43,585 bases of DNA from NCBI GenBank assembly GCA_041175285.1, contig JBEDFG010000006.1, positions 1-43,585 of the forward strand, given 5' to 3'. The notes under the pieces were generated by a model. That model was not told the DNA's origin. It saw nothing but the letters and a program-made list of their open reading frames with translations, and did no database searches. The translations under genes were made by a program, and so were the position numbers. Below are positions 1 through 43,585 of this stretch, in pieces. This stretch comes from Bacteroidota bacterium (GTDB lineage Bacteria > Bacteroidota > Bacteroidia > Cytophagales > Spirosomataceae). Each line of letters opens with the position of its first letter. The first letter of the stretch is position 1.

Positions 1-37
1 TCTCTACATTTTTGACGCGAGGTATCGCGTCTTTACA
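1..37. repeat. REP-like extragenic palindrome; may also act as terminator for the gene at 40-963
   Basis: GACGCGA-ggta-TCGCGTC hairpin at 14-31 followed by TTTACA. The window opens with TCTCTACA, which looks like the tail of a preceding copy. Confidence 0.5.
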
Positions 38-39
38 TT

Positions 40-963
40 TTATTTATATCCCCAACCGCGCATGACAGCTATATCTTCCTTCATGCAATCCAAAGGTTTT
101 AACCCTTGGTAGGATTCTTGCTCAATAATAAAGTGCTTTGTACCACCTTCTTTATCACCTAATTTAACCAATGCCTGAACATCAATCTGTCCAGAACCTT
201 TTCCTAAAATGGTCGATTCAAATTTCTCATGACCTGCAGCTGAAGGAACCTCGTCTTTCACGTGCATCGAAACAAAACGACCTGGGAATTTTTTCATTAC
301 TTCAGCAGGAACTCCACCTCCGTTAATCATATTACCTATATCTAATTGTTGGGCCACGAGTTTAGGATCCGTATTGTTCAACATGATATCGTATAACAAT
401 TCTCCCTCCAACTTCTCTGAAAATTCAAAATCATGGTTGTGATATCCGAAACGCATACCCGATTTTTGGCATAATTCACCCGACTTATTAAAGATATCCA
501 TGTATTTCAATAGTAGATTTTTATCCTTACGAATACCCATATCAATCGACGGACTAATCACGAGTTCTTGACCCATTACAGCCGCATCTTCCACGGTATA
601 TTTCCACAAATCTGTGAAGTCATTTTTGGCATCATCCCAATGTGCCTTACCCATCACCGTGTGACCAGATGGCATTTTCATGCCTAAATCGTCCAGGCGT
701 TTTTTGAATTCTTTGGCTTCCCAACCGTAAAACTTGCGGTTAATGTAATTGGCATGTTCTACATATTTATAGCCCATTTCTGCCAAAGCCGTTAAGGTCC
801 CTTGTGGATCCTTGCGCATATCATCACGCACGGAATACAATTGGATACCCACTAATTTCTTATATTTTGCTGCGGCTAAACTTTGCAATACTGGAGAAGC
901 AAAGGCCATTGCACCTAGCCCAAAGGCCGAATTGCGCAAAAAGGAACGTCTTGATGAATTCAT
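40..963 (-). CDS. Tat-exported sugar phosphate isomerase/epimerase family TIM-barrel protein (AP endonuclease 2 fold)
   Basis: Twin-arginine signal SRRSFL; motifs GIQLYSVR, YHNHDFEF, QLDIG, MHVKD, IIEQE. Confidence 0.85.
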   Translation of the reverse strand: MNSSRRSFLRNSAFGLGAMAFASPVLQSLAAAKYKKLVGIQLYSVRDDMRKDPQGTLTALAEMGYKYVEHANYINRKFYGWEAKEFKKRLDDLGMKMPSGHTVMGKAHWDDAKNDFTDLWKYTVEDAAVMGQELVISPSIDMGIRKDKNLLLKYMDIFNKSGELCQKSGMRFGYHNHDFEFSEKLEGELLYDIMLNNTDPKLVAQQLDIGNMINGGGVPAEVMKKFPGRFVSMHVKDEVPSAAGHEKFESTILGKGSGQIDVQALVKLGDKEGGTKHFIIEQESYQGLKPLDCMKEDIAVMRGWGYK

Positions 964-1038
964 ATTTTAATAGGTTTATTTAGTTCTCCAAGCTACTAAT
1001 TCTATTTCTATTTTACAAAATTCCCGTAACTTCGAACG

Positions 1039-2283
1039 ATGATGCAACCACTCGCAGAACGAATGCGCCCAACCACGTTGGATGATTACATTGGCCAAGA
1101 AAAGGTCATTGGAGCGCAGGCGCCCCTTCGAAAAGCAATTGACGCAGGCCATCTACCCTCATGTATTTTATGGGGACCTCCCGGGGTAGGTAAAACAACA
1201 CTCGCCACGTTACTAGCCAGTGCCCTAAAACGCACCATTTATACCCTTTCTGCCGTTTCATCAGGTGTCAAAGAGGTTCGCGAAACACTCGAATTAGCGA
1301 AAAAAAATCGCATGTTTGAGGCCCAATCACCCATACTTTTTATTGATGAAATTCATCGTTTTTCGAAGTCCCAACAAGATTCTTTGTTGAACGCGGTCGA
1401 AAAAGGAATCGTCACACTCGTGGGTGCAACCACAGAAAACCCATCATTTGAGGTTATTTCAGCCCTTTTGTCTCGTTGCCAAGTTTATGTCTTGGAAGCA
1501 CTGAACGAGGTGCATTTACGTCAGCTCATCGACAAGGCGATCAGCACGGATAAATTATTTGCCAATAAAACAATTACGCTGACCGAGACCGATGCCCTTT
1601 TTCATTTCTCAGGTGGAGATGGCCGGAAGCTCCTAAATCTGTTTGAATTACTCATAACTACCGAAGGAGGCAATACCCTTGACGTCACTAATGCGCTCGT
1701 AACCGAGCGATTACAGAAAAATTTGGCGCAATACGACAAGGACGGCGAACAACATTACGATATCATTTCCGCCTTTATCAAATCGATTCGTGGATCCGAC
1801 CCCGATGCGGCCGTATATTGGTTGGCCCGGATGCTTGCTGGCGGCGAATCTTTAGAGTTTATTGGTAGACGCTTACTGATCCTTGCCTCGGAGGACATTG
1901 GCTTAGCCAATCCAAACGCGCTTTTATTAGCCCAATCCTGCTTTGATTCGATTCGTGTAATCGGCAATCCAGAATCCCGAATTATTTTATCCCAAACGGT
2001 GATTTATTTGGCAACGTCTCCAAAAAGCAATTCAGCCTACCAGGCGATCAATAAAGCGATGGCTTATGTGGAGCAGACCGGCGACTTACCTGTTCCGTTG
2101 CATTTACGTAATGCACCGACGAGACTCATGAAAGATTTAAATTATGGGGCAGATTATAAATATCCGCATGATTTCCCAGGAAATTGGGTAGAGCAAAATT
2201 ACTTTCCGGAAGTACCTACCCGTCCTGTATTTTACACCCCGTCTGAACAAGACAAAATTAATCGTGGCACTCCATCAAAATAA
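1039..2283 (+). CDS. rarA: Replication-associated recombination protein A (MgsA/RarA AAA+ ATPase)
   Basis: PLAERMRP N-terminus, Walker A GPPGVGKTT, Walker B FIDEIHRF, GATTENPSF, HYDIISAFIKSIRGSD, VPLHLRNAPT. Confidence 0.95.
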   Translation: MMQPLAERMRPTTLDDYIGQEKVIGAQAPLRKAIDAGHLPSCILWGPPGVGKTTLATLLASALKRTIYTLSAVSSGVKEVRETLELAKKNRMFEAQSPILFIDEIHRFSKSQQDSLLNAVEKGIVTLVGATTENPSFEVISALLSRCQVYVLEALNEVHLRQLIDKAISTDKLFANKTITLTETDALFHFSGGDGRKLLNLFELLITTEGGNTLDVTNALVTERLQKNLAQYDKDGEQHYDIISAFIKSIRGSDPDAAVYWLARMLAGGESLEFIGRRLLILASEDIGLANPNALLLAQSCFDSIRVIGNPESRIILSQTVIYLATSPKSNSAYQAINKAMAYVEQTGDLPVPLHLRNAPTRLMKDLNYGADYKYPHDFPGNWVEQNYFPEVPTRPVFYTPSEQDKINRGTPSK

Positions 2284-2911
2284 GCGCCCCGCTTTGGTAC
2301 GAAATTTTCACAATTCCATCCTGCTTCGTTTCATTACTCGAACTCGTCTGAGTTCCCAGTTTTAAAACCGGATGATTTAATTCATAAACAAGTCCCGACG
2401 ATTTGACTTCCAGGGCTTCCCCATAGGGAATCAATGAAATGGGGGTTTGCGCTGGATACCATTTCTCATAGGTAGGCGGCAACAAATAGGAAGTTGAATA
2501 ATCATCAAAGTAGACAATCTTCAATTGCCTCCCATAGCGTACCATCGAGTGGAAATTATTCAAGGTATGATCCATACGCTTTCCAGAGGCCCAAACTACA
2601 TTAACTGCGGGATAGCCTTCGGCCAACAAATATTCAAATGCCTTCTCTAGATCTGTTAAATCTTGATCTGGCGTATGTACTTTTTTCAAGGGGTAATCGC
2701 TAAAATCTGTTGAAGAAATGTGGTCAAAATCTCCCAACCATACATCCACTTTAATCCCCAATGAAATCACGCGTTCCAATGCTCCATCTAACACCAAGAC
2801 CGTAGGAGACCATTCCAATAATTGATCTAAAATCTCCATCGAACACGCCTCCCCATTCGCAATGATCAGCGCAGGTTCTTGTTTGTCGCGAATGATGTGA
2901 TGTGAAGACAT
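2258..2911 (-). CDS. thiN: Thiamine diphosphokinase
   Basis: IIANG, DGA, GDFD, DQDLTDLEKA, GKRMDH, GLVYEL and SSN motifs of thiamine pyrophosphokinases. Confidence 0.9.
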   Translation of the reverse strand: MSSHHIIRDKQEPALIIANGEACSMEILDQLLEWSPTVLVLDGALERVISLGIKVDVWLGDFDHISSTDFSDYPLKKVHTPDQDLTDLEKAFEYLLAEGYPAVNVVWASGKRMDHTLNNFHSMVRYGRQLKIVYFDDYSTSYLLPPTYEKWYPAQTPISLIPYGEALEVKSSGLVYELNHPVLKLGTQTSSSNETKQDGIVKISYQSGALILMECHD

Positions 2912-3384
2912 TAGGCTTTGAAATCGGATTTACCACCTGATTTGGAGATCAATTTAGTTTCCTTAATCACGATTCCCTTGGATACGGATTTACACATGTC
3001 GTATACGGTTAAGGCAGCGACGGAGGCACCGACTAGCGCTTCCATTTCGACGCCGGTTTTAGCTTCCAGCCGACAAATACACGTGATGATAATTTGATCC
3101 ACGAGCACTTCTGTTTCAAATTTACAGGAATCTAAACCGAGCGGATGACATAAAGGAATTAAATCAGATGTCTTTTTAGCAGCCATTGTTCCGGCAATTA
3201 CAGCCGTTTGAAGAATGCTACCTTTTTTATTTTGCCAACCAGCCGCTTTGAAATGTTGGACAATCTCCGCGCCTAAAAACACGATCGATTGGGCTTTTGC
3301 TTCACGAACCGTTTCATTTTTGGCACTGACATCCACCATTCCTGGGGTGCCATCAGATTGCAGGTGTGAAAAATCAGTTGACAT
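2911..3384 (-). CDS. moaC: Cyclic pyranopterin monophosphate synthase MoaC
   Basis: MVDVSAK, LIPLCHP, TGVEMEAL, YDMCK, KSGGKS. Start placed at ATG 3384 because a TAAATTTG box lies at 3393-3400; ATG 3390 is the alternative. Confidence 0.95.
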   Translation of the reverse strand: MSTDFSHLQSDGTPGMVDVSAKNETVREAKAQSIVFLGAEIVQHFKAAGWQNKKGSILQTAVIAGTMAAKKTSDLIPLCHPLGLDSCKFETEVLVDQIIITCICRLEAKTGVEMEALVGASVAALTVYDMCKSVSKGIVIKETKLISKSGGKSDFKA

Positions 3385-3482
3385 ATACATTTCAAATTTA
3401 GCACACGAAAATACGGGAGATTTGGCAATTTTTAGCGAAATTTATCAAATACGTAAACCAACAAACATGATCAGCCCTCCTT

Positions 3483-4589
3483 TTGAAAAACATCACCATT
3501 CCATTCCGGACTGAAAAATTACCCTTAGCGAAAACATTGGGCATGAACTTAGCTGAAAAAATTGTAGCGGATCGTGATTTTCCTCCGTTTGATCGCGTCA
3601 TGATGGACGGGATCGCCGTAAAAGACATCACAGCACCTACTTGGAAAATTGAAGGAATTCTATTCGCAGGAGAACAAGTAAAAGCGATTAAAAAAATAGA
3701 TGGTGCGCTCGAAATCATGACAGGCGCAACCGCTCCTAAAGGAACAGAAGCCATTATTAAAATTGAAGATCTCAGCATCGAGAAAAAAATAGCTACCTAC
3801 ATTGGCAAAACGCCCTTAACGAAAGGTCAATTTATCCATACCCAAGGGATGGACGCCAAAGAAGGCACTATTTTGGTCAAAAAACGCACCAAAATTGGAC
3901 CCATTGAAATTGCTATCGCAGCGACCGTAGGAAAAGCACATATCGAAGTGGAATCAAAACCACATGTTCATATTTTTTCCACTGGAGATGAAATTGTAGG
4001 TCTTCACGAAACACCAGCGGCTCATCAAATTCGTAGTTCGAATGTCATGATGATCAAGTCGGTTTTATTATCCAAAGGCTTTAAGGCAAATTCAAGTCAT
4101 TTACCAGATTCGGTGGAGAAAATAAAAGCCAACATCGAAAAGGTATTAGAATCCAATGACATCATTTTGCTATCGGGTGGCATTTCGGCAGGCAAAAAAG
4201 ACTTCATTCCTGAGGTTTTAACGGAAGCTGGATTCGAAACGGTCTTTCATAAGATTTCTCAAAAACCAGGAAAACCTATGCTGGTAGCTACTCGCCCAGA
4301 TGGCAAAGTAGTCTTCGCATTTCCTGGAAATCCAATCTCGACTTTAACTTGTTTCTGGGTCTATTTCTTACCATGGGTATCAGGCGACTTTCCTGAATAT
4401 GCGGAGAAAGAGATTAAGTTTTTACCTAAGCCATCAGCTGAATTAGACCAATGGATCCCTGTAGAAAATGGGGAAACATTAGCTCACAATGGGTCAGGCG
4501 ATTTGATCAATTGGTCAAAAGCAGACGGATTAGTTTGGCAAAAAGCAGGACAAAAAGACACCAAATTGCCTTTTATTCCACTAAAATAA
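3483..4589 (+). CDS. moeA: Molybdopterin molybdotransferase MoeA; native N-terminus possibly frameshifted
   Basis: PPFDRVMMDG, IMTGA, STGDE, SGGISAGKKDF, QKPGKP, PGNPIS. The only early in-frame start is TTG; a better ATG at 3467 is out of frame. Confidence 0.85.
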   Translation: MKNITIPFRTEKLPLAKTLGMNLAEKIVADRDFPPFDRVMMDGIAVKDITAPTWKIEGILFAGEQVKAIKKIDGALEIMTGATAPKGTEAIIKIEDLSIEKKIATYIGKTPLTKGQFIHTQGMDAKEGTILVKKRTKIGPIEIAIAATVGKAHIEVESKPHVHIFSTGDEIVGLHETPAAHQIRSSNVMMIKSVLLSKGFKANSSHLPDSVEKIKANIEKVLESNDIILLSGGISAGKKDFIPEVLTEAGFETVFHKISQKPGKPMLVATRPDGKVVFAFPGNPISTLTCFWVYFLPWVSGDFPEYAEKEIKFLPKPSAELDQWIPVENGETLAHNGSGDLINWSKADGLVWQKAGQKDTKLPFIPLK

Positions 4590-4595
4590 ACGTGT

Positions 4596-5615
4596 ATGGA
4601 ACTGAAGCTTCATCAATTCAACTTACCGCTTAAACACACATTTACGATCACGCATGAATCACGTGACGTTCAACCTACCCTGATTGTAGAGTTGAGTTGG
4701 CATGGGAAAAGCGGTTTCGGAGAAGCAACAGAAACACCTTATTATGGCATCACCATGGAAAAAATGGTGGCGCAATTGGAAAGCATTCGGCATTTATTAC
4801 CTACTGACATCCTTCCACATCCGACGGATTTCTGGAAGATGTTATCCAAAACTTTATTAGATGACCATCCCTTTGCCTTGTGCGCATTGGACGTTGCCTA
4901 TTGGGATTTGTGGGGTAAAACACACAACAAATCCTTACACGAAATTTGGGAGTTAGATACATCAAAAAATCCGATTACAGATTATACCATCGGCATCGAT
5001 ACCGTTGACAAAATGGTTTCGAAAATGCGCGAAATGCCCTTTCCATTGTACAAAATCAAGTTGGGCACGAACGAAGATTTAGAAATTGTAGAAGCTTTGC
5101 GACAAGAAACGGACGCCGTATTTCGCGTAGATGCTAATACGGCTTGGTCGCCGGAACAAACGATTTATTTTGCCCCCGAATTGAAAAAATTAGGCGTGGA
5201 ATTTATTGAGCAGCCGTTAAAGGCCGACAACTGGGAGGGCATGAAAAAGGTCTTCAAAGAATCTGCCTTGCCGATCATCGCGGATGAATCCTGCATATTG
5301 GAAGAAGATGTCGCGAAATGTGCTGGTTACTTTCATGGGGTTAATATTAAATTGATGAAATGTGGTGGTCTTACTCCTGCATTGCGTATGATCCAACAAG
5401 CCAAAAGTCTGGGATTAAAAGTCATGGTAGGTTGCATGACAGAATCAACGATCGGATGTTCAGCCATTGCGCAATTATTACCCTTGTTGGATTACGTCGA
5501 CATGGACGGTTGTCTCCTCGTGGATGACCAAATTTCCAAAGGAATCACCATCGATTATGGCCATGTTAACTACGCCAAAGCGTACGGAACGGGTGCCGAA
5601 TTAATTCGAAAATAA
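4596..5615 (+). CDS. Dipeptide epimerase (L-Ala-D/L-Glu epimerase, enolase superfamily)
   Basis: YKIKLG, RVDAN, FIEQP, IADES, NIKLMKCGG, GCMTES, DMDG. Confidence 0.9.
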   Translation: MELKLHQFNLPLKHTFTITHESRDVQPTLIVELSWHGKSGFGEATETPYYGITMEKMVAQLESIRHLLPTDILPHPTDFWKMLSKTLLDDHPFALCALDVAYWDLWGKTHNKSLHEIWELDTSKNPITDYTIGIDTVDKMVSKMREMPFPLYKIKLGTNEDLEIVEALRQETDAVFRVDANTAWSPEQTIYFAPELKKLGVEFIEQPLKADNWEGMKKVFKESALPIIADESCILEEDVAKCAGYFHGVNIKLMKCGGLTPALRMIQQAKSLGLKVMVGCMTESTIGCSAIAQLLPLLDYVDMDGCLLVDDQISKGITIDYGHVNYAKAYGTGAELIRK

Positions 5616-6610
5616 TGTCCTACCAAATTCACCAAAATAATATCCCGGAGCGCCTCGTTTCATTCGAGGGCAAAGAATACCGTTGGCTTGGGGGAACGAA
5701 TTACCTGAACATAGGCACTCATCCCCTATTTCAAGAAAAATTAAAAGCGGGGATTCAGCTATTTAGTCAAAACTGGGGGAGTTCCCGGCTGAATAATTAC
5801 CGCATGGATGTCTGGGAAAATTTGGAAAATGTATTGGCCAAACGTTTTCAAGTAGAAGCGGCAGCCTTATGTAGTTCAGGTTTAATAGCGGGCCAAATTG
5901 TCCTACAATATATTTCGCAGAAACATCCAGAAGCAAGTATTTCACTAGCTCCTAAAACTCATCCTGCACTGTGGCGCCATCCGCACAAACCTTCATCGGG
6001 GGCCTTTTCGGAATGGAAATCAGACACCGCCATCTTATGCATGGATGGCATTGGAGCACCTTGGGTGGAAGAATTTCTTACTGGGTTTGAACAGAACTTA
6101 TCATCGGATCAGACCTTGATTGTGGACGAATCACATCGTTTAGGTATTGTATCCACACACATCAATACCCCTGCTGATTTGGTTCAAACGAGCTCGATGT
6201 CGAAGGCATTTGGCATACCTGCAGGAATCATTTTAGGAAAAAAATCGACGATCGAAGAGATCAAAAAAGATCCTTTTTGGGTAGGTGGGTCTCCGGCAAA
6301 TCCGGCCTATGTATACGCCTGCTTACATGCGCAGGAAGCGTATGATGAGCGAATCATGCAATCTCAAGAACTTGCTAAATCATTTAGTCAGCATGTCTTA
6401 CCAGTAAATGCCGTTACCAATTATCCAGCCTTCAGTTCCGCAGATCCGAAGATCTTTGAGCACTTAAAATCCCATGGATTTTTATGCAATCAATTTGCCT
6501 ATCCTGACCCGACGGCAGCACCAATTTGCAAAGCTATATTGCCTGCATGCTTAAATTTGGAGGATATGGAAGACCTAATCCAAACCCTAACCAACTATGA
6601 AAAAATATAA
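5615..6610 (+). CDS. PLP-dependent class I/II aminotransferase-fold enzyme (BioF/alpha-oxoamine synthase-like, divergent)
   Basis: GGTNYL, GSSR, IVDESH, and PLP lysine in SMSKAFG. Confidence 0.75.
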   Translation: MSYQIHQNNIPERLVSFEGKEYRWLGGTNYLNIGTHPLFQEKLKAGIQLFSQNWGSSRLNNYRMDVWENLENVLAKRFQVEAAALCSSGLIAGQIVLQYISQKHPEASISLAPKTHPALWRHPHKPSSGAFSEWKSDTAILCMDGIGAPWVEEFLTGFEQNLSSDQTLIVDESHRLGIVSTHINTPADLVQTSSMSKAFGIPAGIILGKKSTIEEIKKDPFWVGGSPANPAYVYACLHAQEAYDERIMQSQELAKSFSQHVLPVNAVTNYPAFSSADPKIFEHLKSHGFLCNQFAYPDPTAAPICKAILPACLNLEDMEDLIQTLTNYEKI

Positions 6611-7844
6611 ACTAATCCTCTTTTTAGGACTAATTTCTACATCGATGATACATGCCCAAGAAAATGTCATTGAGCAATTATTAAAAGCCCACCCGTCATA
6701 TTTCAAACATGTAACGGACAACCCTTCGAAGTATCGTTTGCAAATTTTGTATACGCAAATCGACCGAGATGCCGTGAATCAAGCGCAATTCACAACGCAT
6801 GCCTATCGGGTAGATTCAAAAGAATATTTTTACCCGGCGAGTACGGTGAAATTGGCAGCCAGCGTATTAGCATTAGAGAAAATAAACAAACTAAAAATCG
6901 ACAAAGCGACGACGTTTCAAACACTGAAAAATCGGCCTACGCAGTTGGAAATCTTATCCGACAGCTCCGCTGCCAATGGCAAACCGAGCATCGAACATTA
7001 CATTAAAAAGATTTTATTGGTTTCAGATAATGAAGCCTACAATCGCTTGTATGAGTTTTTAGGCCAAAAAGATTTCAATAAAACGATGGCCTCCAAAGGA
7101 TTTGAGGGCGTTCGATTTACCCATCGCTTACAGACTTCGATTCCACTCCTAGAAAATCAATATACCAATCCGGTACAATTTGTGAATGATCAGGGTGAAA
7201 TTATTTGGCAACAGAAGGAACAGTTTAATGCCAAAAAAATCGAAGCACCCAACCCATTGAATTTAATACTTGGGAAGGGTGTGATGAATGATTCAGGCCG
7301 AATTAGCCCACATCCAGTCTATTTTGGATTCAAAAATGCCTATCCACTACAGGCCCAACATGATTTTATGAAACGTCTGATGTTCCCCACTTCGTTTGAA
7401 AAAAGAGATCGTTTTAAACTAACTGATGAGGATTACAGATTTGTATATCGATACATGTCGGAATACCCCACGGAGTCCAAAAACCCATCATATTCAGCCG
7501 ACAGTACCATCGGACCTGCCTATTGCAAATTTTTATATTATGGTGGAGACAGAAAAGCTCAAATGAATCCCGATGTCCGTATTTTCAATAAAGTGGGCGA
7601 TGCCTATGGCTTCCTATTGGATAATGCCTATTTCGTTGATTACAAGAATAAGGTCGAATTCATGGTCACAGCTACCATTTATTGCAATGAAGATGAAATT
7701 TTCAATGATGACATTTACGATTACGATACCATTGGCTTTCCCTTTTTCAAACATTTAGGTGAGATCATTTACCAACATGAATTAAGTCGGCCTAAAAAAA
7801 ATCTTCCCAACCTAGACTACTTGAAATTTACCTATGCGGATTAA
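6597..7844 (+). CDS. Secreted serine hydrolase, PBP/class A beta-lactamase-like fold
   Basis: Signal peptide ending HA|Q; SxxK (PASTVK), SDN and KVG (KTG-like) motifs. Confidence 0.8.
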   Translation: MKKYKLILFLGLISTSMIHAQENVIEQLLKAHPSYFKHVTDNPSKYRLQILYTQIDRDAVNQAQFTTHAYRVDSKEYFYPASTVKLAASVLALEKINKLKIDKATTFQTLKNRPTQLEILSDSSAANGKPSIEHYIKKILLVSDNEAYNRLYEFLGQKDFNKTMASKGFEGVRFTHRLQTSIPLLENQYTNPVQFVNDQGEIIWQQKEQFNAKKIEAPNPLNLILGKGVMNDSGRISPHPVYFGFKNAYPLQAQHDFMKRLMFPTSFEKRDRFKLTDEDYRFVYRYMSEYPTESKNPSYSADSTIGPAYCKFLYYGGDRKAQMNPDVRIFNKVGDAYGFLLDNAYFVDYKNKVEFMVTATIYCNEDEIFNDDIYDYDTIGFPFFKHLGEIIYQHELSRPKKNLPNLDYLKFTYAD

Positions 7845-8763
7845 AATCATACTTTTTGTTTTGTTTGCCTACTACGCTAGTGCCCAAAAAACCATTGGAA
7901 TTATCCATGTTTCCGTTGGCAATGTTCGTTCAGAAGCCCGAGAAAGTGCAGAAATGAGTACGCAAGTTTTAATGGGAACGCGGGTACAAATATGGGAGAA
8001 GGCCCCTACCAAAGCTTGGTATCGCATACAGGGTCCGGATGGGTATCAGGGATGGATTGAGGGTGGATCATTGACCCGGATGGATTCGACGGAATATAAG
8101 GTCTATCTTCAAAAAGGCACTGAAATCATGGTACAGGTGCCCTCGAGTCGGGTGTATCAACAACCTACTACTAAATCAGAAATTGTGAGTGAGTTGGTCC
8201 AGTTCAATCGCCTCATGTCGATTCAAAAGAAAATTGGTTTTTGGGAAGTTCGTCTAGCGGATGGAACACAGGGATACGTTCCGTTAAAAGAGGCGGAGAC
8301 GGTACAAAAATGGAAAGCGGCTAATACGGCGCCAACAGAAAATCGAATGATGCTTGCGGCGCACCAACTGATGGGGATACCTTATTTATGGGGAGGCACA
8401 TCGATCAAAGGAATGGATTGCAGCGGATTTACCAAGATGGTTTTTCTTTCAAATGGTTGGGTAATTCCACGGGATGCAAGCCAACAAGCGCGTGAGGGTG
8501 TCATGGTAGACAGCCTCCGTCATTGGGAAAATCTTCAACCGGGTGATTTATTGTTTTTTGGCGAAAAAAGAGCTGATGGAACGTATAAAGTAGTTCACGT
8601 AGGCATGTGGGAAGGACAATTGGCTTTCATTCATGCAGCTGACCGCACCAGGCGTGCGAGTGTCGATCCACAATCGAAGGATTTTGATGCCTACAATTTA
8701 AATCGCTATTTATTCACGAAACGAATTAATTCGGTCGGAAAAGAAGTCCGACAGGTCGACTAG
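7834..8763 (+). CDS. SH3b + NlpC/P60 (C40) peptidase, YkfC/dipeptidyl-peptidase VI-like
   Basis: Signal peptide, two SH3b-like segments, GIPYLWGG, DCSGF, PRDASQQ, PGDLLFFG, HVG. Confidence 0.9.
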   Translation: MRIKIILFVLFAYYASAQKTIGIIHVSVGNVRSEARESAEMSTQVLMGTRVQIWEKAPTKAWYRIQGPDGYQGWIEGGSLTRMDSTEYKVYLQKGTEIMVQVPSSRVYQQPTTKSEIVSELVQFNRLMSIQKKIGFWEVRLADGTQGYVPLKEAETVQKWKAANTAPTENRMMLAAHQLMGIPYLWGGTSIKGMDCSGFTKMVFLSNGWVIPRDASQQAREGVMVDSLRHWENLQPGDLLFFGEKRADGTYKVVHVGMWEGQLAFIHAADRTRRASVDPQSKDFDAYNLNRYLFTKRINSVGKEVRQVD

Positions 8764-9593
8764 GCTTTCGCTTTTTTATTGGAGTACAATAACACACCAA
8801 TCCCAAATAATACGGCTGGAATGGACAAAATTTGACCCATGTTAAGTGTCAAATTATTCTCGAATGAACTTTGATTTTCTTTCAGAAACTCGTAGAAAAA
8901 ACGAAGCGTAAATAGAACAATCATGAAATATCCAGTCATTAACCCTTCTTGGGTATCTTTTTTCTTCTTGGACCAAAACCACAAGAGTAGGGCAAAAATC
9001 AATAGGCAAGATAAAGCCTCGTATAATTGAGAAGGATGGCGAGCTAAAACTAAGCTTGGGTCACCGGACAAATTAAATTCGGTATCCTTCAAAAACTTGA
9101 AGCCCCAAGGTAGGTTGGTCGGCTTCCCAATAATCTCTGAATTCATCAAATTCCCCATCCGAATACAGAAACCAGCAAACGCGACGGCAGGTGTGATGCG
9201 ATCTGTGATGTACAGATATGATTGACCTGGGTTTTTTCTCGCGTATAGGTAAAAAGCCGTAAACAAACCGATTCCAGCACCATGCGAAGCTAGACCAGAA
9301 AAAGGAGGCGTAATCATCTGAATAAAAAAGCGAACGGGATCAGCTTGCAACAAGGGGAATTCATAGAAAAAATAATGTCCTGCGCGCGCACCTACAATAG
9401 TTGCAACCATGGTGTACATGAGCAATTGATCTGCCTGATCGGTAGATTTACCTTCCCGCTTAAACATGTAGCTAACGATTTGGAATCCGGCTAAAAAGGC
9501 AGATGCAAAAAACAAACCATACCAGCGCACTGGGAAACCAAATAAATCGATTATGGTCGGATCTGGACTCCAGGAAATAGATGCAATCAGCAT
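8760..9593 (-). CDS. lgt: Prolipoprotein diacylglyceryl transferase
   Basis: VRWYGL, GARAGH, GLASHG, RMGNLMNSEIIG, RHPSQLYEA, MGQILSIP. Confidence 0.95.
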   Translation of the reverse strand: MLIASISWSPDPTIIDLFGFPVRWYGLFFASAFLAGFQIVSYMFKREGKSTDQADQLLMYTMVATIVGARAGHYFFYEFPLLQADPVRFFIQMITPPFSGLASHGAGIGLFTAFYLYARKNPGQSYLYITDRITPAVAFAGFCIRMGNLMNSEIIGKPTNLPWGFKFLKDTEFNLSGDPSLVLARHPSQLYEALSCLLIFALLLWFWSKKKKDTQEGLMTGYFMIVLFTLRFFYEFLKENQSSFENNLTLNMGQILSIPAVLFGIGVLLYSNKKAKA

Positions 9594-9613
9594 GAACGTA
9601 TGGTTTAGACGTT

Positions 9614-9621
9614 CAAAATTA
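9614..9621 (-). promoter_or_regulatory. Bacteroidota -7 promoter box upstream of lgt
   Basis: TAATTTTG on the minus strand, 20 nt upstream of the ATG; matches TAnnTTTG. Confidence 0.6.
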
Positions 9622-9637
9622 ATGGAAATATTAAGAT

Positions 9638-9781
9638 TTAACGAGCTACTTTTTTAACAATTACCTGAATTGTCTTTTTAATTACTTTGGCTGGGTATAA
9701 GCGGGCTGGAAAACCTAATGCCATAACAGATTGACTTACTAAGAAAAAAGTAGCGAATAAGATGATTAGTTTAACTTTCAT
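9638..9781 (-). CDS. Unannotated 47-aa small protein: signal peptide plus cationic peptide
   Basis: Translated by hand as MKVKLIILFATFFLVSQSVMA-LGFPARLYPAKVIKKTIQVIVKKVAR*. A TAGATTTG promoter box lies at 9804-9811. Confidence 0.7.
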   Translation of the reverse strand: MKVKLIILFATFFLVSQSVMALGFPARLYPAKVIKKTIQVIVKKVAR

Positions 9782-9803
9782 AGCTGATGATGATTTCTTG
9801 ATG

Positions 9804-9849
9804 CAAATCTATAAAACATTATAGTACTTTGCAATACAAGGTACTATAA
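9804..9849 (-). promoter_or_regulatory. -7 box plus 13-bp inverted repeat (putative operator)
   Basis: TAGATTTG on the minus strand at 9804-9811. TTATAGTACTTTG-caata-CAAGGTACTATAA at 9819-9849, with 12 of 13 positions complementary. Confidence 0.6.
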
Positions 9850-9966
9850 GATTCATATTTTTTTTTAAAATTCGAAAGCCAAAATGTCTCACGTTGCCCA
9901 AGGGTTGCATGGAGCTTATCTGATAAAGACTTGCGGATACAAGCCTTTTCCATTTAATTTGAGGAT

Positions 9967-10536
9967 ATGCAAGAAATTGAGCCATCCTATCAGTGGGAAT
10001 CCCTTTACAATGCGGCGCATGACAAGAAATCGCCATTTTATGGCCGTTCTTATTCTCAAACAGAATATGAAAATGATATCTATGGGTATTTCATTCATCC
10101 ACTTTGGGACGAAATAGATTCTGAGACCTTATATTGTAAAATTCTATTTACAGACTATAAAAATCAATTCAGCATTATCGAATTATTTGGCGAATGGAAC
10201 GATACCTTGCATAATGACATCATGCTTTTTAAGCGCCAAGTCATCGATCATTTATTAGCTGCCGGGATCAAACACTTCATTTTACTGGGTGAGAATGTAT
10301 TCAATTTTCATGGCAGCTTTGAAGATGACTATTACGCAGAGTGGTTTGAGGAGGTGGAGGATGGTTGGATTGCGGCTTTACAATTCGCGCCATTTATTGA
10401 AGAGGAATGGAAAAAATACCATGTGGATTACTACATAAATTTTGGAGGAAACTTAAACGTTCCACAATGGCGAACACTGAAACCGGAAGTCCTTTTTGCC
10501 GGGATTCAGCACATTTTATCTCGCCGGCTAAATTAA
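9967..10536 (+). CDS. Hypothetical protein (acidic, aromatic-rich, cytoplasmic)
   Basis: 189-aa ORF filling the intergenic space, with motif-like segments YFIHPLWD and GEWNDTLHNDIM; function unknown. Confidence 0.75.
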   Translation: MQEIEPSYQWESLYNAAHDKKSPFYGRSYSQTEYENDIYGYFIHPLWDEIDSETLYCKILFTDYKNQFSIIELFGEWNDTLHNDIMLFKRQVIDHLLAAGIKHFILLGENVFNFHGSFEDDYYAEWFEEVEDGWIAALQFAPFIEEEWKKYHVDYYINFGGNLNVPQWRTLKPEVLFAGIQHILSRRLN

Positions 10537-10603
10537 TTTACCCGAGCAGGATAATATTTCACAAATCAAAACCTAACTTAGCTTTTCAAGCTTTAAATGA
10601 CCT

Positions 10604-11347
10604 ATGAAAAAATTAACCTTACTCCTATTGCTAGCTGTGTCCTTCGGCTCTTTAGCAAAAAAACCAGATTCCCGTTATTACGAACTACGAATTTACTATT
10701 GCCACCCAGGCCGTTTAGATGCGTTAATCAGTCGATTTACCAACCACACCACAAAAATTTTCGAACGTCACAACATGACGAATGTGGGTTATTGGATTCC
10801 AAATAACAACACTGAAAACGCTTTATATTACATTCTTTCTTACCCAAGTCAAGCAGATCGTGATTCGTCATGGAAGCAATTTGGACGTGATCCCGAGTGG
10901 AAAGAAGTAGCTAAGAAATCAGAAGAATCAGGGAAAATTGTTGCCAAAGTGACCAGTATTTTCATGCAAGCCACTGATTTTAGCCCCAAAATCAAACCTT
11001 CTAAAGGAGCAGAAGATCGGACATTTGAAATGCGCACGTATACAGCGATGCCAGACAAATTACCTAATGTTCTAGCGCGTTTCCGTAATCACACAACGAA
11101 ATTGTTCAAGAAACACGGTATGGAAAATATCGCATACTTCACAACGATCCCTAAAGATGGTTCTCCGAGTAAATTGTTGTATTTCCTAGCTCATAAAAGT
11201 CCAGAAGCTGGAAAAGCTAGCTTTGATGCATTCCGTCTAGATCCTAAATGGATTGCTGTTAAAGAAGCATCTGAGAAGGATGGCAAAATCGTAGAAAAGA
11301 CAGAATCTATCTACATGAGCCCGACTAATTTCTCAACTATACGATAA
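10604..11347 (+). CDS. Secreted tandem NIPSNAP-domain protein
   Basis: Signal peptide followed by two similar repeats (YELRIY..RFTNHTTKIF..DPEW and FEMRTY..RFRNHTTKLF..DPKW). Confidence 0.85.
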   Translation: MKKLTLLLLLAVSFGSLAKKPDSRYYELRIYYCHPGRLDALISRFTNHTTKIFERHNMTNVGYWIPNNNTENALYYILSYPSQADRDSSWKQFGRDPEWKEVAKKSEESGKIVAKVTSIFMQATDFSPKIKPSKGAEDRTFEMRTYTAMPDKLPNVLARFRNHTTKLFKKHGMENIAYFTTIPKDGSPSKLLYFLAHKSPEAGKASFDAFRLDPKWIAVKEASEKDGKIVEKTESIYMSPTNFSTIR

Positions 11348-11352
11348 TATCC

Positions 11353-11360
11353 TATCTTTG
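11353..11360 (+). promoter_or_regulatory. Bacteroidota -7 promoter box
   Basis: TATCTTTG about 30 nt upstream of ATG 11390. Confidence 0.6.
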
Positions 11361-11389
11361 CGCGTGGAATCAACGTCCACGCGCAATCT

Positions 11390-12295
11390 ATGGAATGGAT
11401 AAAAAAAGGTAATATTTTCAACGCTTGCCACGCACAAGTACCCATTGTAGACACGCATCACGATGGATTTTGGCGCGTTTATTATTCCAAAAGAGAAAAT
11501 CGAGGACCTAGCAAGCCCTACTATTTTGATGTAGAAGCTGGGAATCCAACCAATATACTTCGTCAATGCGACGGACCTATTCTAGAGCCCGGTGCACGCG
11601 GAAGTTTCGATTGGGCTGGCGTGATGCCTACCGAAATTTTCCAGGTAGGTGACTTAAAATACCTTTACTACATCGGTTGGGCGAATCGAATCGATGTCCC
11701 TTATCATAACAATTTAGGGTTAGCCATAAGCAAAGACCAAGGCCAAACCTGGGAAAAATTCTCGACAGGTCCTGTTTTTGCCACTTCCCACCGGGAACCT
11801 GGTTATGTGGGCACCATCTCCATCATTCAAAAAGACAATCTCTTTTTCGGATATTATCTATCCTGTCGCCAATGGGAAGAATTAAACGGACGCATCGAAC
11901 CCATCTACGATATTAAGATAGCCACATCCGAAAATCTAATTGATTGGACTCCCTTAAATAAAACCGCCGTCGGCCTTGAAGAAGGTGAAGGAGGTATCTC
12001 AAAAGCATCTGTATTAGCTTTAAATGGCCAATATTACCTTTGGTATGCCATCCGAAAATCAACGAATTACCGAGAGGATCCGGCCAACTCCTACCGCATC
12101 AAATGTGCGATTAGCTCCGATTTACTTGAATGGACTAAAATAGAAAACACCGGACTGGACATTACGCCTGAAAGTAATTGGGAGAATATTATGGTCGAAT
12201 ACCCGCATGTGTTTACTGAAAAACAAACCACCTATATGTTTTACAACGGAAATGGGTTTGGTGAAACAGGCATTGGCTTCGCAGAACTATCCTAA
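11390..12295 (+). CDS. Five-bladed beta-propeller glycoside hydrolase-like protein (GH32/43/130-like fold)
   Basis: Repeated blade motifs YLYYIGW, LAISKDQGQTWEK, ATSENLIDW, EYPHVF, MFYNGNGFGETGIG. No signal peptide. Confidence 0.65.
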   Translation: MEWIKKGNIFNACHAQVPIVDTHHDGFWRVYYSKRENRGPSKPYYFDVEAGNPTNILRQCDGPILEPGARGSFDWAGVMPTEIFQVGDLKYLYYIGWANRIDVPYHNNLGLAISKDQGQTWEKFSTGPVFATSHREPGYVGTISIIQKDNLFFGYYLSCRQWEELNGRIEPIYDIKIATSENLIDWTPLNKTAVGLEEGEGGISKASVLALNGQYYLWYAIRKSTNYREDPANSYRIKCAISSDLLEWTKIENTGLDITPESNWENIMVEYPHVFTEKQTTYMFYNGNGFGETGIGFAELS

Positions 12296-12299
12296 TCGC

Positions 12300-13328
12300 A
12301 TGAATTACAGCTATTTAGACAAAGATTTATTTGGCAATCCTGCTTTAGCACAGGATCCTAAATTAAGTATTTGCCTAATTACTTATAAACATGCCGACTA
12401 CATTCGAACTTGCTTGGACAATATCTTAAGTCAAGAAATCAATTTTAGTTATGAAATAATTTTAGGCGAAGATCATTCACCTGACGAAACAGCAACCATA
12501 ATTGCTGAATATGCAAGTTTGCATCCTGATAAGATCAAAGCATTTATTCGTGCTGAAAATGTCGGAGGCAAAGCCAATTTCCTGCATTGTTTTTTACAGT
12601 GTCGTGGAGAATATGTCATCTTCATTGAAGGGGATGATTATTGGACAGATAACACCAAATTGCAGCAACAAGTTGATTTTCTTGACGCACAACCTCAGGC
12701 ATCAGCCTGTTTTCACAATGCAGAAATTTTGTATGAGGATGCAAGTGGAAGATCAAACGAATTCATCAATGGGCCAGATCAAGCCGTTTGGACCGAAACG
12801 GCCGATTTACTAAGTGAAAAAGAAGCATGGTTTATGGCTACTGCCAGCGTCATGATGCGTCGCAAATATGTGGCAACATTACCCGAATGGTTTGTGGAAT
12901 GCAAAAGTGGCGACATTCCTATGTATGTAATTCTTGCCGAAAAAGGCCCAATTGGCTATATTCCTACGTGCATGTCTGTGTACCGTAAAAATCTGGGTGG
13001 ACAGAGTTTTACAGATAATACAAAATCGAAATCGTTCATCGAAAATCGAATTTTTATGTATTCAAAATTAAATGAATACACCCAATTCAAATACAATCAA
13101 TCCATACGAAAGATCTTCTCCGATTACCAGCTACTACTCATTAAATGTCATGAAAACGACGGTCGATTCCTCCGTCAATTAGTTCATCTGCTAAGGGCAT
13201 TTATGCTTCGAGGAGATTATCGATGGGTCACCTTTAAACAATTGGTTCGAGACTATTGGACAACGGAGAAGTCGGCATTAGCCTATCTAAATTTCCGCAG
13301 TAAACTGAACCGATTAATCGGTAAATAA
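12300..13328 (+). CDS. Glycosyltransferase family 2
   Basis: SICLITYKH, GEDHSPD, EGDDYW, KLQQQV. Start moved to ATG 12300, just after the upstream stop. Confidence 0.9.
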   Translation: MNYSYLDKDLFGNPALAQDPKLSICLITYKHADYIRTCLDNILSQEINFSYEIILGEDHSPDETATIIAEYASLHPDKIKAFIRAENVGGKANFLHCFLQCRGEYVIFIEGDDYWTDNTKLQQQVDFLDAQPQASACFHNAEILYEDASGRSNEFINGPDQAVWTETADLLSEKEAWFMATASVMMRRKYVATLPEWFVECKSGDIPMYVILAEKGPIGYIPTCMSVYRKNLGGQSFTDNTKSKSFIENRIFMYSKLNEYTQFKYNQSIRKIFSDYQLLLIKCHENDGRFLRQLVHLLRAFMLRGDYRWVTFKQLVRDYWTTEKSALAYLNFRSKLNRLIGK

Positions 13329-13407
13329 GTAGCGCATTCCCCCATTTGGATTTTTGCCTAAAAAAAGGCAATTTTATCCCAAAGCACTTTGCTTAAACCT
13401 ATTATTT

Positions 13408-16404
13408 ATGAAACGAAATTTTACGCGACAGCTGATCGCGGTATCATGTTTAGGCATGCTTGGAATAAGTGCATTTCAAGTAAATCAAGCTCCTAAGCCA
13501 AGCACCTCCCTTTCCGATTCTCTGAGTGATTTTCACAAAAGCCTAATCGTTCATCCGGACGTTCAAATCACGACATTTGCTACGGAGCCGATGTTGAAGA
13601 ATCCCACCAACATGGACATAGATTCGAAGGGACGAATTTGGATTACAGAAGCATATAATTACAGACCCGCCATTAGTGGAAATCCAACGAACCCGAAGGG
13701 CGATCGGATTTTAATCTTAACAGATACAAATGGGGATGGCGTCGCAGATTCACAGCAAATTTTCTACCAATCACCCGAACTAAATGCACCTCTAGGCATC
13801 GCTGTACTCGATTCCATGGTCATCGTATCTCAGAGCCCCTACATGTGGAAAATGTTTGACGACAACCGGGATGGCAAAGCAGATCGAAAAGAAATTCTTT
13901 TTCAAGGCATCGGTGGCGAACAACATGATCACGGTGCGCACGCATTTACATTTGGCCCAGATGGAAAATTATATTTCAATTTTGGTAACGAAGGCAAACA
14001 ATTATTGGATGCCAAAGGAAACCCCGTATTAGACCAAGATGGCGATCCCATAGGACCTAAAAAATATAAACAAGGCATGGTATTTCGTTGTAACCTCGAT
14101 GGTTCGCAAGTGGAATGCCTAGGCCATAATTTCAGAAATAACTTTGAAGTGGCTGTCGATTCATATGGCGCTTTGTGGCAGTCTGATAATGATGATGATG
14201 GCAATAAAGGCGTACGAATTAACGCCGTATTCGAACACGGAAACTATGGCTATACGGATGAGATGACTGGCGCAGGCTGGTCGGCAAACCGGACAAATAT
14301 CGAATCCGAAATTCCGTTGAGACACTGGCATTTAAACGATCCAGGATCGATGCCAAATTTATTGCAAACTGGATCTGGCTCGCCAACGGGCATGCTGATT
14401 TATGAAGGAAATTTATTGCCTTCCGTCTTTCAAGGCCAAATGATTCATGCAGATGCGGGACCCAATGTGGTTCGTTCATACCCAGTTAAACCTAAAGGTG
14501 CCGGCTATGAAGCCAGCATCGTTAATTTAATCGACGGTTCAAAAGATCAATGGTTCCGTCCTGCAGATGTAACGGTTGCGCCGGATGGTTCGATTTTCGT
14601 GGCTGACTGGTATGATCCGGGCGTTGGAGGACACCAAGCAGGCGACCAAACAAAGGGGCGTATTTATCGCATTGCTCCCAAAGGGCATGCGTATCGAGTT
14701 CCTTCACTTGATTTAACTACCCCGGCTGGAGCACTTGCGGCTTTGAATAATCCTAACCTAGCAACGCGCTATTTAGGCTATCAAAAATTAAAGCAATTGG
14801 GCTTAGCAGGACTTGAAACAGCCTATGCGACCGAACAAAATCCGCGCCTAAAAGCAAGAGCTTTGTGGATGTTAATCCAAGGACCTCAGGGTGCTAGCTA
14901 TATTGAAAAAGCAGTTCAAGATGCAAACCCAGATTTTCGCATGCTGGGCATTCGCGCCATGAAACGTTTACCTTTTGCCAGTTGGGTTGCACATGCCAAA
15001 AAACTCCAAAATGACACGAATCCACAAGTAAGACGCGAATTAGCCATTGCGCTTCGTCACATAGCTTCTCCTGAAGCGAATGCCATTTGGACCGCGTTAG
15101 CTTTGCAATATGAATCTGGAGACCGCTGGTATTTGGAAGCTTTAGGTATTGGAGCGGATGGAAATTGGGACCAACTATTAGAAGCGTATATTTCAGCAAA
15201 CCAATTGAATCGTGATGTTATCTGGAGAGCACGAACTTCAAAATCGGTGCCCTACTTAATCTCCTATGTACGTGAATCGAAGCCATTGGTGGATAAATTA
15301 CGATATTTCAGAGCGTTTGATTTTGTGCCTGGAAATGAAAAATCGGCGCAATTGATGCAAATAATTCATGAGTCTATGCAAAAAGAACCCGCGTTAGCGA
15401 TGGTTGCTTTACGTCATATTTCAGCTGAATATATCCAACAAAATCCGACAGCACGCAAAACAGTCATCAGCATGCTTGGGAAGGTAGAAGGAAATGAATA
15501 TTTAGAATTGATTGAGAAATACAATTTATCTGAAATGGCACCTAGCCTACTAAATGATTTATTGAAAGGCAAAAACAGTCGATCGACAGCCAAAGCTATC
15601 TATTCATTAAATAGCGGTGCACTGATTCAACGTAAATTCATGACGGGTACAGACGCTCAAAAAAGAGCTATCATCGAAGGGATTCGTTGGCAAGGCAACA
15701 ACGAAAGTCTAAACCTGCTTTCGGCCGTAGTTATGGATGCCAAATACCATGCATTGGTTCGAAAAGATGCCGCTCGTGGCCTAGGTAATTCCTATCCAAA
15801 TGGAGAGGATTTAGTTTTGAAGATGTTGAAAAATAAAGAAATCCCAACGGATTTGATTCCATCGGTGGTAGAATCGGTGAGTAAGGCATGGCGCAAGGGA
15901 GTTCGTATCGAAGCGAATACATTCCTAACGGGTGCGAATGCGCAAGCGAAAGTTAAACATCCTCCATTAAATGATTTGTTATCCATGAAAGGCGTGGCGT
16001 TAACAGGTAAAAAGGTGTTTGTCGATCAGTGTTCGATGTGTCATCAAGTGAACAATGAAGGCATTGATTTTGGACCTAAACTTTCTGAGATTGGTTCAAA
16101 ATTATCGCGAGAGGGTATGTATATGTCCGTACTTCATCCCAATGCCGGGATCGGTTTTGGTTATGAAACCTTTGAGATTATAACCAAGAAGGGAGATAGC
16201 TACCAGGGCATTATCGTTTCACGTAATGAAACAGATATATTAATGCGATTACCGGGAGGTGTATCGCAAAGTTTTAAAACATCCGCATTAAAATCCGTAA
16301 AGCAATTACCGAACTCCATGATGCCGGAAGGACTTGCAGATGGAATGTCAACTCAAGAATTAGTTGACGTAATGGAATACTTAAGCACTTTAAAGAAAAA
16401 ATAA
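13408..16404 (+). CDS. PVC-type heme-binding CxxCH protein (dehydrogenase-like beta-propeller + HEAT repeats + cytochrome c)
   Basis: FATEP, DTNGDGVAD, GPDGKLYF, NFRN, WFRPADV..APDGSIFVADWYD, HEAT-like DPxxRxxA repeats, heme motif CSMCH, GPKLS and SMMPEGL. Start set at MKRNF. Confidence 0.85.
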   Translation: MKRNFTRQLIAVSCLGMLGISAFQVNQAPKPSTSLSDSLSDFHKSLIVHPDVQITTFATEPMLKNPTNMDIDSKGRIWITEAYNYRPAISGNPTNPKGDRILILTDTNGDGVADSQQIFYQSPELNAPLGIAVLDSMVIVSQSPYMWKMFDDNRDGKADRKEILFQGIGGEQHDHGAHAFTFGPDGKLYFNFGNEGKQLLDAKGNPVLDQDGDPIGPKKYKQGMVFRCNLDGSQVECLGHNFRNNFEVAVDSYGALWQSDNDDDGNKGVRINAVFEHGNYGYTDEMTGAGWSANRTNIESEIPLRHWHLNDPGSMPNLLQTGSGSPTGMLIYEGNLLPSVFQGQMIHADAGPNVVRSYPVKPKGAGYEASIVNLIDGSKDQWFRPADVTVAPDGSIFVADWYDPGVGGHQAGDQTKGRIYRIAPKGHAYRVPSLDLTTPAGALAALNNPNLATRYLGYQKLKQLGLAGLETAYATEQNPRLKARALWMLIQGPQGASYIEKAVQDANPDFRMLGIRAMKRLPFASWVAHAKKLQNDTNPQVRRELAIALRHIASPEANAIWTALALQYESGDRWYLEALGIGADGNWDQLLEAYISANQLNRDVIWRARTSKSVPYLISYVRESKPLVDKLRYFRAFDFVPGNEKSAQLMQIIHESMQKEPALAMVALRHISAEYIQQNPTARKTVISMLGKVEGNEYLELIEKYNLSEMAPSLLNDLLKGKNSRSTAKAIYSLNSGALIQRKFMTGTDAQKRAIIEGIRWQGNNESLNLLSAVVMDAKYHALVRKDAARGLGNSYPNGEDLVLKMLKNKEIPTDLIPSVVESVSKAWRKGVRIEANTFLTGANAQAKVKHPPLNDLLSMKGVALTGKKVFVDQCSMCHQVNNEGIDFGPKLSEIGSKLSREGMYMSVLHPNAGIGFGYETFEIITKKGDSYQGIIVSRNETDILMRLPGGVSQSFKTSALKSVKQLPNSMMPEGLADGMSTQELVDVMEYLSTLKKK

Positions 16405-16405
16405 G

Positions 16406-17308
16406 ATGGATCGCAGAACATTTTCACAATTAGTAGGTGCGGGACTATTTACCGCAGGTATTAATGCAACAGCACAAGGTAAATCGGCAGGACAAGCGCC
16501 ATTTAATTTAAAGTATGCCCCTCATTTTGGGATGTTTCAACAACATGCCGGGAAGGATGAAATTGACCAATTAAAATTCATGTATGACATGGGGTTCCGT
16601 GCTTTAGAAGACAATGAAATGATGGGTCGGCCAGTCGAAACGCAGGTGAAGATTGGGGAAACATTAGCTCGCTTAGGCATGGATATGGGTGTATTTGTCA
16701 TCAAATTTGATGGATTTTTTGACAAATCACATATGACGACGGGTGATAAAGCGTGGACGGATTTATTTCTACAAGCTTGTTACAAATCGGTCGAAACAGC
16801 GAAACGTGTAAATGCCAAATGGGCTACCGTTGTTCCTGGAAATTTCAGTCGGCAATTACCCATGGGTATCCAAACTGGAAACGTGATCGAAGCCTTAAAA
16901 AGAGGTGCCGAAATCTTAGAACCGCATAAATTAACTATGGTATTGGAACCATTAAGTGATAATCCAGATTTGTTTTTGCGTTTTTCAGATCAGACTTACA
17001 GCATTTGCAAAGCGGTGGCAAGTCCATCTTGTAAAATCTTGTTTGACATTTACCACATGCAACGCAACGAAGGCAATTTGATCAATAACATGGATCGTTG
17101 CTGGGAAGAAATCGCCTACATCCAAATAGGTGACAACCCAGGCCGTAAAGAACCAGGAACAGGTGAGGTGAATTACCAAAACATTTTCAAACATTTGAAA
17201 AAGAAGGGATATCAAGGGGTTTTGGGTATGGAACATGGAAATTTCCATCCGGGAAAAGATGGCGAATTGAAATTAATTGAGGCATACCGAAAGGCAGATC
17301 TTGTGTAA
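16406..17308 (+). CDS. Tat-exported hydroxypyruvate isomerase-family TIM-barrel protein
   Basis: DRRTF Tat signal, VLEPL, LFDIYHMQ, DNPGRKEPGTGEVNY, GMEH. Confidence 0.85.
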   Translation: MDRRTFSQLVGAGLFTAGINATAQGKSAGQAPFNLKYAPHFGMFQQHAGKDEIDQLKFMYDMGFRALEDNEMMGRPVETQVKIGETLARLGMDMGVFVIKFDGFFDKSHMTTGDKAWTDLFLQACYKSVETAKRVNAKWATVVPGNFSRQLPMGIQTGNVIEALKRGAEILEPHKLTMVLEPLSDNPDLFLRFSDQTYSICKAVASPSCKILFDIYHMQRNEGNLINNMDRCWEEIAYIQIGDNPGRKEPGTGEVNYQNIFKHLKKKGYQGVLGMEHGNFHPGKDGELKLIEAYRKADLV

Positions 17309-17353
17309 ATCAATATTTATTTAGATATTAGCCTAATTATTTAATAGACTCCA

Positions 17354-17641
17354 ATGGAAGCAGCATTCAAAGCCATCAATGACCAAACACGCAGGGAAAT
17401 TTTGCAATTGCTTGTTGATGGCCCACGCAACGCAGGTGAAATTGCTAAGCAGTTTCAAATGACAAAGCCTAGCATTTCGCATCATTTAGATTTATTGAAG
17501 CAGGCTTCGTTGATATTAGCTGAGAAAAAAGGCCAATTCATTCTCTACTCATTAAATAAGGAAGGATTTACTCAACTACATCAATGGTTTCAAGGTTTTG
17601 CGACCCATTTTGAATTCCCAAAACCAAAGATCAGATTATAA
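17354..17641 (+). CDS. ArsR/SmtB-family regulator, SdpR-like autorepressor
   Basis: FKAINDQTRREIL, AGEIA..F.MTKPSISHHLDLLK, KKGQFILYSLN. Confidence 0.9.
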   Translation: MEAAFKAINDQTRREILQLLVDGPRNAGEIAKQFQMTKPSISHHLDLLKQASLILAEKKGQFILYSLNKEGFTQLHQWFQGFATHFEFPKPKIRL

Positions 17642-17678
17642 AATAAAAACGGTATTTTTGCCCAAAATATAGATACGT

Positions 17679-18176
17679 ATGTGCGCTCAATTGGCTCAAT
17701 CATTTTCATTTATCGCTTCCGAAACACCTGCTGACTTTATTGGCCTAGGTGTTATTCAATTACCTACCCGTAATTTCTTTCAGTCGATCAGTGATTTTTT
17801 TGCTGAAAAATCTGGCAAACAACGTATTTCATTTATGGCTGTGGGGGCACATGAAATCAAGAAAATTCATACCCAAGGATCGAACATTATTCAATCAACC
17901 AGTATTCCTAAAAACTTAATTGAATCTATTTCAATTCGGGAGGACAAAACATCCGATGGGCTGGTTGCCATCTCACACATCGACATCGTCGAATGCATTT
18001 CAGTAGACAAAAAAGGTCATAAAAAACTCAAGTCGCACTATTTTAAATTAATGCCAGCCTTATTGGGAGAAAACACCTCGCCTATTCAAAATGTGGCAGA
18101 GATTACTGCGGCTTACGCGACCAAAAAGGCCATCATAGAAACGTTAACTGCTTGGTCTACGGCAATAGAAGCCTAA
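17679..18176 (+). CDS. Hypothetical protein
   Basis: 165-aa ORF with a TATTTTTG -7 box at 17653-17660; no recognised motif. Confidence 0.6.
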   Translation: MCAQLAQSFSFIASETPADFIGLGVIQLPTRNFFQSISDFFAEKSGKQRISFMAVGAHEIKKIHTQGSNIIQSTSIPKNLIESISIREDKTSDGLVAISHIDIVECISVDKKGHKKLKSHYFKLMPALLGENTSPIQNVAEITAAYATKKAIIETLTAWSTAIEA

Positions 18177-19433
18177 TTATTCCATCGCTTTTTGAACATC
18201 TAAATCCAGTAAATCTTTTGATTTATAGGCCACGATGGAAACCAATACCAGCGTGGCGCAAGCTCCTAGAATCACCGAAGGCACAGTTCCAAAAAACTTA
18301 GCCGCAACACCCGATTCAAACGCACCCATTTCATTCGACGTACTCACAAACACCCCATTGACAGATGACACGCGCCCGCGCATTTCATCTGGCGTAAATA
18401 CACGCAAAACGGTCTGGCGAATCACCACACTAATCGAGTCAAATGCCCCTGTAAAGAATAAAGCAACGACCGAAATCCAGAAATTAGTTGAGAAACCAAA
18501 AATAAATGTGGCGATTCCAAAACCTGCGATGGCCAACAATAAATTGCGCCAGGCATGTTTCAAGGGAGGAAAATAGAGCATCAAGAGCATCGTCAACACA
18601 GCGCCAACGGATGGAGCTGCTCGAAGTACACCTAAACCTTCAGCGCCCACCTGCAAAATATCCTCCGCATACACAGGTAAAATAGCAATGACGCCACCAA
18701 ACAAGACCGAAAACAGATCCAGCGAAATCGCATATAAAATGATTTTGGTCTTAAACACATACGTAATCCCTTCGCGCAAACTAAGCCAAATCGAATCGTG
18801 CTGGACGTTTTTGGGAGGTATAGGCCGACTATCTATTAAAAATAAACAGGCCATAACAATCAATAAAAAGACAATTACCGTAATTAACGATCCGGCTAAA
18901 CCGGCATACGCATATAAAAAACCCGCCGCTCCAGGACCTAAAATGGATCCTAATTGCCAAAAGGAACTATTCCAAGTCGCCGCATTTGCAAAGACTTCTT
19001 TAGGTACTAAAAATGGATTTAATGAGGAAGCTGCTGGACTAAAAAATCCTTTAGCCAAACCGATCAAAAAGATGACGAAATAAATGACATAAATATGAAA
19101 ATTCGCATCCTGCGAATCCAACTGCAACGCCGAATAAAGCAATAAACATGACCCAAGAATGATCACCAGCAATGAGTTTTGCATGATTTTTTTCTTGTCA
19201 CGATTATCGGCAAAATGCCCCCCAAACAACACAAGTGATATATACGGCACCGCCTCAGCTAGACCAATCAAACCCAAAGCCAGCGGATTGTGCGTCAAAT
19301 GATAAATTTCATAGGCTAAAATCACCTCCTGCATCAACAGCGCAATTGTAAAAAACGTATTTCCCGTCACATATGCCCTAAATTCGGGAAAACGCAAGGC
19401 CTGATAGGCATCCTTATTTTTAAAATAGCTCAT
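18177..19433 (-). CDS. MFS transporter (EntS/H+ antiporter-like)
   Basis: About 12 hydrophobic segments; GGHFAD, LDLFSVLFGG, TPDEMRGRVSSVN. Confidence 0.9.
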   Translation of the reverse strand: MSYFKNKDAYQALRFPEFRAYVTGNTFFTIALLMQEVILAYEIYHLTHNPLALGLIGLAEAVPYISLVLFGGHFADNRDKKKIMQNSLLVIILGSCLLLYSALQLDSQDANFHIYVIYFVIFLIGLAKGFFSPAASSLNPFLVPKEVFANAATWNSSFWQLGSILGPGAAGFLYAYAGLAGSLITVIVFLLIVMACLFLIDSRPIPPKNVQHDSIWLSLREGITYVFKTKIILYAISLDLFSVLFGGVIAILPVYAEDILQVGAEGLGVLRAAPSVGAVLTMLLMLYFPPLKHAWRNLLLAIAGFGIATFIFGFSTNFWISVVALFFTGAFDSISVVIRQTVLRVFTPDEMRGRVSSVNGVFVSTSNEMGAFESGVAAKFFGTVPSVILGACATLVLVSIVAYKSKDLLDLDVQKAME

Positions 19434-20164
19434 AGATGAAATATAATATGGGACTTAAAAAGGCAAGTTCTCCAAGCCAACGACGCTGTAAATTGGGACT
19501 AAAATAATAAATCCAAACATGAATGCCTTGTATAATCGCAAAGCATGTGGTAATCAAGCCCGAAAATTGCCACAAAATAGATCCTAAAAGAGCCATCATA
19601 GGCCATTGCAGCCAATAAAAAATAAGCCCAAATATGGCTTTACCCTCCAGCCAGGTAAATAGGGAAAGATTCATGCAAGCCAACAAAAATACCTCGGCAA
19701 ATAAAAGCCAACTGAATTGACCCGTGGCAAAGCTTGGCAAAAATAAACCACAAGCATACAGAATGGAAGTGAAAAATTCCTTAGGCAACCAAATCCGATC
19801 CCAAAATTTCAACGCGAATCCATAGACTAGCAATACATACACTTAGATAAATGCCTAAACGTATTAATTCAACAGAAACATAGGTCAACGAATAAGCTAA
19901 TAGTAACAGCAGAAAGGCAATAAATGCTCTTAAGTATTTCTGAAATCGATGATGAAATACATGAATATCATCAGCTGGTTGGCCAATTAAATTATCCAAT
20001 TGTCGATCGGTCAAATAATAAATCCAGACCGACAAACCTAAAACCACATGATCCGAAAATGATTGTTGGCCACCTACAAGCACCTTCCAAAGCATCGCCT
20101 GCATAGCCAAAGCACCGAAAACAACATCCAAACTAATGATATGAATTGCTCTAAAGAAGCGCAT
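19420..20164 (-). pseudogene. Frameshifted membrane protein, distantly UbiA prenyltransferase-like
   Basis: Overlapping ORFs 19781-20164 and 19420-19842 join into one 246-aa frame if one copy of TACA-TACA (19834-19841) is removed. The family guess rests only on YLTDRQLD and is weak. Confidence 0.7.
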
Positions 20165-20979
20165 TCTTTCTTTTTTCGACTTGAATTTGATCTCCTACTG
20201 CCAATTTTCCATGAACGATCGGAACGGCTTGTTGGCCGAAATAAACCTTATTCTCCACCTTCCGAAATGTGCTCAACGCAGCAAGCATCGATTTATCCAC
20301 CTCTCCCGTAGAAGGTTCGACATTGATGAGCTGGCATCGCGCACACGGTTTCGCGCCGAATAAACGAACAGATCCCATGGAAAATTCCGACCACGAATCC
20401 TCATCAAAAGCCTCAATCCCCGAAATAATGACATTTGCCCGAAAGCGCATCCAATCAAACGAAGTACCTAGGCGCATTTCCACGGCCTGATAAGAAGCTT
20501 CAGAAGCCAATAAAATGGGAAGCGAATCAGCAAATGAACTTTGCTGAGATCCTTGGGTTTGGTATTTGTACGCAATAGCACGAGGTGCCTCCGATTGAAT
20601 CTGAACCAGTCGAACTGACTCCATTAACAACGCTGAAAACCAGGCGGAAATACCGTCAGCAACTTCACGAACGTGAATTTCATCAATCATCCCATAAAGA
20701 TACATCCACCCAATCGCCCAATACTGGATTTATGGGTAAAACACAATGATTTTGAGTGATTTGATCCAAAATCAGAAAATCTTCCCCATATAATTTCAAC
20801 GCAAATCGCGTCAAATCTGGTCGCGTACGCTGCGTGATGAATTGACCCGTGTCGGACACCAACATGAACCGTCGGTCCCCCACTAATCCCAGGGCATCTA
20901 CTGCAACTTCTTGTAGGGCAACAGGTCCGAGTGATTTAATCGGAAAAATGATGAGCTGGGATATATATGGCAAAGACAT
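20151..20979 (-). pseudogene. Frameshifted MOSC-domain protein (mARC/YcbX-like)
   Basis: N-half has IFPIKS, DRRFML, TQR; C-half has FAD..P, RFRANV, EDSW, KPCARC, FGQ. Removing one copy of ATCA-ATCA (20682-20689) gives one 274-aa frame. Confidence 0.85.
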
Positions 20980-21091
20980 CTTGCAAATTAGCAATTTCAA
21001 AAATAAAATCACTATCACGACTTGTAGGCTAGTTCCTTCGAAATCTGAATCAAAAGTGCTATGTTTGTTCTTTGCCTCTTAACATTAACCT

Positions 21092-22411
21092 ATGAAACCA
21101 GTTGGCTTACCCCTCACCCTCCTATTCGCTTTATCCTTAGGCACGTTTTCTGTACAAGCACAAGAAACACTTCGTTTGGAAGATGCCATTCAGCAAGGAT
21201 TAAAGAATCAATTCTCTATTCAAATTGCCAAAAAGCGCGAGAAAATTGCGGAGAATGAGAATACCTTAGGTAATGCAGGATTTCTGCCAACGATCACAGG
21301 AACGGCAACAAAAAACTACACCGTTTCAGGTTTAAATCAAGAATTTTTTGGGGGATTGCGTCCACCATTAGTTCAAAGTGGCGTACGTTCTAACTCAGGA
21401 AATGCGGGTGTAGCCATGGCTTGGACCTTATATGATGGTAAAGGGATGTTCATTTTGAGGGATCGATTTGGCGAATTACAGCAATTGGGTGCAAAGCAAA
21501 CAGAAACATCCATTGAGAATCTGATCGCCTTAATAAGCACAACCTATTATGATATTATCCGTCAAGAATTACGGGTGAATAACTTTAAAAAAGGGCTAGA
21601 AATTTCAAATGACCGCCTTAAATTAGCGAAAGACCGTTACGAGGTAGGCCAAGGATCTAAAGTGGATTACTATTCTGCTCAAGTAGATTACAACGAAGAT
21701 AAGGCGCTTTTACTTGCACAGGAGCAATCATTTTTGAATACTAAAATCAGTTTCAATTCGCTTTTAGTGCGTGCCATGCAAACGGAATTTAACGTACTGC
21801 CGGTCATTGATTTACTACCGAAATTATCTCTGAACGAATTACGCGATTTGGCCTTAAAACAAAATCCGACTTTGTTGGCAGCAATCGTCAATAAACGTAT
21901 TTCTGACTTGGACATCAAGAATATCCAAAGTCTTCAAATGCCACAAATCGACTTGCTTGCTGGATATAATATGAATCAGGTAGAAAATGGTGCCGGTTTT
22001 GGTGTTCAAAAGGGAACGAGCAATGCCTTAAACTATGGTTTACGTGCGACCATCAATATCTTTGACGGATATAACCAAAAGCGCCGTGTGCAGACAGCTA
22101 AAATCAATGCTGAAATTGCCCAATTACAAATTGAAGATCTCAAAAACTCATTAAATGCATCTCTGGATCGCGCATTCGTGACGTATGAAAATGCCTTAAA
22201 TTTGATCAATTTGGAATCTGAAAATTATACGATCGCTAAGCAAAATATTGAAATCGCATTTGACCGATTCAAAGTAGGAATTGCAACATCGTATGAACTT
22301 CGTGAGGTGCAGCGTAATGCTGTTGCTGCTGAAACGCGATTGATCGAAGCGAAATATGCGGCTAAATCAGCTGAAATTGAACTAATTCGTTTGAGCGGAG
22401 GAATTTTATAA
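21092..22411 (+). CDS. TolC-family outer membrane efflux protein
   Basis: Signal peptide ending QA|Q; two OEP repeats (GFLPTI, IFDGYN, RFKVG). Confidence 0.9.
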   Translation: MKPVGLPLTLLFALSLGTFSVQAQETLRLEDAIQQGLKNQFSIQIAKKREKIAENENTLGNAGFLPTITGTATKNYTVSGLNQEFFGGLRPPLVQSGVRSNSGNAGVAMAWTLYDGKGMFILRDRFGELQQLGAKQTETSIENLIALISTTYYDIIRQELRVNNFKKGLEISNDRLKLAKDRYEVGQGSKVDYYSAQVDYNEDKALLLAQEQSFLNTKISFNSLLVRAMQTEFNVLPVIDLLPKLSLNELRDLALKQNPTLLAAIVNKRISDLDIKNIQSLQMPQIDLLAGYNMNQVENGAGFGVQKGTSNALNYGLRATINIFDGYNQKRRVQTAKINAEIAQLQIEDLKNSLNASLDRAFVTYENALNLINLESENYTIAKQNIEIAFDRFKVGIATSYELREVQRNAVAAETRLIEAKYAAKSAEIELIRLSGGIL

Positions 22412-24190
22412 TCCCTGCTCCTCGTTTAGTTGTTGCTGGTACAAATCGTAATACAATTGCTTGCTTTTCATCAATTGAGCATGTGTACCTTCTTCCAATA
22501 ACTTTCCGTCTTGCAAGACAAAAATGCGGTTAGCTAACTTCGCAGATGATACGCGATGCGAGATAATTAAGCTCGTCTTATCCTGCATAATATGGCGCAA
22601 ATGCTCCAAAATTTGATGTTCGGTATGCGTATCCACCGCCGAAAGGCAATCATCTAAAATCAATATGGATGGTTTTTTAGCCAAGGCCCGTGCCAATGAA
22701 ACACGTTGTTTTTGACCACCCGAAAGTGTCACGCCACGTTCACCCAATAAGGTTTCATATTGGTCCGGAAATTCCATGATGTTATCATGAACATCTGCAT
22801 AGTGAGCTGCCTGATGCATTTCCTCCTCTGTCAAATCATCTTGCCCAAAACGAATATTCTCCGCGATGGAAGTTGAAAATAAGAAAACATCTTGAGGAAC
22901 AAATCCCAGATGCTTACGAACATGCTGGATATCCCAATCCTTTAGCGAAATTCCATCTAACAAAATCTCTCCTGCCGACGGGTCATAAAAACGAGCCATT
23001 AATAACGCAATCGTACTTTTACCCGAACCTGTCGTTCCCAATAAGGCCACGGCTTCACCCGGCATGATCTCCAAATTCAAATCATGTAAAACGGCTCTAT
23101 CGGCCCCAGGATATGTAAAATGCACGTTTTTGAACGTCCACCTCCCCTGAATTGCTTGTACGATTTGTTTGCCAGCAACAAGCTCTGACTGGATGTTCAA
23201 GAATTCATTGATCCGCTTTTGAGACGCGGCGGCACGCTGGATTTGGGAGCTGGTCCAACCGAGAGCGGTTACGGGCCAGGTCAACATAAACACATACATG
23301 ATAAACTCGGTAATGTTACCGATGGTCATGCGACCAGCCATGACTTCTTTGGAACCCACGTATACGACAAGTAGGGTAGAAAAACCAACTAGCAATGATA
23401 TGAGTGGGGTAAATAAGGAATCAATGCGAACTAAATCCAACGATTTGCGACGGTAATTAGCTGAAGCATCAGCGAATGATTCCACCGATTGTTTCTCGCG
23501 AACAAAAGACTTCAATACCCGAATACCAGAAAAAGCTTCTTGTGCAAAAGTCGAAATAGATGACAATCCAGATTGAATCTCTTCAGACTTACGAATGATT
23601 AACGAATTGACATAATAAATACTGAAGGAGAGAATGGGAAGTGGTAGCAATACATACCACATGAGCGTAGGACTCACATGCCACATGTAATAAATAACCA
23701 ATGCAAAGACGGTAATCAAATTCAGCCCATACATCATGCTTGGACCCACGTACATCCGAACTTTACTCACATCTTCCGAAATACGCGCCATCAAATCACC
23801 GGTATTTTGTTGGCGATAAAACGAAAGTGGCAACGTCTGATAATGCGCATAGATCTCTTGTTTCATTTCATATTCGATGTGACGAGACATGACGATGAGC
23901 GTTTGTCGAACCAAAAACAAAAACACGCCTTTGATGAAGGCCATCAAAACGATTAAAAAACCATAATAAAATAACGTGCTAGCGAAAACCTCATAAAAGG
24001 CTGATTGTAAACTAAAACCTTTGAAAAGAAAGTAAATATCAATGGTTTCAGTTACCAGGTCGAGCGCAAAACGAACGAGTTGGGCAGGCACAACACCGAA
24101 AAAATTAGATCCAAACGTAAAGATGATACCCAGAAAGAGTAACCATTTATACCGCCAAAAAAAAGTATTGAGATGACCTAAAGCGCCCAT
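22406..24190 (-). CDS. ABC transporter fused permease/ATP-binding protein (MdlA-like exporter)
   Basis: TGDLMARISED, Walker A GTTGSGKS, LSGGQKQR, ILDDCLSAVD, SHR. Start at ATG 24190, downstream of a -7 box. Confidence 0.9.
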   Translation of the reverse strand: MGALGHLNTFFWRYKWLLFLGIIFTFGSNFFGVVPAQLVRFALDLVTETIDIYFLFKGFSLQSAFYEVFASTLFYYGFLIVLMAFIKGVFLFLVRQTLIVMSRHIEYEMKQEIYAHYQTLPLSFYRQQNTGDLMARISEDVSKVRMYVGPSMMYGLNLITVFALVIYYMWHVSPTLMWYVLLPLPILSFSIYYVNSLIIRKSEEIQSGLSSISTFAQEAFSGIRVLKSFVREKQSVESFADASANYRRKSLDLVRIDSLFTPLISLLVGFSTLLVVYVGSKEVMAGRMTIGNITEFIMYVFMLTWPVTALGWTSSQIQRAAASQKRINEFLNIQSELVAGKQIVQAIQGRWTFKNVHFTYPGADRAVLHDLNLEIMPGEAVALLGTTGSGKSTIALLMARFYDPSAGEILLDGISLKDWDIQHVRKHLGFVPQDVFLFSTSIAENIRFGQDDLTEEEMHQAAHYADVHDNIMEFPDQYETLLGERGVTLSGGQKQRVSLARALAKKPSILILDDCLSAVDTHTEHQILEHLRHIMQDKTSLIISHRVSSAKLANRIFVLQDGKLLEEGTHAQLMKSKQLYYDLYQQQLNEEQGL

Positions 24191-24206
24191 GAAAATATTA
24201 ATCAAA

Positions 24207-24246
24207 CAAAGATAGCCCCTTTTTCAAATTAAAATAGTTAATTTTG
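24207..24246. promoter_or_regulatory. Divergent pair of -7 promoter boxes (ABC exporter / nusB operon)
   Basis: TATCTTTG on the minus strand at 24207-24214 and TAATTTTG on the plus strand at 24239-24246. Confidence 0.6.
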
Positions 24247-24279
24247 TGTTTTCAAAAACAGAACGCTCTTTAATTTCGG

Positions 24280-25443
24280 ATGGTAAACAGAAGATTACTT
24301 CGTGTCAAAGCATTTCAACAAATGTATGCTTACTGGACACAGGAACGTGCCCAATATCAATTGGCATTTGATGGCTTAACCGCTATTTTCCAACCTGACT
24401 TATCACTTATGATTGCCAAGGAAGACCAAACGCCGCGTTTGGAAGGCCTTCGTAAATTAGCCGAAATCCAATTAACTGAATTTTTTCAAGGAGTACCCAC
24501 AGAGGAAACCATACCATCTGAAGCACTAGAAGCTGCGAAATCAGTACACCGCATCTACCAAAATAATGTAGCCAAAATTGCGAAGGACCTAAAAAAGGAA
24601 ATGGTTTCAGAGGTAGAGTCCATCTTCAAACAATACTTAAAAATCCTTTATTACATCCAATCGCTTCCGATGATTGGACAATGGGATGAGCAGCGTCGTT
24701 TATTGGAAAACCCGATCAAAACGTCATTAATTGGCAAAAATAAAGTATTAGCTATCATGCCGAAATGGCGTGATTTGCAACAAGCATTCGCCGATTATAA
24801 CATAGGCTGGTCGGAAGATGAGGAAAACATGTTAAAGAAAGTCTTCATCGAAGGCATCTTGCCTGACGAAGCCTTCATCAATTATTTACCAGAAGCTGGA
24901 AAAGATGTAACTGCAGATATCGAAATGATCAAATACATTTTGAAAAATTATCTGTTAAAACATCCGATGATGGCCGAATATTTCGAGGAAAAAGATTTAA
25001 ATTGGCATTTAAATAAGGATGTAGTCAAAAGTTTAGCGACTAAAACATTCAAGGTCGAAGCGATCGAAGATTTGCAAATTCAACCCTTAGGTTTACAGTG
25101 GGACGATGATAAAAAATTCTTCGAAGAATTATTCGATTATTGCGTTAAAGAGGATCTTCAATTAACGCAATGGGTGAATGATCAAACGAAAAACTGGGAC
25201 ACGGAGCGTTTAGCCACCACCGATTTAATCATTTTAAAAATGGCGGTTGCAGAAATGATTCAATTCCCTAGCATCCCCGTTAAAGTTAGTATCAACGAAT
25301 TCATTGAAGTAGCCAAAAACTACTCCACACCGAAATCAGGATCGTTTATCAATGGTATACTCGATGTGATTTCTGTTCGTTTGATCGGAGAAAAAATTAT
25401 ACAAAAATCAGGTCGAGGATTAATCGACATAGCAAGTAAATAA
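24280..25443 (+). CDS. nusB: Transcription antitermination factor NusB (long Bacteroidota type)
   Basis: NRRLLRVK N-terminus; C-terminal NWDTERLA, IPVKVSINEFIEVAKNYS, FINGILD. Confidence 0.9.
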   Translation: MVNRRLLRVKAFQQMYAYWTQERAQYQLAFDGLTAIFQPDLSLMIAKEDQTPRLEGLRKLAEIQLTEFFQGVPTEETIPSEALEAAKSVHRIYQNNVAKIAKDLKKEMVSEVESIFKQYLKILYYIQSLPMIGQWDEQRRLLENPIKTSLIGKNKVLAIMPKWRDLQQAFADYNIGWSEDEENMLKKVFIEGILPDEAFINYLPEAGKDVTADIEMIKYILKNYLLKHPMMAEYFEEKDLNWHLNKDVVKSLATKTFKVEAIEDLQIQPLGLQWDDDKKFFEELFDYCVKEDLQLTQWVNDQTKNWDTERLATTDLIILKMAVAEMIQFPSIPVKVSINEFIEVAKNYSTPKSGSFINGILDVISVRLIGEKIIQKSGRGLIDIASK

Positions 25444-25444
25444 T

Positions 25445-25741
25445 ATGAGCAGATCATCAAAATCGTTTTGGGCATTCATCGTAGGTGCCGCTGCAGGAGC
25501 CGCTTTGGGTATTTTATATGCACCCGATAAAGGCGAAAACACCCGCGGAAAATTGTATTTCCAATTGAACAAATACCGTGACCAATTAAAGCAATTGATC
25601 AACGATATTGTTGATGGAAAAGAAATCCCAGAAACCTTTGCCAAATCAGAAGGCAAAAAAGTGGTTCAAGACACCAAGCTAAAAGCAGAAAAACTTTTAG
25701 AAGACGTGGAAAAAATGATGAGCCAAATCAAAGCAAAGTAA
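25445..25741 (+). CDS. YtxH domain-containing protein
   Basis: FIVGAAAGAALGILYAPDKGENTR. Confidence 0.9.
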   Translation: MSRSSKSFWAFIVGAAAGAALGILYAPDKGENTRGKLYFQLNKYRDQLKQLINDIVDGKEIPETFAKSEGKKVVQDTKLKAEKLLEDVEKMMSQIKAK

Positions 25742-26184
25742 TGCGGAAATTCGGTTTGATTTTGATGGCTATTTCCATGGTTGCTTGTGTCAACAAGCAA
25801 AAGGAGGCATTGAGCACATCTGAAAATACCATTCCGTTGGAATTACGTCCAAGCCCAGAAAAACAAGCCAAATTGGTCTTTGACCAGCCGCTCGTTTACC
25901 TGGGTCGGATCAAAGAAGGTGAACAAATTTCATATACCTACCATTTTAAGAACAAGGGAAATATGCCCTTGCAAATCTTATCGGTGAACGCATCATGCGG
26001 ATGTACCACCCCAAAATGGAGTAAGGAATTAGTACAGCCTGGCAAAAAGGGATTCATCAAAGTAACCTTTGATTCGAAAGGAAAAGAAGGAAAATTACAG
26101 AAAACAATAACGGCGTATGCGAATACGTTACCGGCCGACAATCAAGTGGCATTTAAAATAGAAGTTTTACCTAATACCAAATAA
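25741..26184 (+). CDS. DUF1573 domain lipoprotein
   Basis: Lipobox MVAC; FKNKGNMPL, SCGCT, PGKKG. Confidence 0.85.
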   Translation: MRKFGLILMAISMVACVNKQKEALSTSENTIPLELRPSPEKQAKLVFDQPLVYLGRIKEGEQISYTYHFKNKGNMPLQILSVNASCGCTTPKWSKELVQPGKKGFIKVTFDSKGKEGKLQKTITAYANTLPADNQVAFKIEVLPNTK

Positions 26185-26191
26185 ACCAAAC

Positions 26192-26494
26192 ATGATCACC
26201 TTACAAGCAAACAATCCACAAATCATGCAAATCGTCCTTTTCGGAGGTATTTTTGTGGTATTTTATTTCTTCATGATTCGTCCCCAACAAAAAAAGGCGA
26301 AAGAAGCGAAGCAATTTATTGAAGAGTTGAAAACCGGTGATAAAGTCGTGACAATCGGCGGAGCACATGGTACTGTGATTACAATTCGTGAAAAAACGAT
26401 CGTGGTGGAAGTAGATGCCAACAAAGGCGTTCGTATGGTTTTTGAAAAATCAGCGATCTCTAAAGATGCTTCTTCACGTTTAACAGAAGAATAA
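26192..26494 (+). CDS. yajC: Preprotein translocase subunit YajC
   Basis: FYFFMIRPQQKK, GDKVVTIGGAHG. Confidence 0.95.
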   Translation: MITLQANNPQIMQIVLFGGIFVVFYFFMIRPQQKKAKEAKQFIEELKTGDKVVTIGGAHGTVITIREKTIVVEVDANKGVRMVFEKSAISKDASSRLTEE

Positions 26495-26498
26495 TCAG

Positions 26499-27917
26499 AT
26501 GTCTACAGGCCTGAAACCCTTTATTGGCATTACAGGCGGAATAGGATCCGGCAAATCGATGATTTGTCGGATTTTTTCTATTCTAGGGATTCCTGTCTTT
26601 GAAGCCGATCAAGTTGCTAAAACAATTTGCGATACAGATCCCGAAGTAAAAGCAGCGATTATAGAAGAATTTGGTGCGCAGGCATATTTAGCCGATGGCA
26701 GCTACAACCGCGAAGGCATCAAAAAAATATTACAAAAATACCCTCAGGACATCGAAGTGCTCAATCAAATCATTCATCCAGCGGTGCGCAAAGCAGCAGC
26801 AACTTGGCTTGAAACCGCAGCAGATGCCCCATTCTATTTATACGAATCCGCCCTGATTACCCCTAAAAATAAACCTGCTCATTTAGACCAGCTTATTGCT
26901 GTATCATGCCCGCTAGAAGAACGAATCAGTAACATTCAAAAAAGAAAACATATGAACTACATGCAAACCATGCAGATCATTGATCTTCAACCTAAACCTA
27001 CAAGCTATATGAAAGGCGCCGAATTCATCATTGAAAACAGCCAAAAAACAAGCATTTGGCCACAAATTGAACAAATTTACAAAAGTCTGGGTGGCGTTAT
27101 GCTCATGCTCTTAATCAGCTTAAGCAGCTTTGGACAAATCAAAACCATGACATTTAATATTCGTTTGGATACCGATTCAGATGGGCAAGACCAATGGAAA
27201 TACCGTGCAAAACATTGTGCAGAATTAATCAAATACCATGAGGCTGATATCATCGGGATGCAAGAAGCATTTGTACATCAAATCAAGGATTTTGCGAAAG
27301 AACTACCCGGATACAAGTGGTTTGGAAAAGGGCGAGATGATGGCAAAGAGGAAGGTGAATTCTCTCCCCTATTTTACAATACTCAAAAATTCAAATTACT
27401 CAAAGAGAGCACTTTCTGGCTTTCCGATTCCTGTGAAAAAGTAGGTTTTGGTTGGGATGCGGCTTGCCGAAGAGTCATGACTTGGGGACAATTTCAAGAG
27501 ATCAAATCGGGCAAAAAATTCTATGTTTTTAACACGCATTTTGACCATTTAGGGAAAGTAGCCCGACGGGAAAGCGCCAAGCTCGTACTTCGTAAAGTAA
27601 CTGAAATCGCAGGGAAAACTCCAGCCATTATTACCGGTGATTTTAACGCGACTCCAGATGATGAACCGATTCAAATTCTGGTTGACCCATCAAATCCCAA
27701 CAAACTTACGGATGCTGAAAAAATTAGCAAAAAGGGACACTATGGCCCATATAGCTCATTTAATGGATTCAAAAAAGAACAAGATGGACGTCACATTGAC
27801 TACATATTTGTTAAAAATGGTGTGCGGGTAAACCAACATGCCACCCATTCAGAAACATGGGAAAACCACTACCCGACAGATCATTTCCCCGTTAGCGCGG
27901 TTGTGGAATTGCCTTAA
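26499..27917 (+). CDS. coaE: Dephospho-CoA kinase fused in frame to an endonuclease/exonuclease/phosphatase (EEP) domain
   Basis: Residues ~1-195 have GITGGIGSGKS, ADQVAK, IIHPAV. Residues ~213-472 have TFNIR, GMQE, NTHFDH, GDFN, IDYIF, TDHFPV. No stop codon between the two parts. Confidence 0.85.
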   Translation: MSTGLKPFIGITGGIGSGKSMICRIFSILGIPVFEADQVAKTICDTDPEVKAAIIEEFGAQAYLADGSYNREGIKKILQKYPQDIEVLNQIIHPAVRKAAATWLETAADAPFYLYESALITPKNKPAHLDQLIAVSCPLEERISNIQKRKHMNYMQTMQIIDLQPKPTSYMKGAEFIIENSQKTSIWPQIEQIYKSLGGVMLMLLISLSSFGQIKTMTFNIRLDTDSDGQDQWKYRAKHCAELIKYHEADIIGMQEAFVHQIKDFAKELPGYKWFGKGRDDGKEEGEFSPLFYNTQKFKLLKESTFWLSDSCEKVGFGWDAACRRVMTWGQFQEIKSGKKFYVFNTHFDHLGKVARRESAKLVLRKVTEIAGKTPAIITGDFNATPDDEPIQILVDPSNPNKLTDAEKISKKGHYGPYSSFNGFKKEQDGRHIDYIFVKNGVRVNQHATHSETWENHYPTDHFPVSAVVELP

Positions 27918-27958
27918 TGCATCTTTGGAAATTGATGCCGTAAAAGTTAACTTGCCGT

Positions 27959-29764
27959 ATGGAAAATTTTATCGTTTCAGCCAGAAAATACAGACCCACC
28001 CAGTTCGACTCGGTGGTTGGCCAAAGCCACATTACTACCACCCTAAAAAATGCGATTAAGTCAAATCATTTGGCACAAGCATTTTTATTCTGTGGTCCCC
28101 GTGGTGTAGGAAAAACAACCTGCGCGCGTATTTTGGCAAAAACGATTAATTGTGAAAACATAGGAACCGACGGCGAGGCTTGTGGAACCTGTCCATCATG
28201 TACTTCATTCCAGGAAAACACCTCCTTAACCATACATGAATTAGATGCTGCGTCAAATAATTCGGTTGAAGATATCCGTAACCTCATTGATCAGGTTCGC
28301 TATCCTCCGCAACGTGGGCGCTACAAGATCTATATCATTGATGAGGTGCACATGTTGTCTTCCGCAGCATTTAACGCATTTCTAAAAACATTAGAGGAAC
28401 CTCCTTCCTATGCTATCTTTATTTTAGCGACGACGGAGAAACATAAAATTTTGCCTACTATCCTATCTCGTTGTCAAATATTTGACTTTAATCGAATTCA
28501 ATGGAAAGATATGGCGAGCCATTTGGCATCCATTGCTGCCAAAGAGAATATTCAAGCGGAACCAGCGGCGTTGGAATTAATTTCCATCAAAGCAGATGGC
28601 GGATTACGTGACGCGTTATCCATGTTCGACTTAAATGTCACTTTTTCAACCGACAATGCCTTACGTCATAAGGACGTATTGGAGAATTTGCACATTCTCG
28701 ATAGCGATTATTATTTGCAAATTACGGACCACATGACGACTCAGAATCATGTAGGAGCCTTAGTTTTGCTGGATGAAATCATGCGAAAGGGATTTGATGG
28801 CCAGCAATTCATTTCTGGATTTATGGAGCATTTGCGGAATTTACTTTTCGCCAAAGACCCTCAAACACTCGCATTAATGGAGATCAGCGATGAATCTCGT
28901 GCGAAATTTAAGCAACAAGCAGAAAAGACAAGTACCTCGTTTCTATTGTCCGCCATGAACATTTGCTCTCAATGTGAGACCAATTACAAATCGGCCAAAA
29001 ACCCTAGATTACACCTTGAACTTTGCCTACTGAAGATCAATTATTTGCCTTCGGTATTCCAACCTGCGACGGAGGGCGGTGGTGGAAAAAAGGCTGAGCC
29101 CCAGGCGAAAGCCGCTGGGGCCAAAACAACTGACCAAGCCCCTGCACCTACTGAAACGCCTAAAACACCTGTTTTTGATCCGACACCCCCTGTGGTAGTT
29201 GCGGTAAACGAAAAAACGGAGACACCTCCTGTGGAAACGCCGGTGCCTCAAGCTACTGCTCCCACACCAGTTGAGCCAACAAAGCCTAGCATGGGTTCTG
29301 GATTACGTTCCGCGAAAAAGGTCGTAGACACAAAAAGCAACGAGCCTAGCGCTGAGGATTTATCAGCCCTAACGAACGACCCTACTAAAAACCAAGTATT
29401 TACACTCGAAGCATTAATGAGTGTATGGAAACAGATCGCATCTGAATTCCAGGAAGCGAATTTGATCAATAAGTTTGTTATGATGAACCGTCCCATCGAA
29501 CTTGTCGATACGGTCATACATATGAAAGTGGAGAATGAAGTACAAGTTCAACAGTTCAATGAAAATGTACGTCTGGAGGTATTGGGAAAAATACGTGAGC
29601 GACTTCAAAATTACAGCATCGACATTGCTCTAGATGTGACAGCTACGGAAAAGAGCGACAAGAAAATGTTGTATACACAATCAGATAAATACGAGTTCCT
29701 CGTTCAAAAACACCCTATTTTGGGCGAAATGAAGCAGAAACTAGGCCTAGATCACGAATATTAG
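27959..29764 (+). CDS. dnaX: DNA polymerase III subunit tau/gamma
   Basis: ARKYRP, GPRGVGKTT, Cys zinc module, ELDAAS, IIDEVHML, LKTLEEPP, SRC; Pro/Thr-rich linker after residue ~380. Confidence 0.95.
   Translation: MENFIVSARKYRPTQFDSVVGQSHITTTLKNAIKSNHLAQAFLFCGPRGVGKTTCARILAKTINCENIGTDGEACGTCPSCTSFQENTSLTIHELDAASNNSVEDIRNLIDQVRYPPQRGRYKIYIIDEVHMLSSAAFNAFLKTLEEPPSYAIFILATTEKHKILPTILSRCQIFDFNRIQWKDMASHLASIAAKENIQAEPAALELISIKADGGLRDALSMFDLNVTFSTDNALRHKDVLENLHILDSDYYLQITDHMTTQNHVGALVLLDEIMRKGFDGQQFISGFMEHLRNLLFAKDPQTLALMEISDESRAKFKQQAEKTSTSFLLSAMNICSQCETNYKSAKNPRLHLELCLLKINYLPSVFQPATEGGGGKKAEPQAKAAGAKTTDQAPAPTETPKTPVFDPTPPVVVAVNEKTETPPVETPVPQATAPTPVEPTKPSMGSGLRSAKKVVDTKSNEPSAEDLSALTNDPTKNQVFTLEALMSVWKQIASEFQEANLINKFVMMNRPIELVDTVIHMKVENEVQVQQFNENVRLEVLGKIRERLQNYSIDIALDVTATEKSDKKMLYTQSDKYEFLVQKHPILGEMKQKLGLDHEY
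29071..29121 (+). promoter_or_regulatory. Putative -1 programmed ribosomal frameshift signal in dnaX
   Basis: GGAGG at 29071-29075, in-phase A AAA AAG at 29086-29092, -1 frame stop TGA at 29095-29097, GC-rich hairpin at 29098-29121. Confidence 0.8.
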
Positions 29765-29765
29765 C

Positions 29766-31025
29766 CTATCGGATTTGTCCAGTTCCTTTTAGTACCCATT
29801 TTTCGGTGACTAATTTTTCCAGTGCAAATGGTCCGCGAGCATGTAGTTTCTGAGTAGATATACCTATTTCAGCGCCTAAATCAAAAACGCCACCATCTGT
29901 AAATCGAGTTGAGGCATTCCAATAAACTGCTGCCGCATCCACAGATTGTAAATACAATTCAGCTTCTTCAGGATCTGAACTAACAATGGCTTCCGAATGC
30001 CGCGACGAATACGTATCAATGTGATTTAATGCTTCTGCAAGATCTTGAACGACTTTAACTGAACAAGCAAAATCGAGGAATTCCCGTCCAAAATCAGCTT
30101 CAACAGCATGCTCGAGCGAAGGATACGAAACAGCCTGCAAATGACCAAAGGCCAGCTCATCCGCAAAAATCTTCACGCGATATTCGGCCAGCGCAGGAGC
30201 CAATAATTTCAAAAATTTCTGAGCAATCGCTTGATGAACGACAACCGTATCCAATGAATTACAAACGGATGGTCGCGTTACTTTGGCATTAACAACTATC
30301 TGAACAGCCATCTCCAAATCAGCCGATTCCGCCACATACGTGTGGCAAACACCCGCGCCTGTTTCGATCGTTGGCACCAAAGATTCTTTCCGAACCCGTT
30401 GGATTAACGCATCTGAACCTCGTGGAATAATCACATCCACATAACTAACCGCGGTAAGCAATGTCGACACATGCGCACGATCCGTCGGCAATAGGCGTAT
30501 GATATCCGTTGACAATCCTGCTTGCTCCAACGACGCATGAATCAAGGAAACAAGGATCGAATTCGTATGCCAGGCATCTGTTCCACCACGTAATACCGCC
30601 GCATTTCCTGACCGAATACATAAAGCTGCCACATCAATTGTCACGTTGGGGCGTGATTCGTAAATAACACCAACAACACCTAATGGGACTGATTTTTTCT
30701 GTAAATGTAGACCATTGGCTAAGATTTTATCAAGCAAGATCTGCCCTGACGGATTAGGCAATTTGGCCACATCGTGCAGGCTGGCAGCTAAATCTAAGAT
30801 CCGTTGTTTCGTTAAAAGCAAACGATCGCGCATTGGGTTTTGAGGATCATAAGCCGCTAGATCCTTTCCATTTTCAATTAATATATCATCTACATGAGCT
30901 ATAAGCCGAGCAGCTAGATCGGCAAGGATGGCCAACTTTACCTCGTCACTAGATAAGGCAAGCGGAGCGGCAGATTTGCGCGTAGAAGCTAATAAAGGGG
31001 TAATATCGGTTAATGATGTCGACAT
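29766..31025 (-). CDS. proA: Glutamate-5-semialdehyde dehydrogenase
   Basis: PLGVVGVIYESRPNVT, IPRGS, CNSLDT, NASTRFTDGG, GISTQKLHARGP. Confidence 0.95.
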   Translation of the reverse strand: MSTSLTDITPLLASTRKSAAPLALSSDEVKLAILADLAARLIAHVDDILIENGKDLAAYDPQNPMRDRLLLTKQRILDLAASLHDVAKLPNPSGQILLDKILANGLHLQKKSVPLGVVGVIYESRPNVTIDVAALCIRSGNAAVLRGGTDAWHTNSILVSLIHASLEQAGLSTDIIRLLPTDRAHVSTLLTAVSYVDVIIPRGSDALIQRVRKESLVPTIETGAGVCHTYVAESADLEMAVQIVVNAKVTRPSVCNSLDTVVVHQAIAQKFLKLLAPALAEYRVKIFADELAFGHLQAVSYPSLEHAVEADFGREFLDFACSVKVVQDLAEALNHIDTYSSRHSEAIVSSDPEEAELYLQSVDAAAVYWNASTRFTDGGVFDLGAEIGISTQKLHARGPFALEKLVTEKWVLKGTGQIR

Positions 31026-31031
31026 AATTAC

Positions 31032-34000
31032 TTAAAAATCGTGACCCAAGGTCACATAGGTAGTTGGGGATTTGATTTCGTTTGTTTCCATGCCATAAGC
31101 ATAATCAACCTTGACAAAGTAACCAAACAGATTGGCCCGTGCACCTAGCCCAAATCCAAAAAGAAATGGATTACGGAAATCGGTGACCGTCGCTTGAAAT
31201 GGATTTGTTCCTCCACCTAAGACATTGGTATTAAATCCGTTTGTCCGACTGAAAGGATTTGCACCTGTCCAAGCAGAACCAATATCTGTGAACCCAACCA
31301 GTTGTAGTGAGTTCATGAAATTTGATTTATTTGATTCTAAATTAATCAAATGTTTGACGGGCATTCGTAATTCAAGATTGACCAATAAATGACTATTGCC
31401 TGCCAATTTATTCATCTTAAACCCTCGTAATGAAGTGGCAAAATCACTCATAAAAATATCACGATCGGCAGGGCCAGAAACACCTAAGGGATTTTCTTTA
31501 TTTCGAACTTCTCGATCAATAAATAGCCAATTATCCATGCCACCCAACATTGTTTGACGGGCTGCAGCACCGAAGGCGTGTGAGGCAGAGATGCGTCCGG
31601 CCAACAAGAAACTATTGGTCAAACGAACATATTTACGCATGTCCAATCGAATTCGAGAGAAACTCTTCGATGTCCGAAGGGCTTGTTGGTGCTCCACCGT
31701 CGCCAAGATTCGCGAACCAATAGGCAAATTATCTTCCCAATGAACTGTGTTATCCAACGTATAATTGAGAGATGTTCCAGCATAAGTTGACAAATCTTCA
31801 GGCACAGACAAATTAAATTGGTCGATCGAACGGTTTGACGTAAACATACCTGACCAGGTAATTTTACTTGTCAAATTGATGGGATAAATACCACTCAAAG
31901 ACGCCCGATTGTAGCGGATTTTATTTAGAAAAGCATCTGTTTCTTGTCCATAGACTTTACGATCCGCACGAAATACCCAATCCACCTTGTTAGGTAAATA
32001 GGAATACTCCGCCCACAAATCAGAATTCTTGAAACTGGCATTTAGAAATATACCAGTCTTGATTAAATGATTCTCCATCAAATCATTCATTTTCACCTCA
32101 AAAGCATATCCAATTCCGCGAATAGGATCGATCTTAAAATTACCCTCAGAGCCATTCACAACAAATGAATTTTGATAGGCGTAAGGACCCGTTAATTTGG
32201 CTGTTTCTTTGCGTGAGCGCAATAATTGCTGACGTTCTAACCTACTTCTTTTCGCTTTTTCTCGCGTATCTAGACTATCTCGTCTAGGTTCCACTGAAAT
32301 ATCCGAAAGCAATGAAGCTGAACTATCAGCCAGCATTGGGTACCATTGATAAGCGGGTAAATCTAAAATTGTTTGGGCTGAAACGCGCTGAATGCGCTCT
32401 TCCAACAAGTCTCGATCCTGATAATATATTTTATCACCTGACCAGTGAAAAGCTGACCAAGTTCCAGATCGAACCCGATTTTGCATTAGTTTTCCTTGAC
32501 TTAGATCCAATGAAACAAGTTCCTCTCCACTAGGCTGTTCATGCAAAAAGTAAATTAACGAATCAGACTTCACTTGAAAGGAATGGATCTTCCCGGTATG
32601 TGTGAGCAATATGCGTGGATTACTCGGTTCCTCAGCACGCCATTGCATTAACACCGAAAGACCCTTGGTCTTTATCAATTTCTGTGTTGAGTCCACGTAA
32701 TGATCTGTCAAATAAATTACGTCACCTTGCTTATTAAACCAATGTGCCTCGAGTTCATCCTGCGCATTTTGGGTGATTGGCGTGAATTTATTTCGTCTGA
32801 AATCATAAATACCAACATCCATTTGACCGTTTCGGAGTGCACGAACTAACATCCGCTGGCCACTTTCATGCATCTCAAAATCAGTAAATATCCAATCTTT
32901 CAGATCCGTTTTAGTCGTTAATTTCGCAGACATATTGACGATCGGCGCGTATTGATTTAGCCAGGACCTACCGTCTTTCGAATATAAGATGGCTAACGAA
33001 TTTTTGGCAGACCAATGCATTCGAGGTGCTTGATTAATCGATCCACGCAATGGATCTTTTAATCCAGTCTGGAATAAAAAGAATCGTTTTTTTGTAGTCA
33101 GATTTTGAATCATAACGCGGTACAGACCCGCATCCTCCAGGGCATAAGCCATCCACTTTCCGTCCGGACTAATTCGAAATTCAGCAATGTGCTCGCTAGC
33201 CATTCGGTCGCGCGTAATTAGATTTTCTGCACCTGAAAAAGCATTCGAGTTCACGTCAAATTGCTTCGATTCGGATAAATAATAGTTAAACCAATCCTTT
33301 AAAAACCGAGAAATTGGGATGCGTAACGTACTTGCAATACTTGATTGGTCATTGCGAATAATACGCGTTAAATTTAAAATATTACCGATAGGCTGGATTC
33401 CCTGCGTTTTGGCAATGTAAGCCCAAATCGACTGACCAATCAGCTCGGCTTCTTTTCCTCGTGCCAAAGCCGGCTTCCGAACTTTATTCGCCGCCACTAC
33501 TTGATACATATATTGATTCATCTCAGGGGAATCTCCATGCGCAACGTAAGCCACAATTCCAGCTGAAAACCATTCGGGAACTGTCAACAACAATGAACTC
33601 TGTAACGCGTCTTTGATACTACCCCCAAACAAAATATCATGTACATAAATACGGGCAAGCTCCTCAACTAATCGCTTATGTAAGTCGGCGATATTCGACT
33701 GAAAGGCAATCTCAATCTTAAACTTATCTTGATTTTCCTCCTGAGCTTCTTTGGCATTTTGAAAACTAATGCCACTATTCGACTCTACTAAATCTGCTGG
33801 AGAAGGGTATAAAAATATCTTAGCCTTTTGATAAGGAGTATAACCTAAAATACGCCCGATGCGCGGTAATTCGCTATCCAAAAATTGAATCGTAGAACGC
33901 GCTAGCGCCTCTTGTTTGCCGTAATAATAAACTTCAAAATTTTGATCGGTTATATAGGACCAACGAATACGCTTATGTTGAATACGCGTTTTATCCCAAT

Positions 34001-34091
34001 CTCGCTGACTTGGATAAAAATCCTGCGCCTGCATTTCATGCATAGTAAGCAGACAGGCGCCAAACAAGAACAGATTTCGAAAAAACCGCAT
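31032..34091 (-). CDS. Large outer-membrane protein: degenerate peptidase-like domain, TolB/PD40 propeller and Omp85-like barrel
   Basis: Signal peptide ending QA|Q, PEWF segment, ISPDGKWMAY propeller motif, LRGF motif, alternating beta-strands and C-terminal Phe (LGHDF). Confidence 0.65.
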   Translation of the reverse strand: MRFFRNLFLFGACLLTMHEMQAQDFYPSQRDWDKTRIQHKRIRWSYITDQNFEVYYYGKQEALARSTIQFLDSELPRIGRILGYTPYQKAKIFLYPSPADLVESNSGISFQNAKEAQEENQDKFKIEIAFQSNIADLHKRLVEELARIYVHDILFGGSIKDALQSSLLLTVPEWFSAGIVAYVAHGDSPEMNQYMYQVVAANKVRKPALARGKEAELIGQSIWAYIAKTQGIQPIGNILNLTRIIRNDQSSIASTLRIPISRFLKDWFNYYLSESKQFDVNSNAFSGAENLITRDRMASEHIAEFRISPDGKWMAYALEDAGLYRVMIQNLTTKKRFFLFQTGLKDPLRGSINQAPRMHWSAKNSLAILYSKDGRSWLNQYAPIVNMSAKLTTKTDLKDWIFTDFEMHESGQRMLVRALRNGQMDVGIYDFRRNKFTPITQNAQDELEAHWFNKQGDVIYLTDHYVDSTQKLIKTKGLSVLMQWRAEEPSNPRILLTHTGKIHSFQVKSDSLIYFLHEQPSGEELVSLDLSQGKLMQNRVRSGTWSAFHWSGDKIYYQDRDLLEERIQRVSAQTILDLPAYQWYPMLADSSASLLSDISVEPRRDSLDTREKAKRSRLERQQLLRSRKETAKLTGPYAYQNSFVVNGSEGNFKIDPIRGIGYAFEVKMNDLMENHLIKTGIFLNASFKNSDLWAEYSYLPNKVDWVFRADRKVYGQETDAFLNKIRYNRASLSGIYPINLTSKITWSGMFTSNRSIDQFNLSVPEDLSTYAGTSLNYTLDNTVHWEDNLPIGSRILATVEHQQALRTSKSFSRIRLDMRKYVRLTNSFLLAGRISASHAFGAAARQTMLGGMDNWLFIDREVRNKENPLGVSGPADRDIFMSDFATSLRGFKMNKLAGNSHLLVNLELRMPVKHLINLESNKSNFMNSLQLVGFTDIGSAWTGANPFSRTNGFNTNVLGGGTNPFQATVTDFRNPFLFGFGLGARANLFGYFVKVDYAYGMETNEIKSPTTYVTLGHDF

Positions 34092-34107
34092 CCTCAAATG
34101 TAAGGAT

Positions 34108-35094
34108 TTATAGTGAAAATAAATGCGCAAATCGACGAATTGACACCTCAAAAGGTAGTTCTTTTAAGCCTTGTATTTCATGCACAAAAGCAAGGGCGAA
34201 ATAGGGCGTTAACGAAACCCCTTTGGAACCAAATCCATTGAAAATTCCGTAAGGTAAATGAGGATGCATTCCGATAAATGGTCGACGGTCCTGCGTGGCT
34301 GGCCGTACACCCACACGCGTTTCCACATAGGAATAAGAATCCACTCCCATTGAATTCAATTTTCCTAAAAGTTCCACTTGGGCGTCCGCTGTCTCTGAAT
34401 TTGAAAACTCATCCCAGCGATAGGTTGCCCCTACTTTAAATTGATTCCCAGCTAATGGCAGAATGAAACCATTTTTACTTAAAATATAATCAGTCGATGG
34501 CTGTTCCGATTCAAAAAGCATCAATTCCCCTTTAGCGGGTAAAAAGGGCAATTTTGCCCACAGTGGATTTTGCTGACCATGAAAGCCCTCACAAAAAATC
34601 ACCCGTTCAAACTTATCGGACTCCGAATATGCTCGTTCTTGAAATATCGCTAAATCTTGAAAATACGTACGCGAAACACGCACGAGTTCAGACACATCGA
34701 CCCATCCCGCCTCTTTAACCCATACACCCTCATCCGTCCACACTAAATAATCATGGTCAATTTGAGACCTTCTATCTTCCAGCCAGGTACGCATTTCAGC
34801 ATTGGCGAAGGGCCGAAATAAAGGCATTGGATGGAAAAAAGATGCTTGTAATGTTTCCTCGAGATTTTTGTAAAAATTCGGCAAGTAGCTGAACAGATCT
34901 TCTGCAAGCCATGTCTTTTCTAATTTTCGACCCGTGACCGGATTGTAAATTCCACCCGCAGCTTGAGAAGAATTAAAAAAGTCAGAAGGCGCATCCCAAA
35001 TCTCAAAGGGAATCTGAGCCGCTAAAAAGTGATGTGCTAGGATGGTGCCGGCTAAACCTTGGCCAACGATCAAAAAGGGTTTATTTTTTTCCAC
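34108..35094 (-). CDS. FAD-dependent oxidoreductase (DAO/MnmC C-terminal-like)
   Basis: IVGQGLAG, AKGE, GVRPATQDRRP, NGFGSKG. Probable GTG start at 35094. Confidence 0.85.
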   Translation of the reverse strand: MEKNKPFLIVGQGLAGTILAHHFLAAQIPFEIWDAPSDFFNSSQAAGGIYNPVTGRKLEKTWLAEDLFSYLPNFYKNLEETLQASFFHPMPLFRPFANAEMRTWLEDRRSQIDHDYLVWTDEGVWVKEAGWVDVSELVRVSRTYFQDLAIFQERAYSESDKFERVIFCEGFHGQQNPLWAKLPFLPAKGELMLFESEQPSTDYILSKNGFILPLAGNQFKVGATYRWDEFSNSETADAQVELLGKLNSMGVDSYSYVETRVGVRPATQDRRPFIGMHPHLPYGIFNGFGSKGVSLTPYFALAFVHEIQGLKELPFEVSIRRFAHLFSL

Positions 35095-35767
35095 CTTGAA
35101 CCCGACGTACATGATCTAAAACAAAGTCGACCTGTTCATCCATGCTACGAAATGACGTATCTAAATCAATCGCATCGTCAGCTCGTTTCAGCGGACCTTC
35201 AGCCCGGTTTGAATCAATTTCATCTCGCATGCGCAAGTTTTCAACGATTTCCTCCAAAGGCAAATCTTCGCCTTTCTGCATAAGCTCGAGCTTACGGCGC
35301 TGGGCACGAATATTAGGCTGAGCTGTCATAAAAATTTTCAATTCTGCCTGTGGAAACACGACCGTACCGATGTCCCGGCCATCCATCACAATCCCTTTCT
35401 TCTCCCCCATTTTTTGTTGCTGAGCGACCATTGCATGACGAACCTCTGGAATCGCAGCTACTTGGCTCACGATCTCTGAAATAAACATTTTCCGAATCTC
35501 CTGCTCCACATTTTCACCATTCAAAATGGTATCAGAGGCTTGTCGGCCTACATTAAACTCAAACGTAATCTCAATATGTTTTAAGGCGTAAGCTACGGCT
35601 GCCGGATCCTTCACATCAACTTCATGCCGATGAAAATAAAGGGCAACCGCACGATACATAGCACCGGTATCGATAAATGCATAATGCAATTTGGCAGCTA
35701 CACGTTTAGCAGTTGTACTTTTACCGCAAGAAGAAAAGCCATCTAAGGCTACGATGATTTTGGACAT
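35081..35767 (-). CDS. cmk: Cytidylate kinase
   Basis: DGFSSCGKST, DTGAMYR, MDGRDIGTVVFP. Confidence 0.95.
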   Translation of the reverse strand: MSKIIVALDGFSSCGKSTTAKRVAAKLHYAFIDTGAMYRAVALYFHRHEVDVKDPAAVAYALKHIEITFEFNVGRQASDTILNGENVEQEIRKMFISEIVSQVAAIPEVRHAMVAQQQKMGEKKGIVMDGRDIGTVVFPQAELKIFMTAQPNIRAQRRKLELMQKGEDLPLEEIVENLRMRDEIDSNRAEGPLKRADDAIDLDTSFRSMDEQVDFVLDHVRRVQGGKK

Positions 35768-36471
35768 TAGTCGGCAATAAAGGATTGAATCGCGTCATAG
35801 CAAGCCTGAGGTGCTTCATAAACCCCTTGGTGACCTACTTCTGGCAAAATTACACATTTATGATGTGCTTTTATAGCTAAAATGCTTTCCGTACTTATGA
35901 GTGGATCGGCATCTCCATGGATAAATAAAAACGGTATGGATGTTTCGGACAAAAATGTGGTCAAATCTGCTCGGTCACGCATGGCTTGTGTCGCGGCGAT
36001 GAGGCCCTCTGCCGACAAATTCTGGTAGCGCTCAATTAATTTATCCATCAAATCACGATTATTCTGCACAAAATGAGGAGCAAACAAATTAGCTACAAAC
36101 GACTTTATAAAAACCGAAGCGCCATGTTTCTGTAAAAATTCAACGGTCCGATCTCGATTAATTCGCTTCTCTGCCGTATCTGGGAGAGCGGTGGAATGCA
36201 ATAAAATAACCTTTTCAATTCGCTCCGGAAATAGGTTCGCCATTTCAAGGGCAATATATCCACCCATGGAATGGCCAACCAGCGTAAATTTTCCTTCTTG
36301 TGGTAATGAAAAAAGAATTTCTCTTGCGTAATCTGCGATCGATTTAGCAGAAGTCCAGTGCGCAAAAGAAGGAACGATTGGTGCTTGAGACCACGTAAAT
36401 TCAGGCATAAAATCATCCCAAATACGTGCATCTTCCCCAAAACCATGCAAGAAAACGAGTTGGCCAGCCAT
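35767..36471 (-). CDS. Alpha/beta-fold hydrolase
   Basis: FLHGF, nucleophile GHSMGG, GDAD, GH. Confidence 0.9.
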   Translation of the reverse strand: MAGQLVFLHGFGEDARIWDDFMPEFTWSQAPIVPSFAHWTSAKSIADYAREILFSLPQEGKFTLVGHSMGGYIALEMANLFPERIEKVILLHSTALPDTAEKRINRDRTVEFLQKHGASVFIKSFVANLFAPHFVQNNRDLMDKLIERYQNLSAEGLIAATQAMRDRADLTTFLSETSIPFLFIHGDADPLISTESILAIKAHHKCVILPEVGHQGVYEAPQACYDAIQSFIAD

Positions 36472-36475
36472 GAAC

Positions 36476-36838
36476 CTAAAACGTATGCAATAAACCGATA
36501 ATGGTAAAAGCTAAGCCAATTAAAGCGGCGATTCCGCCAACGGTGCTAATGCCCACAATACTTAAAACAGCGCCTATACCTAGTAAAAATAAGCCAATTT
36601 TTAATTTGGAATCCATCCGTTGCACCTCATCGCGCACATCGGCTTTGATAACTTTGCGCGCTTGTTTGATTTCTTTCTTAAGCTGTGAAATTCGCTTCAC
36701 ATGTCTTACTTCTTGAACCGTCGGAACAGGAGGCGCCGTTACTTCGGGAGTTGCTACTTGCAAAGCACCCGTAGGCTGGTTTTCTGAAACAAATGAACTA
36801 GAGATGGCTAAAATAGCCAAAAGAATAAAGGCTTTCAT
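36476..36838 (-). CDS. Hypothetical membrane protein (signal peptide plus C-terminal TM hairpin)
   Basis: Hydrophobic N-terminus, basic helical middle, two Gly-rich TM segments; co-oriented within the clpX operon. Confidence 0.7.
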   Translation of the reverse strand: MKAFILLAILAISSSFVSENQPTGALQVATPEVTAPPVPTVQEVRHVKRISQLKKEIKQARKVIKADVRDEVQRMDSKLKIGLFLLGIGAVLSIVGISTVGGIAALIGLAFTIIGLLHTF

Positions 36839-36843
36839 AGTAT

Positions 36844-38085
36844 TTAAGCGACAACTTTCATTTGATGAAAAACGGTACGTTCAAATTTCGATTTGGCATA
36901 GGCTAAATCGACTTTAAAATCCTTCAAATCAGTTTGAGATGGGATTTCAAACATGGCATCAGTCATGATGGCTTCCATGATGGACCGCAATCCGCGCGCA
37001 CCTAATTTGTATTGCATCGCCTGCTCTACAATATATTGCAACGCATCTTTTGAGAAAGATAAAGACACATTTTCCATGTCAAAAAGCTTCTCATATTGCT
37101 TAACAAGTGCATTTCTAGGTTCCGTCAAGATAGAAAGAAGAGCCTTTGCATCCAACGGGTTCAAGAACGTTACGACAGGCAAACGACCTAATAGTTCTGG
37201 AATCAATCCGAACGATTTTAAATCTTGCGCAGAAACATACTTCATAATTTGATCCTTCTCAAACGATTCATGGAATGTATCGTCTCCAGAAAAACCGATT
37301 GGACGAGAATTCAATCGTTTGGCAATGTGGCGATCAATACCATCAAAAGCTCCACCGCAGATAAACAGAATATTTTCTGTATTCACGGCAATCATCTTTT
37401 GATCTGGATGTTTACGTCCACCTTGTGGTGGCACATTGACAATCGAACCTTCCAATAATTTCAATAAGGCTTGTTGGACCCCCTCGCCTGACACATCGCG
37501 TGTGATGGAAGGATTGTCCGACTTCCGAGCGATCTTATCAATCTCGTCAATAAACACAATGCCACATTCGGCTTTTTCTACATCGTAATTTGCTGCTTGC
37601 AAGAGACGTGTTAAAATTGTTTCCACATCTTCTCCTACATAACCCGCCTCCGTAATGACAGTCGCATCGGCAATACAAAAAGGTACTTGTAATTTCTGAG
37701 CTAGCGTTCGAGCCAAATAGGTCTTTCCTGTTCCGGTTTCACCTACCATCAAGATATTTGACTTCTCGATTTTCACATCATCTGCAGCAGGTGTCTGCAT
37801 CAGACGTTTGTAATGGTTGTATACGGCTACCGACAAATGGCGTTTTGCTTCCTCTTGCCCGATCACGTATTCATCCAAATAAGCTTTCAAATCCTTGGGT
37901 TTCACCAATTCGAACTGTTGGTTCCCTGGTTTATGCGCCTTCGCAGCCGCCCCAATTTCGTCTTTGATTACTTCGTATCCTTGTTGTAAACAGGTATCAC
38001 AGATGTGGCCATCGATTCCCGAAAGAAGAATGCCCACCTCATTTTTTGCCCGTCCACAAAAGGAACAACTTGCTTTCTTAGCCAT
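36844..38085 (-). CDS. clpX: ATP-dependent Clp protease ATP-binding subunit
   Basis: CSFCG zinc finger, [33 protein letters not shown] loop. Confidence 0.97.
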
Positions 38086-38091
38086 CTTTAT

Positions 38092-38799
38092 TTACACAGT
38101 ACGCGTTAAAATCTCGTCAATTAAGCCATATTCCTTGGCCTCAGCTGCCTTCATCCAGTAGTCACGATCCGAGTCGCGCTCGATTTCCTCAAATGATTTA
38201 CCCGAATGCTTAGCTAATATGTCGTACAATTCTTGACGAATTTTCACGATTTCACGAGCAGTGATTTCGATATCGCGAGATTGACCTTGTGCGCCACCTG
38301 ACGGTTGGTGAATCATCACACGTGCATGCTCTAAAGCAGAACGTTTTCCAGCAGCTCCACCTGCCAATAAAACAGCACCCATTGATGCCGCTAAGGAAGT
38401 ACAAACAGTCGCTACTTCAGGACGGATGTAATTCATGGTATCGTAAATACCTAAACCTGCGTAAACAGATCCGCCTGGGCTATTAATGTACATAACAATG
38501 TCTTTTTTGGCATCCGTAGATTCCATGAATAACAATTGTGCGACGATGATATTGGCCATATAATCATCTACGGGTACGCCCATAAAAATGATACGGTCCA
38601 TGATTAAACGAGAAAATACATCGATTTGAGCGAAACGCATGGGGCGCTCCTCAATGATGTATTGCGTCATATCATCAATTTGGTGCATCGGTCGGCTACC
38701 GATACTATTCATATATTGATCAACTGCCAAACCGTTTAAGCCACGGTGATGAACAGCATATTTACGAAACTCTTCGCCAGTCAATTCTTTTGGGTGCAT
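38092..38799 (-). CDS. clpP: ATP-dependent Clp protease proteolytic subunit
   Basis: YINSPGG, AASMG, MIHQP, DRD. TAATTTTG -7 box at 38819-38826. Confidence 0.97.
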
Positions 38800-38876
38800 A
38801 TCTGGATAGTTTTAAAATCAAAATTAAAATATTTTCACGTGTAAAGCTAAACACAAAAAACGTTAATCTTGTTCAC

Positions 38877-38901
38877 AGAAAACCCCGCAAAAAACGGGGT
38901 T
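38877..38901 (-). terminator. Intrinsic terminator-like hairpin after tig
   Basis: AACCCCG-N7-CGGGGTT hairpin with a short T tail on the minus strand. Confidence 0.55.
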
Positions 38902-38928
38902 CTCACTCTAATTTATAAATCGTTGAAA

Positions 38929-40269
38929 TTACAGAGCAGCTGCAATTTCTTTGAATTTCTCCACATCGATTTTAAAAACCTTGTGCGGGATATTTTCAAC
39001 GATCGCACTCGATACTTTATCCGAGAACGCTTGATTGTACAAGTTCATGAAGTTATCTCCTTTTGATTTATCGCTTAAGTATCCCATGGCGATTTTCTCA
39101 ATCATTTCCTCGATTCCCGGTTGATCCGAAGATAAATAGCCACCAAACTGCTGACGTACCATATCTTTCGCTTTCTCAACTACCTCTGGATATTCAACTT
39201 TCACGTCAAATTTCGCAGCGATTTCGTTCTTGATTAAGTTCCAACGGATATCACGTTTCACATTATCAAAATCTTGATCAATTTGCTCCGGTGTAAATTT
39301 ACCTTCATTGATACGAACTAACCAAGTACGCAAGAATTCCTCTGGAAGATCAATTTTAACGTTTTCGATCAACGCTTTTTCCGCATCGATACGTAGTAAA
39401 TAATTCGCCTCACGTGCATAATTCTCAGAAACAATCTTCTCAACTTCCGCTAAGAATGTTTTTTCGTCTGTTGCTTTTCCTGGCCCTAAAACTTTGTCGA
39501 AAAATTCAACAGTCATTTCAGCTGGAACCTGACGCGTGATATCTTCTACTACATAAGAAACTTCACCTTTCAAATCAGCTACTTCTTCTTCTTTTTTTCC
39601 TGTTGCTAATGCCAACGATTTTGCGTCAACAAATACCTTATCGATCGCAAATGTTAGGGTATCTCCCTTCTTTGCACCAATGAATATTTTCTTTGATTTG
39701 TCTTGAATCGCATGCATCGGAATAGCTGATTTCTCAACCCAATCTCCTTGCGTAAATGTTCCAAACACTAAATCACGATCTTCCACTGCATCTGGATGCG
39801 TTTGATCGCCAAATTGCTTTTTCAAGTTTTCAACTGTTTCAGCAATTTCTTTTTTATCCGCCTTGATTTCGTAAGACTTAATTTCTTTCATTTTGGCTAA
39901 ATCCACTTTGAAATCAGAGTGAAAACCTAAATCATAATGAAATGTAAATTCAGTGTCTTTTTCCCAATCAATCGAATCTGCTTCTTCTACAGCTGGAAGT
40001 GGCTCACCCACTAAATTCAATTTATTTTCTTTGATATAATCACTAACGGCGTGGCCTAATTCGTGATTAATTACATCCACTAATGCCGACTGACCATACA
40101 ATTTTTTGATTAAAGTTGCAGGAACCATGCCTGGACGAAAACCTTTGATCGACGCTTTCTTGCGATAGTCTTTCAATTTAGCTTCAACTTTCTCTTTGTA
40201 ATCAGCCTCAGTTACAACAACAGTCAAACGACCTTGTAAATCACTTGCTTTATTGAGTGAAATGTTCAT
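38929..40269 (-). CDS. tig: Trigger factor
   Basis: Ribosome-binding motif GFRPGMVP; 446 aa; tig-clpP-clpX order. Confidence 0.95.
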   Translation of the reverse strand: MNISLNKASDLQGRLTVVVTEADYKEKVEAKLKDYRKKASIKGFRPGMVPATLIKKLYGQSALVDVINHELGHAVSDYIKENKLNLVGEPLPAVEEADSIDWEKDTEFTFHYDLGFHSDFKVDLAKMKEIKSYEIKADKKEIAETVENLKKQFGDQTHPDAVEDRDLVFGTFTQGDWVEKSAIPMHAIQDKSKKIFIGAKKGDTLTFAIDKVFVDAKSLALATGKKEEEVADLKGEVSYVVEDITRQVPAEMTVEFFDKVLGPGKATDEKTFLAEVEKIVSENYAREANYLLRIDAEKALIENVKIDLPEEFLRTWLVRINEGKFTPEQIDQDFDNVKRDIRWNLIKNEIAAKFDVKVEYPEVVEKAKDMVRQQFGGYLSSDQPGIEEMIEKIAMGYLSDKSKGDNFMNLYNQAFSDKVSSAIVENIPHKVFKIDVEKFKEIAAAL

Positions 40270-40293
40270 ATAGAATTGTTTAATTAATCAATT

Positions 40294-40331
40294 AAAAAAA
40301 GCCCTCAAAAACCTATCGGTGTTGAGGGCTT
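40294..40331 (-). terminator. Intrinsic terminator downstream of tRNA-Leu
   Basis: Minus strand reads AAGCCCTCAA-loop-TTGAGGGC followed by TTTTTTT. Confidence 0.75.
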
Positions 40332-40335
40332 GCCT

Positions 40336-40420
40336 TGGTACGGGTGGAGGGACTCGAACCCCCATGCCTCGCGGCGCCAGATCCTAAGTCTGGTATGTCT
40401 ACCAATTCCACCACACCCGC
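40336..40420 (-). tRNA. tRNA-Leu(TAG)
   Basis: Minus strand GCGGGTGTGGTGGAATTGGTAGAC, anticodon arm CCAGA-CTTAGGA-TCTGG, long variable arm, GGTTCGAGTCC T-loop, encoded CCA end. Confidence 0.97.
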
Positions 40421-40433
40421 GTAATTTGGAGTG

Positions 40434-40465
40434 CAAAGGTAATCAGCAAAACTTATTATTCCAAA
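40434..40465 (-). promoter_or_regulatory. Full Bacteroidota housekeeping promoter for tRNA-Leu
   Basis: TTTG (-33, 40462-40465), 20-nt spacer, TACCTTTG (-7, 40434-40441). Confidence 0.8.
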
Positions 40466-40531
40466 GGTGTTCAGCAAATAATCTACAGAATAAACATTTT
40501 ATGTTATTTTTGGTTTTACAACTCAAAACCT

Positions 40532-40648
40532 ATGTCAGTTCAACACGAAGAATCCCGGCCTAATTGGCGCACCTGGTACATCGCTTTAGGTGCATTCCTG
40601 TTGAGCATCATCTTATTTTTCATCGGATTTTCCGCATTTTTCAGCTAA
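40532..40648 (+). CDS. 38-aa single-pass membrane protein preceding the symporter
   Basis: Translated by hand as MSVQHEESRPNWRTWYIALGAFLLSIILFFIGFSAFFS*; ends 3 nt before the symporter ATG. Confidence 0.7.
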   Translation: MSVQHEESRPNWRTWYIALGAFLLSIILFFIGFSAFFS

Positions 40649-40651
40649 GTC

Positions 40652-42340
40652 ATGCACCTACTCGACTGGATAATATTGGTGTTGACTATTGGCGGAATCG
40701 TCGCATATGGCAGTTGGCGAGGCCAACAAACCAAACAGTCTTTACAAGGATTTTTATTGGCCGATCGGGAATTGCCTTGGTACCATGTGTTACTTTCGGT
40801 CATGGCGACCCAAGCTTCAGCCATCACCTTTTTATCGGCTCCTGGCCAGGCCTACACGGATGGCATGCGCTTTGTTCAGTTTTATTTGGGTTTACCGATC
40901 GCCATGATTGTCTTATCCATGACCTTCATTCCCAATTACTACCGACTTCAAGTTTACACAGCTTACCAGTTTCTAGAAAAACGATTTGACCCTAAAACGC
41001 GCGTATTAACCAGTTTACTGTTTTTAATTCCAAGGGCATTATCTACCGGCGTAACCATCGCCGCTCCTTCCATTATCCTATCGATCCTTTTAGGCTGGGA
41101 TTTAACATGGACTAATACTTTAACTGCTGCGCTGGTGACAACCTACTGTATGCTGGGAGGATCCAAAGCCATTTCCTACACGCAAATGCTACAAATGTCA
41201 GTTGTATTAGCGGGTATGATATTAGCCGCCGTATTAATTATTTACCAATTACCGCCAGAAATCGGCGTCAAACAATCGCTGCAAATTGCCGGTAAAATGG
41301 GGAAGATCAATTTGATCGACTGGAAATTCGATTTGAATAATCGCTATAATATATGGTCAGGGATCATAGGCGGATTCTTTTTGCAACTCTCCTATTTCGG
41401 CACCGACCAAAGCCAAGTAGGACGTTACCTCTCCGGTCAATCTGCTACGCAAAGTAGAAAAGGCTTGTTACTCAATGGCTTCCTGAAGATTCCCATGCAA
41501 TTCTTCATTTTACTGGTAGGAATATTTGTTTTTATCTTCTATCAGTTTCACGAACCACCGATGTTTTTCAATAAAAACACGGAGGCCGTTTGGGTGAAAC
41601 AGGCGGATGCCCAACAAATCAATCAGGAGAAAAAGTCATTATTTGAGGCCAAGAAAAAGGCTGAATTAGATTTAGTCGAGGCCATCGAAAATAATACGGC
41701 GGCGGTAACGCCATTGAAAAATGAAATTAATTCGCTTCATGAGCGCCAACTGAAATTACGTGAGGCCGCGGTATCCTCGATGGAAAAGTCGGCAATTTCC
41801 TTTGAAAAAAATGACACAAATTACATTTTCTTAAGTTACATCATTGATCATTTACCTATCGGAATCATTGGATTTTTGATCGCGATGATCTTATTATCTT
41901 CGATGGGTTCCATGGCTTCGGCATTCGGATCACTGACATCTACGAGTATGGTGGATATTTACCAGCGGTTTATAAATCCAGAAAGAAGCCATAGGCATTA
42001 TTGGTGGGCATCAAAAATAACGACTTTAGGTTGGGGCATTCTATGTCTCATTGTTGCCCATTTTGCCACAAACATGGGCAGTTTAATTGAAGTGGTCAAT
42101 ATTCTTGGCTCCTGGTTTTATGGGACTATATTAGGCATCTTCCTTTGCGCCTTTTATTTACCGGCAACTGAGGGAAAACACGTATTCTGGTCGGCATTAC
42201 TCGCAGAGATCATCGTTATCGTAGCGTGGTATTATGAGGTTATGGCATTTTTGTGGTTAAATGTACTTGGTTGCTTATTGGTCATGATTTTTTCTGTTAT
42301 TTTGCAACAAATTGACCGATTAAGGGCGCATGCTGTTTAA
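40652..42340 (+). CDS. Sodium:solute symporter family protein
   Basis: SVMATQASAITFLSAPG, YQFLEKRFD, GTDQSQVGRYL; multiple TM helices. Confidence 0.92.
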   Translation: MHLLDWIILVLTIGGIVAYGSWRGQQTKQSLQGFLLADRELPWYHVLLSVMATQASAITFLSAPGQAYTDGMRFVQFYLGLPIAMIVLSMTFIPNYYRLQVYTAYQFLEKRFDPKTRVLTSLLFLIPRALSTGVTIAAPSIILSILLGWDLTWTNTLTAALVTTYCMLGGSKAISYTQMLQMSVVLAGMILAAVLIIYQLPPEIGVKQSLQIAGKMGKINLIDWKFDLNNRYNIWSGIIGGFFLQLSYFGTDQSQVGRYLSGQSATQSRKGLLLNGFLKIPMQFFILLVGIFVFIFYQFHEPPMFFNKNTEAVWVKQADAQQINQEKKSLFEAKKKAELDLVEAIENNTAAVTPLKNEINSLHERQLKLREAAVSSMEKSAISFEKNDTNYIFLSYIIDHLPIGIIGFLIAMILLSSMGSMASAFGSLTSTSMVDIYQRFINPERSHRHYWWASKITTLGWGILCLIVAHFATNMGSLIEVVNILGSWFYGTILGIFLCAFYLPATEGKHVFWSALLAEIIVIVAWYYEVMAFLWLNVLGCLLVMIFSVILQQIDRLRAHAV

Positions 42341-43585
42341 TTCTTTTTCCTTTCTTGTTTTCCTTCCCATTGTTTATGCGCTGTTTTGGGGTGTCCATTA
42401 TGCCAAAGGAATTCAACACAAACTTAAATGGCAACATGCGATTTTATTGATCGCCAGTTACTTTTTCTATGCGTATTGGAACATTTGGTTTCTCGTATTG
42501 CTCATTTTTTCGACTAGCTTAGATTTTTATTCAGGCCAAAAAGTCCAATCCTCTTCAAGGGTTTCAGCTAAAAAAACATGGTTTTGGCTAAGTATAGGTG
42601 TCAATTTTGCACTTCTCGGTTTTTTCAAATACTATAATTTCATTGTTTCAAGTTTGGCTGATTTGGCACAAACGATTGATTGGAGCTGGGAACCCACCCT
42701 GTTATTAATCACCTTACCTGTTGGGATTTCGTTCTATACCTTTCACGGATTATCCTATGTGATTGATATTTATTACGACCGTATCAAACCCGAAAAGGAT
42801 ATGTTGGTCTACGGCCTATTCGTCTGTTTCTTTCCTTTATTAGTTGCGGGACCAATCGAACGAGCCAATCACTTAATCCCTCAATTAAAGGAAGAAAAGA
42901 AGTTTAATCGCGCTCAAACGATATTTGGATTGCAACAAATGCTGTGGGGATTTTTCAAGAAAATTGTCATTGCAGATAATTGCGCTGTTTATGTGAATCA
43001 GATTTTCGCTCAGCACGAAACTTTAAATTCAGGCAGCTTACTGGTGGGTGCCGTTTTATTTTCCTTTCAAATTTATGGTGACTTTTCAGGCTATTCAGAT
43101 ATAGCCTTGGGTACAGCGCGTCTGTTTGGCATTGAGTTATTGAACAATTTCAATTTCCCATACTTTGCGAAAAACGTGGCTGAATTTTGGAAGCGCTGGC
43201 ATATCTCTTTGACCTCCTGGTTCCGAGATTACCTGTATATCCCGTTGGGCGGCAACCGCGTCTCCAAATTACGCCGCGTAGGAAATACCTTGACCGTATT
43301 TTTAGTGAGTGGATTGTGGCATGGGGCAAGTTGGACCTATGTCTTTTGGGGATTCTTAAATGGTTTATTTCTAGTTCCCCAAGCGGTGAGCAAGCGGTTT
43401 GCCTGGGTGTCAACATCCAAGCTCGTTTCAGGTTTCCGCATCGTACTCACTTTTAGCATTGTGACCATCTTCTGGGTATTTTTTAGAGCCAAAAGTATTG
43501 GTGAGGCATTTGCGTTTTTGACGGGAATGGTCCAACATGGCGGCTGGATTCCGGATATTTCAGGAAGAAAAAACCTGTTGATTTT
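42330..43585 (+). CDS. MBOAT family O-acyltransferase (AlgI/DltB-like), truncated by the window end
   Basis: Absent from the ORF track because it has no stop in the window. Translated by hand: MLFNS, FFKYYNF, LPVGISFYTF, LVAGPIER, DFSGYSD, FWKRWHISL, SGLWHGA. Confidence 0.92.
   Translation, partial: MLFNSFSFLVFLPIVYALFWGVHYAKGIQHKLKWQHAILLIASYFFYAYWNIWFLVLLIFSTSLDFYSGQKVQSSSRVSAKKTWFWLSIGVNFALLGFFKYYNFIVSSLADLAQTIDWSWEPTLLLITLPVGISFYTFHGLSYVIDIYYDRIKPEKDMLVYGLFVCFFPLLVAGPIERANHLIPQLKEEKKFNRAQTIFGLQQMLWGFFKKIVIADNCAVYVNQIFAQHETLNSGSLLVGAVLFSFQIYGDFSGYSDIALGTARLFGIELLNNFNFPYFAKNVAEFWKRWHISLTSWFRDYLYIPLGGNRVSKLRRVGNTLTVFLVSGLWHGASWTYVFWGFLNGLFLVPQAVSKRFAWVSTSKLVSGFRIVLTFSIVTIFWVFFRAKSIGEAFAFLTGMVQHGGWIPDISGRKNLLI

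Follow-up and report, generated by a model that had tools for sequence, protein, structure and literature searches.

The dnaX gene and its putative recoding site

The stretch of DNA analysed here (the window, 43,585 nucleotides) carries on its forward strand a dnaX gene (27959..29764), in which a single ORF of 601 codons encodes tau with Pfam domains PF13177, PF22608 and PF12169, and whose homologs are annotated as DNA polymerase III subunit gamma/tau. The protein is built from an AAA+ domain, a lid, domain III (to residue 370), a Pro/Ala/Thr-rich linker and a C-terminal domain that is found in tau only (29366..29764, + strand, residues about 470-601). This tail corresponds to DUF8439, with DUF8439 clusters at 0.96 in the ESM Atlas and one cluster at 0.94 carrying PF12170 on 36% of its members; a relationship between the tail and tau domain V is a lead. 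The host is a freshwater member of the Bacteroidota, placed in the family Spirosomataceae through a named neighbour in the dnaX tree, and its genus (g1) is Aquirufa-like, close homologs carrying the name Aquirufa in their source records.

Codons 376-378 of the gene (GGA AAA AAG, Gly-Lys-Lys, 29084-29092) contain an in-phase slippery heptamer, A_AAA_AAG (29086..29092, + strand), which is the sole occurrence of AAAAAAR in the dnaX coding sequence. The -1 frame reads AAA AAA GGC TGA and stops one codon past the heptamer (TGA, 29095..29097, + strand), which predicts a gamma of 379 aa with the C-terminus ...GGKKG beside the 601-aa tau. With the end of domain III at residue 370, the site follows closely on the clamp-loader domains and precedes the linker. 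On the same strand an SD-like GGAGG (29071..29075), read as NNG GAG GNN, is separated from the heptamer by a spacer of 10 nt (29076..29085), and a stem-loop is predicted on the 3' side (29098..29121). An earlier note on this DNA had pointed out the heptamer, the immediate -1 stop with the two product lengths, the position at the end of the clamp-loader domains and the GGAGG 10 nt upstream, and each of these was recovered in our analysis, the product lengths as a prediction from the sequence. The window gene has no zero-frame stop at the heptamer of the kind that marks two-ORF dnaX genes.

In the 16S tail of the genus (GGAACACCTCCTTT), which was read in relatives, the CCUCC core is the complement of GGAGG and was present in 5/5 genomes; the pairing potential with this core is five bases only. 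To place the site against the rest of the genome, all 90 in-frame A_AAA_AAG sites among its 1417 ORFs were compared. A near -1 stop was present at 20 of the 90 and a nearby GGAGG at three, and the dnaX site had the strongest 3' hairpin of all (-16.5, the next being -9.7). The dnaX cassette exceeds chance. Two other roles for the GGAGG were considered and rejected. As the start signal of an internal protein it would serve the GTGs at 29079 and 29082, which open a short +1 frame and lack conservation among relatives. As one half of an mRNA helix it is paired with 29134-29150 in the equilibrium fold of 190 nt, and a conserved CCTCC partner was not found, CCTCC being present within 120 nt in just 7/66 loci.

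Base-level constraint on the cassette

A dnaX match was obtained in 61 of 64 genomes of the genus and all 61 were inspected. The GG-AAAAAAG sequence, the -1 stop one codon on and the upstream GGAGG were kept in 61/61 loci, the spacing being 10 nt in 60 of them and 13 nt in the last, while the spacer and the flanking residues varied. When the codons of 70 loci were tabulated, three proved fixed, namely GAG for the Glu (gene-wide share 32%), AAG for the final Lys (29%) and GGA for the Gly (35%), and GGA AAA AAG was invariant in 54/54 tabulated loci. The synonymous-site conservation in relatives that the earlier note had looked to was thereby confirmed. Extended to seven genera with a short heptamer, GGAGG was present upstream in 97/97 loci, with variable spacer sequence and a length of 10 nt in 96 and 13 nt in one, and the codon before GAG ended in G in 97/97 loci although it spans eight amino acids. 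The -1 stop stood at the identical position in 65/65 single-ORF A_AAA_AAG loci.

In some of these genera the heptamer is G_GGA_AAG instead of A_AAA_AAG. The spacing is still 10 nt after this exchange, and the peptide register changes from E-x-x-x-G-K-K to E-x-x-x-x-G-K; the kept spacing would therefore fit the geometry of the ribosome and not a need of the peptide. Both heptamers rank in the top three -1 motifs of E. coli according to an excerpt of PMC4066793, and 9-14 nt is given as the distance at which an SD stimulates -1 shifts in the accessible part of PMC5009743.

The downstream hairpin

The predicted stem-loop begins 5 nt past the heptamer and has a folding energy of -15.5 kcal/mol (z -2.4). 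Its firm part is a GC-rich outer stem of 6 bp (GCCCCA/UGGGGC), followed by a 2-nt bulge and an inner stem of 3 bp that is less certain, as the MFE frequency is 0.30 and the centroid adopts a different inner register. The earlier note had described a 9-bp hairpin with a GAAA tetraloop at this distance. The distance agrees with that description; the GAAA loop lacks conservation among close relatives.

The window hairpin outdoes all 60 synonymous recodings of its sequence (-16.7 vs -6.6 +/- 2.2), and the same comparison gave p <= 0.05 in 34/53 A_AAA_AAG and 5/13 G_GGA_AAG loci. In the single-ORF A_AAA_AAG set 55/65 loci have a hairpin of -9 kcal/mol or better. The hairpin is weak in the L027 group, where several loci have almost none, and most G_GGA_AAG loci are without one. 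Stem covariation, which the earlier note had proposed to look for, did not emerge: among six close sequences with the window-type hairpin, 0/11 pairs had changes on both sides. Across clades the 3' position is filled by hairpins of unrelated sequence. No other part of the cassette varies as much as the hairpin, which is weak or absent in several clades.

Poly-A runs in Bacteroidota and their replacement in Spirosomataceae

Outside the lineage with the SD cassette we sampled 148 loci, comprising 79 from named Bacteroidota, 27 from further families of the order and 42 from the same family. A run of A8-13 occupied the equivalent dnaX position in 128 of them (102 with ten A's) and 20 had neither arrangement; a further sample of the class and phylum gave A9-11 in 17/20 loci. 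In 45/128 loci the run divides the poly-A gene into two ORFs, and the tail is then found 41 times in the -1 frame and 4 times in the +1 frame. The single-ORF poly-A genes had a near stop in the -1 frame in 78/83 cases and in the +1 frame in 63/83, against a background of about 0.35. This is the pattern of the Thermus type (PMC1088944, PMC3711429) and probably reflects slippage of RNA polymerase. Since poly-A runs are spread over other families and orders, they would represent the ancestral state.

In seven Spirosomataceae genera a short heptamer stands in place of the run. It is A_AAA_AAG in g1 (61/61), g39 (3/3), g8 (1) and g9 (1), and G_GGA_AAG in g20 (24/24 loci from 23 genomes), g4 (6/6 fetched) and g37 (1). 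When loci were classed by the heptamer alone, GGAGG accompanied 52/52 A_AAA_AAG and 14/14 G_GGA_AAG loci. At 9-14 nt it was found in 0/128 poly-A loci; at 1-7 nt it occurred in 12/128, and in three of these its distance to a later heptamer within the run would be 10 nt. Once the pattern was seen, additional loci were taken from g20 and g39, and the locus counts are not independent because the loci are kin. Left out of the counts were L031 (coding sequence identical to that of a counted locus), L191, L193 and eleven loci that had been fetched a second time; a single genome with 7% contamination contributes two of the 24 g20 loci.

Trees of the clamp-loader domains were made from 119 rows (quick) and 41 rows (careful). 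The SD loci form two supported clades among poly-A relatives; the clades were joined in 54% of bootstrap trees, and one origin was not rejected (p-AU 0.35). A likely reading of the distribution and the trees is that the cassette originated in one branch of the Spirosomataceae, where it took the place of an older poly-A run. Transfer of the cassette from Proteobacteria was ruled out by the position in the protein and by the tree, which was made without a proteobacterial row.

Split dnaX genes with the SD cassette

A split layout was found in 19 relatives with the SD cassette, as it was in the 45 poly-A relatives. In 18/24 g20 loci the zero frame stops at the heptamer (15) or one to two codons later (3), and a tau-like tail continues in the -1 frame. 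Sixteen of these tails are complete, with 193-250 codons that align to residues 380-601 of the window protein, and the other two extend past the end of the locus. In the split g20 loci the position of the first tail-frame ATG is scattered between codon 8 and codon 149, and L246 has none. The remaining case is one of the three g39 genes, where A_AAA_AAG TAA marks the break; it has a hairpin of 9 bp and an overlapping ATG. A TAATG stands at the junction in L111, where the tail could start afresh because the ATG overlaps the stop.

No homopolymer is present in the split SD-cassette genes that could be mis-assembled. A hairpin better than -5 kcal/mol is missing in 16/18 split g20 loci, and since the split genes are mostly without one, tau would depend on a shift with GGAGG as the only common upstream stimulator. 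In the available part of a preprint (bioRxiv 10.1101/2022.11.10.516041) tau is the form called essential; we infer that the same holds in Bacteroidota. The stop codon adjoining the heptamer may itself aid the shift by slowing the ribosome. Read at the level of sequence, the split genes are the best genomic argument for a real shift and for a contribution of GGAGG to it.

A model for the frameshift and its alternatives

The elements, their spacing, their conservation and their distribution together support a fit to a -1 frameshift of the E. coli type, as judged from sequence. That dnaX makes both tau and gamma by -1 ribosomal frameshifting appears highly probable to us. In the model, the 16S tail (CCUCC) of the elongating ribosome would pair with GGAGG while the hairpin stands at the entry channel and the Lys codons AAA-AAG occupy the P and A sites. 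The tRNA-Lys(UUU) pair would then slip back to AAA-AAA, read one codon and stop at TGA, giving the predicted gamma of 379 aa, whose end would lie shortly after domain III, beside the 601-aa tau. A search with a strict pattern, to which a divergent gene would be lost, found only a tRNA-Lys with TTT in 5/5 genomes, and ARAGORN reported one Lys(TTT) in the host's own genome, which is 64% complete. For the pairing to take place the 16S tail would have to leave the pocket formed by bS21, bS18 and bS6, at least during the pause or in a sub-population of ribosomes. We regard pairing of the SD as a working, everyday stimulator of the shift to be likely, and less secure than the shift itself.

The host ribosome bears directly on this point. 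The statement in the earlier note that Bacteroidota generally do not use the SD for initiation fits this genome, where GGAGG is avoided before starts (2/799, vs 1.26% of control windows inside genes). Residues of bS18 were numbered by an offset to chain 7jil_w, which we take to be that of F. johnsoniae. The offset reproduces the residues named in the accessible part of PMC7797042. Tyr54 of bS21 was present in 5/5 genomes of the lineage, and bS18 keeps Tyr32, Arg34, Lys37, Ser38, Ile40, Asn56, Glu57 and Gln58; its Phe50 is a Tyr in two of three SD-lineage genomes. Trp100 of bS6 is by offset also a Tyr, yet likewise in a poly-A relative. With Tyr54 of bS21 and most contact residues of bS18 kept, the sequestering pocket is therefore predicted to be intact. 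A lineage-specific loss of the anti-SD pocket was sought and not found, bS21 Tyr54 and most bS18 contacts being retained.

These retained residues favour the strongest of the alternatives, namely that the -1 shift is real and GGAGG stays unpaired with 16S during ordinary growth, acting under stress or on bS21-poor ribosomes only, or through the E-site codon, the nascent peptide or a binding protein. The SD of prfB gives it further weight. In F. johnsoniae, according to the available text of PMC10798248, this SD gives no stimulation in normal growth unless bS21 is mutated, because the anti-SD is sequestered, and it is nevertheless kept across Bacteroidota; the prfB AGGAGGT was also kept in 5/5 of our genomes. 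Conservation of an SD that is normally unused therefore does not prove everyday use, and for the dnaX SD we infer function and claim no more, because the conserved prfB SD normally goes unused in F. johnsoniae. Against this alternative, the prfB SD is an old inheritance, whereas the dnaX GGAGG appears only together with short heptamers and at the fixed spacing of the -1 type. The tau tail would be shift-dependent in the 16 of 18 split G_GGA_AAG loci without a predicted hairpin, the low count of CCTCC (7/66 loci) leaves GGAGG without a conserved mRNA partner, and the flanking amino acids vary where the bases do not. A long pause could free the anti-SD, as an earlier paper proposed (PMC8710568, excerpt). 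On balance we consider a GGAGG that does not pair in ordinary growth unlikely, and prefer pairing with the 16S tail.

Slippage of RNA polymerase on GG-AAAAAA-G, or on GGGAAAG, with GGAGG and the hairpin acting on transcription, would give the same -1 outcome by a one-base insertion and would continue the poly-A state found in 128/148 loci. Such slippage is productive on 8-9 A's or more in the available text of PMC1088944; here the run has six, or three where the heptamer is G_GGA_AAG. The heptamer always ends in AAG, which is a signature of the ribosomal mechanism, and no fixed +1 stop is seen, as a +1 stop within 8 codons was present in 18/53 A_AAA_AAG genes (background 0.40) compared with 63/83 poly-A genes. 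Contigs from RNA libraries cross the heptamer in 5/8 runs without an indel, the other three not covering it, which is weak evidence, on slippage and on transcription of the site alike, as contigs drop minor variants. We hold transcriptional slippage at the short heptamers to be very improbable. Equally improbable is the absence of any recoding, with a conserved E-G-x-x-G-K-K peptide and a re-initiated, separate C-terminal protein in split relatives, for which the TAATG of L111 and stand-alone tail clusters of 124-135 aa in the Atlas could be cited, though gene callers would yield such clusters from split genes, and against which stand the fixed synonymous positions amid freely varying residues, the -1 stop at one position in 65/65 loci and the scattered or absent first ATG of the tail frame.

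Significance

Frameshifting with a paired SD, as preferred here, can be extended to the whole group. In this wider proposal, which we hold to be evenly poised between right and wrong, a branch of the Bacteroidia swapped slippage for frameshifting by means of a new, working internal SD, and the majority of g20 make tau solely through a hairpin-less SD, G_GGA_AAG and a stop. If true, elongating Bacteroidia ribosomes would routinely release their hidden anti-SD, or the occupancy of bS21 and bS18 would tune the tau:gamma ratio, and in the latter case the composition of the replisome would be linked to the state of the ribosome. The locus would document, within one family, how dnaX exchanged one recoding mechanism for another at a single site. 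It would also offer a sharper test than prfB of whether Bacteroidia ribosomes that hide the anti-SD can use it in elongation, because the SD has the look of a recent gain, and in the split species tau, a product called essential in other bacteria, would depend on it. On a practical level, genome annotations of these species miss gamma or show dnaX as broken.

The E. coli design, poly-A and two-ORF dnaX genes (PMC3711429, excerpt) and the internal SD of Bacteroidota prfB are already known. A dnaX cassette of SD and heptamer in Bacteroidia, G_GGA_AAG in dnaX and the switch of mechanism were not found reported in the open full-text literature, nor in the accessible parts of PMC13000453, PMC6771820 and bioRxiv 10.1101/2025.10.02.679949. 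Judging from the available portion of PMC3711429, some of the split genes may already figure among its 17 two-ORF genes.

Comparison with known systems

The closest counterpart is dnaX of E. coli, to which the earlier note had likened the three-part design. In the E. coli K-12 record AGGGAG precedes A_AAA_AAG by 10 nt, the -1 frame reads K K E stop and a stem follows, with the site at codon 428. This geometry matches the window gene: the heptamer is identical, the SD-like element stands 10 nt before it, the -1 frame has a single codon ahead of its stop, and a stem, in the window a predicted one, lies 5-6 nt further on. The E. coli type is also characterised by a single tRNA-Lys(UUU) with no tRNA-Lys(CUU) and by a shift near 50% that yields gamma. 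The two sites differ in their place in the protein, as the E. coli site (codon 428) is about 70 residues into the linker and the window site (codon 376) just behind domain III. The SD is AGGGAG in one and GGAGG in the other, and the hairpins are unrelated. Unlike E. coli, relatives of the window use G_GGA_AAG, some need the shift for tau, and the host ribosomes are of the SD-sequestering type. The different position and the nesting of the gene among poly-A Spirosomataceae suggest a cassette that is convergent with that of E. coli and does not share descent with it. The earlier note had raised convergence and use of the anti-SD in elongation; both are favoured by our data, convergence strongly, and a textbook design would have been re-invented independently, its 10-nt spacing included.

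Thermus thermophilus dnaX, with transcriptional slippage on A9, has the same two-product outcome that is predicted for the window gene, and the poly-A run of other Bacteroidota dnaX genes occupies the position of the window site. In contrast to the Thermus type, the window run has six A's and ends in AAG, an SD is present and the near stop is in the -1 frame only; a run of 8-9 or more A's and near stops in both shifted frames are lacking from the window dnaX and the A_AAA_AAG genes. Two-ORF dnaX genes that need recoding for tau were tied to A7-A10 runs and presumed transcriptional slippage by Antonov et al. (2013, PMC3711429, excerpt), where 5/17 such genes are without poly-A. This layout occurs in both SD-cassette and poly-A relatives, and the window gene is one ORF. 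A candidate in Chlorobium phaeobacteroides dnaX with E. coli-like stimulators is mentioned as an unpublished remark in the available text of PMC5009743.

The +1 site of prfB in Bacteroidia (Naeem et al. 2024, PMC10798248, excerpt) likewise has an internal SD under selection in a host that hides its anti-SD. In prfB, by the same excerpt, the shift is +1, the spacing 3 nt, the element ancient and the SD dispensable in normal growth, whereas in the window dnaX the predicted shift is -1, the spacing 10 nt, the SD likely gained within one family, and some species would need the shift for tau.

Variation in dnaX sites among relatives

Nine poly-A dnaX loci (L048, L071, L122, L123, L141, L144, L196, L200 and L216) carry GGAGG 4 or 7 nt upstream of the A run, and in these nine the codon register of GGAGG is the same as in the SD cassette. 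GGAGG at these poly-A sites could be the raw material for the SD cassette. The dnaX of Pontibacter rugosus (L034) has an A7 run (A_AAA_AAA_G) directly after domain III, with AGGAG on its upstream side, one codon followed by the -1 stop, and a predicted hairpin of -13 kcal/mol. Possibly, this gene represents an independent shift toward a ribosomal-type site.

In g20, a related Spirosomataceae genus, the single-ORF dnaX genes (L135, L171-L175) combine the SD with G_GGA_AAG, the predicted hairpin being slight or absent; the 3' side of the heptamer is A-rich and the -1 stop lies six codons after the site. The tau linker of the split g20 locus L112, read in the -1 frame, has tandem 7-residue repeats (SNQLAVN/NQLPVTN-like) directly after the frameshift site, and related repeats occur in other split g20 loci.

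The split poly-A dnaX genes of L076, L087, L106 and L219 have the tau tail in the +1 frame, not in -1. The Bacteroidales-type dnaX of L045, L053 and L088 end at 366-383 aa and neither a poly-A run nor a heptamer was found in them; either these loci give only a gamma-length DnaX, or tau is made in some other way.

Gene context and translation-related genes

Directly preceding dnaX in the window (26499-27917, + strand) is a fusion gene, in which dephospho-CoA kinase (CoaE) is linked to an endonuclease/exonuclease/phosphatase domain via a hydrophobic, signal-peptide-like segment. Of the 28 loci of the window's genus with a full upstream region, 26 have an open frame of 472-492 codons with a CoaE start and two have CoaE without the fusion partner.

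One genome with a G_GGA_AAG site (G108) carries, in the region of L224-L230 (G108:C6, about 1954500-1955360), six identical tRNA-Lys(TTT) genes in tandem, spaced by ~160 bp. An SD upstream of rpsU, the bS21 gene, was absent in all five genomes (the window's own, L233, and L231, L232, L234 and L235), which differs from F. johnsoniae, where rpsU is autoregulated.
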